Shown: piece by piece, positions 1-64,000 of the stretch
How the letters are laid out: every line of letters starts with the position of its first letter
Numbering within the stretch: the first letter of the stretch is position 1
Assembly (NCBI RefSeq): GCF_013315695.1
Contig: NZ_CP054353.1
Strand: one strand, 5' to 3'
From: Escherichia coli
GTDB taxonomy: Bacteria > Pseudomonadota > Gammaproteobacteria > Enterobacterales > Enterobacteriaceae
Length of the DNA: 64,000 nucleotides
Made by a program: the position numbers and the translations under genes
The notes under the pieces: model-generated
What the model was told of the DNA's origin: nothing
Databases searched by the model: none
What the model saw: only the letters and a program-made list of their open reading frames with translations

Positions 1-1
1 A

Positions 2-70
2 AGTGTGGATGAACACAAAAAGGCCAACGCCTTTACCGGCAGTGCCCTGAGTCACGCGGCGCTGCCGTAA
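2..70 (+). CDS. 3' end of upstream head gene (position of decoration protein D in lambda), partial
   Basis: Open frame running off the 5' edge, stop TAA at 68-70 just upstream of the capsid gene; identity inferred from gene order only. Confidence 0.3.
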   Translation, partial: SVDEHKKANAFTGSALSHAALP

Positions 71-127
71 CACGTTATCAGGCCACCGCGTTGGCCTGAC
101 TGATTTCTTAATGAAAGGAACTGATTT

Positions 128-1156
128 ATGGGATTGTTTACGACCCGCCAGTTACTCGGTTATACCGAACAAAAAGTTAAATTCCGTGCGCTGTTTCTGG
201 AGCTGTTTTTCCGCCGTACGGTGAATTTCCACACCGAAGAGGTGATGCTGGACAAAATTACCGGAAAAACGCCGGTGGCGGCCTATGTCTCCCCGATCGT
301 TGAAGGAAAAGTGCTTCGCCATCGCGGTGGTGAAACCCGCGTGTTACGTCCGGGCTACGTCAAGCCCAAACACGAATTTAATTACCAGCAGGCGGTTGAG
401 CGCCTTCCTGGTGAAGATCCGGCTCAGCTGAACGACCCGGCCTACCGTCGTCTGCGTATCATTACCGATAACCTCAAACAGGAAGAGCACGCCATTGTCC
501 AGGTGGAAGAAATGCAGGCGGTGAATGCCGTGCTGTATGGCAAATACACCATGGAAGGGGATCAGTTTGATACTGTCGAGGTGGATTTCGGGCGCTCTGA
601 AGGAAATAACATTGAGCAGGCTGACGGTAAAAAATGGTCTGAGCAGGACCGTGATACGTTTGATCCGACGCATGATATTGACCTCTACTGCGATCAGGCC
701 AGCGGCCTTGTGAATATCGCCATTATGGACGGTACGGTCTGGCGTCTGCTGAATGGCTTTAAGCTGTTCCGCGAAAAACTGGATACCCGTCGCGGCTCAA
801 ATTCACAACTCGAAACGGCAGTGAAAGACCTGGGGGCGGTGGTGTCCTTCAAGGGGTATTACGGCGATCTGGCCATTGTGGTGGCGAAAACGTCTTATGT
901 GGCAGAAGACGGTACCGAAAAACGTTATCTGCCGGAGGGCACACTGGTCCTGGGGAATACGGCAGCAGAGGGCATTCGTTGCTATGGTGCCATTCAGGAT
1001 GCGCAGGCGTTGTCCGAAGGTGTGGTGGCCTCTTCCCGTTATCCGAAACACTGGCTGACTGTGGGCGATCCGGCCCGTGAATTCACCATGACGCAGTCCG
1101 CACCGCTGATGGTGCTGCCGGATCCGGATGAGTTTGTGGTGGTACAGGTGAAATAA
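128..1156 (+). CDS. E: Major capsid protein, lambda gpE family
   Basis: 342 aa; translation strongly resembles lambda gpE (YVSPIV...RGG motif region and overall colinearity). Confidence 0.9.
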   Translation: MGLFTTRQLLGYTEQKVKFRALFLELFFRRTVNFHTEEVMLDKITGKTPVAAYVSPIVEGKVLRHRGGETRVLRPGYVKPKHEFNYQQAVERLPGEDPAQLNDPAYRRLRIITDNLKQEEHAIVQVEEMQAVNAVLYGKYTMEGDQFDTVEVDFGRSEGNNIEQADGKKWSEQDRDTFDPTHDIDLYCDQASGLVNIAIMDGTVWRLLNGFKLFREKLDTRRGSNSQLETAVKDLGAVVSFKGYYGDLAIVVAKTSYVAEDGTEKRYLPEGTLVLGNTAAEGIRCYGAIQDAQALSEGVVASSRYPKHWLTVGDPAREFTMTQSAPLMVLPDPDEFVVVQVK

Positions 1157-1164
1157 TCCGTGAG

Positions 1165-1193
1165 CGGGGGCGAAATGCCCCCGTGTCTTTTTT
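1165..1193 (+). terminator. Hairpin plus T-run immediately after capsid gene (terminator/attenuator)
   Basis: CGGGGGC-gaaat-GCCCCCG stem followed by TGTCTTTTTT. Confidence 0.55.
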
Positions 1194-1207
1194 CACAGGA
1201 GGCTGAG

Positions 1208-1591
1208 ATGGCAACAAAAGAAGAAAATCTGAATCGTCTTCGTCAACTGGCTGGCCTGCTGGGGCGCGAGGCGGATATGTCGGGGAGTGCTGCGGATATT
1301 GCTCAACGTGTGTCTGAGTGGGAAGAGGAGCTTGCTGTTTCCCCGGAGGGCATTATGCACTCTGATGAGAGCGGGGCTGATCAAAATCACACAGACGATG
1401 GTGAGCAGTTGCACAACACTGATGCTCCGGATGATGTTAAAGCGGTCCGTGTGCGGAAATGCCTGCATGTGATGGGGTATTGCCCGGAGACAGGCCGTCC
1501 CGTTGAACTGACGTACCGGGGCATGCGTGTTATGGTGCCATCACCACTGGCGACAGCCATGATACAGCACGGAACGGCTGAGCATGCGTGA
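1208..1591 (+). CDS. DNA packaging protein FI-like
   Basis: Start chosen at ATG 1208 preceded by AGGAGG; position between E and FII as in lambda; weak similarity to gpFI. Confidence 0.6.
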   Translation: MATKEENLNRLRQLAGLLGREADMSGSAADIAQRVSEWEEELAVSPEGIMHSDESGADQNHTDDGEQLHNTDAPDDVKAVRVRKCLHVMGYCPETGRPVELTYRGMRVMVPSPLATAMIQHGTAEHA

Positions 1592-1937
1592 TTTTCAGAA
1601 TGCCTTTGATGCTGCCCTCGCCGGGGTGGACAGTACGATCGTTGAAGTGATGGGGATCCGTGCGCAGTTCACCTCCGGAGCACAACGTGGCGGCGAAGTT
1701 CAGGGGGTTTTTGACGATCCGGAGTCGCTGGGTTTTGCCGGTGGCGGGGTCCGTATTGAAGGAAGCAGCCCGTCATTATTTGTGCGGACGGATACGGTGC
1801 GTGCCGTGCGGCGTGGTGACACGCTGACCATTAACGGCGAGATGTTCTGGGTGGATCGTGTTTCTCCGGATGACGGGGGAAGCTGTTATCTCTGGCTCAA
1901 CCGTGGGCAACCACCCGCTGTTAACCGGCGACGATAA
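1584..1937 (+). CDS. Head-tail joining protein FII
   Basis: 117 aa; C-terminus ...VSPDDGGSCYLWLNRGQPPAVNRRR matches lambda gpFII. Confidence 0.85.
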   Translation: MRDFQNAFDAALAGVDSTIVEVMGIRAQFTSGAQRGGEVQGVFDDPESLGFAGGGVRIEGSSPSLFVRTDTVRAVRRGDTLTINGEMFWVDRVSPDDGGSCYLWLNRGQPPAVNRRR

Positions 1938-1952
1938 ACGCAGGGTGAAATT

Positions 1953-2528
1953 ATGGCGATAAAAGGGCTTGATCAGGCGATTGATAATCTGAGCCGGGTT
2001 CGTAAAAACGCCATTCCGGCGGCTTCAGCAATGACGATTAACCGCGTGGCCACAACGGCGATTAATCAGTCTTCATCACAGGTTGCCCGGGAGACAAAGG
2101 TACGCCGGAAACTGGTTAAGGAACGGTCCAGACTGAAACGGGCCACGGTCAGAAATCCGAATGCAAAAATTATCGTTAACCGCGGTGATCTCCCTGTGAT
2201 TAAGCTGGGGATCAGAATGCTGGGGCGTCGTCCGGACAGCATACTCAAAGCCGGTCAGCATCGTTATCAGCGGGCATTTATCCAGCGATTAAATAATGGG
2301 CGCTGGCATGTTATGCAACGTCTTCCCCAGGCCAGATATGAGGAGGGCAATGACGACAAGGGAAGGAAAAAGCGTAATCGCCTTCCCATTCAGGTGGTGA
2401 AAATCCCGATGGCGGCCCCACTGAAACAGGCATTTGATGAGAATGTTGACCGTATCCGGCGTGAACGCCTGCCTAAAGAACTGGCATACGCGCTGAAACA
2501 ACAACTGAGGATTGCGATAAAACGATGA
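1953..2528 (+). CDS. Z: Minor tail protein Z
   Basis: 191 aa; MAIKGL...RVRKNAIPAASAMTINRVA... matches lambda gpZ. Confidence 0.85.
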   Translation: MAIKGLDQAIDNLSRVRKNAIPAASAMTINRVATTAINQSSSQVARETKVRRKLVKERSRLKRATVRNPNAKIIVNRGDLPVIKLGIRMLGRRPDSILKAGQHRYQRAFIQRLNNGRWHVMQRLPQARYEEGNDDKGRKKRNRLPIQVVKIPMAAPLKQAFDENVDRIRRERLPKELAYALKQQLRIAIKR

Positions 2529-2920
2529 AACACACTGACATTCGTGCCGCAGTGCTGGATGCACTCGAGCAGCATGAACACGGGGCGACGCTGTTTGATG
2601 GTCGCCCCGTTGTTTTTGACGAAGAGGATTTTCCTGCGATCGCGGTTTATCTGACGGATGCAGAGTATACCGGTGAAGAGCTGGATGCAGATACCTGGCG
2701 GGCCACGCTGCATATTGAGGTGTTTTTACCGGCACAGGTACCGGATTCAGAGCTTGATCAGTGGATGGAAAGCCGGATTTACCCGGCGATGACCGCGATC
2801 CCGGCACTGGCAGGACTGATTACCACGATGGTTACGCAGGGCTATGAGTATCGTCGTGATGACGATATGGCGTTATGGAGTTCTGCAGATCTGACTTATT
2901 CCATTACATACGAGATGTGA
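2525..2920 (+). CDS. U: Tail terminator protein U
   Basis: 131 aa; [15 protein letters not shown]... matches lambda gpU; overlaps Z stop (ATGA). Confidence 0.85.
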
Positions 2921-2927
2921 GGACGAT

Positions 2928-3674
2928 ATGGCAACACCAAATCCCCTTGAGCCGGTAAAAGGTGCCGGTACCACTCTGTGGGTTTACAACGGCAAGGCTG
3001 ATGCTTACGCAAACCCGTTGTCAGACGATGGCTGGCAGCGACTGGCTAAGGTGAAGGATCTGACGCCGGGCGAGATGACGGCTGAACCCTACGATGATAA
3101 CTACCTGGATGATGAAGACGCGGACTGGACCGCGACCGGGCAGGGACAGAAATCTGCAGGTGATACCAGTTTTACGCTGGCCTGGAAACCGGGAGAGGAA
3201 GGCCAGAAAGGGCTTATAGGCTGGTTTGAAAGCGGCGATGTCCGGGCCTATAAAATCCGTTTTCCGAATGGCACGGTGGATGTGTTTCGTGGCTGGGTCA
3301 GCAGTATCGGTAAGGCCGTGACGGCGAAAGAAGTGATCACCCGCACGGTGAAAGTCACTAACGTGGGTAAACCTTCTGTAGCGGAAGAACGCAGCAAAAT
3401 TACGCCGGTCACTGCGATTAAGGTAACGCCGACAGGTACGGTTGAAAAAGGGAAAACAACCACCCTGACCGTTACTGTGGAACCGGAAAATGCAACGGAT
3501 AAGACATTCAGGGCGATTTCCGCCGATCCATCAAAAGCCACCATTAGCGTGAAAGATATGACGATTACTGTGACGGGGGTTAAGGATGGAAAAGTCAGCA
3601 TCCCTGTGATTTCCGGTAATGGTCAGTTTGCTGCGGTGGCTGAAATTACCGTTAATAATGTGCCGGGTGGCTAA
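2928..3674 (+). CDS. V: Major tail tube protein V with C-terminal Ig-like domain
   Basis: 248 aa; near-colinear with lambda gpV ([10 protein letters not shown]...[20 protein letters not shown]...). Confidence 0.9.
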
Positions 3675-3692
3675 AGAGCTGAGAGATAAGCG

Positions 3693-4124
3693 ATGTTCCT
3701 GAAAACAGAACAATTTGAATATAACGGTGTATCCGTCACGCTTTCTGAGCTGTCTGCGCTGCAGCGTATTGAGCATCTTGCCCTCCTGAAACGGCGGGCA
3801 GAAGAGGCTGAAGCCAGCGGCAACCTGCAGGTGAGTGTGGAAGATCTTGTCAGAACCGGCGCGTTTCTGGTGGCGATGTCCCTGTGGCATAACCATCCAC
3901 AGAAAACGCAGTCACCGTCAATGAATGAGGCCGTGATGAAGATAGAGCAGGAAGTGCTCACCACCTGGCCTGCCGATGCCATTGCCCGGGCGGAAGACGT
4001 GGTGTTGTGCCTGTCCGGGATGATCGAAGCTGTTCGTCCGGATACTGATATTACTGAAGTGGCGAAAAATAACACGCTGACTGATGATGATTTTTCTGCG
4101 GGAAAGTCTTCGACGGCGAGCTGA
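3693..4124 (+). CDS. G: Tail assembly chaperone G
   Basis: 143 aa; MFLKTEQFEYNGVSVTLSELSALQRIEHL... matches lambda gpG. Confidence 0.85.
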   Translation: MFLKTEQFEYNGVSVTLSELSALQRIEHLALLKRRAEEAEASGNLQVSVEDLVRTGAFLVAMSLWHNHPQKTQSPSMNEAVMKIEQEVLTTWPADAIARAEDVVLCLSGMIEAVRPDTDITEVAKNNTLTDDDFSAGKSSTAS

Positions 4125-4564
4125 ACTTTGCCCTCAGACTGGCGCGTGAGATGGGGAGACCCGACTGGCGCGCCATGCTTGCCGGGATGACATCCACCGA
4201 ATATGCCGACTGGCACCGTTTTTACCGCACGCATTATTTTCAGGATACCCAGCTGGATATGCATTTTTCCGGGCTGACGTACGCTGTACTCAGCCTGTTT
4301 TTTTGCGATCCGGATATGCATCCCTCTGATTTCAGTCTGCTTGTCCCCCGGCATGAGGAAGAGCAGGTGGAGAGGCCGGATGAGGACAAAATGCTGATGC
4401 AGAAAGCGGCAGGACTTGCCGGAGGCGTCCGGTTCGGTGGGGACGGAGGGCGCGATATTTTATCGTCTGCGGATGTGGCGGATGTCATGGTGGATGATGC
4501 CGCATTAATGATGGCTTCAGCGGGGATTCCGGGAGGTGTGAGATATGTCCCAGCCGGTTGGTGA
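3693..4564 (+). CDS. T: Tail assembly chaperone G-T fusion (via -1 frameshift at 4100-4106)
   Basis: T-frame ORF 4151-4564 resembles lambda gpT and overlaps the start of H; geometry identical to the lambda G/GT system. Confidence 0.7.
4100..4106 (+). other. Programmed -1 ribosomal frameshift slippery heptamer GGGAAAG (G to G-T fusion)
   Basis: Heptamer is read GCG-GGA-AAG in the G frame (frame 0); the downstream T ORF is in the -1 frame (frame 2) and is open from this point. Confidence 0.75.
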
Positions 4565-7118
4565 TCTTGTTATTGACCTTAGTCTGGATGCTGTCCGTTT
4601 CGATGAGCAGATGAGCCGGGTAAGGCGTCATTTTTCAGGTCTGGATACCGACGCCAGAAAAACCGCCAGTGCTGTTGAACAGGGCCTGAGCCGCCAGGCG
4701 CTGGCTGCACAAAAAGCAGGGATTTCCGTCGGGCAGTATAAAGCGGCCATGCGAACCCTGCCCGCACAGTTTACGGATATCGCCACGCAGCTTGCCGGTG
4801 GTCAGAATCCCTGGCTGATCCTGCTGCAACAGGGCGGTCAGGTGAAGGACTCCTTCGGCGGGATGATCCCCATGTTCAGGGGGCTTGCCGGTGCGATCAC
4901 CCTGCCGATGGTCGGGGTCACCTCGCTGGCGGTGGCGACAGGTGCGCTGGTGTACGCCTGGTACCAGGGAGATTCCACGCTTTCAGCGTTTAATAAAACT
5001 CTGGTTCTTTCCGGTAATCAGTCCGGACTGACTGCCGATCGTATGCTGACTCTCTCAAGAGCCGGGCAGGCAGCAGGGCTGACGTTTAACCAGGCGAGAG
5101 AGTCACTGGCAGCCCTGGTGAATGCCGGTGTGCGTGGTGGTGAACAGTTTGATGCCATCAACCAGAGTGTCGCGCGTTTTGCGTCTGCATCCGGTGTGGA
5201 GGTGGATAAAGTCGCTGAAGCCTTCGGGAAGCTGACCACTGACCCGACGTCGGGACTGATGGCGATGGCGCGCCAGTTCCGTAACGTGACGGCAGAGCAG
5301 ATTGCGTATGTTGCACAGCTGCAGCGTTCCGGAGACGAGGCCGGGGCATTGCAGGCGGCGAACGATATCGCCACGAAAGGCTTTGATGAGCAGACCCGTC
5401 GCCTGAAAGAAAACATGGGAACACTGGAGACCTGGGCGGATAAAACAGGGAAGGCATTCAAATCGATGTGGGATGCCATTCTGGATATCGGTCGTCCGGA
5501 ATCCTCAGCGGATATGCTCGCCAGTGCGCAGAAGGCATTTGATGAGGCGGATAAAAAATGGCAGTGGTACCAGAGCCGGAGCCAGCGCCGGGGAAAGACC
5601 TCCTCTTTTCGTGCGAACCTTCAGGGGGCATGGGATGACCGGGAAAATGCCCGTCTGGGTCTGGCAGCGGCCACGCTGCAGTCGGATATGGAAAAAGCCG
5701 GTGAACTGGCGGCAAGGGACCGGGCTGAGCGTGAGGCGTCACAGCTGAAGTATACCGGAGAGGCGCAGAAGGCGTATGAGCGCCTGCAGACGCCGCTGGA
5801 TAAATATACCGCCCGTCAGAAAGAGCTGAATAAGGCCCTGAAAGACGGAAAAATCCTGCAGGCGGATTACAACACGCTGATGGCGTCGGCAAAAAAGGAT
5901 TATGAATCGACGCTGAAAAAGCCGTCAGGTGTGAAGGTGTCTGCCGGTGAGCGCCAGGAAGACCGGGCGCATGCAGCCATGCTGGCGCTTGAAACCGAGC
6001 TCAGGACGCTGGAAAAACACAGCGGTGTGAATGAGAAAATCAGCCAGCAGCGCCGGGATTTATGGGAAGCGGAAAATCAGTATGTGGTCCTGAAAGAGGC
6101 CGCCACGAAACGGCAGTTATCTGAGCAGGAAAAATCCCTGCTGGCCCATGAGAAAGAAACGCTGGAGTACAAACGCCAGCTGGCTGAGCTGGGCGACAAG
6201 ATAGAACACCAGAAGCGGCTGAATGAGCTGGCACAGCAGGCGGCGCGGTTTGAACAGCAGCAGAGCGCGAAGCAGGCGGCAATCAGCGCAAAAGCCCGCG
6301 GCCTCACTGACCGTCAGGCGCAGCGGGAGTCGGAAGAGCAGCGCCTTCGTGAGGTGTACGGTGATAATCCGGCTGCGCTGGCGAAGGCCACATCGGCACT
6401 GAAGAACACCTGGTCTGCGGAGGAGCAGCTTCGTGGAAGCTGGATGGCCGGGATGAAGTCCGGCTGGGGCGAGTGGGCGGAAAGTGCGACGGACAGTTTT
6501 TCGCAGGTTAAAAACGCGGCCACGCAGACCTTTGACGGTATTGCACAGAATATGGCGGCGATGCTGACCGGCAGTGAGCAGAACTGGCGTGGTTTCACCC
6601 GTTCCGTGCTCTCCATGCTGACAGAGATTTTTCTGAAGCAGGCAATGGTGGGGATTGTCGGAAGTATCGGCAGCGCCATTGGCGGGGCTGTTGGTGGTGG
6701 CGCATCCGCGTCAGGCGGTACAGCCATTCAGGCTGCGGCGGCGAACTTCCATTTTGCGACCGGAGGATTTACGGGAACCGGCGGCAAATATGAGCCAGCG
6801 GGGATTGTTCACCGTGGTGAATTTGTCTTCACGAAGGAGGCAACCAGCCGGATTGGTGTCGGCAACCTGTATCGTCTGATGCGCGGGTATGCGGAAGGTG
6901 GTTATGTCGGCGGTGCCGGAAGTCCGGCGCAGATGCGGCGGGCGGAAGGTATCCGGTTTGAGCAGAACAACAGCGTGGTGATTCAGAACGACGGTATCAA
7001 CGGACAGGCCGGGCCGCAGCTGATGAAAGCGGTGTATGAGATGGCCCGTAAAGGTGCGCAGGATGAGATTCAGGCGCAGATGCGTGATGGCGGCGTATTT
7101 TCCGGAGGCAGGCGATGA
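4545..7118 (+). CDS. H: Tail tape measure protein H
   Basis: 857 aa; colinear with lambda gpH over its full length (lambda H is about 853 aa). Confidence 0.95.
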   Translation: MSQPVGDLVIDLSLDAVRFDEQMSRVRRHFSGLDTDARKTASAVEQGLSRQALAAQKAGISVGQYKAAMRTLPAQFTDIATQLAGGQNPWLILLQQGGQVKDSFGGMIPMFRGLAGAITLPMVGVTSLAVATGALVYAWYQGDSTLSAFNKTLVLSGNQSGLTADRMLTLSRAGQAAGLTFNQARESLAALVNAGVRGGEQFDAINQSVARFASASGVEVDKVAEAFGKLTTDPTSGLMAMARQFRNVTAEQIAYVAQLQRSGDEAGALQAANDIATKGFDEQTRRLKENMGTLETWADKTGKAFKSMWDAILDIGRPESSADMLASAQKAFDEADKKWQWYQSRSQRRGKTSSFRANLQGAWDDRENARLGLAAATLQSDMEKAGELAARDRAEREASQLKYTGEAQKAYERLQTPLDKYTARQKELNKALKDGKILQADYNTLMASAKKDYESTLKKPSGVKVSAGERQEDRAHAAMLALETELRTLEKHSGVNEKISQQRRDLWEAENQYVVLKEAATKRQLSEQEKSLLAHEKETLEYKRQLAELGDKIEHQKRLNELAQQAARFEQQQSAKQAAISAKARGLTDRQAQRESEEQRLREVYGDNPAALAKATSALKNTWSAEEQLRGSWMAGMKSGWGEWAESATDSFSQVKNAATQTFDGIAQNMAAMLTGSEQNWRGFTRSVLSMLTEIFLKQAMVGIVGSIGSAIGGAVGGGASASGGTAIQAAAANFHFATGGFTGTGGKYEPAGIVHRGEFVFTKEATSRIGVGNLYRLMRGYAEGGYVGGAGSPAQMRRAEGIRFEQNNSVVIQNDGINGQAGPQLMKAVYEMARKGAQDEIQAQMRDGGVFSGGRR

Positions 7119-7444
7119 AAACCTTTCGCTGGAAAGTGAAACCGGATATGGAGGTGAACTCGCAGCCATCGGTGCGTGAAGTGCGTTTTGGTGACGGGTA
7201 CTCACAGCGTATGGCGGCAGGGCTGAATGCTGACCTGAAAACATACAGGGTGACGCTTTCCGTGACCCGGGAGGAGGCCCGGCATCTGGAAGCGTTCCTG
7301 GCAGAGCACGGTGGCTGGAAGGCATTTTTGTGGAAGCCACCCTATGCATACCGGCAGATAAAGGTGACCTGTGCCGGGTGGTCTGCGCGGGTCGGGATGT
7401 TGCGCGTTGAGTTCAGCGCGGAGTTTAAGCAGGTGGTGAACTGA
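7115..7444 (+). CDS. M: Minor tail protein M
   Basis: 109 aa; position and similarity to lambda gpM. Confidence 0.85.
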   Translation: MKTFRWKVKPDMEVNSQPSVREVRFGDGYSQRMAAGLNADLKTYRVTLSVTREEARHLEAFLAEHGGWKAFLWKPPYAYRQIKVTCAGWSARVGMLRVEFSAEFKQVVN

Positions 7445-8142
7445 TGCAGGATATTCGCGAAGAAAGTCTGAACGAGTCGGTTAAGTCAGAGCAGTCACCG
7501 CGGGTGGTACTCTGGGAAATCGACCTGACGGTACAGGGTGGTGAGCGGTATTTTTTCTGTAATGAGCTGAATGAAAAAGGGGAGCCGGTCACCTGGCAGG
7601 GGCGTAAGTATGAGGCATACCCGATTGACGGCAGCGGCTTTGAGATGAACGGCCGGGGCAGCAGTGCCAGACCGTCGCTGACGGTGTCCAATCTGTTCGG
7701 TCTGGTCACCGGGATGGCGGAAGACCTGCAGAGTCTGGTGGGGGCCACGGTGGTCCGCCGCCGGGTGTATGCCCGTTTTCTGGATGCGGTGAATTTCGTT
7801 GCGGGCAATCCGGAGGCGGACCCGGAGCAGGAGCTGAGTGACCGCTGGGTGGTGGAGCAGATGTCGCAGCTGACAGCCATGACGGCCTCGTTTGTGCTGG
7901 CCACACCGACCGAGACGGACGGGGCGCTGTTTCCCGGTCGCATCATGCTGGCGAACACCTGTATGTGGGATTACCGGGGAGATGAATGCGGGTATAACGG
8001 TCCTGCGGTGGCGGATGAGTTCGACAACCCCACCACGGATATCCGTAAGGACAGATGCAGCAAGTGCATGCGCGGGTGTGAGATGCGCGGCATGGTGGCT
8101 AATTTTGGCGGTTTCCTTTCCATTAACAAACTTTCGCAGTAA
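7444..8142 (+). CDS. L: Tail tip protein L (Cys cluster at C-terminus)
   Basis: 232 aa; lambda gpL-like; C-terminal CSKCMRGCEMRG cysteine motif. Confidence 0.85.
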   Translation: MQDIREESLNESVKSEQSPRVVLWEIDLTVQGGERYFFCNELNEKGEPVTWQGRKYEAYPIDGSGFEMNGRGSSARPSLTVSNLFGLVTGMAEDLQSLVGATVVRRRVYARFLDAVNFVAGNPEADPEQELSDRWVVEQMSQLTAMTASFVLATPTETDGALFPGRIMLANTCMWDYRGDECGYNGPAVADEFDNPTTDIRKDRCSKCMRGCEMRGMVANFGGFLSINKLSQ

Positions 8143-8147
8143 ATCCA

Positions 8148-8891
8148 ATGACACAGACAGAATCAGCGATTCTGGCGCATGCCCGGCGGTGTGTGCCTGC
8201 GGAGTCGTGCGGCTTAGTGGTGAGAACGCCGGAGGGGGAGCGGTATATCCCTTGTGTGAATATCTCTGCAGAGCCGGAGGCGTATTTTCGTATTGCACCG
8301 GAAGACTGGCTGCGGGCAGAGATGCAGGGGGAGATTGTGGCACTGGTCCACAGTCATCCCGGTGGGCTGCCCTGGCTGAGCGAGGCTGACCGGCGGCTGC
8401 AGATAAAAAGCGCACTGCCCTGGTGGCTGGTCTGCCGGGGTGACATTCACAAATTCCGCTGCGTGCCGCACCTGACGGGACGGCGCTTTGAGCACGGGGT
8501 GACGGACTGTTACACCCTGTTCCGGGATGCATACCATCTGGCGGGGACTGAAATGCCGGATTTTCATCGCGAGGATGACTGGTGGCGCAACGGTCAGAAC
8601 CTTTACCTGGACAATATGGCGGTCACCGGCTTTTACCGGGTGCCCCTGTCCTCTGCACAGGCGGGCGATATTCTGCTGTGCTGCTTTGGTGCTTCGGTAC
8701 CGAACCATGCCGCCATTTACTGCGGCAACGGTGAGCTGCTTCACCATCTGCCTGAACAACTGAGTAAACGGGAGAGGTATTCCGAAAAATGGCAACGACG
8801 AACGCATTCTGTCTGGCGTCACCGCCACTGGCACGCATCTGCCTTCACGGGGATTTGCAACGATTTGGCCGCCGCCTCAGCCTGTATGTGA
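8148..8891 (+). CDS. K: Tail tip assembly protein K (MPN/JAB plus NlpC/P60 domains)
   Basis: 247 aa; HSHP metal motif then Cys/His NlpC-like region; lambda gpK-like; 3' end overlaps I. Confidence 0.8.
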   Translation: MTQTESAILAHARRCVPAESCGLVVRTPEGERYIPCVNISAEPEAYFRIAPEDWLRAEMQGEIVALVHSHPGGLPWLSEADRRLQIKSALPWWLVCRGDIHKFRCVPHLTGRRFEHGVTDCYTLFRDAYHLAGTEMPDFHREDDWWRNGQNLYLDNMAVTGFYRVPLSSAQAGDILLCCFGASVPNHAAIYCGNGELLHHLPEQLSKRERYSEKWQRRTHSVWRHRHWHASAFTGICNDLAAASACM

Positions 8892-9469
8892 ACACGGCAG
8901 CGGAAGCCATTCGCGCCCTGTCGATGCAGATGCCGGGCTTTCGCCGTCAGATGAACGAAGGCTGGTACCAGATACGTATTGCCGGTGATGACACGGCACC
9001 GGAGGCGGTGTATGCCCGTCTTCACGAACAGCTGGGTGAGGGAACGGTCATCCACATTGTGCCGCGACTGGCCGGGGCCGGAAAGGGTGGACTGCAGATT
9101 GTGCTGGGGGCGGCAGCCATCGTGGGCTCTTTCTTCACGGCCGGAGGCTCGATGGCGTTATGGGGTACAGCCCTGAGTGCCGGTGGTTTTTCTGCCACCA
9201 CGATGCTGTTTTCACTGGGTGCCAGCATGATACTGGGCGGAGTGGCCCAGATGCTGGCCCCGAAGGCAAAAACACCGGATTACCGCGCAACGGATAACGG
9301 CAGACAGAACACGTACTTTTCCTCGCTGGATAACATGATTGCCCAGGGGAACCCGATGCCGGTGCCTTACGGGGAAATGCTGGTTGGCTCCCGCCGTATA
9401 TCCCAGGACATCAGCACCCGTGATGAAGGCGGGGGCGGAAAGGTCGTGGTTATCGGGCGGCAGGGGTAA
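8789..9469 (+). CDS. I: Tail tip assembly protein I
   Basis: 226 aa; ...ARICLHGDLQRFGRR... and Gly-rich hydrophobic middle match lambda gpI. Confidence 0.85.
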   Translation: MATTNAFCLASPPLARICLHGDLQRFGRRLSLYVNTAAEAIRALSMQMPGFRRQMNEGWYQIRIAGDDTAPEAVYARLHEQLGEGTVIHIVPRLAGAGKGGLQIVLGAAAIVGSFFTAGGSMALWGTALSAGGFSATTMLFSLGASMILGGVAQMLAPKAKTPDYRATDNGRQNTYFSSLDNMIAQGNPMPVPYGEMLVGSRRISQDISTRDEGGGGKVVVIGRQG

Positions 9470-9473
9470 AAAG

Positions 9474-9515
9474 AATAAAAAAATCCCGCAGTGATCGCGG
9501 ACAGGAACTGCGGGA
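9474..9515 (-). terminator. Hairpin with adjacent A-run (terminator-like when read on minus strand) in the I-J intergenic insert
   Basis: TCCCGCAG ... CTGCGGGA 8-bp stem, 16-nt loop, preceded on + strand by AATAAAAAAA. Confidence 0.35.
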
Positions 9516-9680
9516 GAGTTACGAAGATTAAGTGTAAGGAATTATTCTTATATCACGACAAAAAAATTAACGCAGAGAAATTATACGCGCCACAGTCAGT
9601 TTGTGAAAATGTGAAGATATTCAGAATTTTTATGCCATTACCGGTTTTAACCAACAGGATTATCGGTGGGCATGAAAGAA

Positions 9681-9715
9681 AACCCCGGTATCTGCTGATA
9701 CCGGGGTTTCTCTTT
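9681..9715. terminator. Perfect 11-bp palindromic hairpin flanked by A-rich and T-rich tracts (bidirectional terminator-like)
   Basis: AACCCCGGTAT-ctgctg-ATACCGGGGTT followed by TCTCTTT. Confidence 0.35.
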
Positions 9716-9812
9716 AGCATGGCAGAAATGTGTTTCATGCTTTTCGGGCGAAGGATATCCGACTTCTGTACGGAATGGCAAGTGGCGGTTAATTTATTCA
9801 GGGGAAGGCTGT

Positions 9813-12800
9813 ATGGGAAAAGGTGGCGGTAAGGCACACACGCCTCGTGAGGCGAAGGATAATCTCAAATCCACGCAGATGATGAGTGTGATTGATGCGA
9901 TTGGTGAGGGACCGATAGAAGGTCCGGTGAAGGGACTGCAGAGTATTCTGGTGAACAAAACCCCGCTGACGGACACGGACGGTAATCCCGTGATACACGG
10001 TGTGACTGCGGTCTGGCGTGCCGGGGAGCAGGAGCAGACACCACCGGAAGGCTTTGAGTCCTCCGGAGCTGAAACCGGACTGGGCGTGGAAGTGACGAAG
10101 GCAAAACCGGTGACGCGCACCATTACGTCCGCGAACATTGACCGCCTGCGGGTTACCTTCGGGGTGCAGTCACTGGTGCAGACCACGTCAAAGGGCGACC
10201 GTAATCCTTCCTCTGTCCGGATTCTGATTCAGTTACAGCGTAATGGCCGCTGGGTGACGGAAAAGGATGTCACCATTAACGGCAAGACCACCTCGCAGTT
10301 CCTGGCCTCGGTGATTCTGGATAATCTGCCTCCCCGGCCCTTTAACATCCGGATGGTCAGGGAGACGGCGGACAGCACCACGGACCAGCTGCAGAATAAG
10401 ACGCTGTGGTCGTCATACACCGAAATCATCGATGTGAAACAGTGCTACCCGAACACGGCCATTGTGGGGCTGCAGGTGGATGCGGAGCAGTTCGGCGGCC
10501 AGCAGATGACGGTGAACTACCATATCCGCGGTCGCATCATCCAGGTGCCGTCAAACTATGACCCGGAAAAACGCACGTACAGTGGTATCTGGGACGGCAG
10601 CCTGAAACCGGCATACAGCAACAACCCGGCCTGGTGTCTGTGGGACATGCTGACTCACCCGCGCTACGGCATGGGAAAACGTCTGGGGGCGGCGGATGTG
10701 GACAAGTGGGCGCTGTATGCCATCGGGCAGTACTGCGACCAGACGGTCCCGGATGGTTTCGGGGGGACCGAGCCGCGGATGACCTTTAATGCGTACCTGG
10801 CACAACAGCGTAAGGCGTGGGACGTTCTCAGTGATTTCTGCTCTGCGATGCGCTGTATGCCGGTATGGAACGGCCAGACGCTGACGTTCGTTCAGGACCG
10901 TCCGTCGGATGTGGTGTGGCCGTACACCAACAGCGATGTGGTGGTGGATGATAACGGCGTGGGTTTCCGCTACAGCTCCAGTGCCCTGAAGGACCGGCAC
11001 ACGGCAGTGGAGGTGAATTACACCGACCCGCAGAACGGCTGGCAGACCTCCACGGAACTGGTGGAAGACCCGGAAGCCATACTGCGCTACGGACGCAACC
11101 TGCTGAAGATGGACGCGTTCGGCTGTACCAGCCGCGGTCAGGCCCACCGTGCCGGGCTGTGGGTGATAAAGACCGAACTGCTGGAAACGCAGACGGTGGA
11201 TTTCACGCTTGGGTCACAGGGGCTGCGTCACACACCCGGTGACATCATTGAAATCTGTGATAACGACTATGCCGGGACCATGACCGGCGGACGTGTCCTG
11301 TCCATCGATGCCGCCAGCCGTACCCTGACGCTGGACCGGGAGGTGACACTGCCGGAGACCGGCACGGCCACTGTTAATCTGATTAACGGCAGCGGTAAGC
11401 CGGCGAGCGTGGCCATCACCGCACACCCCGCGCCTGACCGGATACAGGTCAGCACCCTGCCGGATGGTGTGGAGACATACGGTGTGTGGGGACTCTCCCT
11501 GCCGTCACTGCGTCGTCGCCTGTTCCGCTGTGTCTCCATCCGGGAAAACACGGACGGCACCTTTGCCATCACGGCGGTGCAGCACGTACCTGAAAAAGAA
11601 GCCATCGTGGATAACGGGGCCCGCTTTGAGCCGCAGTCAGGCACCCTGAACAGCGTTATCCCACCGGCAGTGCAGCACCTGACGGTGGAGGTGAGCGCAG
11701 CTGACGGCCAGTATCTGGCGCAGGCTAAATGGGACACGCCGCGGGTGGTGAAGGGCGTGCGCTTCAGTCTGCGCCTGACCAGTGGTAAGGGAACGGATGC
11801 CAGACTGGTGACCACCGCCATCACCGCAGACACGGAGCACCGTTTCAGCGGCCTGCCACTGGGGGAATACACCCTGACGGTGCGGGCCATTAACAGCTAC
11901 GGCCAGCAGGGCGAACCTGCGACCACCACCTTCCGGATTAACGCGCCTGCAAAACCCGCCACCATTGAGCTGACGCCGGGGTATTTTCAGATAACGGCGG
12001 TACCGGTGCTGGCGGTGTATGACCCGACGGTGCAGTTTGAATTCTGGTTCTCAGAAAAACGCATCACGAACACGGCACAGGTGGAAAAATCTGCCCGTTA
12101 TCTGGGGACCGGCAGTCAGTGGACTGTCCAGGGGAGCCGGATTAAGCCGGGGACGGATTTCTGGTTTTACGTGCGAAGCGTCAACCTGGTGGGAAAATCT
12201 GCTTTTGTGGAAGCCAGCGGGCAGCCCAGCAATGATGGTGAAGGGTATCTGGAAATTTTCCGGGGGCTGATAGATGAGACGCTTCTGGGGCAGGCACTGA
12301 AAGAGCGCATTGATGCTTCAGCGCTGCGTACGGAGGTCACGCAACTGGAAGAAGATATCCGTCAGCGGATGGACACGGATATCGCAGAAGTGACCCGGAA
12401 AATCGGGAAGGCGGAAAACAGCCTCACGCAGCTGGTTGCGAAAAAGAATGAGGACCAGACACTGGCCATCGCGCAGGTGAGCCAGAAAGTGGACCGGGTG
12501 AGCAGTGAAATCTCACAGACTGTCAGCCAGGGGCAGTCAGAAAACGCCCGACAGATAGCACAGGTCCGCCAGTACGTGGATAAAAAAGGGAGTGAAATTA
12601 CCTCGACCACGGATAAAAAGCTGGGTGACCAGGCCGTGACCATACAGCAAATCCAGCGGGTTCAGTCAGACACGCGCAATGAGCTGAATGCCATGTATAT
12701 GCTGAAGGTGCAGAAAACAAAAAACGGTATTCCCTATGTGGCCGGGATTGGCGCGGGGATTGAGGATGTTGATGGTCAGACCCTGAGTAACATTCTGCTG

Positions 12801-13505
12801 CAGGCCGATCGCATTGCGATGATTACCCCGGAGAACGGCAACACCACGCCGCTGTTTGTGGCGCAGGGGAATCAGCTGTTCATGAACGACGTGTTCCTGA
12901 AGCGACTGTTTGCGGTGAGCATCACGTCATCCGGCAATCCTCCGACGTTTTCCCTGACGCCGGATGGCAGGCTGACAGCCCGCAATGCGGATATCAGTGG
13001 AGCCATCACGGCGAATACCGGCACGCTCAATAATGTCACCATTAACGAGAACTGTGTCATCAGAGGGAAACTGTCTGCAAACCAGATTGAAGGCGATCTC
13101 GTTAAAACAGTGGGTAAGGCTTTCCCCCGTGACTCCCGTGCACCGAAGCGTTGGCCATCAGGAACCATTACCGTCAGGGTTTATGACGATCAGCCGTTTA
13201 ACCGGCAGATTGTTATTCCGGCGGTGGCTTTCAGCGGTGCCAGACATGAGCGGGAGAACAGCGATACTTATTCGTCATGCCGCCTGATAGTGAAGAAAAA
13301 CGGTGCTGAAATTTATAACCGTACCGCGATGGATAATACGCTGGTTTACAGTGGTGTTATTGATATGCCTGCTGGTCGCGGCCACATGACGCTGGAGTTT
13401 TCTGTATCAGCATGGTGGGTAAATGGCTGGTATCCCACAGCAAGTATCAGCGATTTGCTGGTTGTTGTGATGAAGAAAGCCACTGCAGGCATCACGATTA
13501 GCTGA
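9813..13505 (+). CDS. J: Host specificity / central tail fibre protein J
   Basis: 1230 aa; N-terminal 850 aa and C-terminal 270 aa colinear with lambda gpJ; extra coiled-coil segment in between. Confidence 0.95.
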
Positions 13506-13523
13506 ATTTTATAACCCCAATAC

Positions 13524-13548
13524 GGGCGCCAGAAATGGCGCCTTTTTT
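13524..13548 (+). terminator. Rho-independent terminator after J
   Basis: GGCGCC-agaaat-GGCGCC stem then TTTTTT. Confidence 0.6.
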
Positions 13549-13572
13549 ATTGCAGAAAAGCGAGAGGTAATT

Positions 13573-14172
13573 ATGCGTAAATTATGTGCAGCCATTTTGT
13601 CCGCAGCCATCTGTCTGTCCGTATCCGGTGCGCCTGCATGGGCGTCTGAACATCAGTCCACACTGAGCGCGGGGTATCTTCATGCCCGTACGAACGCTCC
13701 CGGCAGCGATAATCTGAACGGGATTAACGTGAAATACCGTTATGAGTTTACGGACACGCTGGGGCTGATTACGTCCTTCAGTTATGCCAATGCTGAGGAT
13801 GAGCAAAAAACGCACTACAACGATACCCGCTGGCATGAAGATTCCGTGCGTAACCGCTGGTTCAGCGTGATGGCGGGGCCGTCTGTACGCGTGAATGAAT
13901 GGTTCAGCGCGTATGCGATGGTGGGTGTGGCTTACAGCCGTGTGTCGACTTTCTCCGGGGATTATCTCCGCGTAACTGACAACAAGGGGAAAACGCACGA
14001 TGTGCTGACCGGAAGTGATGACGGTCGCCACAGCAACACGTCTCTGGCGTGGGGGGCTGGCGTGCAGTTTAACCCGACCGAATCCGTGGCCATTGATATT
14101 GCTTATGAAGGCTCCGGTAGTGGTGACTGGCGCACTGACGGTTTCATCGTGGGTGTCGGTTATAAGTTCTGA
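13573..14172 (+). CDS. lom: Outer membrane protein Lom (Ail/PagC family)
   Basis: 199 aa; nearly colinear with lambda Lom including signal peptide. Confidence 0.9.
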   Translation: MRKLCAAILSAAICLSVSGAPAWASEHQSTLSAGYLHARTNAPGSDNLNGINVKYRYEFTDTLGLITSFSYANAEDEQKTHYNDTRWHEDSVRNRWFSVMAGPSVRVNEWFSAYAMVGVAYSRVSTFSGDYLRVTDNKGKTHDVLTGSDDGRHSNTSLAWGAGVQFNPTESVAIDIAYEGSGSGDWRTDGFIVGVGYKF

Positions 14173-14198
14173 TTAGCCAGGTAACACAGTGTTATGAC

Positions 14199-14225
14199 AG
14201 CCCGCCGGTTCAGGCGGGCTTTTTT
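14199..14225 (+). terminator. Rho-independent terminator after lom
   Basis: AGCCCGCC-ggttca-GGCGGGCT stem then TTTTT. Confidence 0.65.
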
Positions 14226-14236
14226 GTGGAGTGGAT

Positions 14237-16303
14237 ATGGCAGCAGTAAAAATCTCAGGTGTGCTGAAAGATGGTGCGGGAAAACCAATACAGAACTGCA
14301 CTATTCAACTGAAGGCAAAGCGTAACAGCACCACGGTACTGGTGAACACGGTGGCCTCTGAAAATCCGGATGAAGCCGGGCGTTACAGCATGGATGTTGA
14401 GTATGGCCAGTACAGCGTCACCCTGCTGGTTGAAGGTTTTCCACCTTCACATGCCGGGACCATTACCGTCTATGAAGGTTCCAGACCAGGTACGCTGAAT
14501 GATTTTCTCGGTGCCATGACGGAGGATGATGTTCGTCCGGAGGCACTGCGCCGTTTTGAGCTGATGGTGAATGAAGTGGCACGTCATGCCGGAGCGTCAT
14601 CACAGAGTGCAGCGGCGGCAAAGAAATCCGAAACGGCAGCAGCCTCATCGAAGAATGCGGCGAAAACCTCAGAAACGAATGCAGCTAACAGCGCACAGGC
14701 GGCAGCGGCCTCGCAGACTGCATCGGCAAACTCCGCGACAGCAGCCAAAAAATCAGAAACCAGCGCGAAAAATAGCGAGACAGCCACAAAGGCCAGCGAA
14801 AAAAACGCAAAATCCAGCCAGACGGCAGCGAAAACCAGTGAGACGAATGCCAAAGACAGTGAAGCCAACGCAAAGGTGAGCGAAACAGCGGCGGCGAACT
14901 CGGCGAAAGCATCGGCAGCAAGCCAGACGGCAGCAAAAGCAAGTGAAGATGCTGCCAGAGAATACGCAAACCAGACAGCAGAGCCGTACAGATATGTTTT
15001 ACAGCCGCTGCCGGATGTGTGGATACCCTTTAATGATTCGCTGGATATGATTACGGGCTATTCTCCGGGTTATAAAAAAGTGAAGATTGGTGATAATGTG
15101 GTTCAGGTTGCCAGTGATAAACAGGTTAATTTCAGTCGCGCATCAACGGCAACATATATCAACAAATCTGGCGAACTGAAAACGGCGGAAATTAATGAGC
15201 CACGATTTGAGTGTGATGGCCTGCTTATTGAGGGGCAAAGAACGAACTTCTTCCCGAACAGTACAGACCCTTCGAAGTGGAATAAGTCAACTTCACTGGA
15301 CGTTACAGAAACAGGCACAGATAGTTTCGGGTTTAATTATGGCCGGTTTGTCGTACAGGATTCGATTGTTGGTACAAGTAAAGCGCATACCATTATCGGA
15401 CTGTATTCGAGTACCGGAGGGGTTGATACTTCAGGGGACGAAAAGCATGTAACTATATCCTGTCGGGTAAAAAGTGAAGTTGATAATATCGCCGTTCGTA
15501 TTTTATTTGAACATTATGATGGGGAGGTAAGGACATCAATAGGAGCAGCAAACCTGAACCTTACCACCCGCATAATTAGCAAGACAGGTCAGACAAGCCG
15601 TGTTACAGCAAGGTCTGTTAAGGATGATGCAACTGGCTGGATATTTTTTGAGGCTACATTAAAAGCAGATACAACAGAAAATACGGTTGGTGGTTTTGTC
15701 CAGTATTCTCCGGATACAGGGCAGATGGTTGCATCAGGGGATTATCTCGATGTAACCACTCCACAGATTGAGGCTGGTACAGGCGCATCATCTTTTATTG
15801 TTACGGGGACGGCACCGGTAACGCGGGCAAGCGATATGGTTACAGTTCCGATTAAGAATAATCTTTATAATCTTCCTTTTACGGTTCTTTGTGAGGTACA
15901 TAAGAACTGGTATAAAACGCCAAATGCAGCACCGCGTGTTTTTGACACATACCGGCATCAGGCAGATGCGGGGATCGTAATGGGGTTTGGTTCATCAGGT
16001 GGGTACGACGGTTTTCCGTATTGCGATATAGGTGGTTCAGACCGACGAATAAATGAAAATGCCGGGCTGGAAAAAATGCTTATTGGTATGCGGGTAAAGT
16101 CCGAACGGTCCACATGTGTAGTCAGTAACGGTAAGTTAAGCAGCGAAACTAAAACCAAATGGGAATATATCCGGAGTACAGCAACCATTCGCATTGGTGG
16201 ACAAACTACAGCAGGATTACGCCATTTATTTGGGCATGTGAGGAATTTTCGTCTCTGGCATAAAGAGCTAACAGATGCGCAGCTTGGGGAGGTTGTGGAG
16301 TGA
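14237..16303 (+). CDS. stf: Side tail fibre protein, lambda Stf-like N-terminus with divergent C-terminal receptor-binding domain
   Basis: First 120 aa match lambda Stf (AVKISGVLKDG...), then Ala/Ser/Thr-rich SETNA/AAKxSE repeats, then about 400 aa with no lambda counterpart; start set at ATG 14237. Confidence 0.75.
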   Translation: MAAVKISGVLKDGAGKPIQNCTIQLKAKRNSTTVLVNTVASENPDEAGRYSMDVEYGQYSVTLLVEGFPPSHAGTITVYEGSRPGTLNDFLGAMTEDDVRPEALRRFELMVNEVARHAGASSQSAAAAKKSETAAASSKNAAKTSETNAANSAQAAAASQTASANSATAAKKSETSAKNSETATKASEKNAKSSQTAAKTSETNAKDSEANAKVSETAAANSAKASAASQTAAKASEDAAREYANQTAEPYRYVLQPLPDVWIPFNDSLDMITGYSPGYKKVKIGDNVVQVASDKQVNFSRASTATYINKSGELKTAEINEPRFECDGLLIEGQRTNFFPNSTDPSKWNKSTSLDVTETGTDSFGFNYGRFVVQDSIVGTSKAHTIIGLYSSTGGVDTSGDEKHVTISCRVKSEVDNIAVRILFEHYDGEVRTSIGAANLNLTTRIISKTGQTSRVTARSVKDDATGWIFFEATLKADTTENTVGGFVQYSPDTGQMVASGDYLDVTTPQIEAGTGASSFIVTGTAPVTRASDMVTVPIKNNLYNLPFTVLCEVHKNWYKTPNAAPRVFDTYRHQADAGIVMGFGSSGGYDGFPYCDIGGSDRRINENAGLEKMLIGMRVKSERSTCVVSNGKLSSETKTKWEYIRSTATIRIGGQTTAGLRHLFGHVRNFRLWHKELTDAQLGEVVE

Positions 16304-16578
16304 GAGATTTCACGTTGCGTTTCAGTGATAAAGCAGATTTCAGGGCATTTCTCAGGAAACTTAACTGGGAAGAGGACGAAGAGCTGCAGAATGCCGTTCT
16401 GGTTGATGAGATTGGTTTTACGTTCAGGGAGACAGATGTTTCTGATGACGGAGAACCAGAATACACGCGAAACGAAGGGTACTTTGTTAATATCCGTCTT
16501 CTTGACGATGGATTTGATGATTCCGTGTTCCGTGAGTGGGTGGTTACACCAGAGCGCCCGCTCAGGGAGTGGTTTTAA
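16300..16578 (+). CDS. Hypothetical acidic protein (92 aa) downstream of stf
   Basis: ORF overlapping stf stop by 4 nt (translational coupling); occupies the tfa position but is shorter and unlike lambda Tfa. Confidence 0.4.
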   Translation: MRDFTLRFSDKADFRAFLRKLNWEEDEELQNAVLVDEIGFTFRETDVSDDGEPEYTRNEGYFVNIRLLDDGFDDSVFREWVVTPERPLREWF

Positions 16579-16587
16579 GGATAGCAG

Positions 16588-16875
16588 ATGGATATCACGT
16601 CGATACTTCATGCGCTTTGTGCCGTAGCGGTGCAGGTACTGGCTGGTCTTTTTACCGGAAACTGGGCTTACGGTGCGATAGCCGGTTGTACGTTCTTCAT
16701 TGCGCGTGAACACACCCAGGCAGAATATCGCTGGATTGAAATGTTTGGGCATGGCAAGAGGATTAACATGCCGTGGTGGGGCGGTTTTGATCCGCGCGTG
16801 TGGGATGTGGCAAGCCTGATGGATTTTGCTGTGCCGGTGGTGGCGTGTCTGCTGATCTGGATGTTGATCCGTTAA
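16588..16875 (+). CDS. Hypothetical small membrane protein (95 aa)
   Basis: Two predicted hydrophobic segments at N- and C-termini; last ORF before att. Confidence 0.4.
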   Translation: MDITSILHALCAVAVQVLAGLFTGNWAYGAIAGCTFFIAREHTQAEYRWIEMFGHGKRINMPWWGGFDPRVWDVASLMDFAVPVVACLLIWMLIR

Positions 16876-17224
16876 ATATAAAAAGTAAAAAGCCGCAGTA
16901 ACTTGTCATGACAGGATACTGCGGCTGGCTGGTTAACTTTCGATAGTGCGAGTATTGAATGATTTCCAGCTGTTACTGATTTTATATAACTGCAGTGGAA
17001 TTATTCAACACACAGGCAAAACGGAATAAGCTGAGAAAAAAAGCGTGCTTTCCCAATCTGGGGTAAATCACATCTGAATGACACCTGAAAACAGGTGGTG
17101 GCCTCAAGAAGGCTTGGAATATTCTTCTTTAATGTTATGTAATTTATTGATTTTTCGTGTACGATTTTAAGACATTTATTCCAAGAAAAATTTTTAACTC
17201 TTTGATTTTTCGACTCTGTATCAT

Positions 17225-17286
17225 CGGTCTCGAAAACCGGAGTAGGGGCAACTCTACCGGGGGTTCAAATCCCCCTCTCTCCGCCA
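17225..17286 (+). tRNA. Partial tRNA-Ser (3' 62 nt, serU-like, anticodon loop to CCA end): prophage attachment-site repeat, not a full gene
   Basis: CGGTCTCGAAAACCGGAGTAGGGGCAACTCTACCGGGGGTTCAAATCCCCCTCTCTCCGCCA matches the 3' part of E. coli tRNA-Ser(CGA) as I recall it; the 5' acceptor/D-arm is absent. Confidence 0.7.
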
Positions 17287-17830
17287 CTTTATCAATGACT
17301 TATCTCCCGACTTCCCGCCTTGCTTTTCCTAAACAGAACAATCGTAGAATATTCTTGAAGGGTTAGATCGTCACTGTTTTCTGTTCGATACTGTGACATT
17401 CAGCACTTGATTCGCTATGGAGCTGACAGGAAGGTTTCGAGCGAAAATCTACAGTTATTCAGTCGTTTTCTTATCGATCACCATTATTCTTTTAGACATT
17501 GATCCTATGAAACTGCCGCAAAGTTGCTGGCGGGAACTGAAGTTGCGTAGAGAAGGGGTCAATAATTGAGCCAAAAAAGGAACGCGGCCGTCAGATTAAA
17601 GCCGCGGGACAAAGTCCATAATTTCCAAGAGTTGTTGAATTTCCCAGCTTTTTTGAAAGCCTTTGTATTATACTAACAAGTAAAAAAGGTTTAAACACCA
17701 AAATTAACCTATATTTCTGGTTAGCTTTACCATGACAGATGACTTGCTCCTGGAAACATTTGCGCTGCCAGTCTGTATGGCTGAGTTGTGTATTTATTGT
17801 TCGCCTTTTTCGCAGTTTTTTTCTACAGAC

Positions 17831-17867
17831 ATAATAAAAAAGACACGACTCAAGTATGAGCGTGTCT
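17831..17867 (-). terminator. Rho-independent terminator of zinT
   Basis: AGACACG ... CGTGTCT stem followed on minus strand by a U-run (plus-strand ATAATAAAAA). Confidence 0.6.
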
Positions 17868-17955
17868 GAGTTTGTCTTACTTATTTGTCTTGGTAAATTA
17901 TTGTTGTTACTACCAGGCACTGTTCTGTTAAATAACTGAAGTCAGCGCAAAAAAA

Positions 17956-18606
17956 TCAATGAGACATCATCTCCTCGACCACTTCTTCGCTACTCAACTG
18001 ATAGGGATAATACGTTGGCCAGTTTTCCATTTCATTCAATAAAGATTGCTGGGAATCATTACCCATAAAAATGTGAAAATGAGATGATTTTCGTGGTGCA
18101 ATTATATGATCGCTAAATTGTATATATTTAGGGGCTTTGCTTTCAGGATCTTTACATTCGAATAAGTAACGAACGCCTTTCTTGCCTGATTTATAGGTGA
18201 GTATTTTGTATCCATCGTAATCATATTTACAGGATGTTGTTTCATTATTTCTATGGAATTCGACAATGCCGTCCTCAATGCCAATCATTTCGATATCTGT
18301 CGCATAACCTTTGCGATAATAATCTTTAATTTCAGCAAATGGTTTGGTTTTATCTGCATCCGCTTTCTTCTGAAAGACGGGATCAAGTTTGCCACTTTGC
18401 AGTAAAGGGTAAACGGATTGCCAGACTCCATCCCAGTCACTGAGCGTTCGGTTTTGTACATTGGTATCATCAAAAACACCATTAGCAGCTTTTTGTTCGA
18501 CCTCTGTTAAGGGTTTGCCGTGTGAGTGATGACCATGCGAAAAGGCAGGAGCGCTAACAATAAAGACACCTAAAGCAACAGCCAGTTTATGAAGACGAAT
18601 CGCCAA
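17956..18606 (-). CDS. zinT: Metal-binding periplasmic protein ZinT (YodA)
   Basis: 216 aa; His-rich N-terminus HGHHSHG after signal peptide; matches E. coli ZinT. Confidence 0.9.
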
Positions 18607-18863
18607 AACAATTTCCTCCAGAGTTAATGTACATGATGTGTAATGTTATATTGTAACATATGAAAAAATGCAACAACTCATTAGGAAATGAGAGCATGGT
18701 ATTCTCAGGTGTATTTAACTATCTTATTGAAATAAAATAAATTATTCTGGTGATGAAAGGTTGATGACAAACGAAACATAACTTGATGCGATCTGTGTGG
18801 GCCGGATAGGGCGCTCGCGCCGCATCCGGCCGGGATAACGCGAAGTTTGTCGGCAATATGAAG

Positions 18864-19499
18864 TTATAGAGATAATTTGTTGTGGGCCTGCTTGCGTAAC
18901 CGGTTGAAAAGGGAAAGCAACTTCTTATACCGTAAGGCTAAAAGCAGTACAGCCAGCCCAGCGTAGATGAGTGGCTGCGGTGAAATAATCTTCACTGACC
19001 ACAGATAATGTATTGGGGCCAGGATCGCGACAAGATAGACGAAGTTATGCAACTGTTGCCAGTGTTTGCCGAGTTTTCGCTGCATCGACTGGGTTGAAGT
19101 GAACGCTAAAGCAAGCAAAATAACCCAGCTGATAATTCCTAACGTTAAATAAGGCCGGGTAATTAACTCCTTACCTAATAACGCCAGATTATTCACGCCC
19201 AACTCCAGCAATGCGTAACTGGTTAAATGCAGTGTCGCCCAGGCAAAGCACCATAAGCCTAACAGGCGGCGAGTGCGTATCAATAACGGCTGTTTTGCGT
19301 AGCGTGCCAGAGGTGTGATTAACAAGGCCGCAAGCAAAAATTTCAGTGCAGTGCGACCGGTAAAATGCTGAATATCTTTCACCGGATCGGCACCTAGTCC
19401 ACCGTGATTGATCGCCCAGACCAGCCAGAGAAACGGCAACAATCCGGCAAGATGCAGGCAAACTTTCAGCCATATCACCTGCTTTGCTGTCAGACGCAT
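18864..19499 (-). CDS. msrQ: Methionine sulfoxide reductase heme-binding subunit MsrQ (YedZ)
   Basis: 211 aa polytopic membrane protein matching E. coli MsrQ. Confidence 0.9.
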
Positions 19500-20510
<1,011 letters not shown>

Positions 20511-20612
20511 TCACACTTTTTTGTCGTTAGCCAACAAGAGCCGTTTACTGTTAATCTGTCAGGGAGTCACCTCCCTAACAGTAGCAGAGATCAGCTTTTA
20601 CATATTTACGCA

Positions 20613-21026
20613 TTAACTGCCACGATAGGTTGAATACCCATATTGGCTGAGTAATAAAGGCACATGATAATGCTCGTTCACTTTATTAATATGAAATTCA
20701 ACGGGGATCTCAGGGAAGAAACTTTCAAGATTTTGTTTCTTGAAATAGTCTCCGGTTTTAAATACGACACGGTAATCGCCAGTAGTCGCAGTTTGCTCGG
20801 GCCACAGTGCCTTAATTCGTCCATCCTTATCTGTTTTGGCGGTATTAAGTTGTAACCAGCCGTTATCCGCTTTCTTTTCAAGAGTGACTGTCACGTCGGC
20901 AGCGGGTTTTCCTGTTTGCTGGTTCAAAATGTGCACGCTAAGAATGTTTTGTTGTGCGGCATAAACCAAAGAAGGTAATGAAAATGCTGCCGTTGCTACC
21001 GAGAGTACTAAATAACGCTTTAACAT
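20613..21026 (-). CDS. hiuH: 5-hydroxyisourate hydrolase (transthyretin-like) HiuH (YedX)
   Basis: 137 aa; C-terminal YRGS motif; matches E. coli HiuH. Confidence 0.9.
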
Positions 21027-21158
21027 GTTTATATCCTTGTCATGTGAATGAGTTTTGAGGATAGCGAAAAAACGTCCAGGGTAACCTTACAGCAGCATTA
21101 CAATTTTGTAATGAACCAGGTTGTTTCTATAACATATGATTTATGGCATATTATTTTC

Positions 21159-21830
21159 ATGAAGATTCTACTTATTGAAGATAATCAAAGGACCCAGGAA
21201 TGGGTAACGCAGGGGCTTTCCGAAGCGGGTTATGTCATTGATGCCGTTTCTGATGGCAGAGATGGGCTTTATCTTGCGCTGAAGGATGATTATGCATTGA
21301 TCATTCTGGATATTATGCTTCCGGGTATGGATGGCTGGCAGATCTTACAAACGTTAAGAACGGCAAAGCAAACTCCTGTTATTTGCCTTACAGCAAGGGA
21401 TTCTGTCGATGACAGAGTCAGAGGGCTGGACAGTGGAGCAAATGATTATCTGGTAAAACCTTTTTCATTTTCTGAGTTGCTGGCAAGGGTTCGGGCACAA
21501 TTAAGGCAACATCACGCTTTGAATTCAACATTAGAAATCAGTGGCTTAAAAATGGACTCTGTCAGTCAAAGTGTGAGCAGGGACAATATCAGTATTACAC
21601 TGACGCGCAAGGAGTTTCAGTTACTTTGGCTACTGGCCTCCAGAGCTGGCGAGATTATACCCAGAACGGTTATTGCGAGTGAAATTTGGGGAATCAACTT
21701 TGATAGTGAGACCAATACGGTGGATGTCGCCATTCGCAGGCTCCGCGCAAAAGTTGATGATCCTTTTCCTGAAAAGCTAATCGCCACAATCCGGGGGATG
21801 GGCTATTCATTCGTAGCGGTAAAAAAATAA
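21159..21830 (+). CDS. hprR: Two-component response regulator HprR (YedW)
   Basis: 223 aa from ATG 21159 (MKILLIEDN...); OmpR-family receiver plus winged helix. Confidence 0.9.
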   Translation: MKILLIEDNQRTQEWVTQGLSEAGYVIDAVSDGRDGLYLALKDDYALIILDIMLPGMDGWQILQTLRTAKQTPVICLTARDSVDDRVRGLDSGANDYLVKPFSFSELLARVRAQLRQHHALNSTLEISGLKMDSVSQSVSRDNISITLTRKEFQLLWLLASRAGEIIPRTVIASEIWGINFDSETNTVDVAIRRLRAKVDDPFPEKLIATIRGMGYSFVAVKK

Positions 21831-23188
21831 TGAAAAGATTATCTATAACCGTCCGTTTAACCTTGCTTTTTATATTGCTGCTGTCTGTTGCTGGCGCTGG
21901 AATTGTATGGACTCTCTATAATGGCCTGGCAAGTGAGTTGAAATGGCGCGATGATACAACACTCATTAACCGGACAGCGCAGATCAAGCAGTTGTTAATT
22001 GATGGGGTAAATCCAGATACGTTACCTGTGTACTTTAACCGGATGATGGATGTTAGTCAGGATATTTTGATCATTCATGGTGATGGCATCAATAAAATTG
22101 TTAACCGGACAAATGTCAGTGATGACATGTTAAATAACATACCTGCTAGTGAGACAATCAGCGCAGCAGGCATTTACAGAAGCATTATTAATGATACAGA
22201 GATAGATGCTTTACGAATTAACATTGATGAAGTTTCGCCATCATTAACGGTTACTGTGGCTAAATTGGCTTCAGCCAGACATAATATGCTTGAACAGTAT
22301 AAAATTAATAGCATTATAATTTGCATTGTCGCCATTATATTGTGCTCAGTATTAAGTCCGTTGTTAATCAGGACGGGGTTGCGAGAGATCAAAAAGTTGA
22401 GTGGCGTAACGGAAGCGCTGAATTATAACGATAGCCGAGTGCCGGTTGAGGTTAGCGCATTACCGAGAGAACTAAAACCTCTTGGGCAGGCGTTGAATAA
22501 AATGCATCATGCTTTAGTCAAAGATTTTGAGCGCCTTAGTCAATTTGCTGACGATCTCGCTCATGAACTTAGAACGCCAATTAATGCATTACTGGGTCAG
22601 AATCAGGTTACGCTCAGTCAAATCAGAAGTATCGCTGAATATCAAAAAACAATTGCCGGAAACATTGAAGAGCTGGAAAATATTTCGCGGTTAACAGAGA
22701 ATATACTGTTTCTTGCCAGGGCAGACAAAAACAATGTTTTGGTGAAACTGGATGCGCTTTCTCTCAATAAGGAAGTTGAAAATCTTTTGGACTATCTTGA
22801 ATATCTTTCAGACGAGAAAGAGATTCGTTTTAAGGTCGAGTGCAATCAACAAATCTTTGCGGATAAAATTTTACTGCAACGAATGTTATCGAATCTTATT
22901 GTTAACGCCATTCGATATTCACCAGAAAAATCGCGTATTCATATAACCAGTTTTCTTGATGCCAACGGTTCTCTTAATATTGATATCGCCAGTCCTGGAA
23001 CGAAAATTAATGAGCCTGAAAAACTCTTCCGTAGATTTTGGCGGGGAGATAATTCGCGTCATTCCGTAGGTCAGGGACTTGGCCTTTCTTTAGTCAAAGC
23101 GATTGCCGAATTACATGGAGGAAGTGCTACGTATCACTATCTCAGTAAGCATAACGTGTTCCGAATTACGTTACCGCAAAGAAATTAA
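21830..23188 (+). CDS. hprS: Sensor histidine kinase HprS (YedV)
   Basis: 452 aa; two TM segments, HAMP, H-box (LAHELRTP) and ATPase domain; start overlaps hprR stop. Confidence 0.9.
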   Translation: MKRLSITVRLTLLFILLLSVAGAGIVWTLYNGLASELKWRDDTTLINRTAQIKQLLIDGVNPDTLPVYFNRMMDVSQDILIIHGDGINKIVNRTNVSDDMLNNIPASETISAAGIYRSIINDTEIDALRINIDEVSPSLTVTVAKLASARHNMLEQYKINSIIICIVAIILCSVLSPLLIRTGLREIKKLSGVTEALNYNDSRVPVEVSALPRELKPLGQALNKMHHALVKDFERLSQFADDLAHELRTPINALLGQNQVTLSQIRSIAEYQKTIAGNIEELENISRLTENILFLARADKNNVLVKLDALSLNKEVENLLDYLEYLSDEKEIRFKVECNQQIFADKILLQRMLSNLIVNAIRYSPEKSRIHITSFLDANGSLNIDIASPGTKINEPEKLFRRFWRGDNSRHSVGQGLGLSLVKAIAELHGGSATYHYLSKHNVFRITLPQRN

Positions 23189-23295
23189 CATCGGGCTTCA
23201 GTACGCCATAAGTTAACCGTGAAAAAACGCAGCCACGTCGTGAGTATTAACGTGGCTGCGATTGATTATGCGCTTACATCACAATGTAACAGGGA

Positions 23296-24147
23296 TTAAC
23301 TCGCGTAAGCTGCCAGCATTTCCTGCGCCGCCAGTTTACCCAACGCATTCGCTGCAAAAGGACTGTCGCCGGTGAGAAGTTTACGGTCCTTATGTACTCG
23401 CCCGGTGATGTCGTCATTAATGATGTTCATGCCCATTTTCTTCAACTCTTCGCCGAAGTACCAGGTGAGATGACCCGGCATATAGCCAATATCTGGCGTT
23501 TGTTTGTCTGCGGCGTCTGGGAATGCGCAAATAGAATAACCATTCAGTGGGTTATCGCTGTGGCGAAGTGCCAGAAAAGCCGCCGGACCGTGGCAAAGGG
23601 AGATAACAAAACGGTCATTTTTGATTGCCCACTGTAAAGCGGCAGCCACGTCCTGGCTTTCTGGTAAACCAATAAGTGCGCCATGCCCACCAGGAACAAA
23701 GATTGCTGCATATTCGCTATCAGCGTTGAGGCTGGCGACAACATCCGCGAGTTTCTTCGGATTACGGAATAACGATTTATGCTGTTCAAAGAATGGCATT
23801 ACTTTTTCATCTTTGTGCGGCATAGCCCAGTATTCAAACTTGGTCATCAGACCGGAAATGGTCGCCACTTCGAATTCGAAACCTGCAGCATGGAGATGAT
23901 ACAACGGCAGCAACGTTTCAATCGGATGGTTACCGGTCGAGAACAGTTTTCCGTTATCGGTCGGCAAATAACGTTCGTCCGCGGCGATCACCAGAATTTT
24001 ATGTTTACCGCGATACGGTTTTGGATAGTCCACGCCATCAAGATCAGAGACGGGACTCGTATATTGGCTAAGCGAATATTCTGAAGGGAAGAACGCATTA
24101 TCTTCAGCAATATCGACCTGCGGGTTTTTACTTGTTTGAACAGTCAT
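23296..24147 (-). CDS. hchA: Hsp31 glyoxalase/chaperone HchA
   Basis: 283 aa; DJ-1/PfpI fold with conserved Cys (ISLCHGPAA); matches E. coli HchA. Confidence 0.9.
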   Translation of the reverse strand: MTVQTSKNPQVDIAEDNAFFPSEYSLSQYTSPVSDLDGVDYPKPYRGKHKILVIAADERYLPTDNGKLFSTGNHPIETLLPLYHLHAAGFEFEVATISGLMTKFEYWAMPHKDEKVMPFFEQHKSLFRNPKKLADVVASLNADSEYAAIFVPGGHGALIGLPESQDVAAALQWAIKNDRFVISLCHGPAAFLALRHSDNPLNGYSICAFPDAADKQTPDIGYMPGHLTWYFGEELKKMGMNIINDDITGRVHKDRKLLTGDSPFAANALGKLAAQEMLAAYAS

Positions 24148-24662
24148 AGTGTATTCCTTATTGTTGCTTAGTTAGGGTAGTCACTATATTTGCGACTGAG
24201 CTGGTCGCTATTTTTAACCAGGCTGAAAAATTGAGTCAATATATCGAAAGCGGTAGTTGGCGGGCATAAGTATGTAATGATGATGCTGCACTGGTGTTGA
24301 ATATTATTCACGCCAAACTTTCCTTATTGAGTAACGTCGTCGCAAGTGGCCTCAATGATTTTAGACCATTATCAGAGGTTTGGGGGCGATGGGGAGAGAT
24401 TTAGTGCTGTGGAATGTTGTGGTACTGATGAATATTTATATCCCGGATTGGTAGGGAAAAAGCTTTTTTCATGCACTATTTTTGCAAATATTTCTATATG
24501 GGAAGCGGTTTTGTTACAGATTAAATTTATAAAGAAATGCATTTGGGGTGTTGGCTGGAAGAGTTGCTGGTAGAGGATATTGTGCCAGGAGGGGCAGGGT
24601 AAGTGGCTGTATCGAGATGCTTTGGCAATTGCGTGTGCCGCAGATGGAGATGAAATGCCAAT

Positions 24663-24700
24663 AAAAAAAGCCTGAGTTCGATGAGGGACGAACTCAGGCT
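24663..24700 (-). terminator. Rho-independent terminator of yedS
   Basis: GCCTGAGTTCG-atgaggga-CGAACTCAGGC 11-bp stem; A-run on plus strand gives a U-run on minus. Confidence 0.6.
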
Positions 24701-24742
24701 GGTGTTATGTTTTACAGTAACACGCCTCGGCGCGTTGGCTGA

Positions 24743-25801
24743 TTAGAACTGGTAGACGATACCAACTGCCAGTTGGTCGTCGGTGTTCAGTCCATGAGCG
24801 AGAACATAATCACTCTTATCAAGCAGGTTGATCTGATAAGCGGTATATACGTTCATATTCTTATTGAAGTAATACCAGGTACCGATTTCAATATAGTTCA
24901 GACGATCAGAATCTTTGTAACCTGCTACGTCCAGTGCTTTAGAATAGGAGTAACCGATGGATGGACGCAGACCAAAGTCGAACTGATATTGCAGAACAGC
25001 TTCGAAGTTTTGTGTTTTGTTCACAACATCACCGTCGTCGGAATTCATGTTGTGAGATTCACCGTACATCACAGCAGCATAGACATTGTTAGCGTCATAT
25101 TTTGTTGACAACGCCCAAACTTCGGCTCTTTCGCCTTTACCATCACCAGACTGCCAATCAGTACGGTCAGAGTTTGCATAAGCACCAGCAAATGAGAAAC
25201 CGTCAATAGTGTAAGTTGCAGATAAACCATGGCCATCGCCATTTGCTTTGTAGTTGCCTGTACCTTCATTTTTACCCTGATATTGCAGAGCAAAATTTAG
25301 ACCTTCAACCATGCCAAAGAAATCTGTGTTACGATAGGTTGCAACACCGTTGGTACGGTTGGTCATGAACAGGTCAGTACCAGCCCATGAGTCACCGCCC
25401 CACTCAACAAACATATCAGTAAATGCTTCTGCATCATACGCGACACCGACATTACGACCGTAGTCGAATGAACCAAAATCTTTGTAACTCAAACCAGCAT
25501 ATGCCAAACGAGTTTGGTCAGGGTTGTGTCTGTTTGATGCTTCCAGGTCTAGTTCAAACTGACCGTAACCAGTCAGTTCAGGGTTGATCTGAGTTTCACC
25601 TTTCACGCCTACACGGGCATAAGAGGTATCTTGAGAATTATCGCCTTTTTCACCATTTTCACGGTCGGTCAGAATGCGCTCACCAACCATCTTGCCGTAT
25701 AGCTCAACTTTATTGCCATTTTTATTATAAATTTCAGCCGCATTTGCTGCGCCAGCAACTAATAACGCCGGGACCAGCATTGCCAGAACTTTTCTTTTCA
25801 T
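24743..25801 (-). CDS. yedS: Outer membrane porin (OmpC/OmpN family), YedS-like, apparently intact
   Basis: 352 aa from MKRKVLAM...; signal peptide, C-terminal ...VGIVYQF typical of general porins. Confidence 0.8.
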   Translation of the reverse strand: MKRKVLAMLVPALLVAGAANAAEIYNKNGNKVELYGKMVGERILTDRENGEKGDNSQDTSYARVGVKGETQINPELTGYGQFELDLEASNRHNPDQTRLAYAGLSYKDFGSFDYGRNVGVAYDAEAFTDMFVEWGGDSWAGTDLFMTNRTNGVATYRNTDFFGMVEGLNFALQYQGKNEGTGNYKANGDGHGLSATYTIDGFSFAGAYANSDRTDWQSGDGKGERAEVWALSTKYDANNVYAAVMYGESHNMNSDDGDVVNKTQNFEAVLQYQFDFGLRPSIGYSYSKALDVAGYKDSDRLNYIEIGTWYYFNKNMNVYTAYQINLLDKSDYVLAHGLNTDDQLAVGIVYQF

Positions 25802-26349
25802 TATGTATTCCCTTGTGATTATAATCTTCATGAATATATCAATAAGTGCTGTTATCCAAAAAAAGCACATTTGGATACTATTCTATGAAGTTCATTTTAT
25901 TTTAAAGATTACATGTAACAAATGTATTTAAAAGATTTCAAAATGTTTCTAATCTATTTAATATAATTCATAGTTATGAATTCTGAATATAAATATTCAC
26001 GAATATTATGGATATATATCAATATGTTATGAGTTGATCGAAAAGATAGGGAGTATCAATGATTGTTGCGCTAAACGGCTGGTGTGATCTCGCGCACATT
26101 AATGAAGGCATAAAAAAAAGCCGGCATCATGCCGGCCCAAAAAAATATAAACAAGACGATAAAAGGCTAATAACGGAGGCATGATGACACAGAAAAATAA
26201 AAAGGTATAATTGTAATCAGTACCAATATATTGATTGAATGAATTAATAAAGCCGAAATCAAAGATAAATAACATCGTTCAAATCGATTTTTCCTGTATT
26301 CACCGCCGTTGCGCAAAATTTATCTATTTGTTCAAAAAATGATTGAGTC

Positions 26350-26733
26350 TTGACTGGCTCATCCAATGTGGAAAAATGTGACTTTTATCACATAATAGTT
26401 CTAAGTCTGAATTTTCCGGGTTATCTCAAAATGGAATACGGTTCGACAAAGATGGAAGAGAGACTCTCTCGCAGCCCTGGCGGCAAATTGGCTTTGTGGG
26501 CTTTCTATACATGGTGTGGCTATTTCGTCTGGGCAATGGCGCGATACATCTGGGTGATGAGCCGGATCCCCGATGCCCCCGTGTCGGGATTTGAAAGTGA
26601 TTTAGGATCTACCGCGGGGAAGTGGTTAGGAGCATTGGTCGGATTTCTGTTTATGGCCCTGGTTGGTGCCTTGTTAGGCGGCATTGCATGGTACACCCGA
26701 CCTCGTCCCGCACGTTGCAGACGCTATGAATAA
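26350..26733 (+). CDS. yedR: Inner membrane protein YedR (start uncertain: ATG 26350, in-frame GTG 26368 or ATG 26431)
   Basis: Translation contains MEYGSTKMEERLSRSPGGKLALWAFYTW... and two TM segments as in YedR. Confidence 0.7.
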   Translation: MTGSSNVEKCDFYHIIVLSLNFPGYLKMEYGSTKMEERLSRSPGGKLALWAFYTWCGYFVWAMARYIWVMSRIPDAPVSGFESDLGSTAGKWLGALVGFLFMALVGALLGGIAWYTRPRPARCRRYE

Positions 26734-26772
26734 AAACTGCTAAGGTTGCGACTCTTTGGCAACGGAGCGCGT

Positions 26773-27468
26773 ATGGAGTTACAACACTGGCAGGCACAGT
26801 TCGATAACTGGTTGAAAAACCATCATCAACATCAGGACGCGGCGCATGACTTGTGTCATTTTCGCCGTGTCTGGGCTACGGCACAGAAACTGGCGGCAGA
26901 TGACGATGTCGATATGCTGGTGATTTTAACCGCCTGTTATTTTCACGATATCGTGACCCTGGCGAAAAATCATCCGCAACGGCAGCGTTCTTCAATCCTG
27001 GCGGCAGAAGAGACGCGTCGCCTGCTCCGTGAAGAGTTCGCGCAATTTCCGGCGGAGAAAATTGAGGCCGTTTGTCATGCCATTGCCGCTCACAGTTTCA
27101 GCGCGCAAATCGCCCCCTTAACAACGGAAGCTAAAATCGTCCAGGATGCGGATCGGCTGGAAGCCCTGGGGGCGATTGGCCTGGCGCGCGTATTTGCCGT
27201 TTCAGGGGCATTGGGCTTGGCGCTGTTTGATGGCGAAGATCCGTTCGCACAGCATCGCCCGCTTGATGATAAACGCTACGCGCTGGATCATTTCCAGACA
27301 AAGTTACTGAAATTACCGCAAACCATGCAAACCGCAAGAGGCAAGCAGCTGGCACAGCACAACGCGCAATTTTTAGTCGAGTTTATGGCGAAGCTCGGTG
27401 CCGAACTGGCGGGGGAGAATGAAGGTATCGATCACAAGGTGATAGATGCGTTTTCACCCGCTGGCTGA
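26773..27468 (+). CDS. yedJ: HD-domain phosphohydrolase YedJ
   Basis: 231 aa from MELQHWQ...; HD motif (CYFHDIV); matches E. coli YedJ. Confidence 0.85.
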
Positions 27469-27534
27469 GCGCGTGGCCCTAAACGGCAGTAATTATGTTA
27501 ACCTGTCGGCCATCTCAGATGGCCGGTTAAATCT

Positions 27535-28953
27535 ATGCAGGAAAATATATCAGTAACCGATTCATACAGCACCGGGAATGCCGCACAGGCAATGCTGGAG
27601 AAACTGCTGCAAATTTATGATGTTAAAACGCTGGTGGCGCAGCTTAATGGTGTGGGTGAGAATCACTGGAGCGCGGCAATTTTAAAACGTGCGCTGGCGA
27701 ATGACTCGGCATGGCACCGTTTAAGTGAGAAAGAGTTTGCCCATCTGCAAACGTTGTTACCCAAACCACCGGAACATCATCCGCATTATGCGTTTCGCTT
27801 TATCGATCTATTTGCCGGAATTGGCGGCATCCGTCGCGGTTTTGAATCGATTGGCGGACAGTGCGTGTTTACCAGCGAATGGAACAAACATGCTGTACGC
27901 ACTTATAAAGCCAACCATTATTGCGACCCGGCGACGCATCATTTTAATGAAGATATCCGCGACATCACCCTCAGTCATCAAGAAGGCGTGAGTGATGAGG
28001 CGGCGGCGGAACATATTCGTCAACACATTCCTGAACACGATGTTTTACTGGCCGGTTTCCCTTGTCAGCCATTTTCGCTGGCTGGCGTATCGAAAAAGAA
28101 CTCGCTCGGGCGGGCGCACGGTTTTGCCTGCGATACCCAGGGTACGCTGTTCTTTGATGTGGTGCGCATTATCGACGCGCGTCGTCCGGCGATGTTTGTG
28201 CTCGAAAATGTCAAAAACCTGAAGAGTCACGATAAGGGAAAAACGTTCCGCATCATCATGCAGACGCTGGACGAACTGGGCTATGACGTTGCCGACGCAG
28301 CAGATAACGGGCCGGACGATCCGAAAATCATCGACGGTAAACATTTCCTGCCGCAGCACCGTGAACGCATCGTGCTGGTGGGTTTTCGTCGCGATCTGAA
28401 TCTGAAAGCCGATTTTACTCTGCGTGATATCAGCGAATGTTTCCCTGCACAGCGAGTGACGCTGGCGCAGCTGCTGGACCCGATGGTTGAGGCGAAATAT
28501 ATCCTGACGCCGGTGCTGTGGAAGTACCTCTATCGATATGCGAAAAAACATCAGGCGCGCGGTAACGGCTTCGGTTATGGAATGGTTTATCCGAACAATC
28601 CGCAAAGCGTCACCCGTACGCTGTCTGCTCGTTATTACAAGGATGGCGCGGAAATTTTAATCGACCGCGGCTGGGATATGGCCACGGGTGAGAAAGACTT
28701 TGACGATCCGCTGAATCAGCAACATCGTCCACGTCGGTTAACACCTCGTGAATGCGCGCGCTTAATGGGTTTTGAAGCGCCGGGAGAAGCGAAATTCCGC
28801 ATTCCGGTTTCGGACACTCAGGCCTATCGCCAGTTCGGTAACTCGGTGGTCGTGCCGGTCTTTGCCGCGGTGGCAAAACTGCTTGAGCCAAAAATCAAAC
28901 AGGCGGTGGCGTTGCGTCAGCAAGAGGCACAACATGGTCGACGTTCACGATAA
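27535..28953 (+). CDS. dcm: DNA-cytosine C5-methyltransferase Dcm
   Basis: 472 aa; motifs FxGxGG (FAGIGG), PCQ (GFPCQPFS), ENV (ENVKN); matches E. coli Dcm. Confidence 0.95.
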
Positions 28954-29404
28954 GGCCACCCGCAGCAAAAATATGCGCGCGATTGCCACGCGTGATACGG
29001 CGATTGAGAAGCGCCTCGCCAGTTTGTTAACCGGGCAGGGCCTTGCGTTTCGCGTTCAGGACGCCAGTCTGCCCGGACGCCCGGATTTTGTCGTTGATGA
29101 ATATCGCTGCGTGATATTTACCCACGGCTGCTTCTGGCATCATCATCACTGCTATCTGTTTAAAGTGCCTGCGACTCGAACCGAGTTCTGGCTGGAGAAG
29201 ATAGGTAAAAATGTTGAACGCGATCGCCGCGATATCAGTCGCTTGCAGGAGCTCGGCTGGCGCGTACTGATTGTCTGGGAGTGTGCGTTACGTGGGCGCG
29301 AGAAGCTGACGGATGCGGCGCTTACCGAGCGTCTGGAAGAGTGGATCTGCGGCGAAGGTGCCAGCGCGCAGATCGACACGCAGGGGATTCATTTACTCGC
29401 TTGA
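28934..29404 (+). CDS. vsr: Very-short-patch repair endonuclease Vsr
   Basis: 156 aa from ATG 28934 ([16 protein letters not shown]...), overlapping the dcm 3' end as in E. coli. Confidence 0.9.
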
Positions 29405-30313
29405 TGCATCCTGAATAACTGGCGCGACAACGGGTTTGGCCGGGAAGAGATATTTTCCCAACGTGACCAGTACCACCGCGAAAACAATTACGCCGAGCGC
29501 CAGCCATTCAATTTTCGACAGCGTTTCGCCACCCAGTCCCGTACCCAGCAAGACCGCGACCACCGGGTTAACGTAGGCGTAGCTGGTGGCGAGAGCCGGA
29601 CTGACATTACGGATTAAATACATATAAGCGTTAATGGCGATAATCGAACCAAACAGCGCCAGATAGCCGACCGCAAGGAAGCCTGACAGGGAAGGGAGCG
29701 CCGTCAGTTTTTCACCCGCAATCATCGATGCGATCATTAACACCACGCCTGCCGCCAGCATCTCAATCGCACCCGCCATCATCCCTACAGGTAAGGTAAT
29801 GCGCGAGCCATAAACTGAGCCAAACGCCCAGCTAATCGAGCCGATTAAAATCAGAATCGCGCCCCACGGATTGCCGCTTAAATTTCCACCGCTATTGAGC
29901 ATGATGATTCCGGCAAGCCCAATGGCGATACCCACCCATTCCAGTTTGCGCGTTTTAATGCCAAACAGGCGGCTGAAGCACAGGGTAAAGAGGGGCACGG
30001 TTGCAACCACTACGGCGGCGATGCCGGAAGGAACATTTTGATGTTCGGCAACCGTCACCATGCCATTACCGACAGCCAGCAATAACAGGCCAATCAGCGC
30101 GGCATTGAGCAGCGGACGTAGCGGGGGAAGTTTGTGTCCGCGCAGTAGCAAAAATGCCAGCAATAAAATACCGGCTGCCAGGAATCGAACGCCCGCCATC
30201 ATTAACGGAGGCCAGCTTTCCACGCCAATCCGAATGACAAAATAGGTTGAGCCCCAAATGATATACAACGCAAACAGCGCGCCAAAAAGCGGTAACAACT
30301 GGCGGAAACGCAT
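29393..30313 (-). CDS. yedA: EamA/DMT-family transporter YedA
   Basis: 306 aa, 10 TM-like segments; matches E. coli YedA. Confidence 0.9.
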   Translation of the reverse strand: MRFRQLLPLFGALFALYIIWGSTYFVIRIGVESWPPLMMAGVRFLAAGILLLAFLLLRGHKLPPLRPLLNAALIGLLLLAVGNGMVTVAEHQNVPSGIAAVVVATVPLFTLCFSRLFGIKTRKLEWVGIAIGLAGIIMLNSGGNLSGNPWGAILILIGSISWAFGSVYGSRITLPVGMMAGAIEMLAAGVVLMIASMIAGEKLTALPSLSGFLAVGYLALFGSIIAINAYMYLIRNVSPALATSYAYVNPVVAVLLGTGLGGETLSKIEWLALGVIVFAVVLVTLGKYLFPAKPVVAPVIQDASSE

Positions 30314-30485
30314 AATCCCTCACGGCGGAAATAAAAAGGTGGTTCATAGTAAACGTGAAAATCATTCTGCTGGCGAGAGATATAATTGCACTTGATTGTT
30401 AAATAAATGTTGACCTGTGAAGCAAGTATCAGAGCTGCCGTTTTTGCTTCATACTTACACCCTTCAACAATAAAAATGAGAGGGA

Positions 30486-31403
30486 ATGCTTTTGGCCGGG
30501 AGTAGTTTACTGACGTTGCTCGATGATATCGCCACACTGCTGGACGATATCTCCGTGATGGGCAAACTGGCGGCGAAGAAAACCGCCGGTGTATTAGGGG
30601 ATGATTTATCGCTCAATGCGCAACAAGTTTCAGGCGTGCGGGCCAACCGGGAACTTCCCGTGGTCTGGGGCGTGGCGAAAGGATCGCTGATCAATAAAGT
30701 GATTCTGGTGCCGCTGGCGTTGATCATCAGTGCGTTTATCCCGTGGGCGATTACGCCACTGTTGATGATTGGTGGCGCGTTTCTCTGCTTTGAAGGGGTA
30801 GAGAAAGTGCTGCATATGCTGGAGGCGCGTAAACATAAAGAAGATCCAGCGCAGAGCCAGCAGCGTCTGGAGAAGCTGGCGGCGCAGGATCCGCTGAAGT
30901 TTGAAAAGGACAAAATTAAAGGGGCGATTCGTACCGATTTTATTTTGTCTGCGGAAATCGTCGCCATCACGCTGGGGATTGTGGCAGAGGCGCCGTTGCT
31001 TAATCAGGTGCTGGTGCTTTCAGGCATCGCGCTGGTAGTGACCGTGGGCGTCTACGGTCTGGTAGGGGTTATCGTTAAGATTGATGACCTGGGGTATTGG
31101 CTGGCGGAAAAATCCAGCGCGCTGATGCAGGCATTAGGTAAAGGGTTATTGATTATCGCGCCCTGGCTGATGAAAGCATTATCGATTGTCGGCACGCTGG
31201 CGATGTTCCTCGTCGGCGGCGGGATTGTGGTACATGGTATTGCGCCGCTGCATCACGCCATTGAACATTTCGCCGGGCAGCAAAGTGCAGTGGTGGCGAT
31301 GATATTACCGACTGTTTTAAATCTGATTCTTGGATTTATCATCGGCGGCATCGTGGTGCTGGGAGTGAAAGCAGTAGCGAAAATGCGCGGTCAGGCACAT
31401 TAA
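30486..31403 (+). CDS. yedI: DUF808 inner membrane protein YedI
   Basis: 305 aa; matches E. coli YedI. Confidence 0.85.
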
Positions 31404-31481
31404 TACTCGCACTGGCTATTATGCAAAATTTGCCATCTTCAACTAAGGTGAACAAGTTTCACTCGAAAAAAGGAGGCGAGT

Positions 31482-31664
31482 ATGAGCTTTATGGTTAGTG
31501 AGGAAGTTACGGTTAAAGAGGGCGGCCCGCGGATGATTGTCACTGGATACTCCAGCGGTATGGTTGAGTGTCGTTGGTATGACGGTTACGGGGTCAAGCG
31601 GGAAGCTTTTCATGAAACCGATCTTGTTCCGGGGGAGGGGAGTCGTTCTGCGGAAGAAGTTTGA
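31482..31664 (+). CDS. yodC: Small protein YodC
   Basis: 60 aa; MSFMVSEEVTVKEGGPRMIVTGY... matches E. coli YodC. Confidence 0.8.
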   Translation: MSFMVSEEVTVKEGGPRMIVTGYSSGMVECRWYDGYGVKREAFHETDLVPGEGSRSAEEV

Positions 31665-31834
31665 AAGGGTATCATTAACACCAGGCCGGATCACATCCGG
31701 CCTGGTGTCCCAATGCCTGCAATGAATGATAGTCGCGTCTTATCATGCCACCATTATAAAATTATCGCTGTTTTGCGGTACGCTATCGCCGGGTTATGCC
31801 AGAATCATAAAAAAGCAGGTTGGGAGTCGTCAGG

Positions 31835-32626
31835 GTGCAGCACGAGACAAAAATGGAAAACCAGAGCTGGTTGAAAAAACTCGCACGCCGCCTGGGGCCT
31901 GGTCATATCGTTAATCTCTGCTTTATCGTGGTATTGCTTTTTTCCACCTTGCTCACCTGGCGTGAAGTGGTGGTGCTGGAAGATGCCTATATCTCCAGCC
32001 AGCGTAATCATCTGGAAAACGTAGCCAACGCGCTCGATAAGCATTTGCAGTATAACGTCGACAAACTGATCTTTTTGCGTAATGGCATGCGCGAAGCTCT
32101 CGTGGCGCCACTGGATTTCACCTCTCTGCGTAATGCCGTAACCGAGTTCGAACAGCATCGCGACGAGCACACCTGGCAAATCGAACTCAACCGACGGCGC
32201 ACCCTGCCAGTCAATGGCGTATCGGATGCATTAGTCAGCGAGGGGAATCTCCTGTCTCGCGAAAATGAAAGCCTCGACAATGAAATTACCGCTGCACTGG
32301 AAGTTGGTTACTTGCTGCGACTGGCGCACAACTCCTCGTCGATGGTTGAACAGGCGGTGTATGTCTCGCGTGCTGGATTTTACGTTTCGACGCTGCCGAC
32401 CTTGTTTACGCGCAATGTACCAACGCGTTATTACGGCTATGTCACCCAACCCTGGTTTATCGGCCATTCACAACGAGAAAATCGTCACCGCGCGGTACGC
32501 TGGTTCACTTCGCAACCGGAACACGCCAGCAATACTGAACCGCAGGTTACCGTCAGTGTTCCGGTAGACAGTAATAACTACTGGTTGATCAGACATGAGA
32601 TAAATGAAGGGGGATCCGTGAGATAA
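31835..32626 (+). pseudogene. dgcQ: Diguanylate cyclase DgcQ (YedQ), 5' fragment only (periplasmic sensor domain); truncated by prophage insertion
   Basis: About 264 codons matching the DgcQ N-terminal region, then a premature stop in phage-derived sequence; no TM or GGDEF domain follows. Confidence 0.8.
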
Positions 32627-32628
32627 AT
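32596..32628 (+). repeat. Two direct copies of TGAGATAAAT, 23 bp apart, at the prophage left terminus (candidate transposase-binding end repeats)
   Basis: Copies at 32596-32605 and 32619-32628, immediately after the point where the dgcQ frame diverges. Confidence 0.4.
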
Positions 32629-32781
32629 AACGAATTGGAGTGGGTTAACATGGGTTCTGGTGAACAGAACTGAAATTCTTTTCCGCTATACGATAGATAA
32701 GTCGGGCATTGAAATCATCCTTCCTGGCAACTTAGAATCGAGTTTGCTGAAACATGACCCGTAACAAAAAGGATGATTCCA

Positions 32782-32943
32782 ATGACTACTCAAAACAATA
32801 AGCATGACAGCCTGGATTACTCAGAAAAGCCCAAAAGCAAGCACATTGTGACGTTCGAGCGCGATTCCGGTAGAAAAGGAGAATCGTCTTCCTCTGCCAA
32901 TAAAACCACTATGCCGGCAGCTCCTGCTCCAGGGAAAAAATAA
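32782..32943 (+). CDS. Hypothetical small hydrophilic protein (53 aa)
   Basis: ATG with AAAGGA-like RBS 8 nt upstream; below the ORF-track length cutoff; no recognisable similarity. Confidence 0.25.
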   Translation: MTTQNNKHDSLDYSEKPKSKHIVTFERDSGRKGESSSSANKTTMPAAPAPGKK

Positions 32944-32946
32944 ACA

Positions 32947-33579
32947 TCATTCATCGTTCGTTGCACGAACGCGCCTGATCTCCACTCTGGCAATCTGATC
33001 TGCTGGAATATAGGTTGCCAGAGCTCCCCAGTACTTATCAACCACGCCTTTATACTCTTCCCATTCGTTACTTCCTGAAGGGCTGCTGTGCGTGACGTAA
33101 AGAACCATATCGCCTTTATTTCCCAGGGTAAACGGACCGTTAGGCCACTCTTCAAAGTTCCCTGGCAGCCGTGACATCATACCGGAACCATCGCGAAGAA
33201 TCACTCTGACCTCGGTGACGCTGAAGCCTGTTTGATCAAACATTGCCTGCCATGCTGAGCTGGTATTGTCAGACCATGAAATATCATTATTCCACAGTAA
33301 TCTGTACATCCATTTGCGACCGTACCTGCGCCACCACGCACCGCATGTAACGGCACACAGAAGTGCTGGGGGGGTTGCCAGCCAGGCATTCAGACCTGCC
33401 CACATAACAGCCTGGTAAGCCATCATTGCTGTCAGGCCAAAAATCAGCGAAGAAAAAGTCACCTCAATGGGTTTGTGGTGATCCTTCAGCCCCACATTCG
33501 CAATAAAATACCCAATATAGCCACTGGTCAGGGTCACCAGTGTTGCCCATGGCAGATTTAATAACGAAACGTCAAACAT
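32947..33579 (-). CDS. Hypothetical membrane protein (3 N-terminal TM segments plus about 110-aa soluble C-terminal domain), terminal gene of early operon
   Basis: Start set at ATG 33579 preceded by GGGAGA; ORF track gives 33657. Confidence 0.6.
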   Translation of the reverse strand: MFDVSLLNLPWATLVTLTSGYIGYFIANVGLKDHHKPIEVTFSSLIFGLTAMMAYQAVMWAGLNAWLATPPALLCAVTCGAWWRRYGRKWMYRLLWNNDISWSDNTSSAWQAMFDQTGFSVTEVRVILRDGSGMMSRLPGNFEEWPNGPFTLGNKGDMVLYVTHSSPSGSNEWEEYKGVVDKYWGALATYIPADQIARVEIRRVRATNDE

Positions 33580-33693
33580 ATTTTCTCCCGGCATCCTGAA
33601 TATTACATAGAGAGCATAAAAAAAGCACGGTAAAGGGTCTACCGTGCTCTTATACAATAAGGAGATTTTTGAAAGGACTTTAACAAGCAGGAA

Positions 33694-34092
33694 TTATCTG
33701 GATTTGTTAACGTCTTTCGTCTCCTCTGGCAGATCTTCATCAAACAACCTGCCCTGCATCCGATCCAGTTCTTCTTTTCTGACCCGCTTAACCACGCTGT
33801 AGACCCACTGAAGCGAAACACCAAAATTGCGGGCCAGTTCGTGGTGGTTGCGTCCGTTAAACTCCCTGAAGATTTCCCGGTCGCGCTGACTGACCTTCCA
33901 TACCATGCCCATCGGGAAATAAACGTTTTGCCCGCCCCAGACCTGCATCATTCGGTTCGCGACGGCCTGACCAATCTGGTCGGCAATTGCGGGCTCAATA
34001 TCAATAATCTCGCGAACGGTCTCAGAGGTATGCTGTGCCAGTTCCACCAGGAGTTCCGGCCCTTTACTTCGAAACTGATTCAGGTCGCTCAT
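33694..34092 (-). CDS. mor: Mor/C-family transcriptional activator (middle/late gene activator)
   Basis: 132 aa; C-terminal HTH ...ELARNFGVSLQWVYSVVKR... typical of the Mu Mor/C family. Confidence 0.7.
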   Translation of the reverse strand: MSDLNQFRSKGPELLVELAQHTSETVREIIDIEPAIADQIGQAVANRMMQVWGGQNVYFPMGMVWKVSQRDREIFREFNGRNHHELARNFGVSLQWVYSVVKRVRKEELDRMQGRLFDEDLPEETKDVNKSR

Positions 34093-34555
34093 GTTTTACT
34101 CCCGCAGCTCTGCGCTGCCACTTCTTCAGTTTCTCAATAACACTGCTTGCCTGTTCAGTATTGAGCCAGCGCAGGGCGCTGATGCCCGTTTCCCGCTTGA
34201 TCCACCGCGCTAATGCATTTTCTGAACGGTCACGAACAATGCCGGCAGCAGCCATTTCAAGCCATAGCGCACGGATTTTCCTGGACTGCGGATGGTTATC
34301 CAGCGGTAAACCGGAGCTGGCTTTTCTGGCAGGCTTAACGCGAAAGCCTTTCCTTTTCATGGATTCCAGCACGCAGTTTAGTTGTGTGGTATCCATTCCT
34401 TTGGTTGAGGCTTTACCGGTCAGCCCCTGTAACATCTGGCGGTAGGTGTCTTCATCCATACCCAGTTCATTACGGGCAATATGAATGAGCTGGATAAGAC
34501 GTTGTTTAGTCATCATCGTTGCTCCTTTTACCTGCGCCACCGATATAATCGACAT
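34064..34555 (-). CDS. gemA: GemA-like protein (Mu gp16 family, DUF1018)
   Basis: 163 aa; similarity to Mu GemA/gp16-type proteins. Confidence 0.65.
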   Translation of the reverse strand: MSIISVAQVKGATMMTKQRLIQLIHIARNELGMDEDTYRQMLQGLTGKASTKGMDTTQLNCVLESMKRKGFRVKPARKASSGLPLDNHPQSRKIRALWLEMAAAGIVRDRSENALARWIKRETGISALRWLNTEQASSVIEKLKKWQRRAAGVKHERPESVSK

Positions 34556-34877
34556 ATAAAGGAAGCGCCACAGGCCAGCACAGGAACATCACCGACCAGC
34601 TAATCCAGTAGCCGGCACCACTGTAACGTGAATAAAACCCTGAACGGCGGTGCAGTTCAGCAGTACACCAACCGACAAAACAATACCAGAACAGGGCACA
34701 TACAACAGATTCAGCCGTCATTCTGAATATCCCCCCAACTGATATGAATATTACGGGCAGCAATGACAGGGTCGTTATTCCACCATGCACCTGACATGTA
34801 TTTTTCAACCTGTTCGCGTCCGGCAATAACACCAATTGTGATCCCCGGCCTGACGTTCTTAAAAAAGGCGCGGGCAA
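34506..34877 (-). CDS. Hypothetical small membrane protein (real start probably the internal Met, about 71 aa)
   Basis: Hydrophobic ORF in the early-operon orientation overlapping the gemA 5' end. Confidence 0.3.
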   Translation of the reverse strand: MPAPFLRTSGRGSQLVLLPDANRLKNTCQVHGGITTLSLLPVIFISVGGIFRMTAESVVCALFWYCFVGWCTAELHRRSGFYSRYSGAGYWISWSVMFLCWPVALPLYVDYIGGAGKRSNDDD

Positions 34878-34937
34878 AAAGGTATCTGGCAGATATTCGG
34901 CAGGCTTTTAATTTCCGGCTGTTACCTGATAGCGTAA

Positions 34938-35657
34938 TCATCTGGCCTCCAGTTTCTGTTGTTCCTGCCCACTGACCGGGCGGTGCAGTCTGACGTTCTG
35001 CCCTTCACGAAACCCCGCATAGCGCGAGGCGTCGCCATTGCGGCTTCTTCCCGGTTTACGCGCCCTGGTGGTTTGCGTCTGCGGGTATTTATGTTCCAGC
35101 CACTGCTGCATCAGTTCACGCTCATCATCGGTCAGGGCAAAGGACTGTATTTCACTGATAACGGCCAGCACCCAGCCTTCGGCAAACTGGTCTCCACGGC
35201 TGGTGCGGGTGGCGGTTTTTATTCTTTTGTTCTGTGCACTGATATACTGCTGACGCGCCTTTTTCAGCTGACGGGCCAGCACTTCCCAGGTGTATGCAGC
35301 CAGTGCCGCACGTTCCCGGTTGCCGTAGAACCCCACAGACGGGTGCGTGCCGGGGTGAATGATGGAGTTAACACCAAATACCTCGCGGATGATGTTCATC
35401 AGGCCCAGCATGTAGCGCGGTGGACGGAGACTGCCTGTCGGCCAGTAGTGACTGATGGTTTCATCAATATCACTCATAGCAATGTCGGAATGTGTGATGC
35501 CGTGAACATCCATCAGTTTACGGGCTCGGCGCAGTGCCAGAGCGGCCTCGTGCGGGTTGCCGGATGCGGCCAGCGCCAGCAACTTTTTCAGTTTCTCAAT
35601 GTGTTTATTCTGGTCTGTCATTGTTCTGTATCTCCGGTATTTTTCTGCCGTTTCCAT
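34938..35657 (-). CDS. DUF2786-like early protein
   Basis: 239 aa; N-terminal KLLALAASGNPHEAALALRRARKLM motif typical of this Mu-like prophage family. Confidence 0.5.
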   Translation of the reverse strand: METAEKYRRYRTMTDQNKHIEKLKKLLALAASGNPHEAALALRRARKLMDVHGITHSDIAMSDIDETISHYWPTGSLRPPRYMLGLMNIIREVFGVNSIIHPGTHPSVGFYGNRERAALAAYTWEVLARQLKKARQQYISAQNKRIKTATRTSRGDQFAEGWVLAVISEIQSFALTDDERELMQQWLEHKYPQTQTTRARKPGRSRNGDASRYAGFREGQNVRLHRPVSGQEQQKLEAR

Positions 35658-35833
35658 GCCCGGACAGCGTCGGACAGCTCTTTCAGGCTGTATGCTGCTT
35701 TAAGCTTTTCCCATAACCACTGTGTTGTTATGTGCATCAGCAGGGCAGCCAGGGCTGCCCCCGCACTGAGGCATGTCGCCAGGCCAGTAAGAATCAGTGT
35801 CCATGCGGTGATTTCCCTGAGTATGTCAGCCAT
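35618..35833 (-). CDS. Hypothetical small membrane protein (71 aa)
   Basis: One TM segment; in operon orientation. Confidence 0.4.
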   Translation of the reverse strand: MADILREITAWTLILTGLATCLSAGAALAALLMHITTQWLWEKLKAAYSLKELSDAVRAWKRQKNTGDTEQ

Positions 35834-35847
35834 TGAATGCCTCCCGG

Positions 35848-36144
35848 TTACTCGTTCGTGTAAATCACGCCCAGTCGTGCAGCCAGACGTTCCAGTTTTT
35901 TCTGTTTGTGGAAGTCAATCAGCCGGTCCATCCCCTGAAGGCGCAGTTGCTCTGTCATGATTTCCACGTCTGCCAGCTCTGCCGCGAGGTCACTTTCGCT
36001 GCCCTGTCCGTTCAGGTTGCGGGCGGCACTGGCCGCCAGTTCAGCGGCCTCTTCTGCCAGTTTCAGGGCCTGTGCGTCCGGCCCGAAACGCTGCAGGGCC
36101 AGACGGTAGAGGGCGGTGCGGGTGAGTTCGGTGTTTCGTGTCAT
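35848..36144 (-). CDS. Small MazG-like nucleotide pyrophosphohydrolase domain protein
   Basis: 98 aa; ...LKLAEEAAELAASAA...ELADVEIMTEQL... resembles the MazG/HisE-type helical NTP-PPase core. Confidence 0.5.
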   Translation of the reverse strand: MTRNTELTRTALYRLALQRFGPDAQALKLAEEAAELAASAARNLNGQGSESDLAAELADVEIMTEQLRLQGMDRLIDFHKQKKLERLAARLGVIYTNE

Positions 36145-36153
36145 GCCGCGCCC

Positions 36154-36426
36154 TCAGTGCTTCCGGCTGACGGTGATGTGCAGGCCGCCTTCTGCAGTGG
36201 TTTCCATCCGGTACGGCACCTCATGCTCTGCCGTGTGGGTGAGTGTGTTCATCAGTACCTGCAGGGCAGCCTCCTTTCCGTTGGTCGCCACAATGGCCTG
36301 TGTGGCCATGCTGATTAGCGCCGTCAGGACGTGATTCACATCGGTGAGGTCGCGGCATTCACACTCGTTGACATAGTGTTCAACAAGGGTTCGGGTGCGC
36401 TGTCGTGCTTCCTGTGGGGTAATCAT
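36154..36426 (-). CDS. Hypothetical protein (90 aa)
   Basis: ORF in early-operon orientation, compact spacing. Confidence 0.4.
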   Translation of the reverse strand: MITPQEARQRTRTLVEHYVNECECRDLTDVNHVLTALISMATQAIVATNGKEAALQVLMNTLTHTAEHEVPYRMETTAEGGLHITVSRKH

Positions 36427-36617
36427 TGCGCGTCCTCCCTGTCAGGGCGGGAGAATTCCATGACGGGCACGTCCGCCGAAAAATGCTGGCTGCAGTACGG
36501 GCAGACCAGGGTGACACGTACTGCAGGTATGTGATACTTACCGGACATCACGGCGATGGCGCTGTGAAAACGCAGGGCTGTTATATCCCTCTCGCACTGA
36601 ATACATTTAAATATCAT
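36423..36617 (-). CDS. Small zinc-ribbon protein
   Basis: 64 aa with CxxC (CIQC) ... CPYC motifs. Confidence 0.45.
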   Translation of the reverse strand: MIFKCIQCERDITALRFHSAIAVMSGKYHIPAVRVTLVCPYCSQHFSADVPVMEFSRPDREDAQ

Positions 36618-36714
36618 AATTTAATTCTCCTCTGTTTCCGGCGTGCAGAAGCCCACGGCGCTGACGCCGGAATAAAAAAGAAAATGTTTTTATTAAATAA
36701 TTAACGTGGTGTGT

Positions 36715-37245
36715 TTACTGCACATCCTGCTCAAAAGGAATTATTGAAAAATCCTCAATGTCGCTTTTAATGGAAATACCGGGAATATTTTTCACGGCCT
36801 CTTTTTCATTCAGAATGGCATCTTTATTTATTTCCTCCTTTACACGAATAAAGCGCTCAAGCCCCAGACGTCTCAGCAGTTCAATGACATTATCCGCCCC
36901 GCGAATGCTGACTGACGGCGGACGGTTTCGCCACTGCACCTCGCCGGTGGTGAGGTTAGCGAACTTCACCTTCCCGTTGCCGGTCAGTTCATCACGGTGC
37001 GCCTCACACCATGTCTGGATACCGGACTGCAGTTCGGCCATGCGTTTTTTCAGGCTCTCGGTGAGCGGGGCATAACGTGCAGTGATGTCGCCAATGGTGT
37101 CATTCATTTCTGTTTCAGCCCTGACCAGTTCACGTTGCGCGTCACCAAGCAGTCTGATTCCCTCAATGACCTCTTCGCGTGTCCCCGGCACCCAGAGTGC
37201 TGCTGCGGCTTTGATACGTTTTGCCCCTTTTGTACTTTTTGCCAT
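36715..37245 (-). CDS. gam: Host-nuclease inhibitor Gam (Mu Gam / Ku-like)
   Basis: 176 aa; near-colinear with Mu Gam (MAK...KRIK.AAA...ETEMND...GKVK.ANL.TG.V.WR.RPPSVSIRG...FIR.K.EINK.AIL...EDFSIIPFEQ). Confidence 0.95.
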   Translation of the reverse strand: MAKSTKGAKRIKAAAALWVPGTREEVIEGIRLLGDAQRELVRAETEMNDTIGDITARYAPLTESLKKRMAELQSGIQTWCEAHRDELTGNGKVKFANLTTGEVQWRNRPPSVSIRGADNVIELLRRLGLERFIRVKEEINKDAILNEKEAVKNIPGISIKSDIEDFSIIPFEQDVQ

Positions 37246-37272
37246 ATTTTATGACTCCTCCTGTTGTGCTGA

Positions 37273-37542
37273 TTACCACAAAGATTCCGGCCACACGACG
37301 CGACAGCCGTGCAGTTCGAAAACGCCCTGACGGAAATATCCCCTGTGGTCATGTCCGGTATACAGATAACAGGCCTTTCCCTGCTCAAGCATGCGCATGC
37401 AATGCGCACTCCGGGAAACGCGGATGACAGGTTTGTTACCCCTGATGGTGATGCTTTGTACATCCGTGTTCGTCGCCTTAAGCGCCATAATGGCTGACTG
37501 CACTTTGCTGATTTGCTGGTTGATACCTGTGGTGGATTTCAT
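37273..37542 (-). CDS. Hypothetical protein (89 aa) in the kil-region position
   Basis: ORF between B and gam. Confidence 0.4.
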   Translation of the reverse strand: MKSTTGINQQISKVQSAIMALKATNTDVQSITIRGNKPVIRVSRSAHCMRMLEQGKACYLYTGHDHRGYFRQGVFELHGCRVVWPESLW

Positions 37543-37544
37543 TA

Positions 37545-38711
37545 TTAAACCCCTTTGACAACGTCAGCGTTGACCTGTGGAACCCCGATTTCAGCGGCCA
37601 GATTCATGGCGGCTATCACCAGGTTACTGACGGCCAGCGGATACAGCAGGCTGACCATATTTTTACGATGACTTCCCGGATTGCTCAGGCGGGCACGTAT
37701 GGCATCCACTGCGCTGGCGTCCATAATGTCCGTCAGTTGTTTACCGGCCCGTTGCAGTTTGAACGTCAGAAATTCTTCAAGGTTATTGTCCAGAGGCAGA
37801 AGTTCGACCACCTCACAACGCTGAACGACTTCACGGACTTCCATATTGCGTTCAGACAGTTTTGTCGCCAGTTCCGGCTGGCCAATCAGCACGATGGACA
37901 GCAGTTTTTTGAAACCGGACTCCAGCTCAAAAAAGCGTTTGAGGTGTTTCAGTGTCGGAATGGGCAGACTGTGGGCCTCCTCAATCACCAAAACGTGGCT
38001 GAACCCCGCCTGGCTGCTGTCTTTCAGGACGCGATGCAACTGGCGAAAGCGGGCGTCCTGACTGCGTCTGATGCTTTCCAGTGGTGCGATGGTACTGATA
38101 ATGGCTTCGGCAATCGCTGCTGCCTTCAGGGTTTTCCCTTTCACATCGTTGTCTTCCATAGCGATGATGTATGGCTCGATAACAATTACCGGCGCATTCT
38201 CGCGGTTGATACGTTCAGTCAGGTCGCGGCGCAGCGTGGATTTACCCGCACCGGACTCACCGATGACGGCCATAAACCCACCATGACGGGCTGTCTGGTA
38301 CAACGCCTCACGCACGTAGCGAATGTCCGGGGTGGTGAACACATCATCAGAACCCTGCATGGCTTCATCGGCGAACGGGTCACGGAAAAGACCAAACGCT
38401 TTTTTGGTTGCTGGAAATAACACCTGTTTTTTGAGTAACATATTCTCTTCCTCACTGAGGCTCGTTTTATCTGTGGTACCCGCTGTACGGGGCGTGGCTG
38501 CGCCCTGTACAGCATCAAAACTCTTCGTTGTATCAATCCCCTGACTTTCCAGCCAGGACGCAAGACGCCGGCGCACTTCTCCGGGGCTGGTGCGGGGCCA
38601 CGCGTTATGATTCACAATCTGGGCCAGCGTGGCCTCAGAAACATCGACAGCTCTCGCCACCACCGCCTGTGGGATACGGGCCTCTTTCAGTTGCTGCTTC
38701 AGTACCAGCAT
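37545..38711 (-). CDS. B: Transposition ATPase B-like (AAA+, TniB/ExeA-type Walker A GESGAGKST)
   Basis: 388 aa from ATG 38711 preceded by GAGGAGG; N-terminal HTH-like segment, central P-loop ATPase; immediately downstream of transposase. Confidence 0.7.
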   Translation of the reverse strand: MLVLKQQLKEARIPQAVVARAVDVSEATLAQIVNHNAWPRTSPGEVRRRLASWLESQGIDTTKSFDAVQGAATPRTAGTTDKTSLSEEENMLLKKQVLFPATKKAFGLFRDPFADEAMQGSDDVFTTPDIRYVREALYQTARHGGFMAVIGESGAGKSTLRRDLTERINRENAPVIVIEPYIIAMEDNDVKGKTLKAAAIAEAIISTIAPLESIRRSQDARFRQLHRVLKDSSQAGFSHVLVIEEAHSLPIPTLKHLKRFFELESGFKKLLSIVLIGQPELATKLSERNMEVREVVQRCEVVELLPLDNNLEEFLTFKLQRAGKQLTDIMDASAVDAIRARLSNPGSHRKNMVSLLYPLAVSNLVIAAMNLAAEIGVPQVNADVVKGV

Positions 38712-38721
38712 GTTTTCCTCC

Positions 38722-40491
38722 TCAGTTGCCGTTAACAATGCTGATAACACTGCTGCGTGCCGGCGTGGTCAGCGTGGCCATGACTTCATCCAGTGCAGCT
38801 TCCGGTACGCCGTCCGGGTACTGTGCCGTTAACTGGCGGTAATGTTCCGGCGTCCAGGTAAGGCCGTCGGCGCTGAACTTATCGCGCAGGGCTTTCGCGG
38901 CCTCCACATGAGTCATGGGACGTTGTTCAGTGCGCGGCCCGCGTACGTCAGAGGCCTGACCACGCTTCGGCATATAGGCCGGAAGTGTGGTGTCGTCGAT
39001 ATGTTTATACGGGTCAAGCCGCCCGCCGAACGGCAGCGCCTTCGCCTTGCGTGCGGCGGCTGCATCTGCGGCGTTGTCTGTACCGGTAACCAGCGCTTCA
39101 GTTTCTTTTGCCGCCATCTGTGCCGAGGTTTCCGGCAGGGCTTTGTAACTTTCGCCAAATACCGCCGCGCCTTCAGCAAAGCCAAACTCGTTCTTTCTGA
39201 CCTCTTCGACCAGGAAGAACGTCTCGTGGCCGTCCTCACCGGTCAGAACCACCTGTGCCACATCGCTGCGCCATGGGTTACGGGTAATCATCAGTTTTTC
39301 ACCAACCAGTACGCCCGGTACCGTTGATACGTCAAATTCAGTGCCCCGGAACGAGACACGAAGTTTTGGCGTGACTTTGCGGAGTTCTGGTGCCGCCACA
39401 GCCAGTTCACGACATACCTCAACGGAAGGCGCTTTTTTCAGCTGCTCAGCAGTAATCTTCAGCCAGATATCCGTGCGGGTTTTACCGTGGCGGCTGTGAA
39501 CAGCCGTGGCGTTAAAGTGGCTGCGCCATTTCGCGGCCAGCGCGTTGAGTTCTTCCAGACTGTGAACCGGCCGGAACTTCAGCCCCGGCTCCAGCTTGCG
39601 TTCGATAATGTCACGCGCCTTTTCCACCTGTCCGGTGGCGCGGGCGTTATGCGGCTTGTGCGCTATCAGGTCGATGCCCAGTGAGCGGCACATGTTTTTC
39701 GTCATACCCGCGGTGTTTGCCGAGCCGGGGTCGAGATAGAGTATTTTCGGCACGCCGTGCAGCACGTCTGCGCCGCCACGCTCCTGCATGGCGTTGATAA
39801 GCACAGAGCACAGGTTCTCACCTGATTCCGCGCCCGTCACATACTCAACGTAAATCCAGCCGCTGGCATGGTCGGTAATCTCGTAACTCCACACGCGGTC
39901 ACTGGCGATACGGGCAAGGTTAGCGGGCTTGTTCTTGTAGAACTTCGCGCTGTCCATCACCTGCAGCCCTTTATGTCCATTGCTCAGGTAGTAAAGCGTG
40001 CAGAGTGAGGCGTCAATCTGCCAGACATGATTGGGATGCAGACTGGCCACTTCGGTATGTGGTGCAGGGGCATCCAGTTGTTCCGGGTGCAGGCCATAGT
40101 TACGCAGAGCACGGCTGATGGCATCTTCAGACAACGGGAAAAACTCACTGGTGGTTTCATCTGTTCTGCCTGCGGTGATAAAGCCGTTAGCCCGCAGGGT
40201 TTCCACTGCATCTGCGATGGAATAGAGACGCTTACCGTTCTTGCGGGTGGCCTCACGCAGTGTGGCAGATATCAGCGCGGCTTCGTCGCGGGTCAGGGCG
40301 CTGCGCCCGGCATCGGCGCGTTTTTTGCGTTTATCAGTCACAGAGACCTCCTTCAGCCTGCGCAGCAGAGTGGCGCGGGACATGCCAAGTTCAGCACAGG
40401 CAGCGTCGTATATTGCACCGCGTTTACCATGCCCCGCGTCACGTGCCGCGCGGGCGACATAAACCAGTCGTTCAGTCAGGGCAGCATTCAT
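38722..40491 (-). CDS. A: DDE transposase (Mu A-like, integrase-fold catalytic core)
   Basis: 589 aa; N-terminal HTH, central core with HVWQIDASL-type first Asp region, C-terminal domain. Confidence 0.75.
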   Translation of the reverse strand: MNAALTERLVYVARAARDAGHGKRGAIYDAACAELGMSRATLLRRLKEVSVTDKRKKRADAGRSALTRDEAALISATLREATRKNGKRLYSIADAVETLRANGFITAGRTDETTSEFFPLSEDAISRALRNYGLHPEQLDAPAPHTEVASLHPNHVWQIDASLCTLYYLSNGHKGLQVMDSAKFYKNKPANLARIASDRVWSYEITDHASGWIYVEYVTGAESGENLCSVLINAMQERGGADVLHGVPKILYLDPGSANTAGMTKNMCRSLGIDLIAHKPHNARATGQVEKARDIIERKLEPGLKFRPVHSLEELNALAAKWRSHFNATAVHSRHGKTRTDIWLKITAEQLKKAPSVEVCRELAVAAPELRKVTPKLRVSFRGTEFDVSTVPGVLVGEKLMITRNPWRSDVAQVVLTGEDGHETFFLVEEVRKNEFGFAEGAAVFGESYKALPETSAQMAAKETEALVTGTDNAADAAAARKAKALPFGGRLDPYKHIDDTTLPAYMPKRGQASDVRGPRTEQRPMTHVEAAKALRDKFSADGLTWTPEHYRQLTAQYPDGVPEAALDEVMATLTTPARSSVISIVNGN

Positions 40492-40494
40492 TGG

Positions 40495-41409
40495 TTATGC
40501 CTCCAGCCCGTTAATCTGTGGCGTCGGCTCAGTCAGCCATGAAGGCGCTGCATTGCCTGTTGGCTCGTCCGGCAGGTCAAATGTGGAGCGCAGGCTACGC
40601 GCTGTGCTTTCCAGTTGACAGACCAGGCCTGCCATGAAGTCTCTGGGGGTATCAATCATGTTTTCAGCACAATATGCGCACAGCGTCTCAAAAGCGCTGG
40701 ACAGTCGGACGGCGATAGCAGATTCCGCCTCAACCGCTAATGCTGTTACTTCCGCCCGCAGCTTCTTAACCTCCTCATCAGGCTCAGGCGGCTGAATACG
40801 GGATTTCTTCTCCAGTCTGGTGGAGAGTGAATCTATTTTTTCATTTTTGTCGGCGAGTACGCGCTGTTGTGCTGCGTTGGTTTCGCGCGCTTCGCGCAGG
40901 GCCTGACGCAATTCACGTACTGACATGCGATCAACGTCGTCAAGCGTCAGGCCGGCAACTGTGCCGCCGTCGGCCAATTCATCAAGTTCTTCATTATCCA
41001 GAACCATCAGGTCGTACAGTTTGGCTTTCCCCAAAACGCTCAACGTTGAGCGTTTTGTTGGCTCATCACCTTCTCCCAAAAACTTCATACTGGCTTGCAT
41101 CATGCGGCGAGCAACTTGTGGTGCAAGTCCGAGTTCATTTTCTAAAATGTTTGTAAAATCACCGTGTGGCTCATTTTCTTTTAAGATGATCAGCCGCTTA
41201 CCCGCTTCCAGCATAGATTCAGCACTCTGCGCCATATAAAAACGTGCTTCGTGAACAATGCGATCACGTTCATAAGGCAGTCCATCACCAAACTGCTGCA
41301 TAATTTCCATGCGATGCTGTGTCATAGCGTTCAAATTGACATTGATGTTATCTGACAGCGGAACCTCAACATTCAGTTCAGTGTTAACGGGTGATTTGGT
41401 GCGTCCCAT
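40495..41409 (-). CDS. Hypothetical coiled-coil early protein (304 aa)
   Basis: ORF between the Ner-like regulator and transposase; long acidic coiled-coil; no confident family assignment. Confidence 0.45.
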   Translation of the reverse strand: MGRTKSPVNTELNVEVPLSDNINVNLNAMTQHRMEIMQQFGDGLPYERDRIVHEARFYMAQSAESMLEAGKRLIILKENEPHGDFTNILENELGLAPQVARRMMQASMKFLGEGDEPTKRSTLSVLGKAKLYDLMVLDNEELDELADGGTVAGLTLDDVDRMSVRELRQALREARETNAAQQRVLADKNEKIDSLSTRLEKKSRIQPPEPDEEVKKLRAEVTALAVEAESAIAVRLSSAFETLCAYCAENMIDTPRDFMAGLVCQLESTARSLRSTFDLPDEPTGNAAPSWLTEPTPQINGLEA

Positions 41410-41419
41410 TGATTACTCC

Positions 41420-41728
41420 TTACAAACGACTACCTGAAATAACTCGTTGGTTGATTTCGTTAATACGATCCTGTGCACGCGCCATCTCGTGACTGTGAGC
41501 CATGGCGATCTGTAGTAACTGGATTCCCGGTGCGAAACGTCCGTTCTCTAATTTCATGGCCAGTCCCTCTTCAATAAGGGTATTAAGTGCTCGATTGATA
41601 TTCGCCGGGGACTCCCCCAGGGCTGATGCCAGTTCACCGTTAGAAACACCGTTCAGAGCATGACCGCGTAGAGCTTTGAGTACACGTAGGATGCGGGTCC
41701 CAGAACTGGAAATATTTACTTTACTCAT
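41420..41728 (-). CDS. Winged-helix DNA-binding protein (102 aa from internal Met)
   Basis: ...GELASALGESPANINRALNTLIEEGL... wHTH-like; ORF track start 41791 would overlap the upstream gene. Confidence 0.45.
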   Translation of the reverse strand: MSKVNISSSGTRILRVLKALRGHALNGVSNGELASALGESPANINRALNTLIEEGLAMKLENGRFAPGIQLLQIAMAHSHEMARAQDRINEINQRVISGSRL

Positions 41729-41780
41729 GTCACATTTCCATTTTTGCAATATGTGATAACCTGTTGCATATGTGGAAAAT

Positions 41781-41969
41781 TTATGCCGCATTTGACGTGG
41801 GTTTTAATCCCAGTTTTACGGCAATTTCATGGGCTTTGCCGTAACGAGCTTTGGTCTGTCCATTGAGAACACGATAGACCTCATTGCGGCTGTAGCCGTG
41901 TTCTTCGGCCCAGCGGGTAAACGTGATACCACGCTGACGGAAGAGATTTTTAACTTGTTCGGAAGTCAT
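41781..41969 (-). CDS. Small HTH DNA-binding protein, Ner/Cro-like early regulator
   Basis: 62 aa; first gene of the leftward early operon, divergent from the putative repressor. Confidence 0.55.
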   Translation of the reverse strand: MTSEQVKNLFRQRGITFTRWAEEHGYSRNEVYRVLNGQTKARYGKAHEIAVKLGLKPTSNAA

Positions 41970-42052
41970 TGTTGTCTCCTTTGTTGATGCAATGATGTTT
42001 GTTTTATATGTGATAGATTATGAGAACTATTGTTCTCATTGTCAATGAGGTT
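41970..42052. promoter_or_regulatory. Divergent early/immunity control region with 20-bp palindromic operator candidate ATGAGAAC-tatt-GTTCTCAT (42020-42039)
   Basis: AT-rich intergenic region between divergent regulators; perfect 8-bp inverted repeat. Confidence 0.5.
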
Positions 42053-42481
42053 TGTGTGAATTTTGATTCTCTTTGCGCGTCGCGGTTCAAAGCTGAGCGT
42101 TCGCGGTTATCACTCAAGCAGGCTGAAGTAGCAGCCCTTTGTGGCGTTTCAAGAGAAATGTGGGGGAAATATGAACGAGGGGTTGCTGTTCCCGGAGGTG
42201 AGTTACTTGCAGCCTTTGCAAGAATTGGGGCCAATGTACAGTTCATTCTTACCGGGGAGTCATCAGGTATAACTTTATCACGTGATGAAATGGAGTTACT
42301 GCAGCACTACCGGCAGGCACCATTACAGGTCAAAGGTTCAGTTTTGTCGGCCTTGACTACTGGCTCCTCCAGAGAACGGGCGGAACAGGTTATTCATGGA
42401 GATGTTCTGGGGAATGTTATCAAAGGTAACGTAACCATAGGAACAGGTGGAATAATGAACAAAAATACCAAGAGAAGATGA
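42053..42481 (+). CDS. XRE-family HTH repressor (putative prophage immunity repressor)
   Basis: HTH ...LSLKQAEVAALCGVSREMWGKYERG...; start proposed at GTG 42053 (GAGG 5 nt upstream); ORF-track ATG 42020 lies inside the palindrome. Confidence 0.6.
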   Translation, partial: CVNFDSLCASRFKAERSRLSLKQAEVAALCGVSREMWGKYERGVAVPGGELLAAFARIGANVQFILTGESSGITLSRDEMELLQHYRQAPLQVKGSVLSALTTGSSRERAEQVIHGDVLGNVIKGNVTIGTGGIMNKNTKRR

Positions 42482-43464
42482 GTAAAGAGAAGCAAACAGT
42501 TAACGGGGATGTGGGTAACGTTGTCAGCGGTGATGTTACCATTCATAACTATTCTGCTGACATACTTCCTTCGGCCCAGCAACCAATTTCGTTGCTGCAA
42601 AAACGCGATTTACACAGATTGATGGATGAATTGGTTGATCTGGGGGAAAGTAAGCGCGAGCTATGGATGACGATCCACACGAAACTTAATACCAAAACAG
42701 TTAATGAAATGACTGCGGCTGATTATCATGGTGCGGTTGAGATCCTTCAGAGATATGCACAACAGATCCAGAATATGAAGGACTGTAATCTTCTGGTCAG
42801 CAAAATAATGGCGCTTACTGACCCTGGGTATCGTCTTGACCGTGACAGATACTGTCTGAAGCATTTCGGTACAACCCATCTTAAAGGCCTAGACAAAGAG
42901 CAGTTGCAGGCTGTGTTTGGTTATTTTGATGATCTGCTGAATATTCGTGATGAGAGTAAAACTCTATCACCTCCATCGGAAAGCGGTGCAAAATCAGTCG
43001 CAACTGTACCAACCAGAAGCCGGAAGCCTCATGTAGTAGTGTTGGGGGGAGTGTTAGTTCTTGTAGCAATATTTTTCGTGGGAATGATTGTGTTCGCTGG
43101 TAAATGGGGAAATGCCAAAGCAGTAGCTTCTACTGAAACCAGCGTTTTTAACATTAAAACCAACGATAAAATAATAGAAGATTCCATCCCCGCACTGCGC
43201 AGCATGTTTCCAGGGTTAAATAAGTACTCAGATGATTTCCATTCGGTTTCAAGCTACAAGCAAAAAACGGGCTGGCATACCCTTAAATTTACTGTATCAG
43301 CAAAGGCATCCGTCCCCGAAAATTATAGTGTTAAGGGCAAGGTTTGTTACATTAACATAAGCCCTGATGGTAGTTATGCTCGGGTTTTGACTGCTCCATG
43401 TCGTTCACTGCTACTTGATCAGCAAAGCACTCCTGACAGTAAATACCGTTTTATTCTTAAATAG
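42478..43464 (+). CDS. Hypothetical single-pass membrane protein (328 aa), translationally coupled to the repressor
   Basis: ATGA start/stop overlap with repressor; about 175-aa cytoplasmic N-domain, TM (VVVLGGVLVLVAIFFVGMIVFA), about 120-aa C-terminal domain; no recognisable family. Confidence 0.6.
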   Translation: MSKEKQTVNGDVGNVVSGDVTIHNYSADILPSAQQPISLLQKRDLHRLMDELVDLGESKRELWMTIHTKLNTKTVNEMTAADYHGAVEILQRYAQQIQNMKDCNLLVSKIMALTDPGYRLDRDRYCLKHFGTTHLKGLDKEQLQAVFGYFDDLLNIRDESKTLSPPSESGAKSVATVPTRSRKPHVVVLGGVLVLVAIFFVGMIVFAGKWGNAKAVASTETSVFNIKTNDKIIEDSIPALRSMFPGLNKYSDDFHSVSSYKQKTGWHTLKFTVSAKASVPENYSVKGKVCYINISPDGSYARVLTAPCRSLLLDQQSTPDSKYRFILK

Positions 43465-43545
43465 AAAATAACAGCTGAATTACCATGGGATCAGAAAAAA
43501 GACAAAGGCGGCATCATGCTGCGTTCTGAAATTTTAATGTAAAAG

Positions 43546-44136
43546 GTGATGAACATGGCAGGGATTCAGGTTATCGCAGGAAGTTTTCCTAAAGGGTGGG
43601 CAAGCATGGGGTTCGGTACCATCGTGTTTGCCAAAAAAACAAAACAAGGCTTTCCTGAAAATATTGTATTAAATCTGAAAGAAGAGCTTTTATCGATTGA
43701 ACTTGCGGATAGTGAAGAGGAAAGCCGTATAGGTAAGGCGGCAGGCGCAGGTTTGCTTGGTGGATTAATCTTTGGTGGTGCAGGGTTGGTCATTGGAGGT
43801 TTGCTTGGTGCGGCGGACAAGACGAAAAAAACTATCACTTTTAAGGCAATGTTTACGGGAAATAGGTTACTTCTGGCTAAAACAGATTCAAAAACTTTTG
43901 TAAAACTTCAGTCAATTGCTGCTGATAATGCCCATAACGCATCTGTAATCAACATGAAGCAAACTAATAGGGGCGATGTTTCTTCTCGTAAACAACTAAC
44001 AGAAAATCCACAGCAGCAAGACTTACCTGCGCCCGCTACAACAGTAAAAATGACTGCCAAAGATAAGTTAGAATCGGCTCTTGGGCTGGGAATCATCGTT
44101 ATAGCTGTTTGGGCAATAATACACTTCTTTTTTTAG
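43546..44136 (+). CDS. Hypothetical glycine-zipper membrane protein (196 aa)
   Basis: Central GxxxG-rich segment AAGAGLLGGLIFGGAGLVIGGLLGAA and C-terminal TM LGLGIIVIAVWAIIHFFF. Confidence 0.55.
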   Translation: MMNMAGIQVIAGSFPKGWASMGFGTIVFAKKTKQGFPENIVLNLKEELLSIELADSEEESRIGKAAGAGLLGGLIFGGAGLVIGGLLGAADKTKKTITFKAMFTGNRLLLAKTDSKTFVKLQSIAADNAHNASVINMKQTNRGDVSSRKQLTENPQQQDLPAPATTVKMTAKDKLESALGLGIIVIAVWAIIHFFF

Positions 44137-44173
44137 TGCAGCCCTTCAGGGCTGTTTCTGTTCAGGAGGTATC

Positions 44174-44650
44174 TTAAGGATTATCCGGGGCGTTTTCCTG
44201 TTTGCCGTACTTCGGAGACGAACAACATTCTGTTGGCTGACCGGTGAGTTTACGTAACTCCTTCATGAGCAGCTCCTGATCGTAAACTGTCATCAGTGCC
44301 GCAATGGTGGCATGCAGTGCATCGGGCAGTATCCAGGGTTGCCGGCCCGTGGGGCATATAACATCCAGCAGCTCATTCGTCCGACAGATACGCTCCTCGC
44401 CGTATGACAACAGGCCCTGTCCCGTGTATTCCTCTAGCCTGATCACTGTGCCACCCCGTGGCTTCTGCCAGGTCGTCAGATCTTCGCCATTCATACGGCG
44501 CTCATTCTCCACGTCAGCAGCATCGACAATGACGCTGTTTCCGAGTTCCTGTTTCACCATCTCTTCTATCCGCGCCAGTACGTAACTTTTACCGCTGCCC
44601 ACAGGACCGGACACAGTGACAGTGATGACCGGATTCAGTGTGTGCGTCAT
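44174..44650 (-). CDS. Small P-loop NTPase (158 aa), function unknown
   Basis: Walker A GPVGSGKS at residues 25-32, Walker-B-like VIVDAAD; convergent with the membrane protein genes. Confidence 0.55.
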   Translation of the reverse strand: MTHTLNPVITVTVSGPVGSGKSYVLARIEEMVKQELGNSVIVDAADVENERRMNGEDLTTWQKPRGGTVIRLEEYTGQGLLSYGEERICRTNELLDVICPTGRQPWILPDALHATIAALMTVYDQELLMKELRKLTGQPTECCSSPKYGKQENAPDNP

Positions 44651-44780
44651 ATCGTATTCTCCTCTGTGAATAATTCATCGTTTATCCTGCACATCCCGTA
44701 TCCCCGGCTCTCTTAACGCGCTTTAAAATCCTTCGCGCCCTGTATTTGTGATGCTGTCTCCACCAAACGAGGAGACACAC

Positions 44781-45131
44781 ATGAAAAACCTGAAAAAATT
44801 CATTCCCCCTGTTAAAAAACCTCGCCTCAGCGGCTGGCTGCTGACCTCAGTGCTGTTGCTGGGCACCATCGCTCTGGTCTCACCACAGCAGCTGCCTGTT
44901 GTGATCTACAAGCTGGCACTCATCACGCTGGCAGCAGTGCTGGGTTACTGGCTTGACCGTTCGCTCTTCCCCAAAGCCCGTCCCGGTCAGTACCTGAAAC
45001 ATGACGACAGGCTGATGGCTGAAGGGCGTTTCCCGGTACAGACCGGCCTTCACCTGGTGTTTTCTGCTGCGTTAATCCGCCGTGCACTGATTGTTGCAGC
45101 GGTCTGCCTGGCTGTTGCGATGGGGCTTTAA
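44781..45131 (+). CDS. Putative holin (3 TM segments)
   Basis: 116 aa from ATG 44781 (GAGGAG upstream); first gene of lysis cassette upstream of endolysin. Confidence 0.5.
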   Translation: MKNLKKFIPPVKKPRLSGWLLTSVLLLGTIALVSPQQLPVVIYKLALITLAAVLGYWLDRSLFPKARPGQYLKHDDRLMAEGRFPVQTGLHLVFSAALIRRALIVAAVCLAVAMGL

Positions 45132-45133
45132 TC

Positions 45134-45874
45134 ATGAACTGGCCGCAGATCACCTGGATTGTATGCATGTCCCTGAAACTGGCTTTCGAAGCCTTTCGGG
45201 TCTTCATCAGAACCGAACGCCTGTCAGTCCGCGCCGGGACCTTTCTGGTTCATATGGCATGGGTATTCTTTGTCGCAATGTTGCTCTGGTGTGGCGGCTT
45301 TTTCAGCCAGGCATGCGCAGCACAACCTCCGCAGGCTGCGCTGCAGTATCGCGATGATGTGATCCGTAATGCCCGGCTTGAATGGGGACTGTCTGCGCCG
45401 GTGGCCGATTTCGCCGCGCAACTGCATCAGGAAAGCGGCTGGCGACCTGATGCGATCTCGCCGGCTGGCGCTCAGGGACTGGCGCAGTTCATGCCTGCCA
45501 CTGCCGACTGGATAAGCCAGTTGATACCGATGCTGAGCAGTCGTGAGCCGTTTAATCCGGCATGGGCTATCCGGGCGCTGGTCAGCTATGACCGCTGGCT
45601 GTGGCAGCGTGTCAGCGCCGCCAGTGACTGCGAGCGTATGGCCATGACACTGTCGGGCTATAACGGTGGTCTGGGCTGGGTACAACGGGACAGGCGGCTT
45701 GCATCACAGAAAGGTCTGGACAGCACCCGCTGGTTCGGACATGTCGCCACGGTGAATGCCGGACGCAATGCGGCCAGCTGGCGGGAGAACCGCCATTATC
45801 CGCAGCGCATCCTGCGCGAACTGGCACCGCGATATCTCACATGGGGAGGCAGCAGTTGTGTGGCATCTGGTTAA
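45134..45874 (+). CDS. Endolysin, lytic transglycosylase (SLT domain) with N-terminal hydrophobic signal-anchor-release-like segment (start may be 45254)
   Basis: Catalytic region ...HQESGWRPDAISPAGAQGLAQFMPATA...; hydrophobic Gly-containing N-terminal stretch. Confidence 0.75.
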   Translation: MNWPQITWIVCMSLKLAFEAFRVFIRTERLSVRAGTFLVHMAWVFFVAMLLWCGGFFSQACAAQPPQAALQYRDDVIRNARLEWGLSAPVADFAAQLHQESGWRPDAISPAGAQGLAQFMPATADWISQLIPMLSSREPFNPAWAIRALVSYDRWLWQRVSAASDCERMAMTLSGYNGGLGWVQRDRRLASQKGLDSTRWFGHVATVNAGRNAASWRENRHYPQRILRELAPRYLTWGGSSCVASG

Positions 45875-46508
45875 AAAGCTGCCGTGGCGCGGCATTCTGC
45901 TGGCCATTCTTATCAATGCCTTTCTGGTCGGCCTGTATGCCATGGGATACAGAAGTGGTCATGACTCTGCAAAGCGTGACGGTGATACCGCGCTCAGTCA
46001 GTTGCAGTCAGCATTTGACGCGTACAAAACGGAGCAGGCAACGCTTGAGAATGCTGCGCTGCGGGCCTGGGCCAGACGGTATCAGGAGCAGGTGGCCGCC
46101 GGGCAGCGGGCTGAAGCCGGTTATCTTGAGCAGATTGCTCAACTGGAGAGCCGGAACAAACAACTACAGGGGCAAATTAACGATGTCACACAGCGCTGGA
46201 TTGATGAAAAAGGTAAGAGTCATCCCATTGAGTGCGTGTTTACTCGCGGTTTCGTGCGCCAGTACAACGCCGCACTCGGGTATGACAACGCATCTGTCGA
46301 CACCGGTCATTCAGACTCAGTTGCCGCCACTGGCACCCGCTCTGGCACAGCGACCGGGCAACCTGAAACCACTGACACCCGGTTACGCGATTCGGGTGTC
46401 TCCCAGCGTGACGTTCTCGCCAACATCATCGACAACGCAGGACAATGTCGTCGCTGGCGGAACCAGATAAACGCGTTACTGGATGAACGGGAAGGATTAC
46501 AGAAATGA
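45858..46508 (+). CDS. Inner-membrane spanin Rz-like (i-spanin)
   Basis: GTG start with GGAGG RBS; N-terminal TM then long coiled-coil; overlaps endolysin 3' end. Confidence 0.65.
   Translation: MWHLVKKLPWRGILLAILINAFLVGLYAMGYRSGHDSAKRDGDTALSQLQSAFDAYKTEQATLENAALRAWARRYQEQVAAGQRAEAGYLEQIAQLESRNKQLQGQINDVTQRWIDEKGKSHPIECVFTRGFVRQYNAALGYDNASVDTGHSDSVAATGTRSGTATGQPETTDTRLRDSGVSQRDVLANIIDNAGQCRRWRNQINALLDEREGLQK
46204..46470 (+). CDS. Outer-membrane lipoprotein spanin Rz1-like (o-spanin), embedded in the +1 frame of Rz
   Basis: MKKVRVIPLSAC... with lipobox LSAC, Pro-rich mature region. Confidence 0.6.
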   Translation: MKKVRVIPLSACLLAVSCASTTPHSGMTTHLSTPVIQTQLPPLAPALAQRPGNLKPLTPGYAIRVSPSVTFSPTSSTTQDNVVAGGTR

Positions 46509-46831
46509 CACTGCAGGTTGAATTCTGGACGGTGGTGAGTTTTTTGCTCACCTTCATGGGGTTTGTGGGAGGGCTCGCCAAATGGTTGTTCAGTAAAACA
46601 GAAGAACGCCAGGCGGCACGATTCGCCTCTCTTGAACAGGCCCTGCAACAGTCCGCATCCAACTGGGGCGAGCTGGAAAAAGAATTTATGCGATTTAAAG
46701 CGGATTTACCGCTGAATTATGTCCGTCGCGAGGATTATATCCGTGGCCAGACAGTCATCGAGGCCAAACTGGACGCGCTTTATAACAAACTGGAAGTGGT
46801 ACAGCAGTACCGCAATACCGGAGGTCAATAA
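46505..46831 (+). CDS. Small membrane-anchored protein (Mu gp25-like position)
   Basis: 108 aa; N-terminal TM then coiled-coil; between spanins and packaging genes. Confidence 0.45.
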   Translation: MTLQVEFWTVVSFLLTFMGFVGGLAKWLFSKTEERQAARFASLEQALQQSASNWGELEKEFMRFKADLPLNYVRREDYIRGQTVIEAKLDALYNKLEVVQQYRNTGGQ

Positions 46832-47142
46832 TGGTCGATATTACCCGGGTACGCCGCGAATCCCTGCGCTGGAGTCTGCTGGTTGCCCTGAACAAAACCC
46901 GCCCTTACACCGCCAGCGAAACGTTGCTGCTGGACGTGTCCCGCGCCATCTACCCGGACACCACGCAACTGGAGCTGCGCCGGGAGCTTGATTATCTGGC
47001 AGATCGCAAAATGGTGGAGCTGGAGAAGAGACCGTCCGGTGACTGGTTTGCCGATCTGAGTCGCCTTGGTGTGGATATTGTGGAATACACCGTGGAATGC
47101 GGCCCGGGTATTGCCCGACCGGAAAAATACTGGAGTGAGTGA
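46831..47142 (+). CDS. Hypothetical protein (Mu gp26-like position)
   Basis: 103 aa; operonic with ATGA overlaps. Confidence 0.45.
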   Translation: MVDITRVRRESLRWSLLVALNKTRPYTASETLLLDVSRAIYPDTTQLELRRELDYLADRKMVELEKRPSGDWFADLSRLGVDIVEYTVECGPGIARPEKYWSE

Positions 47143-47687
47143 TTATGGGACGTCGCAGCAGCATTGATTCTCTGCCGACGGATGTCCGCCGCTGGCTGGA
47201 GCGGGCGCTGACGGAGAATAATTTCACCGGCTATGCTGAACTTGAAAGTTTGTTAAAAGAGAGGGGATATGTGATAACCCGCTCCTCCCTGCAGCGGTTC
47301 GGCTACAAAATGGAGCAGCAACTGGCCCGTGTTCGTGCGGCAACTGAAGCAGCCAGGCTGATGGCTCGTGAAGCGGGGGATGATGCGGATGACCGTTCTG
47401 CGGGACTGATGACGTTGATCCAGACGGAGATGATCGACATCCTGATGCGTCTGCAACAAGTCAGTGACGAGAATGATCCGACTGATCGGGCGAAATTGCT
47501 GGCCACCGCTTCCCGCAATATTGCGACCCTGACCCGCGCCTCTGTCAATCTCAAGCGTTTTCAGAGTGAGGTCAAGGAAAAAGCAGAACTTGCAGCGAAT
47601 GCGGCCGAGAAAATTGCCCGTAAGGGCGGATTGTCAAGCGACGCAGTACAGGCACTTCGTCGCGAGATTCTGGGGATTGCCACATGA
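47139..47687 (+). CDS. Putative terminase small subunit (Mu gp27-like)
   Basis: 182 aa immediately upstream of large terminase; N-terminal HTH-like region. Confidence 0.55.
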   Translation: MIMGRRSSIDSLPTDVRRWLERALTENNFTGYAELESLLKERGYVITRSSLQRFGYKMEQQLARVRAATEAARLMAREAGDDADDRSAGLMTLIQTEMIDILMRLQQVSDENDPTDRAKLLATASRNIATLTRASVNLKRFQSEVKEKAELAANAAEKIARKGGLSSDAVQALRREILGIAT

Positions 47688-49207
47688 GCCAGTTCACGCC
47701 GGTAATACCAGACACTTCCGGTTATGATGCCCCTCCCGTTCTGTTGCCCTACCAGCAGCGCTGGGTGGCAGATGCCTCTCCGCTTAAGGTGATAGAAAAG
47801 AGCCGTCGTACCGGTATTACATGGGCTGAGGCATCCGATAACGTACTGACCGCCGCCTCTTCTGCGCCAGCAGGCGGGATGAATGTGTATTACATCGCTT
47901 ATAACCAGGACATGACCGTCGAATACATTCAGGCGTGTGCGATGTGGGCACGGGCATTCAACTATGCGGCCAGTGAAATTGAAGAAGGATTCTGGGAAGA
48001 GGACGACGACGACAAACACATCAAGACTTACACCATCAAATTTCCTGACTCCGGCTTTCGTATTGTTGCGCTCTCCAGCCGCCCGTCTAACCTGCGTGGC
48101 CGTCAGGGTATTATTGTTATCGACGAAGCGGCGTTCCATGAGCAACTGGACGAACTGCTGAAAGCGGCGCTGGCGATGCTTATCTGGGGGGGAAAGGTAC
48201 GCGTTATCTCCACCCATGACGGTGACGACAATCCGTTCAATACGCTTATCGGGGATATCCGTGCCGGACGTCAGGGAGGCAGCGTACATCGCATCACTTT
48301 CCGGGAAGCCGTATCTGAGGGGCTGTTCCGGCGCGTCTGTCTGCGCACCGGGAAGGAATGGTCAGAGGCATCCGAGCAGGCCTGGATGGCGTCGGTGTAC
48401 AAATTCTACGCTGCCGGCGCATCCGAAGAGCTTGACTGTATTCCGGTCAACGGTGGCGGCGCCTGGCTGTCCCGTGCCCTGATAGAGTCCCGCATGTCCG
48501 CTGATACGCCGGTATTGCGTCTGACCTGTCAGGAAGGTTATGAACTGCTGTCTGATGAGGTTCGCTTCCACGAGACACAGGACTGGCTTGATGAGCATCT
48601 GAAACCCTTGCTGGAGGCACTCCCCGCTGATGCCCGCTCTTTCCTGGGGCGCGACTTTGGCCGTAGCGGTGATTTGTCGGTGGACTATCCCCTGCTGCAG
48701 GAGAAGAACCTGGTACGACGCGTGCCATTCGTACTGGAGCTGCGTAACGTGCCGTTCAGACAGCAGGAGCAAATCACCTGGTATCTGATGGATGGCCTGC
48801 CCGGTCTACTGGGTGCAGCGTTTGATGCCCGTGGTAATGGTGCCTATCTGGCTGAATACGCCATGCAGCGCTACGGCTCCAGCCGGGTTCAGCAGGTGAT
48901 GCCAACTGAAGGCTGGTACCGGGAGCATATGCCTCCGGTCAAAGCTGCACTGGAAGACGGTAACCTGGTGGACTTACCAAAGGATGAAGACACACTGGAT
49001 GACCTGCGGGCCGTTCAGGTGGTGAACGGTGTCCCCCGCGTGCCGGAGCAACGCTCAAAAGCAAAGGCTGACGGTGGTAAACGCCACGGGGATTCAGCCA
49101 TCGCACTGGCGCTGGCGTATTTCGCCAGCCGTGAAATTAACAAAGGGCCGGTGAAGGCAAGCTCACGCCGTCGTCGTCAGGCGGCCCGTATGCTGGAGGG
49201 ATTCTGA
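47684..49207 (+). CDS. Terminase large subunit (Mu gp28-like)
   Basis: 507 aa; ATPase and nuclease regions; resembles Mu-family TerL. Confidence 0.85.
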   Translation: MSQFTPVIPDTSGYDAPPVLLPYQQRWVADASPLKVIEKSRRTGITWAEASDNVLTAASSAPAGGMNVYYIAYNQDMTVEYIQACAMWARAFNYAASEIEEGFWEEDDDDKHIKTYTIKFPDSGFRIVALSSRPSNLRGRQGIIVIDEAAFHEQLDELLKAALAMLIWGGKVRVISTHDGDDNPFNTLIGDIRAGRQGGSVHRITFREAVSEGLFRRVCLRTGKEWSEASEQAWMASVYKFYAAGASEELDCIPVNGGGAWLSRALIESRMSADTPVLRLTCQEGYELLSDEVRFHETQDWLDEHLKPLLEALPADARSFLGRDFGRSGDLSVDYPLLQEKNLVRRVPFVLELRNVPFRQQEQITWYLMDGLPGLLGAAFDARGNGAYLAEYAMQRYGSSRVQQVMPTEGWYREHMPPVKAALEDGNLVDLPKDEDTLDDLRAVQVVNGVPRVPEQRSKAKADGGKRHGDSAIALALAYFASREINKGPVKASSRRRRQAARMLEGF

Positions 49208-50700
49208 TGGCGAGGGGTATCTGGGTTTCACCCGATGAATTTGTTGCTTTTTCTGAGCCTCAGAAATCACTGACCGCGCAGATTGCCTCCCGCAGCCGCG
49301 CGATCGACTTTTACGGACTGGGCATGTATCTGCCCAATCCTGATCCCATTCTCAAGGCTCAGGGACGGGATATCCGTATCTACCGCGAACTGCGCACCGA
49401 CCCGCTGGTCGGGGGCTGTATCCGCAGACGTAAAGCAGCGCTCAAATCGCTGGAGCGTGGACTGGAGCGTGGTCACGCCTCTGCCCGGGTCTTCCGTTTC
49501 ATCCGCGACATGCTCGACGATCTGGATCTGTCCCGCATCATCGGTGAAATGAGCGATGCCGTGCTCTACGGGTATCAGCCCTGTGAAATCATGTGGGGCC
49601 GTTCGGTCAGGGCGTGGGCGGTGACGGATATTGTCGGCAAACCGCCTGAGTGGTTTCAGTTTGATACGGACAACTGCCTGCGCTTCCGGGCGCGTGATGC
49701 GGGTGTGGAGGGTGAGCTGCTGTCACCGTCAAAATTCGTGGTGCCGGCACAGGATGCCTCGTATGACAATCCTTACGGTTTCCCTGACCTGTCCATGTGC
49801 TTCTGGCCGGTCGCCTTCAAGAAAGGCGGGATGAAATTCTGGCTCCGCTTTGCCGAAAAGTTTGGCTCCCCGTGGGTGATCGGTAAGCACCCGAGGGGCG
49901 CAAATGATGCAGAGATTGAAAAACTGCTGGACTCCATGGAGCAGATGGTGGAGGACGCGGTGGCCGCCATCCCCGATGACAGCAGTATTGAGCTCAGGGC
50001 AGCGGATGGCAAGGCAGACAGCAGCGAGGTATTTCGCGAGCTGATCACACTGTCACGCAGTGAGATCTCCATTGCATTACTCGGTCAGAATCAGACCACG
50101 GAAGCGAACAGTAACAAGGCCTCTGCACAGGCCGGGCTGGAGGTAACGGCTGATATCCGCGATGCGGATGCGGACATCATTCAGGCGGCAGTGAATCAGG
50201 TCATCAGAACGGTGGTCACCCTGAACTTCGGCGATGTGCCGTGTCCGGTCTGGGCCATGTGGGAACAGGAGGCCATTGATGACACCCGCGCCACCCGCGA
50301 CGAAAAACTCACCCGCGCGGGACTGCGCCTGACCCCGCAGTACTTCATGCGGGAGTACCAGCTGCAGGAGGGGGATATTGACCTCTCTGATGCACCGGTT
50401 GCGGACGGGGCAGTGCCTGCGGAATTTGCCGAGGCGATAAGCGCCGATCATGATGCACAACAGCAGCTTGACGACGCGCTGGACATTCTGATGAACGGAG
50501 GTGTGTTAAATGGCACGCTGGAACCCGTCCTGGCACCTCTGTTTAAGCGGGTCGAAAATGGGGTTAACCCGTCTGAGCTGCTGGGCGAACTGGCGGAGCT
50601 CTACCCTCAGATGAACACGGACGATCTGCAGGAACGGTTGGCCCGCATTCTCTTTGTGGCAAATATCTGGGGGCGTCTGCATGAGCGTGACAACGGCTGA
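49207..50700 (+). CDS. Portal protein (Mu gp29 family, DUF935)
   Basis: 497 aa; position and similarity. Confidence 0.85.
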   Translation: MARGIWVSPDEFVAFSEPQKSLTAQIASRSRAIDFYGLGMYLPNPDPILKAQGRDIRIYRELRTDPLVGGCIRRRKAALKSLERGLERGHASARVFRFIRDMLDDLDLSRIIGEMSDAVLYGYQPCEIMWGRSVRAWAVTDIVGKPPEWFQFDTDNCLRFRARDAGVEGELLSPSKFVVPAQDASYDNPYGFPDLSMCFWPVAFKKGGMKFWLRFAEKFGSPWVIGKHPRGANDAEIEKLLDSMEQMVEDAVAAIPDDSSIELRAADGKADSSEVFRELITLSRSEISIALLGQNQTTEANSNKASAQAGLEVTADIRDADADIIQAAVNQVIRTVVTLNFGDVPCPVWAMWEQEAIDDTRATRDEKLTRAGLRLTPQYFMREYQLQEGDIDLSDAPVADGAVPAEFAEAISADHDAQQQLDDALDILMNGGVLNGTLEPVLAPLFKRVENGVNPSELLGELAELYPQMNTDDLQERLARILFVANIWGRLHERDNG

Positions 50701-51502
50701 ACTGGCGTACTGCATGACGCTTCCCCCGAAGCGGGCAGTCAGTTACCTGAAGTCCAAAGGGTATCAGATTACCTGGGACTGGGAAGAAATGTGGCAGGAG
50801 GCCCATGCCCGCGCCTTTACCGTTGCTAAAGTGACCCGCCTGGATATCCTGGAAGATATTCGCGGGGCACTGCAGCAGGCTGTCGATGAAGGAAAAACCG
50901 ATCGCTGGTTCCGGCAGGAGCTGGAGCCGGTGCTGAAGCGTAAGGGATGGTGGGGACCACGTGACACGACTGACCCGGTAACGGGTAAGCCGGTCACCAT
51001 TCAGCAGGGCAGTCCGTGGCGGCTCGATACCATCTTTCGCACCAATATGTCCGTACTCTACAGCGCCGGTCGTTGGGCGGAACAGATGGAAAACGTCGAC
51101 GACAGGCCGTACTGGATGTATACCGGCATCAACGACAGCCATACCCGCAGGAGCCATCTGGCGCTGCATGGTCTGGTGCTGCGCTGGGATGACCCGTTCT
51201 GGCAGGCATTTTACCCGCCGAACGGCTGGCGCTGCCGCTGTAGTGTGATTGCCCTGAGTGCGGCGGATGTACGTGCCCGTGGCCTGAAGGTTATCAGCTC
51301 CGGCTCTGCCATGGGCCAGGAACTGAAACTGGTCTCAGAGAAAACCGGCGAAATGCGGAACGTGGCCACCTTTAATACCGGCACCACGAAGGTGACCACC
51401 GACGTCGGCTGGTCTTATGCACCGGGGGCAGCATACCGTCCCGACCTGGCCCGCTATCAGGGTACGCTTCAGCCACTGGCACAACAGGAACTGAGAGGAT
51501 AA
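50681..51502 (+). CDS. Head morphogenesis protein (Mu F / SPP1 gp7 family)
   Basis: 273 aa; conserved ...WMYTGINDSHTRRSH...GW.CRC... region. Confidence 0.8.
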   Translation: MSVTTAELAYCMTLPPKRAVSYLKSKGYQITWDWEEMWQEAHARAFTVAKVTRLDILEDIRGALQQAVDEGKTDRWFRQELEPVLKRKGWWGPRDTTDPVTGKPVTIQQGSPWRLDTIFRTNMSVLYSAGRWAEQMENVDDRPYWMYTGINDSHTRRSHLALHGLVLRWDDPFWQAFYPPNGWRCRCSVIALSAADVRARGLKVISSGSAMGQELKLVSEKTGEMRNVATFNTGTTKVTTDVGWSYAPGAAYRPDLARYQGTLQPLAQQELRG

Positions 51503-51504
51503 CA

Positions 51505-51963
51505 ATGGCTTCCGATAACCTGGTCAGTATCACCATTAACGATAAATCCCTGCGCCGGAGCCTCCGTGCGCTGGATCTTGCTGCCACAGACCTGGAGCCC
51601 GCGATGCGCAAAATCGCCGGAACCCTGCTGGCGGAAACACAGTTTAACTTTCTTGATGAGGGGCGTCCGGGGTGGATCCCCTCGCTGGCAGCGGAAGAAC
51701 GTGACGGGCAGACACTGCAGGATACCGGGCGTCTGATGGGGTCAGTATCAACCGACCATGACGACCGGCAGGCTGTTGTGGGGACCAACGTTGTTTACGG
51801 TGCCATTCACCAGTTCGGGGGTAAAACGGGGCGTAATGAGTCTGTTGAACTTCCGGCCCGCCCGTTCCTGCCGGTGACGGGGGATGGAGAACTACAGCCT
51901 GAAGTGGTAATCCCCATCCTCGATACCATTGTCCGCCATCTTGAATCAGCGGCCCGTCGCTGA
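51505..51963 (+). CDS. Virion morphogenesis protein (Mu G family)
   Basis: 152 aa; position and similarity. Confidence 0.7.
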   Translation: MASDNLVSITINDKSLRRSLRALDLAATDLEPAMRKIAGTLLAETQFNFLDEGRPGWIPSLAAEERDGQTLQDTGRLMGSVSTDHDDRQAVVGTNVVYGAIHQFGGKTGRNESVELPARPFLPVTGDGELQPEVVIPILDTIVRHLESAARR

Positions 51964-52177
51964 GTTTTCTCTCTTCAGGCGGGTGATTTATCATTGCCAG
52001 CGAATGAGGGGCTGTATTACCTTTATAAAGGCTTTACAGCCTCTGTTTTATAACCGCCTCCGGTTCACCGCATTGCTTTCCCTGTCCTTCTCCCCTGATG
52101 TTTTCTAAAGCAGATTAAAATCGCCGGGCCTGCATTTCTCACAAACTGTCTCCGACAACATAACGCGGGACAGCAAA
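51964..52177 (+). promoter_or_regulatory. Intergenic region upstream of the protease/scaffold gene; candidate Mor/C-dependent late promoter (analogue of Mu P_I) with a hairpin GGCTGTA ... TACAGCC
   Basis: Only gap over 200 bp inside the otherwise tightly packed head operon; Mu has a late promoter at the same position. Confidence 0.3.
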
Positions 52178-53293
52178 ATGTCAGCCATTCACATTTTTAA
52201 AGCCGGTACTCATACCGATATGCACGGCAAAAAACTGCCGTTCACGCCAGACGATCTTGCCGCCTGCGTGAAAGCCTATGACCCGTCCGTCCATGAAGCA
52301 CCACTCGTGATTGGTCATCCCAGAACGGAAGACCCGGCGTGGGGCTGGGTGAAAGCCCTGTCGCTCAGCGGCGTCGATCTGATGGCAGAGCCTGCCCAGC
52401 TGGACCCGCAGTTTGCTGAGATGGTCACCGACGGACGATTCAAAAAAGTGTCCGCCTCTTTCTACCTCCCGGATTCACCGTCCAATCCGAAGCCCGGCGT
52501 GCTCTACCTTCGCCATGTGGGCTTTCTCGGGGCACAGCCACCTTCCGTCAAGGGGCTGAAACAGGTGTCCTTCAGTGAGCAGGAAGAAGGTGTGGTGGAG
52601 TTCGCCGACTGGCAGGCCATCACGAATGCCTCCCTGTGGGGAAAGCTGCGCGATTTTCTGATCGCCCGCTTCAGTCTGGACGAGGCAGAAAAAGTCCTGC
52701 CGGAATGGCAGCTCAACAGTCTGCGCGAAGAGGCGTACCGCGACACACTGTCGCAGGATGCAGCAGGTGCACAATTCAGTGAGACAGGCCCGGGGCCGTC
52801 TTCCGCAAGTAACGAGGAATCATCGATGACAAAAGAAGAGATTGAAGCCCTTCAGGAGGAGAACCGCCGCTTGAAGCAGCAGGCTGCTGATCGCGATGCG
52901 CGTGATGCACAGGTCAGACAGGAGCAACTGCATAAGGACAATGTGGCCTTTGCAGAAAAACTGGTCGCAGAGGGCCGTCTGGCTCCCCGCGCCTCCTCCG
53001 TGGTGGTTGCCCTGCTGGATGCCGTCGCCGGTGGCGACAAGCCGGTGGAGTTTGCTGAGGGGGAAAGCCGCACACCGCTGGCCACCGCCTTTCGTTCATT
53101 GCTCTCCGACGGGGAGCCGGTGATGAATTTCGCCGAACAGGCCACAAAAGAGCGTGTCGGCGACACGGTGAAGGTGGATGTGGCAGAGTTTGCGGAAGCC
53201 GATCCTGAGCGTCTGGCCCTGCATCAGAAAGCAGTGGCCCTGTCCAAAAAAGAAGGCATCAGCTATGAGGCTGCTGTCGCACGCTGCCTGTAA
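52178..53293 (+). CDS. Head maturation protease / scaffold protein (Mu I family)
   Basis: 371 aa; N-terminal protease-like domain, C-terminal coiled-coil scaffold region. Confidence 0.8.
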   Translation: MSAIHIFKAGTHTDMHGKKLPFTPDDLAACVKAYDPSVHEAPLVIGHPRTEDPAWGWVKALSLSGVDLMAEPAQLDPQFAEMVTDGRFKKVSASFYLPDSPSNPKPGVLYLRHVGFLGAQPPSVKGLKQVSFSEQEEGVVEFADWQAITNASLWGKLRDFLIARFSLDEAEKVLPEWQLNSLREEAYRDTLSQDAAGAQFSETGPGPSSASNEESSMTKEEIEALQEENRRLKQQAADRDARDAQVRQEQLHKDNVAFAEKLVAEGRLAPRASSVVVALLDAVAGGDKPVEFAEGESRTPLATAFRSLLSDGEPVMNFAEQATKERVGDTVKVDVAEFAEADPERLALHQKAVALSKKEGISYEAAVARCL

Positions 53294-53307
53294 TTTAAGG
53301 AGAGAGC

Positions 53308-54261
53308 ATGTCTGATTACTTAAAAGGTAAACGTGTCGTTGATCCGGTACTGACCAGTATCGCCCGTGGCTATAAAAATGCCGCATTCATCGGCGAACGT
53401 ATTTTCCCCGTCGTGCTGACGGACAAGGAAGGCGTGCGTGTACCGACCTTCGGGAAAACCGCCTTTGTGGAATATGACACCGAGCGTGCCGTCGGGGCGG
53501 ACAGCAATGTTCTGGTCCGTGAAAAAACAGGCACGCTGGACCTGGTGCTGGGTGAACACGATCTGGCTGCGCCGGTGGACTATCGCGAGCAGGCGGAGTC
53601 CATGTTTAACGAAGAGAGCAAGGCCATCCGTCGCGCCACGAATGGCGTGAACCTGCGCCGTGAACTTATCGCTGCCCGTCTGGCTCAGGATGAAAAGGTC
53701 TACCGTACCGGGCACGTCAAAAAACTGACAGCCAGTGATCGCTGGGCCGGTGGTAAGGGGGACCCCATCGGGGTGATTGAAGCCGGTATGGAAGCGGTCC
53801 GTACGGCCACGGGGCTGCGTCCTAACCTGATGACCATGGGGGCCGGCGTGATGGCGCTGCTGAAGTTCCACCCGGCGATTCAGGCCGCCATCGGAGCCAA
53901 CGAACGCAAGCGCATCACCACAGAAATCCTGCAGGACCTCTTTCAGATCGAAGAGATCGTCATCGGTGCCCCAGTCTCCCTGCCGTCCATGAAAGCGGCA
54001 ATGGATAAGAACAGCGTGCCGGCGGATATCTGGGGAGACAATCTGATGCTGCACTATGTCGGCAAACCGCAGCCGGGGGCGGACAGCGCGGACGAGAACG
54101 AGCCGTCCTTCGGCTACACCCTGCGTCGTAAGGGGATGCCTGTTGCCGACAAATACGACGGAGCCGGTGGCAAGGTGAAGTACTGCCGTTATACCGATAT
54201 CTACAAAGTCGCCGTGGTTGGTGGCGATGCCGGGTATCTCATTACCGGTATCAGTAAATAA
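53308..54261 (+). CDS. Major capsid protein (Mu T family)
   Basis: 317 aa; position after I; similarity to Mu-like major head subunits. Confidence 0.85.
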   Translation: MSDYLKGKRVVDPVLTSIARGYKNAAFIGERIFPVVLTDKEGVRVPTFGKTAFVEYDTERAVGADSNVLVREKTGTLDLVLGEHDLAAPVDYREQAESMFNEESKAIRRATNGVNLRRELIAARLAQDEKVYRTGHVKKLTASDRWAGGKGDPIGVIEAGMEAVRTATGLRPNLMTMGAGVMALLKFHPAIQAAIGANERKRITTEILQDLFQIEEIVIGAPVSLPSMKAAMDKNSVPADIWGDNLMLHYVGKPQPGADSADENEPSFGYTLRRKGMPVADKYDGAGGKVKYCRYTDIYKVAVVGGDAGYLITGISK

Positions 54262-54270
54262 GGAGGCGTT

Positions 54271-54609
54271 ATGGGAACCACTCAGCAGGTCATTCTGATC
54301 ACAACCGTAACGGCAGGGGCAGCACTGGCACAGCAGCGTTTTGTCGGGGCAGATAATACCCCCTGTAAAGCCGGTGCCGCAGCGCTCGGGGTTGCCGAAG
54401 TGGATGCTGTTACCGGCGACAGCACGCCGGTGAGCGTTCTGGGCATTATTGCTGTCGAGGCCGGGGCCGCTGTCAGCCGTGGTGTGGCTGTTCAGTCAGA
54501 TGCTCAGGCCAGAGCCGTGCCGCAGTCCGGCGACGGTAAATCCTGTGGTATTGCACTTGATGAAGCCGGGGGTGAAGGCGACGTCATTCGTATCCTGCGC
54601 GGGGTGTGA
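54271..54609 (+). CDS. Small Gly/Ala-rich head protein (possible decoration protein)
   Basis: 112 aa downstream of capsid gene. Confidence 0.45.
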   Translation: MGTTQQVILITTVTAGAALAQQRFVGADNTPCKAGAAALGVAEVDAVTGDSTPVSVLGIIAVEAGAAVSRGVAVQSDAQARAVPQSGDGKSCGIALDEAGGEGDVIRILRGV

Positions 54610-54610
54610 C

Positions 54611-55057
54611 ATGTACTGCACCCTGGAGGATTTGCTTGCGCAGGTGCCGGAGCGGACGCTTATCGAGCTCACCAGTGAAGAGATGGACTTCGACTCACCT
54701 GCAACAGTGAATACCCGTGTGGTGGACAGCTGTATCCGCTATGCCGACGAGCTGATTGATGCCCATCTGCGCGGACGCTATATCCTGCCACTGGCAGAGA
54801 TACCGACTGTTCTGCGGGACATTGCCATCACGCTGGTCCGTTACCGGCTCTACGCCCGCCGCCCGGAAGGTGACCTCCCGGATACGGTGAAGGATGACCA
54901 CAAAGAAGCGCTGCGGCAACTCAGGGAGTTACGTGATAACAGGCTCACGCTGGGGCTGCCGTCCACTCAGAAAGATGTGCCTGAGCCTGGCGAGTTTCGT
55001 GTACGCAGTCGCCCGGCTACTTTCGGCGGTCGTGACGGTTTACTGGAGAAATACTGA
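54611..55057 (+). CDS. Head-tail connector protein (Mu gp36 family, DUF1320)
   Basis: 148 aa from ATG 54611. Confidence 0.6.
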   Translation: MYCTLEDLLAQVPERTLIELTSEEMDFDSPATVNTRVVDSCIRYADELIDAHLRGRYILPLAEIPTVLRDIAITLVRYRLYARRPEGDLPDTVKDDHKEALRQLRELRDNRLTLGLPSTQKDVPEPGEFRVRSRPATFGGRDGLLEKY

Positions 55058-55521
55058 TGAACGTTCTGCCCGTCCTTGATGCGGTACTGGCCCGGTTACG
55101 CGAGAAGCTGCCGCAACTGCAGGTGGAGTACTTCCCGGAGAAACCGGCTGAATATCGCCTGAACCATCCGGTTGGCGCGTTGCTGTTGAGCTATGCCGGT
55201 TCGCGCTTTGACAGGCCGGATGATACCGGTGCAGTGATCCAGTCTCAGACTATCCAGCTCTGCGTCACGGTGGTCTTCCGCCAGCTCAACGGTAAAAAAG
55301 GGGCGATTAATGTCCTGGATGCTGTCCGCCGCATTCTCGGTGGCCACACCCCGCCCGGCTGCCGCCGCCGTATCTGGCTGACCCGCGAGGTGTTTATCGG
55401 TGAAGTCAGGGGGCTGTGGCAGTACGCCCTCGACTTCGCGACTGAAAGCGTCTTTATCGAAGACAGCGATTTACCGTCCGGCCCGCTGTTAACCGAAGTG
55501 AACTATGAGGAAAGCGAGTGA
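55057..55521 (+). CDS. Head-tail joining protein (Mu gp37 family)
   Basis: 154 aa. Confidence 0.6.
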   Translation: MNVLPVLDAVLARLREKLPQLQVEYFPEKPAEYRLNHPVGALLLSYAGSRFDRPDDTGAVIQSQTIQLCVTVVFRQLNGKKGAINVLDAVRRILGGHTPPGCRRRIWLTREVFIGEVRGLWQYALDFATESVFIEDSDLPSGPLLTEVNYEESE

Positions 55522-55772
55522 TGAAAGAATACCGCTATTCCGGCCCGGCCAGCGGCGTCACGCTGTCGGACGGAACCGAAATCCTGCTCTGGCCGGGGAA
55601 GACGGTTTCCCTGCCGGAGGAGCATGACTACGTGAAGGTACTGGTGGCGCTGAAACATCTGACGCCGGTACCTGAAGAGACTAAACCCGCCGGCACACCG
55701 GCTGTGCAGTCACCAAAGCGCAGAAGCAGCAGTGACAGCGAAGTGAAAACGGAGGACACCCATGGCAGCTAA
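55518..55772 (+). CDS. Small protein (Mu gp38 position)
   Basis: 84 aa, ATGA-coupled. Confidence 0.5.
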   Translation: MMKEYRYSGPASGVTLSDGTEILLWPGKTVSLPEEHDYVKVLVALKHLTPVPEETKPAGTPAVQSPKRRSSSDSEVKTEDTHGS

Positions 55773-57189
55773 CTATCTGCATGGTCCCGAAACCATTGAG
55801 GTGGAAAACGGTGCCCGCCCGGTTAAAACGGTGAAATCTGCCGTTATTGGCCTGATTGGTACCGCCCCGATGGGGGATGTCAATACGCTGGTACAGTGCC
55901 TGTCTGAGAAAGACGCAGCGGCATTTGGCAGCCAGTTCACCGGCTTTACCATTCCGCAGGCGCTGGATGCGATTTATGACCATGGTGCAGGTATCGTTCT
56001 GGTCATTAACGTCCTCGACCCGGCGAAACATAAAACGGCGATCGAGGATGAGGTGGTTACCTTTGACAAATCGACAGGGCAGGCCAGACTGGCGCATCCG
56101 GTTGTCGCTAATGTGGTGGTGAAAAACAGTGAAGGCAGCACCTCCCACACGGCGAACACGGACTACCGTGTTGATGCGCAGGCGGGTGTGCTCACGAACC
56201 TGGGCAAGGCTATTGAGGCCGGTGGCAGCGTGAAGGTGAGCTATGAGTACGCGGACCCGTCGAAGGTGACTGCGGCGGACATCATCGGCGGGGTGAACAG
56301 CGCCGGAAACCGAACCGGCATGAAGCTGCTTAACGACAGCTTCAACCTGTACGGCTATTTCGCCAAAATTCTGATTGCGCCGGTGTTCTGCACCCAGAAG
56401 AGTGTCGCAGTTGAGCTTATCGCCATGGCAGAGAAGCTGGGCGCGGTAACCTACATTGATGCGCCTGTCGGTACCACCTTTGCACAGGCTCTGGCAGGTC
56501 GTGGCCCGGAAGGCACCATCAACTTCAATACCAGCTCCGACCGCGTCCGTCTGTGCTATCCGCATGTGAAGGTATATGACCCGGTGACAAACACAGAGCG
56601 TCTGGAGCCGCTCAGCCAGCGTGCAGCAGGTCTGCGTGCCAGAGTCGATCTGGACAAGGGCTACTGGTGGTCATCCTCCAATCAGGAGATTCTGGGGATC
56701 ACTGGCGTGGAGCGCCAGCTGTCCGCGATGATTGATGACCCGCAGAGTGAGGTGAACCTGCTTAACGAACAGGGGATCACCACGGTATTCAGCAGTTACG
56801 GCAGCGGCCTTCGTCTGTGGGGTAACCGGACGGCAGCATGGCCAACGGTCACCCATATGCGTAACTTTGAGAACGTTCGCCGCACCGGTGATGTGATCAA
56901 CGAGTCCATTCGTTATTTCAGCCAGCAGTACATCGACATGCCGATTACTCAGGCGCTGATTGATGCACTGACGGAGTCGGTCAACGCCTACGGTCGCAAA
57001 ATGACTGGTGATGGTGCGGTACTGGGCTTCCGTTGCTGGTTTGATCCGGCCCGCAATCCGGAGACGGAGCTGGCCGCCGGGCACCTGTTGCTGAGCTACA
57101 AATATACGCCACCACCGCCGCTGGAGCGACTGACGTTTGAGACTGAGATCACCTCGGAATACCTGTTAACCCTGAAAGGGGGCAACTGA
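55762..57189 (+). CDS. Contractile tail sheath protein (Mu L family)
   Basis: 475 aa; similarity to Mu/P2-type sheath proteins. Confidence 0.9.
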   Translation: MAANYLHGPETIEVENGARPVKTVKSAVIGLIGTAPMGDVNTLVQCLSEKDAAAFGSQFTGFTIPQALDAIYDHGAGIVLVINVLDPAKHKTAIEDEVVTFDKSTGQARLAHPVVANVVVKNSEGSTSHTANTDYRVDAQAGVLTNLGKAIEAGGSVKVSYEYADPSKVTAADIIGGVNSAGNRTGMKLLNDSFNLYGYFAKILIAPVFCTQKSVAVELIAMAEKLGAVTYIDAPVGTTFAQALAGRGPEGTINFNTSSDRVRLCYPHVKVYDPVTNTERLEPLSQRAAGLRARVDLDKGYWWSSSNQEILGITGVERQLSAMIDDPQSEVNLLNEQGITTVFSSYGSGLRLWGNRTAAWPTVTHMRNFENVRRTGDVINESIRYFSQQYIDMPITQALIDALTESVNAYGRKMTGDGAVLGFRCWFDPARNPETELAAGHLLLSYKYTPPPPLERLTFETEITSEYLLTLKGGN

Positions 57190-57710
57190 TGTCAAAGATT
57201 GAGATAAACCGCATCACGAATGCCAACATCTATCTGGATGGTACTAACCTGCTGGGACGGGCTGAGGAAGTTAAACTCCCCGATGTCTCCATGATTATGC
57301 AGGAACACAAGGCGCTGGGGATGGTGGGTAAGGTGGAACTCCCGGCTGGTTTTGACAAACTGGAAGGCGAAATCAAATGGAACAGCTTTTACCGCGATGC
57401 GATGCTGTCTGCCGCGAACCCGTACAGGTCGCTGGCACTGCAGTGTCGTTCCAGCGTCCAGCGCTACAGCTCGCAGGGGCTGATTGACGAAATCCCGCTG
57501 GTCACCTTCCTGACGATTATGTTCAAGAAGAACCCGCTGGGGACGTTCAAACAGCACGAGAACGCCGAGTTCTCCAGTAGCTTCACCTGCACGTATATCA
57601 GACAGGTACTGGATGGTGAAGAGCTGCTGCAACTGGACTATCTGGCCAACATCTTCCGGGTCGGCGGTGTTGATCAACTGACTGACTACCGTATCAATAT
57701 CGGGGGCTGA
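57189..57710 (+). CDS. Tail tube protein (Mu M family)
   Basis: 173 aa; position after sheath. Confidence 0.85.
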   Translation: MSKIEINRITNANIYLDGTNLLGRAEEVKLPDVSMIMQEHKALGMVGKVELPAGFDKLEGEIKWNSFYRDAMLSAANPYRSLALQCRSSVQRYSSQGLIDEIPLVTFLTIMFKKNPLGTFKQHENAEFSSSFTCTYIRQVLDGEELLQLDYLANIFRVGGVDQLTDYRINIGG

Positions 57711-57712
57711 CG

Positions 57713-57994
57713 GTGAGTGTTGAACTGACGGATAAAGGAGGACGATGTGCGGCACTGGGCATGTCAAATGGTACGTGGTTTACCCTCCTTGATATTCCGG
57801 GGGTGGAAACCCTTTTTAATACCCGTAAAACCAATGACCCGATTGACTGCACACGTTCAAAGGCCCGCAAACTGGCGGATTTGATTGAAGCATGGGAGCC
57901 TCCCGACCACTGGTTCTCCGGCATCGGCAAATCTGAGGGAAAGACGCTTCTCATCGCTTTCCTGCGTAACTGCAAGGGGTTTCGCACTTGCTGA
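57713..57994 (+). CDS. Hypothetical protein (93 aa, GTG start)
   Basis: ORF between tube and tail chaperone genes. Confidence 0.35.
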   Translation: MSVELTDKGGRCAALGMSNGTWFTLLDIPGVETLFNTRKTNDPIDCTRSKARKLADLIEAWEPPDHWFSGIGKSEGKTLLIAFLRNCKGFRTC

Positions 57995-58091
57995 CATCAC
58001 AGGGGCTCCGGCCCCTTCTTCTTAATCTCCTTTAATATCCGTCACGCGCTTCTCCCGACATACTGCCCTGAACTTACACAGGAGCACAATC

Positions 58092-58427
58092 ATGTCACAG
58101 ACCCCATCCGATACTTTTAAATTGTCTTATCCCTTCACCACTGCTGCAGGCACCAGAATTGAGCTGGTTGAACTGAAACGCCTGACGGTAAAAGACCTGA
58201 AGCAGGTGCGCAAAATCAGCAAAAACCCGGCAGACTGGGACGAACCGCTGATTGCCCGCAGTACTGGTCTTCTCCCGGAAGATCTCGACAATATGGATCT
58301 GGCTGATTACCTGCAGTTACAGAAACGATTTCAGCTCATCACGGGGATGGGTGAGAGCAACCAGGGCGCTGACGCAGGCGCAGGGGCTGCTGGCGAGATG
58401 GTTCCGGTTTCAGCCGGGGGAGATTGA
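58092..58427 (+). CDS. Tail assembly chaperone (Mu gp41 / lambda G analogue)
   Basis: 111 aa directly upstream of tape measure gene. Confidence 0.7.
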   Translation: MSQTPSDTFKLSYPFTTAAGTRIELVELKRLTVKDLKQVRKISKNPADWDEPLIARSTGLLPEDLDNMDLADYLQLQKRFQLITGMGESNQGADAGAGAAGEMVPVSAGGD

Positions 58428-58509
58428 TGCCCTCGATACTGACGATCTGGAGATGTGGCTGGAGCAGGCTGAAGAGCAAATAAAAAGCGAGTACGGCGAC
58501 AAATCATAG
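58252..58509 (+). other. Overlapping +1-frame ORF: likely C-terminal extension of the tail chaperone produced by programmed frameshift
   Basis: Frame +1 relative to chaperone, open across its stop (58425-58427) to 58509; G-rich run GCCGGGGGAGATTGA at the end of frame 0. Confidence 0.5.
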
Positions 58510-58584
58510 TACAGACAGCCGCCAGTAGCGGCTGTTCTGCGTTATTCCCTCACGTCTTTTCACCTTCCCCGGAGGTTAACCACT

Positions 58585-61536
58585 ATGTCGGGACAGTTTT
58601 CAGTCGGCGTTGTTATCGGCGGGATGATTGGCAGCACATTCCGTTCTGCAATGAGCGGTACCCGCCGTGCGCTTGATTCCCTGAGCGATACCTCACGCCG
58701 CCTGCAGGAACGTCAGAACGCTTTAACCCGTGCAACAGAACGTTATGGTCAACTGGGTTCTTCCCGGATGCAGCATCTCAACAGCGAGCTGCTGCGGGTA
58801 AGCCGCACCATGGAGCAAATTGAGCGCCAGCAGCGCCGTCTGTCAGCGGCATCCGCTACCAGTGATGCGCTGAAAGCTAACCGCATGGCGCTGTATGGTC
58901 AGGGGATTGAAGCGTATGGCATGGCACAGACTGTTTATCATACGGTTTCCCCTGCCGTTCAGCAGTCCATGTCTTTTCAGGACAAAATGATTGATATGTC
59001 GATCACCGCAAAATATGACAATAAAACGCGGGATGCACTTGCCGGACAGATAAAAGGCTGGGCGCTTAAATACAATCAGTATCAGGATGAGCTGCAGGAG
59101 GCGGTGGGTTCACTCATCAGCGACAATATTGATAATGTGTCAGATATCGGTTTTCTGATGCCGGATATTGCCCGCGCGGCAACGGCAACACGCACGTCTG
59201 CTCAGGACTGGGCAAAAGTGGCCGCAGTCTGGCAAAACTCCCTGAAAGGTGCGGCCAGAGATTTTGGTGCCGTTCAGAATATTATGGCTTATGCCGGTGA
59301 CCAGGGGTCATTTGAAATCCCGGATCAGGTCAAGTGGATGCAGTCCCTGGCCCCAATGATGGCGGGTATTGCCAGTGGAAAAGAGGCTGTTGCTGAAATC
59401 GGGGCCAGTCTCCAGATAGCAAAAATCGGTGCAGGTTCCACCGACGAAGCAGCTAATAATTTTAAAAACTTTCTTACCAAAATTTTTGCCCGCGATACTC
59501 AGAAACAGTTTGCTGATCTGGGTATTGATTTGCAGGGATCTATTGCGAGTTATAAAGCTGCGGGGATCTCTCCGATTGAAGGGATGTTGAGTGTTATAGA
59601 ACGTTACCTCAATGCCAAAAGCCCCGAAGCGCTGGCCGGCTTCAAATCAGCCATGAAAATAAAGAATGATACGGCAAGAGATGAGGCACTTCAGGCTCTG
59701 GCGAAAAACTTTGGTCTGGGCGATATGTTCGCGGATATGCAGGTCATGGCATTTATCCGCCCGATGCTGGCCAACATGGACAGATATCGAGAGATCCGTG
59801 CCGGTGCTCTCAGGGCTGCGGATAACGATTTGCTTGCCAGTGCTTATGATCAGCGGCTGAAATCTCCCCTTGAAGCCACTAAAACACTTATGGTCAGCAG
59901 TCGCGATCTGGCAATTACGCTGGGCGATCAATTAGCTCCATCTTTTATTTCTTTGACTCAGGAACTGCTTCCACTCATTCAGGGGGCAAAACACTGGGTA
60001 GCGACTCACCCGCAATTTGTCAGTGGGGCTTTTAAGCTCATCAGTGCGCTCCTTGCGATTAAGATAGCGACTGTTGGTCTCAAACTGGGGCTGAATCTCC
60101 TTATTTCCCCCTTTGTAAGTGTCTGGAAAAATGCTGTTTTACTTCGGGCCAACTGGCTTCGTCTGTCGCTCGCACTGGGGCAAGGCGGTAAGCTCCGCTG
60201 GCTGGTGACCGGATTTAGCGCCGTCGCCAGAGGAGCCAGAACACTGAGTGGCGTGCTCTCCGGGGGGCTGGTTCGCGGAATTATGCTCGCCGGACGTGCT
60301 GTTCTCTGGATTGGACGTGCGCTGATGATGAATCCCATCGGTCTCGTTATCACCGCTGTCGCGGCAGCAGCTTACCTTATCTACCGCAACTGGGGGGCAG
60401 TCAGTGGCTGGTTTAAACAGCGCTGGGCAGACATTCAGGAAGCCTTTAACGGCGGCATTGTGGGAATTGGTAAGTTACTGATTAACTGGTCGCCGGCAGG
60501 CCTGCTCTATAAAGCCTTTGCGGCTGCGCTGAAATATTTCGGCGTTGCTCTGCCGGCAAAGTTCACCGACTTCGGTGGCCATCTTATCGACGGTCTGATT
60601 AACGGTATCAAAAACAAATGGGGGTCGCTCAAATCCAGTGTAACCGGAATGGGTGACAGCATCAGTAGCTGGTTTAAACAGTGCTGGGCTGACATTCAGG
60701 AAGCCTTTAACGGCGGTATCGCGGGAACTGGTAAGCTGCTGATTAACTGGTCGCCGGCAGGTCTGCTCTATAAAGCCTTTGCAGCTGCGCTGAAATATCT
60801 TGGTGTTGATCTGCCGGCAAAGTTCACCGACTTCGGTGGCCATCTTGTCGACGGTCTGATTAACGGTATCAAAAACAAATGGGAGTCGCTCAAATCCAGT
60901 GTAACCGGAATGGGTGACAGCATCAGTGGCTGGTTCAGCGAAAAGCTGGGCATTCATTCGCCGAGCCGCGTGTTTATGGGCTTTGGTGACAATATCGCGC
61001 AGGGGGCCGCCATTGGCCTGCAGCGGACCACTCCGCTTGCAGCTCTGGCCGGGCAGCGAATGGCCAGTGAACTGCTCCCCAAAATGCCCGTGAGCATTCA
61101 GGGGCCAGAAATACGGGATAACACTTCAGGTGTTCGCTTCAGTATGCCGTTGCCCGATATCAATGGGTTTATGTCGTCTGCTAAAAATGCGATCGGAGCC
61201 GTAATCAATAGTTTGTCTTCCATGCCCGCTATCCCGCTCTCCACCCGGGCATCGATTTTACCAGGGCAACGTCTGGCAAATGAGATGACACCGGATGTTC
61301 CCCGTATCCCCTCGCCTGAAATCATGGCTGCCGGATATTCAGGCCGTGGTGCAGCTGCAACCGGCGGTGGAACGTCTGGTGGTATCCAGGTCAGCTTTAA
61401 TCCTCAGTTTTTCCTCAATGGCAGGGAAACCACAGCGCCTGCAGGACTGACTGGTGCCCTGAATATGAGTCTGCATGAGCTGGAAAAAATGCTGGAGCGT
61501 CTGCTGGCTCAGAAACAACGTAAGGAGTACCGCTGA
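58585..61536 (+). CDS. Tail tape measure protein
   Basis: 983 aa; long helical protein with hydrophobic central segments between chaperone and baseplate genes. Confidence 0.9.
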   Translation: MSGQFSVGVVIGGMIGSTFRSAMSGTRRALDSLSDTSRRLQERQNALTRATERYGQLGSSRMQHLNSELLRVSRTMEQIERQQRRLSAASATSDALKANRMALYGQGIEAYGMAQTVYHTVSPAVQQSMSFQDKMIDMSITAKYDNKTRDALAGQIKGWALKYNQYQDELQEAVGSLISDNIDNVSDIGFLMPDIARAATATRTSAQDWAKVAAVWQNSLKGAARDFGAVQNIMAYAGDQGSFEIPDQVKWMQSLAPMMAGIASGKEAVAEIGASLQIAKIGAGSTDEAANNFKNFLTKIFARDTQKQFADLGIDLQGSIASYKAAGISPIEGMLSVIERYLNAKSPEALAGFKSAMKIKNDTARDEALQALAKNFGLGDMFADMQVMAFIRPMLANMDRYREIRAGALRAADNDLLASAYDQRLKSPLEATKTLMVSSRDLAITLGDQLAPSFISLTQELLPLIQGAKHWVATHPQFVSGAFKLISALLAIKIATVGLKLGLNLLISPFVSVWKNAVLLRANWLRLSLALGQGGKLRWLVTGFSAVARGARTLSGVLSGGLVRGIMLAGRAVLWIGRALMMNPIGLVITAVAAAAYLIYRNWGAVSGWFKQRWADIQEAFNGGIVGIGKLLINWSPAGLLYKAFAAALKYFGVALPAKFTDFGGHLIDGLINGIKNKWGSLKSSVTGMGDSISSWFKQCWADIQEAFNGGIAGTGKLLINWSPAGLLYKAFAAALKYLGVDLPAKFTDFGGHLVDGLINGIKNKWESLKSSVTGMGDSISGWFSEKLGIHSPSRVFMGFGDNIAQGAAIGLQRTTPLAALAGQRMASELLPKMPVSIQGPEIRDNTSGVRFSMPLPDINGFMSSAKNAIGAVINSLSSMPAIPLSTRASILPGQRLANEMTPDVPRIPSPEIMAAGYSGRGAAATGGGTSGGIQVSFNPQFFLNGRETTAPAGLTGALNMSLHELEKMLERLLAQKQRKEYR
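60408..60929 (+). repeat. Tandem direct duplication (2 x 261 bp, about 95 percent identical) inside the tape measure gene
   Basis: Unit WFKQ(R/C)WADIQEAFNGGI(V/A)G(I/T)GKLLINWSPAGLLYKAFAAALKY... repeated in frame; second copy begins near 60669. Confidence 0.85.
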
Positions 61537-62420
61537 TGTTTGCCGTACTGGGTGATATTGAGTTTGAGCTGATTACCTACTGGGACGGCTTCGAGGCCAC
61601 GTTCGGCGTCGATTATGCGGAGCATGCCCGCATCGGGGGTAAGCCTGGCCTGCAGTTCGTCGGCGACAGGCTGGACGAAATCCAGATAACTCTGGTTTTC
61701 CATCAGCATTATTGTGTACCCGATGTGGAGCTGGCGAGACTGCGAACAGCCATGAAAGCCCATCAGGCACTGGCGCTGGTCTTCGGCAACGGTGACTATC
61801 GCGGCTGGTTCGTGATTACCGATGTGACTGCAACCAGCGAGCAGACTGACAGTACCGGCAACGTGCTGGCTGTCAGTGCCACCGTGTCTCTCCGGGAATA
61901 CACCGGTGACCCGAAAAATCCTCTGCAACCACCGGCAATACGCACGAAGCTCCCGGGTGTCGGGGCGGTCTCCGGTGCCATTCCTTCGCCTTCAGGGGTG
62001 GCGCAGTTCATCCGCAACGGCGTCAACTATGCGAAACAGGCGCAGTCTGTACTCCAGACCACTATCAGCGCCGTTCGGGTGACACAGAAAATGAAGGATA
62101 ACCCCGTTGTCGCACTGACCCGTGTGCCGGGGCTGATGAGCGGACTGGGTAATATCTCCGGGGCTCTGGGGAAAAGTGTTCCGGCGTTTAACGCACTCTC
62201 TGAATCCATGCCCGATGCCATCAGTCTGGCCAGAACAGCCAGCGAAGCAGCCACGTATGTACAGCAGGCACAGTCTGCGCTGAGTGGTGTGGACAAAAGA
62301 AATATTGCAGGTGCTCTGGATACCGTTTCCGGGCAGCTTAACGCCGCCGGCACAGCATTCAACCGCATGTCTCCGGGATTAAGTGCAATGGCCACCAGAA
62401 TACTGACGAGGAGTGTGTGA
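61536..62420 (+). CDS. Tail protein (Mu N / P2 gpU-like, DNA circularisation protein family)
   Basis: 294 aa; position after tape measure. Confidence 0.6.
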   Translation: MFAVLGDIEFELITYWDGFEATFGVDYAEHARIGGKPGLQFVGDRLDEIQITLVFHQHYCVPDVELARLRTAMKAHQALALVFGNGDYRGWFVITDVTATSEQTDSTGNVLAVSATVSLREYTGDPKNPLQPPAIRTKLPGVGAVSGAIPSPSGVAQFIRNGVNYAKQAQSVLQTTISAVRVTQKMKDNPVVALTRVPGLMSGLGNISGALGKSVPAFNALSESMPDAISLARTASEAATYVQQAQSALSGVDKRNIAGALDTVSGQLNAAGTAFNRMSPGLSAMATRILTRSV

Positions 62421-62632
62421 TGTTTCTTGAACATATTACCCGTGACGGAGAGCGCTGGGATTCGCTGGCATGGCAGTACTACGGTGACCCGCTGGGCTAT
62501 CCCCGGATTATTGCAGCCAATCCGCACGTGGCCATCACGCCGGTGCTGCCCTCCGGGTTGTTGTTACTGATCCCGGTTATTGAGGCTGAAGATGCCCGTA
62601 CAGAAGAGGATATTGCCCCATGGCTGAGATAA
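62417..62632 (+). CDS. Tail protein X-like (LysM-like small tail protein)
   Basis: 71 aa; ...WDSLAWQYYGDP... motif typical of P2 gpX-like proteins. Confidence 0.65.
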   Translation: MMFLEHITRDGERWDSLAWQYYGDPLGYPRIIAANPHVAITPVLPSGLLLLIPVIEAEDARTEEDIAPWLR

Positions 62633-63774
62633 ACAGTACTGCGCAAGCCACATCAGCGTTAACCGGCGTCAGCGATGTGCTGACGCCGGTATTCACTCTG
62701 TGGTATCTGCAGAAAAACATCACCTCTGATATCGCGCCTTATGTCACCCGTGTGGTCTGGAGCGATAACATCAAAAATGAGTCCGATACCATTGAGGTGG
62801 AGCTGGACGACACCGATGGCCGCTGGCTGGATAAGTGGTATCCGGGCAAGGGTGACACGCTGACGCTGAAAATGGGTTATCAGGGCGAGAAACTGCTGTC
62901 CTGCGGTACATTCTCAATAGACGAGATCGAAGTGAGTTCGCCCGCGTCCGTTGTCGCTATCCGTGGGGTGGCCACCTCGGTTAACAGTGCTCTGCGGACT
63001 AAATCCAGCCGTGGTTTTGAGAACACCACGCTGGCAGCTGTTGCGGGGCGGATTGCCAGAAAGCACCGGCTGAAACTGGTGGGCAGCATTGAGTCCATCA
63101 GAATCGACCGGGTGACCCAGTATGCTGAAACCGACGTGGGTTTTCTGCGCCGGCTGGCCAGCGAGTATGGTTATGCAGTGAAAGTGGTCAGTGACCAGCT
63201 GATTTTTTCTCATCTGGCCACACTGCGCAGTCAGGAGCCGGTCAGGCAGTTAAAACCGCAGGATGTGGCCCGCTTTTCCCTGCGTGACACCATCAACCGG
63301 GTCTATAAATCTGCAAAGGTAAAACACCAGAAAAGCAGCAGTAAAAAACTGATCGTCTACGAAGCTGATGGTGGTACCCGTGAAAGCGACAAAAAGCTCA
63401 AAGGTGGTAAGGTTACCAGCGCTGACTCACTTAAAGTTAACAGCCGCGTCAGCGACCCGGACAGTGCCCGGATTAAAGCGGATTCAGCACTGGCCAGACA
63501 TAACGAATACCAGCAGAACGGCTCCCTGACGCTGACGGGAACACCTCAACTGACAGCAGGCAACAAAATTGAACTGGTGGGTTTTGGGCAGTTATCCGGG
63601 CCATGGCTCATAACCACTGCCCGCCATGCGTTTGACCGTAACAGCGGCTACACCACAGAGCTGGAAGTGGCACGGGGGCCAGTCACAAGAGGGAAAAAAC
63701 AAAAAACTCAGAAACTCACGGTTTATCACCCGGATGGCAGTACATCGACGGTGATTAAGGAGAAGAAAAAATGA
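62620..63774 (+). CDS. Tail/baseplate hub protein (P2 gpD / Mu P-like)
   Basis: 384 aa; position and similarity. Confidence 0.7.
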   Translation: MAEINSTAQATSALTGVSDVLTPVFTLWYLQKNITSDIAPYVTRVVWSDNIKNESDTIEVELDDTDGRWLDKWYPGKGDTLTLKMGYQGEKLLSCGTFSIDEIEVSSPASVVAIRGVATSVNSALRTKSSRGFENTTLAAVAGRIARKHRLKLVGSIESIRIDRVTQYAETDVGFLRRLASEYGYAVKVVSDQLIFSHLATLRSQEPVRQLKPQDVARFSLRDTINRVYKSAKVKHQKSSSKKLIVYEADGGTRESDKKLKGGKVTSADSLKVNSRVSDPDSARIKADSALARHNEYQQNGSLTLTGTPQLTAGNKIELVGFGQLSGPWLITTARHAFDRNSGYTTELEVARGPVTRGKKQKTQKLTVYHPDGSTSTVIKEKKK

Positions 63775-64000
63775 CTGGTGTCACTCGTCAGGTCGGTACG
63801 GTCAGTGCCGTTGATGCCGACAGGGTTCAGGCCCGCGTTCGTCTGCCTGAATGCGATAACCTGCGCACAAACTGGCTTAACGTGCTGCAGCGCAATATCC
63901 AGGATAACAAAGATTACTGGCTCCCTGACGTGGGGGAGCAGGTTGAGGTGCTGCTCGATGCCAACGGCGAGGATGGTGTTATTCTGGGCGCGGTGTATTC
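63771..64000 (+). CDS. Baseplate spike/assembly protein (P2 gpV / Mu gp45-like), 5' part only, runs off window
   Basis: ATG 63771; open frame to the window edge. Confidence 0.6.
   Translation, partial: MTGVTRQVGTVSAVDADRVQARVRLPECDNLRTNWLNVLQRNIQDNKDYWLPDVGEQVEVLLDANGEDGVILGAVY

What the first reader, a model, noticed from the sequence alone, without database searches (positions are those of the whole stretch)
44174..44650. Orphan small P-loop NTPase wedged between cargo island and late operon
A 158-aa protein with Walker A GPVGSGKS and a Walker-B-like VIVDAAD is encoded on the opposite strand, convergent with the two membrane protein genes and divergent from the lysis/late operon. It has its own orientation, so it is not part of either phage operon, and looks like a moron. 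Small P-loop kinases and NTPases in such positions are often toxins or defence effectors, or could partner with the adjacent membrane proteins.
Basis: partly seen in the sequence, partly recalled or inferred. Interest (0 to 1): 0.55.

Follow-up and report, generated by a model that had tools for sequence, protein, structure and literature searches.

The report
Short mini-P-loop phage accessory gene
The ORF is a real, selected gene: the short form of an uncharacterised, highly mosaic phage protein family that always sits back-to-back with the lysis genes of BcepMu-like (Mu-type) prophages of E. coli; its database name "ABC transporter ATPase" is unsupported and its function is still unknown.

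Summary
Window 44174..44650 (-) encodes a 158-aa protein with Walker A GPVGSGKS. It lies convergent with two membrane-protein genes and divergent from the holin/late operon of a BcepMu-like transposable prophage inserted in E. coli dgcQ.

It is not an orphan. It belongs to PHROG 3787 (E 2e-107, function unknown). The exact protein is on at least 1000 public contigs, and the gene is in 582 of 5426 complete E. coli genomes. dN/dS is 0.15-0.26.

It is the short isoform. The ST131/PhiKM form has 242-247 aa, and a recombination joint lies at 44174-44195.

The family is a mosaic: a conserved 75-aa mini-P-loop head, a helical module, and interchangeable tails. In seven more distant relatives the gene occupies the same slot, about 130 nt from the holin gene.

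No Pfam, NCBIfam, PADLOC or fold-search result assigns it to ABC, zeta-toxin, KAP or any defence family. The confident head model has no structural neighbour.

A conserved 16-bp dyad lies about 42.5 bp upstream of -10-like hexamers on both sides. This suggests co-activation with the late genes by the prophage's Mor-type activator.

The toxin or defence reading is neither supported nor excluded. Interest is modest.

The parts
44174..44650 (-). CDS of 158 aa. It is the short isoform of the PHROG 3787 family and is identical to RefSeq WP_000149906.1, which is named 'ABC transporter ATPase'.
44426..44650 (-). N-terminal 'mini-P-loop' module, residues 1-75. It is the only part conserved across the whole family (32-57% identity in distant relatives). 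In L025 a relative is a stand-alone ORF of about 75 aa.
   Evidence: (AF2 pLDDT 91.5, pTM 0.78)
44585..44608 (-). Walker A motif GPVGSGKS, residues 15-22. G20 and K21 are invariant. G15, G18 and S22 are conserved in at least 90% of sequences.
44243..44338 (-). Helical module, residues 105-136 (PWILPDALHATIAALMTVYDQELLMKELRKLT). It recurs at the C-terminus of distant homologues (P0024, P0026). In P0063 it occurs without the P-loop head.
44174..44195 (-). Recombination or deletion joint that creates the short isoform. Homology to the long-form gene of PhiKM/ST131 ends at about 44186. The last codons and the stop codon resemble the 3' end of a 71-aa ORF that lies downstream in PhiKM, read in another frame. 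The encoded tail (residues 141-158) is predicted to be disordered.
44659..44664 (-). Ribosome-binding site GAGGAG, 8 nt upstream of the ATG.
44684..44689 (-). -10-like hexamer CAGGAT (CAGAAT in some relatives) of the predicted leftward promoter. It lies exactly 23 nt from the dyad in 10 of 11 loci examined. It is deleted in strain A24.
   Evidence: Promoter function is inferred.
44713..44728 (.). Conserved 16-bp element TTAACGCGCTTTAAAA. Its first 14 bp form the dyad TTAAnGCGCnTTAA, whose centre is at about -42.5 relative to both predicted start sites. It is the candidate binding site of the Mor-family activator.
   Evidence: The comparison with Mu Pm is from PMC4390567.
44750..44755 (+). -10-like hexamer GATGCT of the predicted late (lysis) promoter. 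It lies 21 nt from the 16-bp element in all loci. There is no -35 element.
33694..34092 (-). Gene for the Mor-family transcription activator, at the end of the early operon. It is the candidate trans-activator of both divergent promoters.
   Evidence: RefSeq annotation of the identical prophage

Best explanation
The ORF is the 158-aa short isoform of an uncharacterised, phage-specific, modular protein family (PHROG 3787). The family fills a fixed slot in BcepMu-like transposable prophages: the first gene transcribed leftward from the late/lysis promoter region.

The protein has three parts:
- An autonomous 75-aa mini-P-loop head that probably binds a nucleotide or phosphate ligand.
- A two-helix module.
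- A disordered tail, left where the C-terminal module of the 242-247-aa isoform was lost by recombination.

The gene is under purifying selection and is dispensable for the phage type as a whole.

Its promoter lacks a -35 element and shares a 16-bp dyad with the divergent late promoter. I therefore infer that it is switched on together with the lysis and late genes by the prophage's Mor-type activator, that is, during lytic growth. In relatives a Dam methylase gene lies downstream.

The most likely role is an accessory host-takeover or counter-defence factor. In this reading the conserved P-loop head supplies a nucleotide-dependent activity and the interchangeable tails supply target specificity.

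Status of each step:
- Shown: family membership, isoform structure, slot conservation, selection, absence of any known-family signature.
- Inferred: activator dependence and late timing.
- Speculative: the counter-defence role.
For: Family membership and isoforms:
- PHROG 3787 at E 2e-107, matching profile positions 1-157 of 242.
- 92% identity to residues 1-157 of the 242-aa PhiKM protein.
- Isoforms of 247, 182, 158 and 141 aa exist. Three separate 90%-identity clusters of the 158-aa form all end in PDNP*.

Selection and spread:
- dN/dS is 0.15-0.26.
- The gene is in 582 of 5426 complete E. coli genomes.

Modular architecture:
- Distant homologues share only residues 1-75 and carry mosaic tails.
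- The helical module recurs, and occurs without the P-loop head in P0063.
- In KP12 and strain 8178 the same slot holds an ORF built from a module that forms the tail of the P-loop homologues P0037, P0050 and P0051.

Slot conservation:
- Seven distant loci have the gene divergent from Holin_2-3/SLT genes, with a gap of about 130 nt.

Head module:
- The head folds confidently on its own (pLDDT 91.5, pTM 0.78).
- It exists as a stand-alone ORF of about 75 aa.
- Relatives occur in large, apparently virulent phages next to virion genes. This argues for a phage-cycle role rather than lysogenic conversion.

Regulation:
- No sigma-70 promoter is found in the intergenic region.
- The 16-bp element and both -10-like hexamers are conserved, with invariant 23-nt and 21-nt spacers whose own sequence varies.
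- A Mor-family gene is present in the prophage.
- A Mor dimer binds a 16-bp element centred at -43.5 of the Mu middle promoter Pm (PMC4390567). Mu late promoters have -10 hexamers but lack -35 hexamers (PMC2582627).
Against: - No expression data exist. The promoter assignment is purely comparative, and the -10-like hexamers are weak matches to the consensus (CAGGAT, GATGCT).
- No biochemical evidence shows nucleotide binding. Some family members have GKN in place of GK[ST].
- The head model shows only two helices by DSSP. It has no structural neighbour among the very many P-loop NTPase structures. It may not be an NTPase at all.
- In this window the gene has no dam partner, and its long-form tail is missing, so this allele could be functionally reduced.
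- Nothing links the family directly to any defence or counter-defence system.
Confidence: 0.4

Rival explanations
1. The gene is a lysogen-expressed moron whose small P-loop product is a toxin, or an abortive-infection or exclusion effector. It might work together with the adjacent membrane proteins.
For: - The gene lies in the variable repressor-to-lysis region and is present in only some relatives.
- The mosaic tails are typical of genes evolving under conflict.
- The adjacent genes 42478-43464 and 43546-44136 follow the repressor gene on the same strand, and the first overlaps the repressor's stop codon. They are therefore probably expressed in the lysogen.
- About 97 genomes carry the whole configuration seen in this window.
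Against: - PADLOC gives only P-loop-level noise, with E of 0.007 or worse. Pfam Zeta_toxin scores E 0.13.
- There is no antitoxin-like partner and no bicistronic arrangement.
- The P-loop gene occurs without the membrane genes in ST131, and the membrane genes occur without it in strain 8178.
- The intergenic region has no sigma-70 promoter. Its architecture matches an activator-dependent late promoter.
- Relatives occur in apparently virulent large phages.
Confidence: 0.2
2. The gene is a regulator or timer of the late phase. In this reading the protein modulates the Mor-type activator, late transcription or holin translation from its position next to the late promoter.
For: - The gene lies immediately divergent from the late promoter, as many regulators lie next to their targets.
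- A conserved hairpin in the holin leader hides the Shine-Dalgarno sequence and would need to be opened.
- The two-helix module could bind nucleic acid. This is speculation.
Against: - The occupant of the slot is interchangeable, and the P-loop head is absent from otherwise very similar phages whose late promoter and leader are the same.
- No helix-turn-helix or RNA-binding family matches the protein.
Confidence: 0.12
3. The gene is a decaying remnant. The 158-aa ORF would be a truncated, non-functional leftover of the 242-247-aa gene, produced when the cargo island was inserted or exchanged.
For: - Homology to the long form stops about 10 nt before the stop codon, at a recombination joint.
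- The encoded tail is predicted to be disordered.
- Clearly degraded alleles exist, for example in strain A24, which has a promoter/RBS deletion and a truncated ORF.
Against: - dN/dS is 0.15-0.26 across codons 1-152.
- The 158-aa form is kept intact in three 90%-identity clusters that are 83-97% identical to the window protein.
- An even shorter 141-aa form, ending just after the helical module, is also widespread.
- The break falls after both folded modules.
- The RBS, the start codon and the promoter-like elements are all intact.
Confidence: 0.1
4. The gene encodes a conventional ATPase, as the databases name it: ABC transporter ATPase, EcfA2 or KAP NTPase.
For: - RefSeq and UniProt use these names.
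- There is weak similarity to the Walker A helix and the following strand of ABCB nucleotide-binding domains.
Against: - Pfam ABC_tran scores E 0.18 and KAP_NTPase E 0.019 on the whole protein.
- All NCBIfam scores are far below their curated cut-offs.
- There is no LSGGQ signature, Q-loop or H-loop.
- The conserved region is only 75 aa.
- No permease genes lie nearby.
- Fold searches find no P-loop NTPase neighbour.
Confidence: 0.03

Closest known systems
PHROG 3787 (phage protein family of unknown function), for example Escherichia phage PhiKM XRL29432.1 and the ST131 prophage protein WP_000194951.1
   Same: The window protein is 92% identical to these proteins over residues 1-157. It has the same slot, orientation, intergenic region and late-operon neighbours.
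   Different: The window protein lacks the C-terminal module of about 85 aa (158 aa against 242-247 aa). The genes downstream also differ: here a terminator-like hairpin and membrane-protein cargo, there a 134-aa ORF, a 71-aa ORF and dam.
P-loop NTPases in general (Walker A/B fold), including ABC nucleotide-binding domains and small nucleotide kinases
   Same: The Walker A motif GxxGxGKS follows a hydrophobic strand and precedes a helix. An acidic residue follows the next hydrophobic stretch. The best sequence resemblance is to the ABCB segment 'GSGKST..LIERFY....G.V.IDG.DI'.
The com-mom late accessory operon of phage Mu, and Mor/C-dependent promoters
   Same: Both involve an accessory, non-essential unit of a transposable phage. 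Both are apparently driven by an activator-dependent promoter with a -10 hexamer, no -35 element and a dyad near -43. In relatives the unit is linked to DNA modification, by dam there and by mom in Mu (PMC4390567, PMC2582627).
   Different: There is no sequence homology to Com or Mom. The position in the genome differs: next to the lysis genes here, at the right end in Mu. Regulation has not been tested experimentally. The window allele has no methylase partner.
Prophage morons and defence or anti-defence hot spots (for example lambda rexAB and the P2/P4 hot spots)
   Same: The gene occupies a fixed genomic slot whose content is variable and mosaic across otherwise collinear prophages.
   Different: No known defence family matches. 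The predicted promoter type suggests lytic-phase expression rather than expression in the lysogen.

Membership tests
PHROG 3787 | Significant match to the family profile HMM | tested here: met
   E 2.1e-107 and 359 bits.
PHROG 3787 | Full-length architecture (profile positions 1-242) | tested here: not met
   Only profile positions 1-157 are matched. The C-terminal module is absent. The protein is a member, as a short isoform.
P-loop NTPase (generic) | Conserved Walker A motif GxxxxGK[ST] | tested here: met
   GPVGSGKS. G20 and K21 are invariant, and G15, G18 and S22 are conserved in at least 90% of 31 diverse sequences. A few relatives have GKN.
P-loop NTPase (generic) | Conserved Walker B motif (hhhhD/E) | tested here: inconclusive
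   D43 of VIVDAAD is not conserved. An acidic residue at position 46 is common, and the Glu of VIRLEE (residue 74) is present in about 70% of sequences.
P-loop NTPase (generic) | Complete alpha/beta core that is recognisably similar to known P-loop structures | tested here: not met
P-loop NTPase (generic) | NTP binding or hydrolysis | not testable with these tools
   This needs purified protein.
ABC transporter ATPase (the RefSeq name) | Pfam ABC_tran or NCBIfam match above threshold, plus LSGGQ signature, Q-loop, H-loop and a permease neighbour | tested here: not met
   ABC_tran scores E 0.18. NCBIfam scores are 10-15 bits against cut-offs of 156 bits or more for the ATPase and kinase models. 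The sequence has no SGG motif. The neighbours are phage genes.
Zeta/PezT-type toxin kinase | Zeta_toxin domain and an adjacent antitoxin gene | tested here: not met
   Zeta_toxin scores E 0.13 and matches only the P-loop. The gene is monocistronic, lying between a terminator-like hairpin and the intergenic region.
Known anti-phage defence systems (PADLOC-DB 2.0) | Match to a defence-protein model | tested here: not met
   The best hit is E 0.007 and 13 bits, on the P-loop segment only. The neighbouring genes also have no hits.
Moron | Variable presence among otherwise collinear phages | tested here: met
   The P-loop head is absent from KP12, Phi06_2974 B and the strain 8178 prophage.
Moron | Own constitutive promoter and terminator, with expression in the lysogen | tested here: inconclusive
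   No sigma-70-like promoter is found. The hairpin at 44138-44155 has no U-tract on the minus strand. Expression has not been measured.
Mor/C-dependent (middle or late) transcription unit | A -10 hexamer without a -35 element, a dyad-symmetric activator site centred near -43, and an activator gene in the phage | tested here: met
   This was tested in silico only. The 16-bp element lies 23 nt from CAGGAT on the left and 21 nt from GATGCT on the right, with invariant spacing across divergent loci. A Mor-family gene lies at 33694-34092. Binding and activation have not been tested.

The most novel reading that the evidence does not exclude
The conserved head of about 70-75 aa is a natural, autonomously folding minimal P-loop domain, far smaller than any characterised P-loop NTPase. 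It would act as a nucleotide- or immune-signal-binding unit (a sponge or a switch). Phages would fuse it combinatorially to different tails in a late-expressed counter-defence hot spot next to the lysis cassette. The window gene would then be one allele of a new class of phage anti-defence proteins, carried by about 11% of complete E. coli genomes, including the pandemic ST131 clone.
Probability: 0.12. Interest if true: 0.75.

Novelty: new variant of a known kind. Interest (0 to 1): 0.35.

Why it matters
If the inference holds, three things follow.

1. A gene present in roughly one in nine complete E. coli genomes, including ST131, is misnamed 'ABC transporter ATPase'. It is instead a phage accessory protein.
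2. BcepMu-like prophages have a defined, activator-controlled slot next to the lysis genes where modules are shuffled. That is a good place to look for new counter-defence or host-takeover functions.
3. The 75-aa head would be an unusually small natural P-loop domain, of interest for how phosphate-binding loops work outside the canonical fold.

If it turns out to be just another small nucleotide-binding accessory protein with no measurable phenotype, the finding is ordinary.

Tried and rejected
Searches that gave no family assignment:
- Pfam, NCBIfam and PADLOC scans of the protein returned only generic P-loop noise.
- Pfam scans of 31 head modules gave hits scattered over ABC_tran, T2SSE, AAA_30, Zeta_toxin, KAP and other families, none of them specific.
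- A PDB profile search found only the ABCB Walker-A region and designed P-loop proteins.
- PHROG scans of the tails of distant homologues returned only families of unknown function.
- PADLOC and PHROG scans of the neighbouring cargo genes gave no known defence family and only unknown PHROGs.

Searches that found little or nothing:
- tblastn against 50,697 phage records found only PhiKM.
- Literature searches for the protein accessions and the PHROG id found nothing. A search for ST131 Mu-like prophage papers found nothing specific.
- The search for related loci with the alignment failed because the alignment has no sufficiently conserved stretch. It was rerun with a single sequence.

Hits rejected:
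- P0040 and P0049 from the representative search are long repeat proteins whose scores come from many weak stretches added together.
- The IMG/VR hits L026, L030 and L031 match only about 20-26 residues around the P-loop. I do not count them as relatives.

Ideas rejected:
- Late activator: rejected because a Mor-family gene exists elsewhere in the prophage and the slot's content is interchangeable.
- Obligate partnership with the membrane proteins: rejected because each occurs without the other.

Full report
**The observation**

Window 44174..44650 (minus strand) is an ATG-initiated ORF of 158 aa. A GAGGAG ribosome-binding site lies 8 nt upstream of the start. The protein carries GPVGSGKS at residues 15-22 and VIVDAAD at residues 40-46.

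The gene is convergent with 42478..43464(+) and 43546..44136(+). It is divergent from the holin gene (44781..45131), the SLT endolysin gene (45134..45874) and the late operon.

It is a real gene, on three grounds:
- It matches PHROG 3787 at E 2e-107.
- The identical sequence is found on at least 1000 public contigs.
- Nei-Gojobori dN/dS against three alleles is 0.15-0.26.

**Where the window comes from**

The window is E. coli chromosome carrying a BcepMu-like (Bcepmuvirus) transposable prophage inserted in dgcQ.

The early operon runs leftward. It encodes a Ner-like protein, an IclR-type HTH protein, a DUF3102 protein, the DDE transposase (38722-40491), an ExeA-like ATPase, Gam, gp16/GemA and a Mor-family activator (33694-34092).

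A repressor-like HTH gene (42020-42481) faces rightward. The late operon starts at the holin gene. The stretch between the repressor and the holin gene is variable in this phage type. BcepMu has gp18-20 there (PMC2628397).

**Not an orphan, but a short isoform**

Phage PhiKM and the ST131 prophage (ZH193, EC958) encode a 242-247-aa protein in the same place. It is 92% identical to the window protein over residues 1-157.

Nucleotide homology stops at window 44186. The last codons, the stop codon and about 45 nt beyond it resemble the 3' end of a 71-aa ORF that lies further downstream in PhiKM, read in another frame. The short form therefore arose by deletion or recombination.

It is not a one-off. 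E. coli has isoforms of 247, 182, 158 and 141 aa. Three different 90%-identity clusters of the 158-aa form, 83-97% identical to the window protein, all end in PDNP*.

The gene is present in 582 of 5426 complete E. coli genomes. About 106 carry the window-type allele and about 436 carry the ST131-type allele.

**A mosaic family in a fixed slot**

An exhaustive HMMER search found 54 representatives; two of them (P0040, P0049) were rejected as repeat-protein artefacts. Beyond E. coli, only residues 1-75 are conserved, at 32-57% identity. The remainder is a patchwork of unrelated modules, each matching only unknown-function PHROGs.

The second folded part of the window protein is the helical module at residues 105-136. 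It recurs at the C-terminus of P0024 and P0026. In P0063 it occurs without the P-loop head.

In KP12 and the strain 8178 prophage, which lack the P-loop head, the same slot holds an unannotated ORF. Its main module is the tail of the P-loop homologues P0037, P0050 and P0051.

In seven distant loci (L006/L007, L009, L012/L013, L022, L023, L024) the gene is divergent from a Holin_2-3/SLT cassette, with a gap of about 130 nt. In five of them a dam methylase gene follows on the same strand.

A second subfamily occurs in a large uncultured phage of about 141 kb, next to virion structural genes. A stand-alone version of about 75 aa exists in L025.

**What kind of protein it is**

Pfam, NCBIfam and PADLOC give only sub-threshold, P-loop-driven hits. 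When 31 head modules are scanned one by one, the hits scatter over unrelated P-loop families.

The best PDB sequence resemblance is to the Walker A helix and the following strand of ABCB nucleotide-binding domains, and to designed minimal P-loop proteins. That resemblance explains the database name 'ABC transporter ATPase'. The signature motif, Q-loop, H-loop and any permease gene are all missing.

AlphaFold2 gives mean pLDDT 73.6 for the whole protein. Residues 10-70 score above 90, and the tail at 141-158 scores below 50. The head alone gives pLDDT 91.5 and pTM 0.78.

The head is therefore a P-loop-bearing mini-domain, not a recognisable complete NTPase.

Family conservation corrects the motif reading. 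G15, G18, G20, K21, S22, I28 and W61 are conserved in at least 90% of sequences. D43 of 'VIVDAAD' is not conserved. The Glu of 'VIRLEE' is common.

**Regulation (inferred)**

The 130-nt intergenic region has no sigma-70-type promoter. Across loci whose proteins are only about 40-55% identical, three elements are conserved while the spacers between them vary in sequence but not in length:
- A 16-bp element TTAACGCGCTTTAAAA (44713-44728), whose first 14 bp form the dyad TTAAnGCGCnTTAA.
- GATGCT, 21 nt to its right.
- CAGGAT or CAGAAT on the other strand, 23 nt to its left.

This puts the dyad centre at about -42.5 of both predicted start sites.

In phage Mu, a Mor dimer binds a 16-bp element centred at -43.5 of the middle promoter Pm (PMC4390567). 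Mu late promoters have -10 hexamers but lack -35 hexamers (PMC2582627). The prophage encodes a Mor-family protein.

I therefore infer a bidirectional, activator-dependent promoter. The slot gene would be made together with the lysis and late genes, not in the lysogen. The leftward elements are conserved whichever module gene fills the slot, including in KP12 and strain 8178. They are deleted in the degraded A24 allele.

**Function**

Nothing assigns a biochemical role. The evidence that bears on it is:
- purifying selection;
- a conserved phosphate-binding loop;
- interchangeable tails;
- dispensability among relatives;
- the likely late timing;
- frequent linkage to dam;
- occurrence in virulent-type phages.

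Taken together, I favour an accessory host-takeover or counter-defence factor with a nucleotide-dependent head. My confidence in that role specifically is about 0.25.

The rivals fare as follows:
- Toxin or defence moron: not excluded, but it has no positive support.
- Pseudogene: contradicted by selection and by the intact expression signals.
- Canonical ABC or KAP ATPase: fails its defining features.

**Verdict**

The gene is a catalogued but uncharacterised and misnamed phage accessory gene. Its interest lies in the minimal P-loop head and the modular, apparently Mor-controlled slot. The 'orphan toxin' idea adds nothing to that.

Noticed in passing
window 42020-44136 (+): The repressor-like HTH gene (42020-42481) overlaps by 4 nt (ATGA) with a 328-aa membrane-protein gene (PHROG 10002). 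A 196-aa membrane-protein gene (PHROG 12025) follows, then a terminator-like hairpin at 44138-44155. These genes are probably co-transcribed with the repressor in the lysogen, in a rexAB-like arrangement, which makes them better candidates for exclusion or defence than the P-loop gene. They have no PADLOC hit.
   Followed up: partly
window 44755-44777 (+); also L012 and L006: A conserved hairpin in the predicted holin leader (GUCUCC...GGAGAC) sequesters the holin Shine-Dalgarno sequence. Its free energy is -9.8 kcal/mol (z = -3.3). In L012 it is -11.7 kcal/mol, with a shifted and extended stem. This may be translational control of lysis.
   Followed up: partly
L005 6094-6417 (-); L002 5614-5937 (-): An unannotated ORF of about 107 aa (MTEPKQ...) fills the slot in the strain 8178 prophage and in phage KP12. 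It has the same RBS and promoter geometry. Its 'YTLS...RSHFA.GE.N.M.IG.V.ATS' module is the C-terminal module of the P-loop homologues P0037, P0050 and P0051.
   Followed up: partly
L015 (E. coli A24) 4036-4508: This is a degraded allele. A deletion of about 44 nt removes the leftward -10-like hexamer and the RBS, and the ORF is cut within the helical module. RefSeq calls it 'KAP family NTPase' from an upstream ATG.
   Followed up: partly
window 44174-44650; RefSeq WP_000149906.1: The database names 'ABC transporter ATPase', 'EcfA2' and 'KAP family NTPase' rest only on the Walker A region and appear to be misannotations that have been propagated. The long isoform is named 'hypothetical protein'.
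   Followed up: yes
window about 31835-32584 and about 32585-32780: The prophage is inserted in dgcQ (yedQ), which is annotated as a truncated pseudogene in the identical genome NZ_LR898874. The left prophage end lies just to the right of the dgcQ remnant.
   Followed up: no
L004 5134-5752 (ST131 prophage): In the long-form configuration a 134-aa ORF (PHROG 2266) on the opposite strand overlaps the 3' end of the P-loop gene by 25 nt, and it overlaps the start of the 71-aa ORF (PHROG 4490) by 2 nt. This tightly packed, convergently overlapping trio lies upstream of dam and is of unknown function.
   Followed up: no
window 46770-46785 (+): There is a weak second copy of the 16-bp element (TGGACGCGCTTTATAA, 3 mismatches) inside the late operon, just upstream of the gene that starts at 46831. 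It could be an internal activator site or a chance match.
   Followed up: no

What the first reader, a model, noticed from the sequence alone, without database searches (positions are those of the whole stretch)
45134..46508. Lysis cassette: transglycosylase endolysin with hydrophobic N-terminus plus nested Rz/Rz1 spanins
The endolysin is an SLT-type lytic transglycosylase with a Gly-containing hydrophobic N-terminal segment, a signal-anchor-release candidate. The i-spanin starts at a GTG inside the endolysin 3' end. A complete o-spanin ORF with a canonical lipobox (LSAC) is embedded in the +1 frame of the i-spanin at 46204-46470. The nested gene would be missed by standard gene callers.
Basis: partly seen in the sequence, partly recalled or inferred. 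Interest (0 to 1): 0.35.

Follow-up and report, generated by a model that had tools for sequence, protein, structure and literature searches.

The report
BcepMu-type prophage lysis cassette, unannotated o-spanin
This is an ordinary lysis gene cassette of a Mu-like (BcepMu-type) prophage of E. coli, with a real but never-annotated outer-membrane spanin gene nested inside the inner-membrane spanin gene; the endolysin looks secreted and cleaved, not a signal-anchor-release enzyme.

Summary
The sequence features are all present at the stated coordinates. The window is an E. coli chromosome carrying a transposable BcepMu/B3-like prophage. Bases 44781-46831 match BcepMu genes 21-25 gene for gene: holin, SLT endolysin, i-spanin, embedded o-spanin and a gp25-like membrane protein.

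The embedded +1 ORF (46204-46470) is a real gene. It stays open in every relative examined, from 100% down to 27% i-spanin identity. Sequence variation switches to its third codon position exactly where the i-spanin has a disordered linker. It is homologous to the annotated BcepMu Rz1. No public record calls it.

The lipid-modified cysteine is most likely Cys18 (LAVS-C), not Cys12 (LSAC). The endolysin N-terminus is not a simple SAR domain. It is a two-helix membrane hairpin that exists as a stand-alone 52-aa gene in Pseudomonas relatives. Its second helix is strongly hydrophobic. It is followed by an A-x-A|A site with a hypervariable -2 position, conserved across 102 homologs, including ones with plain signal peptides. 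Signal-peptidase processing is therefore favoured over SAR.

This is a new member of a known kind. Interest is low.

The parts
44781..45131 (+). Holin (116 aa, three hydrophobic segments). Its stop codon lies 2 nt before the endolysin ATG (TAATCATG).
   Evidence: Pfam Holin_2-3 PF13272 at 1.1e-41 (141.8 bits, cut-off 27). PHROG phrog_1528 'holin' at 5.5e-55. 52% identical to BcepMu gp21 holin. Hydropathy.
45134..45874 (+). SLT-type lytic transglycosylase endolysin precursor (246 aa, 27.7 kDa).
   Evidence: PF01464. phrog_669 'endolysin' at 8.8e-69. 61% identical to BcepMu gp22 over residues 62-238. E100 aligns to Slt70 E478. AF2 model with best Foldseek matches to MltF and MltE.
45134..45319 (+). 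N-terminal two-helix membrane module of the endolysin (aa 1-62). AF2 helices span residues 3-27 and 33-52, with a basic loop RTERLSVRAG between them, ending in LLWCGGFFSQACA.
   Evidence: AF2 secondary structure. Matches stand-alone family phrog_5479 end to end: window allele 5e-4, sister alleles 5e-15 and 2e-14, B3 7e-9. It is a separate 52-aa gene in Tom33 and in P. aeruginosa prophages. Three alleles share no DNA similarity.
45311..45322 (+). Predicted signal peptidase I site A60-C61-A62 | A63 (mature enzyme 184 aa, 20.5 kDa).
   Evidence: Column counts in 102 homologs: -3 is A89/V3/S3; -2 is N41/H20/R14/S4/D4/Q3/A2/C1/Y1; -1 is A99/S2; +1 is A98. The same AQPP/ARPP mature start (as AAQPP in two of the three) follows plain signal peptides in Brenneria/Pectobacterium homologs. 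Masses. Cleavage itself is inferred, not shown.
45858..46508 (+). i-spanin (Rz-like, 216 aa). It has a GTG start and an SD GGGGAGG at 45843-45849. Layout: TMD about aa 13-31, a long helix to about 118, the conserved CVFTRGFVRQYNAALG motif, a disordered linker at 144-177, and a C-terminal helix at 183-215. Periplasmic Cys126 and Cys197.
   Evidence: phrog_1403 'Rz-like spanin' at 4.8e-92. RefSeq WP_016234468 'lysis system spanin subunit'. Homology to B3 Rz and BcepMu Rz. Start-codon conservation. AF2. Hydropathy.
46204..46470 (+). Embedded o-spanin (Rz1-like, 88 aa) in the +1 frame of the i-spanin. The signal peptide is MKKVRVIPLSACLLAVS, followed by the lipid-modified Cys18 (TGC 46255-46257). 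The mature part is 70 aa after Cys18 with 10 Pro and 20 Ser+Thr. An alternative in-frame ATG at 46183 would give 95 aa.
   Evidence: PROSITE-type rule passes only at Cys18. The ORF is 88 aa and open in all 43 distinct enterobacterial i-spanin genes. Present in Pectobacterium, Morganella and Brenneria at 45-48% identity, in B3 and Tom33, and in BcepMu gp24 'Rz1' at 34%, E 4e-10. Codon-phase switch. The start giving Cys18 is the only one shared by all relatives.
46505..46831 (+). BcepMu gp25-like membrane protein (108 aa). It has an N-terminal TMD, FWTVVSFLLTFMGFVGGLA, then a soluble helical part. It sits in the slot that holds a DUF2730 (Mu gp25 'releasin' family) gene in some relatives. Membership of the lysis cassette is inferred from position only.
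   Evidence: phrog_462 at 1.6e-36. 49% identical to BcepMu gp25. Morganella and Tom33 carry PF10805/phrog_736 at this position. No sequence similarity to Mu gp25.

Best explanation
Window 44781-46831 is the lysis cassette at the head of the late operon of a transposable, BcepMu/B3-type (Mu-like) prophage integrated in an E. coli chromosome.

Shown by sequence and comparison:
- The genes match BcepMu gp21-gp25 one for one: holin, SLT lytic transglycosylase, i-spanin, an o-spanin wholly embedded in the +1 frame of the i-spanin, and a gp25-like membrane protein.
- The embedded ORF is under its own purifying selection.

Inferred mechanism:
1. The endolysin is inserted by the Sec/YidC route as an N-out/C-out helical hairpin. 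The basic loop stays in the cytoplasm and the catalytic domain reaches the periplasm.
2. Signal peptidase I most likely cuts after Ala62 (A-C-A|AQPP). This releases a 20.5-kDa periplasmic transglycosylase and leaves a 7-kDa two-helix peptide in the membrane.
3. The enzyme stays harmless until the holin triggers and collapses the membrane potential, as for other exported endolysins.
4. Peptidoglycan is then cleaved. This frees the spanin complex: the i-spanin anchored in the inner membrane by its TMD, and the o-spanin lipid-anchored in the outer membrane through Cys18. The complex fuses the two membranes and completes lysis.
For: Identity and synteny:
- The region is 100% identical to E. coli ST131 chromosomes and 99.2% identical to the isolated phage PhiKM, classified as Bcepmuvirus. 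It is present in 637 of 5426 complete E. coli genomes.
- Gene-by-gene homology to BcepMu gp21-26 runs from 28% to 61%. Downstream lie Mu gp27-like, TerL and portal genes.

Spanins:
- phrog_1403. AF2 gives TMD, long helix, disordered linker and C-terminal helix.
- The embedded ORF is kept open, at exactly 88 aa in the 43 distinct enterobacterial genes, and is also present in Pectobacterium, Morganella, Brenneria, B3, Tom33 and BcepMu.
- Mean diversity by i-spanin codon position is 0.152/0.117/0.298 upstream of the overlap.
- It becomes 0.182/0.049/0.070 where o-spanin residues 19-64 overlap the i-spanin linker. The peak there falls on the o-frame third position.
- It returns to 0.067/0.073/0.209 over the i-spanin C-terminal helix, and is near zero over the o-spanin signal peptide/CVFT motif.
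- Kongari et al. 2018 (PMC6139136) list the B3 and BcepMu groups among embedded spanins.

Endolysin export:
- Two-helix hairpin in AF2.
- The -3/-1 rule holds with a hypervariable -2 position in 102 homologs.
- Homologs exist with plain signal peptides in front of the same mature N-terminus, and BcepMu gp22 has MRVLIAFVVALLGAAAPVAA|Q.
- SignalP predicted a cleavage site in the KS10 homolog (PMC2628397).
- Exported endolysins held inactive until the holin collapses the membrane potential are reviewed in PMC6116005.
Against: - No experiment bears on this cassette, and no dedicated signal-peptide or lipoprotein predictor could be run.
- The h-region before the putative cleavage site is about 22 residues. 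That is long for a cleaved signal and typical of a signal anchor.
- The first helix of the window's allele contains Lys, Glu and Arg (summed dG 5.74), so its membrane insertion is uncertain.
- Translation could instead start at Met41.
- The mature o-spanin has no periplasmic cysteine, unlike the B3, BcepMu and Morganella homologs.
- The sequences used for the conservation counts are related by descent, so the counts are not independent events.
Confidence: 0.8

Rival explanations
1. [quoted passage not shown] Its Gly-containing hydrophobic segment holds the uncleaved enzyme in the inner membrane, and the segment slips out when the holin depolarises the membrane.
For: The enzyme is exported by an N-terminal hydrophobic segment containing a conserved GG (G54 in 101 and G55 in 91 of 102 homologs). 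The sister alleles have a weaker second helix with Asn/Gln (summed dG 3.9-4.0). Chamblee et al. 2022 (PMC9239132) describe transglycosylase-type SAR endolysins in Pseudomonas Mu-like siphophages. The h-region is long for a cleaved signal.
Against: There are two helices rather than one N-terminal TMD. The window's second helix is as hydrophobic as the i-spanin TMD (0.27 against -0.06) with 21% Gly/Ala/Ser/Thr. The proven Mu gp22 SAR scores 7.54 and 53%. An A-x-A|A site with a hypervariable -2 position is conserved. Close homologs carry ordinary cleavable-looking signal peptides before the same mature end.
Confidence: 0.2
2. The endolysin stays uncleaved and stably tethered by the two-helix hairpin. 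It needs a dedicated partner for release: the gp25-like membrane protein at 46505-46831 would act like the Mu gp25 releasin, or the holin would do so.
For: [quoted passage not shown] It sits exactly where Morganella and Tom33 relatives carry a DUF2730/phrog_736 gene. DUF2730 genes map within five genes downstream of the endolysin in Mu-like phages (PMC9239132).
Against: There is no detectable similarity to Mu gp25 by BLASTP, by hmmscan at E up to 10, or by hhalign (probability 0.8%). Brenneria relatives with a plain signal-peptide endolysin also carry the p108 type, so the two features do not co-vary. The conserved cleavage-type site argues against a permanent tether.
Confidence: 0.15
3. The embedded +1 ORF is a chance open frame in a G+C-rich gene and makes no protein.
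For: ORF length alone is unremarkable: a +1 ORF of at least 88 aa arises in 13-38% of shuffled i-spanin genes. No profile library holds a model that matches it.
Against: The ORF is open with the same start and a lipobox in every relative, down to 27% i-spanin identity. Codon-phase variation switches to the o-frame. o-spanin identity (45-48%) matches i-spanin identity (42-49%) in distant relatives. A lipoprotein-rule ORF arises in only 0.6-1.1% of shuffles. It is homologous to the annotated BcepMu Rz1.
Confidence: 0.01
4. The endolysin is a lipoprotein, like the host Mlt enzymes, lipid-modified at Cys61 (FSQA-C).
For: FSQAC matches the loose PROSITE lipobox pattern. The Tom33 homolog has a genuine-looking lipobox signal, MKRLLTLGLLGLLSAC.
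Against: Cys61 occurs in 1 of 102 homologs. The column is otherwise N/H/R/S/D/Q, and near-identical E. coli alleles have R or S there. The cysteine lies 61 residues from Met1.
Confidence: 0.02

Closest known systems
Burkholderia phage BcepMu lysis cassette, gp21-gp25 (NC_005882)
   Same: The gene order and homology are the same: holin 52%, SLT endolysin 61% over the catalytic part, Rz 28%, an embedded out-of-frame proline-rich Rz1 34% (E 4e-10), and gp25 49%. gp26, gp27 (small terminase, TerS), TerL and portal follow. PhiKM, 99.2% identical to the window, is classified as Bcepmuvirus.
   Different: BcepMu gp22 has a short single signal peptide (203 aa). The window enzyme carries a 62-aa two-helix module. 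BcepMu Rz1 has a second periplasmic Cys; the window o-spanin has none.
Pseudomonas phage B3 ORF24-28 and relatives (JBD18/25/67, Tom33)
   Same: The i-spanin is 30-33% identical. There is an embedded o-spanin with an AAGC lipobox at the homologous place. B3 ORF25 carries the same two-helix module fused to SLT. B3 ORF28 is the same family as the window's 108-aa protein (phrog_462). The B3 group is catalogued as embedded spanins (PMC6139136).
   Different: In Tom33 the two-helix module is a separate 52-aa gene, the endolysin has its own lipobox-type signal, and the downstream slot holds a DUF2730 gene.
Phage lambda Rz/Rz1 (prototype embedded two-component spanin)
   Same: The architecture matches: a type II inner-membrane protein with two helical regions and a flexible linker, and a small proline-rich outer-membrane lipoprotein encoded entirely within it in the +1 frame. 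As reported for lambda, the constrained part of one gene overlaps the tolerant part of the other (PMC6139136).
   Different: No detectable sequence similarity to the lambda family was sought or found. The best profile is phrog_1403, and other Rz PHROGs match only weakly. The o-spanin is longer (88 aa) and lacks a periplasmic Cys.
Phage Mu gp22 (SAR endolysin), gp23/gp23.1 spanins and gp25 releasin (PMC9239132)
   Same: The module order in a transposable phage is the same: exported endolysin, spanins, a small N-terminal-TMD protein, then gp26 and gp27-like genes.
   Different: Mu has no holin and a muramidase with a weakly hydrophobic SAR (summed dG 7.54, 53% Gly/Ala/Ser/Thr). Here there is a holin, an SLT enzyme and a strongly hydrophobic helix followed by an A-x-A site. 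The 108-aa protein is not detectably DUF2730.
Secreted, signal-peptidase-processed endolysins (Oenococcus phage fOg44 Lys44; predicted for Burkholderia phage KS10 gp9)
   Same: A predicted Sec export signal is removed by signal peptidase, and lysis timing still depends on holin-driven depolarisation (PMC6116005). The KS10 SLT lysin is a homolog with a SignalP-predicted cleavage at 44/45 (PMC2628397).
   Different: Here the export signal is the second helix of a two-helix module that also exists as an independent gene. Processing is not demonstrated.

Membership tests
Two-component spanin, embedded architecture (Rz/Rz1 type; Kongari et al. 2018) | i-spanin: an N-terminal TMD with a periplasmic domain of helical regions separated by a flexible linker | tested here: met
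   Hydrophobic segment at aa 13-31 (summed dG -0.06). AF2 gives helix 10-118, a low-confidence linker at 144-177 and helix 183-215. phrog_1403 at 4.8e-92.
Two-component spanin, embedded architecture (Rz/Rz1 type; Kongari et al. 2018) | o-spanin: a small protein with a lipoprotein signal peptide and lipobox cysteine | tested here: met
   A PROSITE PS51257-type rule, coded by hand, passes at Cys18 (LAVS-C) and not at Cys12. Cys18 aligns with the LVSC/LASC/LSAC/AAGC lipoboxes of relatives. LipoP and SignalP were not available.
Two-component spanin, embedded architecture (Rz/Rz1 type; Kongari et al. 2018) | o-spanin gene lies entirely inside the i-spanin gene in the +1 frame | tested here: met
   46204-46470 lies within 45858-46508, and (46204-45858) mod 3 = 1.
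Two-component spanin, embedded architecture (Rz/Rz1 type; Kongari et al. 2018) | Outer-membrane sorting (no Asp at +2 after the lipid cysteine) | tested here: met
   The mature N-terminus is C-A-S-T. The E. coli Lol avoidance rule is taken from established knowledge.
Two-component spanin, embedded architecture (Rz/Rz1 type; Kongari et al. 2018) | Periplasmic cysteine(s) for intermolecular disulfide in at least one subunit | tested here: met
   The i-spanin has Cys126 (invariant in 14 homologs) and Cys197. The mature o-spanin has none. About 4% of catalogued systems lack periplasmic Cys entirely (PMC6139136).
Two-component spanin, embedded architecture (Rz/Rz1 type; Kongari et al. 2018) | Both overlapping frames are under selection (the embedded gene is coding) | tested here: met
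   Codon-phase switch of diversity. The ORF is retained in all relatives.
Two-component spanin, embedded architecture (Rz/Rz1 type; Kongari et al. 2018) | Required for outer-membrane disruption at lysis; the subunits form a complex | not testable with these tools
   Needs complementation of lambda Rz-am/Rz1-am or phage mutants.
Family 1 lytic transglycosylase (Pfam SLT, PF01464) | Profile match above the gathering score, and a catalytic Glu in the E-S motif | tested here: met
   53.8 bits against 21.3. HQE100SGW aligns with RQE478SAW of Slt70. The GLAQFMP and SGYNGG motifs are present. E100 is invariant in 102 homologs. Foldseek's best matches are MltF and MltE.
SAR (signal-anchor-release) endolysin | A single N-terminal TMD preceded by a short basic cytoplasmic stretch | tested here: not met
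   There are two helices (3-27 and 33-52) with a basic loop between them. The layout would be met only if translation starts at Met41, and that start lacks a basic n-region in the window allele.
SAR (signal-anchor-release) endolysin | A weakly hydrophobic TMD rich in Gly/Ala/Ser/Thr | tested here: not met
   The window helix 35-53 has summed dG 0.27 and 21% G/A/S/T. Mu gp22 SAR scores 7.54 and 53%, and the i-spanin TMD scores -0.06. The sister alleles are intermediate (3.9-4.0).
SAR (signal-anchor-release) endolysin | The signal is not removed by signal peptidase; the enzyme is released from the membrane on depolarisation | not testable with these tools
   Comparative data point towards cleavage, but only an experiment can decide.
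Sec signal peptide cleaved by signal peptidase I | Small neutral residues at -3 and -1, a variable -2, and no Pro from -3 to +1 | tested here: met
   In 102 homologs: -3 is A89/V3/S3/P1, -1 is A99/S2, -2 takes nine residue types, and +1 is A98.
Sec signal peptide cleaved by signal peptidase I | A short h-region (about 7-15 residues) after a basic n-region | tested here: inconclusive
   A basic loop (R26, R29, R33) precedes the helix, but the hydrophobic stretch is about 22 residues. Brenneria homologs have a 14-residue h-region.
Holin (Pfam Holin_2-3, PF13272) | Profile match above the cut-off; a small protein with 2-3 TMDs next to the endolysin | tested here: met
   141.8 bits against 27. Three hydrophobic segments. 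The gene lies immediately upstream of the endolysin. Hole formation was not tested.
Releasin (Mu gp25, DUF2730 / PF10805), considered for 46505-46831 | Profile or sequence similarity to DUF2730 | tested here: not met
   No BLASTP alignment. No Pfam hit at E up to 10. hhalign probability 0.8%. It belongs to a different PHROG, 462 rather than 736.
Releasin (Mu gp25, DUF2730 / PF10805), considered for 46505-46831 | An N-terminal TMD with a soluble C-terminal domain, encoded within five genes downstream of the endolysin | tested here: met
   TMD at aa 7-25. The gene lies directly after the spanins. The same slot holds DUF2730 in Morganella and Tom33.

The most novel reading that the evidence does not exclude
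The 62-residue two-helix hairpin in front of the SLT domain may be an independent lysis-control module (family phrog_5479, function unknown) rather than a mere export signal. In Pseudomonas relatives it is a separate 52-aa gene next to an endolysin that has its own signal. In B3 and in the enterobacterial prophages examined here it is translated as one chain with the endolysin, and signal peptidase would set it free. It comes in at least three alleles that share no DNA similarity. It could act as a tether, timer or antiholin-like partner of the Holin_2-3 holin. That would be a way of regulating an exported endolysin not described so far.
Probability: 0.25. Interest if true: 0.45.

Novelty: new member of a known kind. 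Interest (0 to 1): 0.2.

Why it matters
The practical value is in annotation.
- The cassette sits in 637 of 5426 complete E. coli genomes, many in the ST131 lineage, and in an isolated uropathogenic E. coli (UPEC) phage.
- Its o-spanin is absent from every record inspected and from a 15-billion-protein collection.
- This adds one more case to the known problem that 196 of 528 o-spanins were unannotated (PMC6139136).

For lysis biology, the cassette is a tractable E. coli example of an SLT endolysin whose export signal varies between close relatives. The variants are a two-helix hairpin, a plain signal peptide and a lipobox signal. The downstream slot also alternates between a DUF2730 releasin-family gene and an unrelated gp25-like gene. 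Together these could be used to test how exported endolysins are held in check. None of this changes current concepts.

Tried and rejected
1. ORF length as evidence for the nested gene. Rejected: 13-38% of shuffled genes have a +1 ORF at least as long.
2. Cys61 of the endolysin as a lipobox. Rejected: it is unique among 102 homologs.
3. The window's odd N-terminal allele as a frameshifted copy of the common allele. Rejected: the DNA alignment shows unrelated sequence between conserved flanks.
4. Homology of the 108-aa protein to the Mu gp25 releasin. BLASTP, hmmscan at E up to 10 and hhalign were all negative. The DUF2730 side of the hhalign comparison had only two sequences, so this remains weakly tested.
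5. The upstream ATG 46183 as the o-spanin start. It has a better Shine-Dalgarno sequence (GGGG at 46169-46172), but no equivalent start was found in the Brenneria relative. It is kept only as an alternative.
6. I first assumed the window was collinear with NZ_CP103742 and expected a lambdoid lysis cassette near 28.7-31.4 kb. This was wrong. The window has dcm/vsr/yedA there, and the prophage sits at a different chromosomal site.
7. Searches that found nothing useful:
   - PDB sequence search with the i-spanin.
   - NCBIfam models for the spanins.
   - PADLOC on the neighbouring genes.
   - Sigma-70 promoter scan.
   - Literature search for phage PhiKM.
   - Literature search for SAR transglycosylase endolysins of Mu-like phages.
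8. A hand-made hydropathy sum separates the Mu SAR from the window helix.
Full report
**What is there.** On the + strand the ORF list and the sequence show a tightly packed gene row.

| Gene | Coordinates | Notes |
|---|---|---|
| 116-aa ORF | 44781-45131 | three hydrophobic segments |
| 246-aa ORF | 45134-45874 | ATG lies 2 nt after the previous stop (TAATCATG) |
| 216-aa ORF | 45858-46508 | GTG start, 17 nt inside the previous gene, behind GGGGAGG |
| 88-aa ORF | 46204-46470 | +1 frame of the 216-aa ORF |
| 108-aa ORF | 46505-46831 | overlaps the previous stop by ATGA |

Profile searches name them as follows:
- Holin: Pfam Holin_2-3 at 1e-41, phrog_1528.
- SLT transglycosylase: PF01464 at 53.8 bits against a cut-off of 21.3; phrog_669 'endolysin'.
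- Rz-like spanin: phrog_1403 at 5e-92.
- Membrane protein: phrog_462.
- The 88-aa ORF matches nothing.

Downstream come a Mu gp27-like small terminase, the large terminase and the portal.

**Where it comes from.**
- The stretch is 100% identical to E. coli ST131 chromosomes and occurs in 637 of 5426 complete E. coli genomes.
- It is 99.2% identical to the isolated uropathogenic E. coli (UPEC) phage PhiKM, classified as Bcepmuvirus, and 87-88% identical to Klebsiella phage KP12 and Escherichia phage Phi06_2974 B.
- The surrounding genes are those of a transposable Mu-like phage: Mor, Gam, transposase, DUF935 portal and a contractile tail.
- In this window the prophage interrupts dgcQ. Only 5 of the 5426 genomes share that site, as expected for random transposition.

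**Comparison with BcepMu and B3.** The annotated BcepMu genome has the same order: holin gp21, endolysin gp22, Rz gp23, gp24 ('Rz1, out of frame, embedded proline-rich protein'), gp25, gp26 and small terminase (TerS) gp27. Pairwise identities to the window proteins are 52, 61 (catalytic part), 28, 34 (E 4e-10), 49 and 57%. The i-spanin is also 30-33% identical to the Rz of Pseudomonas phage B3 and its relatives. Kongari et al. 2018 list both the B3 group and the BcepMu group among embedded two-component spanins (PMC6139136). The cassette is therefore a member of a described kind.

**Is the nested ORF a gene?** Its length proves nothing. In shuffled versions of the i-spanin gene a +1 ORF of at least 88 aa appears in 13-38% of trials, while an ORF passing a lipoprotein rule appears in 0.6-1.1%. 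The comparative evidence is decisive.
- In 43 distinct i-spanin genes from 63 loci (58 IMG/VR loci plus phage and E. coli records, down to 70% protein identity) the ORF is always exactly 88 codons with no stop.
- Upstream of the overlap, diversity by i-spanin codon position is the usual 0.152/0.117/0.298.
- Over o-spanin residues 19-64 it becomes 0.182/0.049/0.070, so the peak moves to the third position of the nested frame.
- Over o-spanin residues 65-88 it returns to 0.067/0.073/0.209.
- Over the o-spanin signal peptide, which overlaps the invariant i-spanin motif CVFTRGFVR, it is close to zero in all three positions.
- AlphaFold places the region where the nested frame dominates in a low-confidence linker of the i-spanin (residues 144-177), between a long helix (10-118) and a C-terminal helix (183-215). 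This is the division of labour reported for lambda Rz/Rz1.
- In Pectobacterium, Morganella and Brenneria prophages the i-spanin is only 42-49% identical, yet the nested ORF persists (79-91 aa, depending on the start codon) at 45-48% identity. It is also present in B3 and Tom33.

**Which cysteine?**
A hand-coded PROSITE-type lipoprotein rule accepts only LAVS-C18. Cys12 is too close to the start and has Lys/Arg in the stretch that must be uncharged.
- In the more distant relatives the second motif is a textbook LVSC or LASC, while the first can be LNAC.
- BcepMu has LAAC...LSAC, with the second cysteine at the proper distance. B3 has only the second (AAGC).
- The start giving an 18-residue signal is the only one shared by all relatives, so 46204 stands. 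The ATG at 46183 remains a possible alternative.
- The mature protein (70 aa after Cys18, 10 Pro, 20 Ser/Thr) begins C-A-S, with no Asp at +2. This fits outer-membrane sorting.
- It has no further cysteine. The i-spanin has Cys126 (invariant) and Cys197.

**Annotation status.** None of the GenBank or RefSeq records inspected annotates the nested gene. The exact 88-aa and 95-aa sequences are not in a collection of about 15 billion predicted proteins. The exact endolysin and i-spanin sequences are there on about 1000 or more contigs each. This fits the known figure of 196 unannotated o-spanins among 528 systems.

**The endolysin.**
- *Catalytic domain.* It is a standard family 1 lytic transglycosylase. 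Glu100 aligns with Glu478 of Slt70 and is invariant in 102 homologs. The model's best fold matches are MltF and MltE.
- *N-terminus.* Relatives show two hydrophobic stretches separated by a basic loop, ending in a conserved LLWCGGFFSQAxAA(Q/E)PP. AlphaFold gives helices 3-27 and 33-52, then coil to residue 66.
- *Alleles.* This part comes in at least three alleles with unrelated DNA between conserved flanks.
- *A separable module.* All alleles match, end to end, a 53-aa phage protein family of unknown function, phrog_5479: 5e-4 for the window allele, and 5e-15, 2e-14 and 7e-9 for the others and B3. In Pseudomonas phage Tom33 and in P. aeruginosa prophages this module is a separate 52-aa gene ending in GGFFG. 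The endolysin there has its own signal, MKRLLTLGLLGLLSAC.

**SAR or cleaved?**
- The residues around the junction behave like a signal peptidase I site. In 102 homologs, -3 is A/V/S in 95, -1 is Ala in 99, +1 is Ala in 98, and -2 takes nine different residues including Asn, His, Arg and Asp.
- The window's Cys61 at -2 is unique, which removes the idea of a lipobox there.
- Brenneria and Pectobacterium homologs have an ordinary signal peptide (MARRIHYNGSGSGWLFLLLILLLTGAFGSNA) before the same AQPP mature start. BcepMu gp22 has one too. SignalP predicted a cleavage site for the KS10 homolog (PMC2628397).
- The window's second helix has a summed biological hydrophobicity of 0.27 with 21% Gly/Ala/Ser/Thr. 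That is like the i-spanin TMD (-0.06) and unlike the proven SAR of Mu gp22 (7.54, 53%).
- Against cleavage, the hydrophobic stretch is about 22 residues, which is long for a cleaved signal.
- I therefore favour Sec/YidC insertion as an N-out/C-out hairpin followed by cleavage after Ala62. This would give a 20.5-kDa periplasmic enzyme and a 7.2-kDa membrane peptide. I put this at roughly 55% within the overall model, with SAR at about 20% and a stable tether at about 15%.
- Exported endolysins are known to stay inactive until the holin collapses the membrane potential (PMC6116005). That would be the role of the Holin_2-3 protein upstream.

**The gene after the spanins.** The 108-aa protein is the homolog of BcepMu gp25 and B3 ORF28, with one N-terminal TMD. 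In Morganella and Tom33 relatives the same slot is filled by a DUF2730 protein, the family of the Mu gp25 releasin (PMC9239132). I found no sequence similarity between the two. The p108 type also accompanies a plain signal-peptide endolysin in Brenneria. A role in lysis is therefore only a positional inference.

**Verdict.** It also omits the holin. This is a new member of a known kind, the BcepMu/B3-type lysis cassette with embedded spanins. The only unusual feature is the separable two-helix module in front of the endolysin, whose function is open.

Noticed in passing
window 31835-32584 (+), and the prophage left end near 32.6-32.8 kb: The Mu-like prophage interrupts dgcQ, the cellulose-regulating diguanylate cyclase, which RefSeq marks as a pseudogene missing its C-terminus. 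Only 5 of 5426 complete E. coli genomes share this insertion site. Other strains carry the same prophage elsewhere, for example inside a lambdoid prophage in NZ_CP103742.
   Followed up: partly
window 46505-46831; L072 3872-4174; L007 2313-2699: The slot directly after the spanins alternates between two unrelated small N-terminal-TMD proteins. One is the phrog_462 / BcepMu gp25 type, found here and in B3, Pectobacterium and Brenneria. The other is DUF2730 (the Mu gp25 releasin family), found in Morganella and Tom33. This suggests a non-orthologous replacement of one function.
   Followed up: partly
window 45134-45290; L022, L038, L049 and others: The first ~45 codons of the endolysin exist as at least three alleles with no DNA similarity, between conserved flanks (MNWPQ... 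and ...LLWCGGFF). The first helix of the window's allele is poorly hydrophobic (it contains K15, E19 and R22). A fourth two-helix type occurs in Salmonella (P0165).
   Followed up: partly
window 44174-44650 (- strand): A 158-aa P-loop protein (GPVGSGKS; phrog_3787; RefSeq name 'ABC transporter ATPase') lies divergently just upstream of the holin. Otherwise near-identical prophages and PhiKM carry different ORFs of 549-744 nt in this slot, so it is a variable cargo position. PADLOC gave no convincing match.
   Followed up: partly
window 45841-46470 (+1 frame): In this window the +1 frame is open for 209 codons, from inside the endolysin 3' end to the o-spanin stop. PhiKM has a stop that cuts it. 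The long version is therefore not conserved and is probably meaningless, but a gene caller could report it.
   Followed up: yes
window 44138-44155 (+): A terminator-like hairpin, GCAGCCCTTCAGGGCTGT followed by a T-rich tail, lies directly after the ORF 43546-44136. No sigma-70-like promoter was found in 44100-47200, consistent with activator-dependent late transcription.
   Followed up: no
window 27535-29404 (+): The host genes dcm (472 aa) and vsr overlap here, as usual in E. coli, with yedA on the opposite strand at 29393-30313. This shows that the left part of the window is ordinary chromosome.
   Followed up: no

What the first reader, a model, noticed from the sequence alone, without database searches (positions are those of the whole stretch)
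51964..52177. Internal intergenic gap in the head operon as a candidate activator-dependent late promoter
Head genes are packed with overlapping stops and starts except for this 214-bp gap upstream of the protease/scaffold gene, which contains a hairpin (GGCTGTA ... TACAGCC). Mu has a C-dependent late promoter at the equivalent position, so this may be where the Mor-like activator acts.
Basis: inference. Interest (0 to 1): 0.25.

Follow-up and report, generated by a model that had tools for sequence, protein, structure and literature searches.

The report
Mor-type late promoter plus central palindrome

Summary
The gap (51964-52177) and the hairpin are real. The prophage is BcepMu-like, 99.8% identical to Escherichia phage PhiKM and present in 636 of 5426 complete E. 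coli genomes. A 17-nt box YTAA-N6-TTAAWAT lies upstream of the holin gene (44713), the protease/scaffold gene (52105) and the tail chaperone gene (58022). Each box is followed by exactly 20 nt, a -10-like hexamer nAnnnT, then G. No -35 is present. A matrix built only from relatives' gaps ranks these sites 1-4 of 128,000 window positions. The same architecture occurs at four late operon starts in Klebsiella phage KP12 and Burkholderia phage BcepMu. It also matches Mu's Mor-dependent middle promoter. The prophage encodes one Mor-family protein. The predicted transcription start is 52154-52156. The hairpin (52007-52044) lies 60 bp upstream of the box and is not the promoter. Its core CTTTATAAAG is single-copy per phage genome, sits at 51% of genome length and is retained from Enterobacteria to Burkholderia. 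It is most likely the terminator or 3' hairpin of the upstream operon. An equivalent of Mu's central gyrase site is not excluded. Everything is computational. Verdict: an expected feature, a new member of a known kind.

The parts
51505..51963 (+). gpG-like virion morphogenesis gene, the last gene of the upstream late operon
   Evidence: ORF; Pfam PF05069, E = 9.7e-23; annotated as Mup31/G in PhiKM
51964..52177 (.). the 214-bp G-I intergenic gap
   Evidence: conserved in relatives
51976..51993 (.). conserved block CAGGCGGGTGATTTATCA. It matches the Mu gyrase-site cleavage core GCGG[C/G]TGATTT at 10 of 11 positions in inverted orientation. Function unknown.
   Evidence: conserved in enterobacterial relatives; the match to Mu is not significant on its own
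52007..52044 (+).
   Evidence: each lineage has its own hairpin built round the same core; no common register
52021..52030 (.). 10-bp palindrome CTTTATAAAG, one copy per phage genome, at about 51% of prophage length
   Evidence: genome ends
52073..52104 (+). pyrimidine-rich tract and T-run upstream of the box, variable in sequence but CT-rich in all relatives; possibly a contact for the RNA polymerase alpha subunit
   Evidence: inference
52105..52121 (+). Mor box CTAAAGCAGATTAAAAT, an imperfect dyad CTAA-N6-TTAA centred at 52111.5, about -43
52122..52141 (+). 20-nt spacer of fixed length and variable sequence, with no -35 hexamer
52142..52147 (+). -10 hexamer CAAACT, followed by G at 52148
   Evidence: (high information at A2 and T6)
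52154..52156 (+). predicted transcription start, giving a leader of about 23 nt; GCGGGA at 52165-52170 is a Shine-Dalgarno-like sequence
   Evidence: inferred from the -10 position and from the Mu Pm dyad placed at -51 to -36
52178..53293 (+). protease/scaffold gene (Mu I/Z equivalent), the first gene of the operon served by this promoter
44713..44755 (+). sister late promoter upstream of the holin gene (ATG at 44781): box TTAACGCGCTTTAAAAT, 20 nt, then GATGCT
58022..58064 (+). sister late promoter upstream of the tail chaperone gene (ATG at 58092): box TTAATCTCCTTTAATAT, 20 nt, then CATACT. A terminator-like hairpin at 58001-58016 lies just upstream.
33694..34092 (-). the Mor-family activator gene of the prophage, the only one seen in the annotations of relatives
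   Evidence: Pfam PF08765, E = 3.6e-43; 55% identity to BcepMu gp01, 31% to Mu Mor, 35% to Mu C; the annotations of the related FORC_031 prophage and of BcepMu each list one

Best explanation
The gap has two independent modules. The 3' module (52105-52147) is a late promoter that depends on the prophage's single Mor-family activator. The activator binds the imperfect dyad CTAA-N6-TTAA, which sits where a -35 hexamer would be and is centred near -43. It recruits sigma-70 RNA polymerase to the weak -10 hexamer CAAACT, and transcription starts near 52154-52156. This re-initiates or boosts transcription just before the genes needed in largest amount: protease/scaffold, major head protein, sheath and tube. 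The same box drives the holin and tail operons in the window and a baseplate operon just beyond it, so one Mor protein controls four late promoters. Mu uses a two-step cascade instead, from Mor to C to the late promoters. The 5' module (52007-52044) is a hairpin built round the conserved core CTTTATAAAG. It most likely acts in the sense transcript as the terminator or protective 3' hairpin of the upstream holin-to-G operon. Shown here: the sequence architecture, its recurrence, its conservation, and the presence of the activator gene. Inferred: binding by Mor, the transcription start, and the role of the hairpin.
For: Promoter. The pattern YTAA-N6-TTAAWAT has exactly 3 matches in 64 kb on both strands, all at the three predicted sites, against 0.04 expected. 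The pattern was derived from those sites. The independent test is a matrix built from 29 non-window G-I gaps, which ranks the G-I, holin (both orientations) and tail sites 1-4 of 128,000 positions. Their scores are 37.9, 23.4, 21.0 and 20.4, against a maximum of 15.7 in 20 shuffles. In KP12, four sites score 44, 28, 25.7 and 21.3 against 13.9. In BcepMu, four sites score 36.5, 29.2, 17.0 and 14.5 against 12.9. All 12 sites, and Mu Pm, show a 17-nt box, exactly 20 nt, nAnnnT and then G. Across lineages with 45-75% protein identity the spacer sequence varies but its length does not, and information peaks at the box and at A2 and T6 of the hexamer. No sigma-70 promoter with a -35 is found on the + strand of the gap. 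The BcepMu box GTAAAGCCGATTAA matches Mu Pm GTAAAGCCGGTTAA at 13 of 14 positions. In Mu the Mor dyad is placed at -51 to -36, centred at -43.5. MuC and Mor promoters have a -10 but no -35. The Mor-family gene is present. Hairpin. It folds at -19.6 kcal/mol with z = -3.9. Hairpins enclose the core in most lineages, and several are followed by T-runs. One stem pair follows the path G-C (BcepMu), G.T (phiE255), A-T (L148), which stays paired only in + strand RNA. The tail promoter also has a terminator directly upstream.
Against: No transcript ends have been mapped and no binding has been tested. The matrix finds Mu Pm only at rank 5 in the Mu genome with a non-significant score, so the likeness to Pm rests on direct comparison. 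For the hairpin, RNAalifold finds no structure common to 19 lineages. One enterobacterial group (L040, L044 and relatives) keeps only a weak inner hairpin and has no T-run. The U-tract in the window is interrupted. A terminator does not need the exact 9-10 nt core that is retained from Enterobacteria to Burkholderia.
Confidence: 0.8

Rival explanations
1. The 5' part of the gap, comprising the block at 51976-51993 and the palindrome at 52007-52044, is the counterpart of Mu's central strong gyrase site. In Mu, gyrase bound at the genome centre supercoils the prophage into a loop that brings the two ends together for replicative transposition. A variant of this idea is that the flexible AT-centred palindrome pins the tip of a supercoiled loop without a special gyrase site. 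The promoter would then share the gap with this site, as PI does in Mu.
For: In Mu the annotated gyrase cut site (17879/17880) lies in the same G-I gap, 20 bp after the G stop. A central position is required for its function. Here the palindrome centre is at 0.511 of an inferred 38.07-kb prophage, and at 0.510 in BcepMu; the Mu site is at 0.487. The core is single-copy in each phage genome and confined to G-I gaps of this family. GCGGGTGATTT, 17-18 bp after the G stop, matches the Mu cleavage core at 10 of 11 positions in inverted orientation. AT/GC periodicity of 10-11 bp over 51989-52052 is at the 99.6th percentile of the window. The same measure puts the Mu right arm at the 99.75th percentile.
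Against: The core match is not significant in a gap-to-gap alignment, is inverted relative to Mu, and is absent from BcepMu. The periodicity figure is a maximum over about 230 starting positions, so roughly p = 0.04, and it is weaker and placed elsewhere in BcepMu. Gyrase reads DNA mainly by shape, which does not require an exact 10-mer. Centrality follows from gene order shared with Mu, so it is not independent evidence. A review states that only the E. coli Sakai prophage site could replace the Mu site among those tested. Those tests, by my recollection, included the related S. Typhi CT18 prophage.
Confidence: 0.15
2. The palindrome is an auxiliary DNA binding site for Mor or for another phage DNA-binding protein. 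It would raise or tune the activity of this one promoter, which drives the most abundant structural proteins.
For: Read on the minus strand the element is GTAAAGCC-TT-TATAAAG, against the Mor box GTAAAGCC-GA-TTAAAAG. It ranks 7th of 128,000 positions with the box-only matrix. It is built of alternating TAAAG/CTTTA pentamers, and TAAAG is the left half of the Mor box. The Pasteurella phage has an array of TTTAAAGC repeats at the corresponding place. The primary sequence is conserved while the hairpin register is not.
Against: The score of 11.8 is within the chance range. The distance from palindrome to box ranges from 71.5 to 127.5 bp with no helical phasing. The G-C to G.T to A-T path in the stem favours an RNA structure. 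No -10-like hexamer follows the element at +20 on the minus strand (read from the sequence).
Confidence: 0.15
3. The gap holds an ordinary activator-independent sigma-70 promoter that uses TAAAAT (52116-52121) as its -10 hexamer.
For: TAAAAT and TAATAT match TATAAT at 5 of 6 positions and occur at all three window sites.
Against: Nearly all relatives have TAAAAG, which lacks the essential T at -7. No -35 lies upstream. A second, better placed hexamer with conserved A2 and T6 lies exactly 20 nt downstream in every lineage.
Confidence: 0.04
4. The gap encodes a small protein, the 41-codon ORF 51983-52108 that is annotated in KP12.
For: The ORF is open in the window and in KP12, and it is annotated in KP12.
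Against: The C-terminal halves are unrelated because of compensating 1-nt indels. The frame carries none of that sequence in the L044 group. The ORF has a GTG start and no ribosome-binding site.
Confidence: 0.02

Closest known systems
Phage Mu middle promoter Pm (Mor-dependent)
   Same: The box is nearly the same: GTAAAGCCGGTTAA in Mu against GTAAAGCCGATTAA in BcepMu and CTAAAGCAGATTAA here. The 20-nt distance to a -10 hexamer followed by G is also the same, there is no -35, the dyad is centred near -43, and the activator belongs to the same protein family.
   Different: In Mu this promoter drives the middle operon, including gene C. Here the same design drives the late operons directly, and no second (C-like) activator is seen in the annotations of the related prophages. 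The activator is only 31% identical to Mu Mor.
Phage Mu late promoter PI (C-dependent)
   Same: It has the same genomic position, the gap between G and I, and the same role of starting the protease/scaffold and major head operon. It is one of four late promoters, with a -10 but no -35.
   Different: The Mu C box is TTAT-N5-6-ATAA. Here the half-sites are TTAA-type, and the box is closer to the Mor box.
Phage Mu strong gyrase site
   Same: It lies in the same intergenic gap, near the genome centre, in single copy.
   Different: There is no significant sequence similarity and no cleavage data, and the conserved element here is a short exact palindrome rather than an extended arm of phased bends.
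Intrinsic (Rho-independent) terminators placed directly before Mor/C-type promoters, such as the hairpin plus T-run overlapping Mu Pm and the one before the tail promoter here
   Same: A stem-loop followed by a T-rich stretch lies at the end of an operon, just upstream of the next promoter.
   Different: The stem has an internal loop and an interrupted U-tract, and its apex is conserved in sequence across genera, which terminators do not need.

Membership tests
Mor/C-dependent promoters of Mu-like phages | A Mor/C-family activator is encoded by the same phage | tested here: met
   window 33694-34092(-) matches Pfam PF08765 with E = 3.6e-43
Mor/C-dependent promoters of Mu-like phages | A recognisable -10 hexamer but no -35 hexamer | tested here: met
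   CAAACT has A2 and T6 conserved in relatives; the consensus scan finds no + strand promoter with a -35
Mor/C-dependent promoters of Mu-like phages | An imperfect dyad with half-sites one helical turn apart, overlapping the -35 region and centred near -43.5 | tested here: inconclusive
   The geometry relative to the -10 is identical to Mu Pm (box, 20 nt, hexamer). The position relative to +1 rests on a predicted start.
Mor/C-dependent promoters of Mu-like phages | The same box recurs at the starts of the other operons of the regulon | tested here: met
   holin and tail sites in the window; four sites each in KP12 and BcepMu
Mor/C-dependent promoters of Mu-like phages | Transcription requires the activator; the activator footprints the box | not testable with these tools
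   needs 5'-end mapping, reporter assays and footprinting
Mu-type central strong gyrase site | Located between G and I, near the genome centre | tested here: met
   0.511 of the inferred prophage length; 0.510 in BcepMu
Mu-type central strong gyrase site | Sequence related to the Mu site | tested here: not met
   The best alignment to the cleavage core scores at the shuffle mean.
Mu-type central strong gyrase site | An arm with extended phased bending signals | tested here: inconclusive
   The periodicity is at the 99.6th percentile as the maximum over the gap. The Mu positive control reaches 99.75. BcepMu is weaker. The published matrix was not available.
Mu-type central strong gyrase site | Efficient gyrase binding and cleavage; needed for replicative transposition | not testable with these tools
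   needs Topo-seq or in vitro cleavage, and deletion phenotypes
Intrinsic terminator | A stable G+C-containing stem-loop | tested here: met
   -19.6 kcal/mol, z = -3.9
Intrinsic terminator | A U-tract immediately after the stem | tested here: inconclusive
   UCUGUUUUAU in the window. T-runs are present in L045, L064, L065, L066 and BcepMu but weak or absent in the KP12 type and the L044 type.
Intrinsic terminator | The structure is kept across relatives | tested here: inconclusive
   No common register, but each lineage has its own hairpin and there are compensatory changes.

The most novel reading that the evidence does not exclude
The single-copy palindrome CTTTATAAAG, conserved at the exact centre of BcepMu-like transposable phages from Enterobacteria to Burkholderia and Pseudomonas, is a cis-acting organiser of prophage topology. 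It would be a functional counterpart of the Mu strong gyrase site, acting either by recruiting gyrase or by pinning the tip of a supercoiled loop through a flexible or cruciform-prone centre. It would therefore be needed for end synapsis in replicative transposition and would not be merely a terminator.
Probability: 0.15. Interest if true: 0.6.

Novelty: new member of a known kind. Interest (0 to 1): 0.3.

Why it matters
The result gives a concrete, testable map of late transcription for a transposable prophage carried by about 12% of complete E. coli genomes, including ST131 strains. The map has one Mor-family activator, one box and four promoters of fixed geometry, in place of Mu's two-step cascade. 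The box plus spacer rule can be used to annotate late operons in BcepMu-like phages of several host genera. It also suggests corrected start codons, for example for BcepMu gene I. Separately, the single-copy central palindrome is a candidate for testing whether transposable phages other than Mu carry a central topological site.

Tried and rejected
1. TAAAAT as the -10 hexamer was rejected. Relatives carry TAAAAG, and a better hexamer sits at a fixed +20.
2. The 41-codon ORF in the gap was rejected as not conserved.
3. Rfam gave nothing: no match reached a family's gathering score, and the best E-value was 2.
4. RNAalifold on 19 lineages found no common structure.
5. Scoring against the published 133-bp gyrase consensus was abandoned. 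My crude score ranked the true Mu site near the bottom of its own genome, so the positive control failed. The real matrix (Table DS10) was cut from the stored supplement.
6. Local alignment of the Mu gap against the window gap was uninformative for the gyrase core. That match is at chance level. The best match is a CT-rich tract with p about 0.05.
7. Helical phasing between the palindrome and the box was rejected. The distances range from 71.5 to 127.5 bp.
8. KS10 has neither element and gave no information.
9. The exact 15-mer was searched in IMG/VR. Only 15 of the first 80 loci are G-I gaps of this family; the rest are unrelated AT-rich or coding DNA. The element is therefore not a general phage or host signal.
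10. Oram & Pato 2004 and Oram et al. 2006, on gyrase sites of Mu-like prophages, are not held in the library.
11. The literature searches I ran found no paper describing Mor boxes in BcepMu-like phages. The search was limited.

Full report
**Context.** The window carries a BcepMu-like (Bcepmuvirus) transposable prophage. The region around the finding is 99.8% identical to Escherichia phage PhiKM and about 87% identical to Klebsiella phage KP12. The gap sequence occurs in 636 of 5426 complete E. coli genomes. Comparison with a second lysogen puts the left prophage end at 32586. By extrapolation the right end is near 70654, beyond the window, giving a length of about 38.07 kb. The early genes run leftward and end with one Mor-family gene at 33694-34092 (Pfam PF08765, E = 3.6e-43). 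The late genes run rightward from the holin gene at 44781.

**Observation.** The gpG-like ORF ends at 51963 and the protease/scaffold ORF starts at 52178, leaving a gap of 214 bp. The neighbouring head genes overlap or nearly abut. It has 19-nt arms at 52007-52044 with the inner palindrome CCTTTATAAAGG. It is unique in the window. As RNA it folds at -19.6 kcal/mol with z = -3.9. A gap of 200-280 bp between G and I is a constant of this phage group and of Mu.

**Anatomy from comparison.** Alignment with relatives of about 86% identity shows conserved blocks separated by fast-evolving DNA. The blocks are 51964-52042, 52096-52120 and 52137-52177. I retrieved 80 loci through the protease protein, which gave about 29 distinct gap sequences reaching down to 45% protein identity. 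Two things survive at that depth. One is a core TTTATAAAG in the 5' half. The other is a motif tTCT-TAAAGC-nnn-TTAAAAG in the 3' half.

**The promoter.**
These are the only three matches in the window, against 0.04 expected, but the pattern was derived from those sites.
- The independent test was a weight matrix built only from non-window G-I gaps. It ranks the G-I site, the holin site (both orientations) and the tail site as hits 1-4 of 128,000 positions. The scores are 37.9, 23.4, 21.0 and 20.4, against a maximum of 15.7 in 20 shuffles.
- In KP12 and BcepMu the same matrix picks out four intergenic sites each. They lie upstream of the holin, I, tail chaperone and baseplate W genes.
- In all 12 sites the 17-nt box is followed by exactly 20 nt, then a hexamer nAnnnT, then G. 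The hexamers are GATGCT, CAAACT, CATACT, AATACT, CAGACT, CAAGAT, GATGAT, GACAAT and CAACAT.
- Across lineages the spacer sequence is free but its length is fixed. Information content peaks at the box and at hexamer positions 2 and 6, which are the two critical -10 positions.
- TAAAAT is therefore the right half of the activator site and not the -10. Relatives carry TAAAAG there.
- No -35 is present.

**Link to Mor.** Mu's middle promoter reads GTAAAGCCGGTTAATCC, then 20 nt, then TATCCT and G. The first 14 nt match the BcepMu box at 13 positions. Published work places the Mor dyad at -51 to -36, centred at -43.5, and describes Mor and C promoters as having a -10 but no -35. The C box is TTAT-N5-6-ATAA, which has the same geometry as TTAA-N6-TTAA here. 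Carried over to the window, the dyad centre at 52111.5 lies near -43 and the start falls at 52154-52156. My matrix, however, finds Mu Pm only at rank 5 in the Mu genome, which is not significant. The window protein is 55% identical to BcepMu gp01, 31% to Mu Mor and 35% to Mu C. Only one family member is annotated in the related FORC_031 prophage and in BcepMu. This points to a one-step cascade.

**The hairpin module.**
- It lies 60 bp upstream of the box. The distance between the two elements varies from 71.5 to 127.5 bp among lineages without helical phasing. The hairpin is therefore an independent module and not part of the promoter.
- Most lineages can form a hairpin round the core, and several have T-runs after it.
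- There is no shared register, and one enterobacterial group keeps only a weak inner stem.
- In the Burkholderia type, one stem pair runs G-C (BcepMu), G.T (phiE255), A-T (L148). This path stays paired only in the sense RNA.
- The tail promoter likewise has a clear terminator directly upstream.
- I therefore favour a terminator or 3'-protective hairpin for the holin-to-G transcript. This does not explain why the 10-bp palindrome CTTTATAAAG is kept exactly, once per genome, in hosts as distant as E. coli, Pseudomonas and Burkholderia.

**Other readings of the 5' module.**
- *Gyrase site.* In Mu the G-I gap holds the strong gyrase site as well as PI, and a central position is essential for its function. 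Here the palindrome is at 0.511 of the prophage, and at 0.510 in BcepMu. A block 17-18 bp after the G stop matches the Mu cleavage core at 10 of 11 positions, but in inverted orientation and at chance level. Periodicity of 10-11 bp in AT/GC content is high (99.6th percentile) by a measure that also flags the Mu right arm (99.75th), but the value is a maximum over the gap. The published gyrase matrix was unavailable, and my substitute failed its positive control. This reading stays open at about 15%.
- *Auxiliary Mor site.* On the minus strand the element reads as a degenerate Mor box (rank 7, not significant). The Pasteurella phage has an array of TTTAAAGC repeats at the same place. This reading also stays at about 15%.
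- *Small ORF.* The 41-codon ORF annotated in KP12 is not conserved.
- *Known RNA family.* Rfam has no match above threshold.

**Comparison and verdict.** The promoter works like Mu Pm and sits where Mu PI sits. It passes the membership features that can be tested in sequence; activator dependence itself cannot be tested here. The literature searches I could run found no description of this box for BcepMu-like phages. Even so, it is an expected feature of a known kind. Interest is modest. The open question worth an experiment is the central palindrome.

Noticed in passing
window 44684-44729, minus strand; gene 44174-44650 (-): The holin Mor box is nearly palindromic. Read on the minus strand it scores 23.4 (rank 2 in the window) and is followed after 20 nt by CAGGAT. 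This lies about 30 nt upstream of a 158-aa AAA-like gene that is absent from KP12. It may be a divergent Mor-dependent promoter for an accessory gene.
   Followed up: partly
outside the window (about 64.3 kb by extrapolation); L008 32474-32516; L002 30034; L005 30774: A fourth promoter of the same design lies in the short gap before the baseplate W gene. Its -10 hexamer AATACT is followed by GCCCCC and then ATG, so the mRNA would be leaderless or nearly so.
   Followed up: partly
L005 (BcepMu) 18812-18865: The predicted -10 hexamer GATGAT overlaps the annotated start of BcepMu gene 32 (18850). The real start is probably the ATG at 18862 (MNAKPLHIF), which matches the N-terminus of relatives. 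The mRNA would be nearly leaderless.
   Followed up: partly
window about 33600-33695, minus strand: Just after the mor stop codon there is a Mor-box-like sequence, TTGTTAAAGTCCTTTCAAAAATC. It is followed by a strong terminator hairpin (AGCACGGTA...TACCGTGCT plus T7), ahead of the last ORF at the left end (32947-33657). The layout recalls Mu Pm overlapping the early terminator, but the score of 11.9 is within the chance range.
   Followed up: partly
window 32586-32640; L008 38700-38755: The prophage ends begin with TG and end with CA, and they carry repeated (G/C)GATAAAT(G/A) motifs that are presumed transposase binding sites. The 7-mer GATAAAT also occurs, reversed, in the conserved central block (51985-51991).
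   Followed up: no
window 51946-51963: A second terminator-like hairpin, TCAGCGG CCC GTCGCTGA followed by GTTTTCTCTC, overlaps the last codons of gene G and is conserved in relatives. Two such hits in this region is not more than chance (1.3 expected).
   Followed up: no
window 52146-52175, 44755-44777, 58065-58083: Downstream of each -10 hexamer a C-rich arm (for example TGTCTCC) pairs with the G-rich Shine-Dalgarno region (GGAGACA). The left arm straddles the predicted start, so whether this forms a 5' stem-loop in the mRNA depends on the exact start site.
   Followed up: no
window 52073-52093 against L007 (Mu) 17955-17975: The best local match between the two G-I gaps is a pyrimidine tract: TTGCTTTCCCTGTCCTTCTCC against TTCCTTTCACTTTCTTTCTCC, 17 of 21 positions, p about 0.05. 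CT-rich tracts precede the box in all relatives.
   Followed up: partly
window 33694-34092 (-), protein C-terminus: The Mor-family protein ends with ...MQGRLFDEDLPE. QGRLF resembles the C-terminal sliding-clamp-binding motif (QPDLF) recently reported for the Mor/MuC family.
   Followed up: no
window 60383-60935: The tape measure gene contains an internal tandem duplication of about 290 bp at about 92% identity. Each copy carries CTCTATAAAGCCTTTGC, a near-match to the central palindrome core that is probably coincidental.
   Followed up: no
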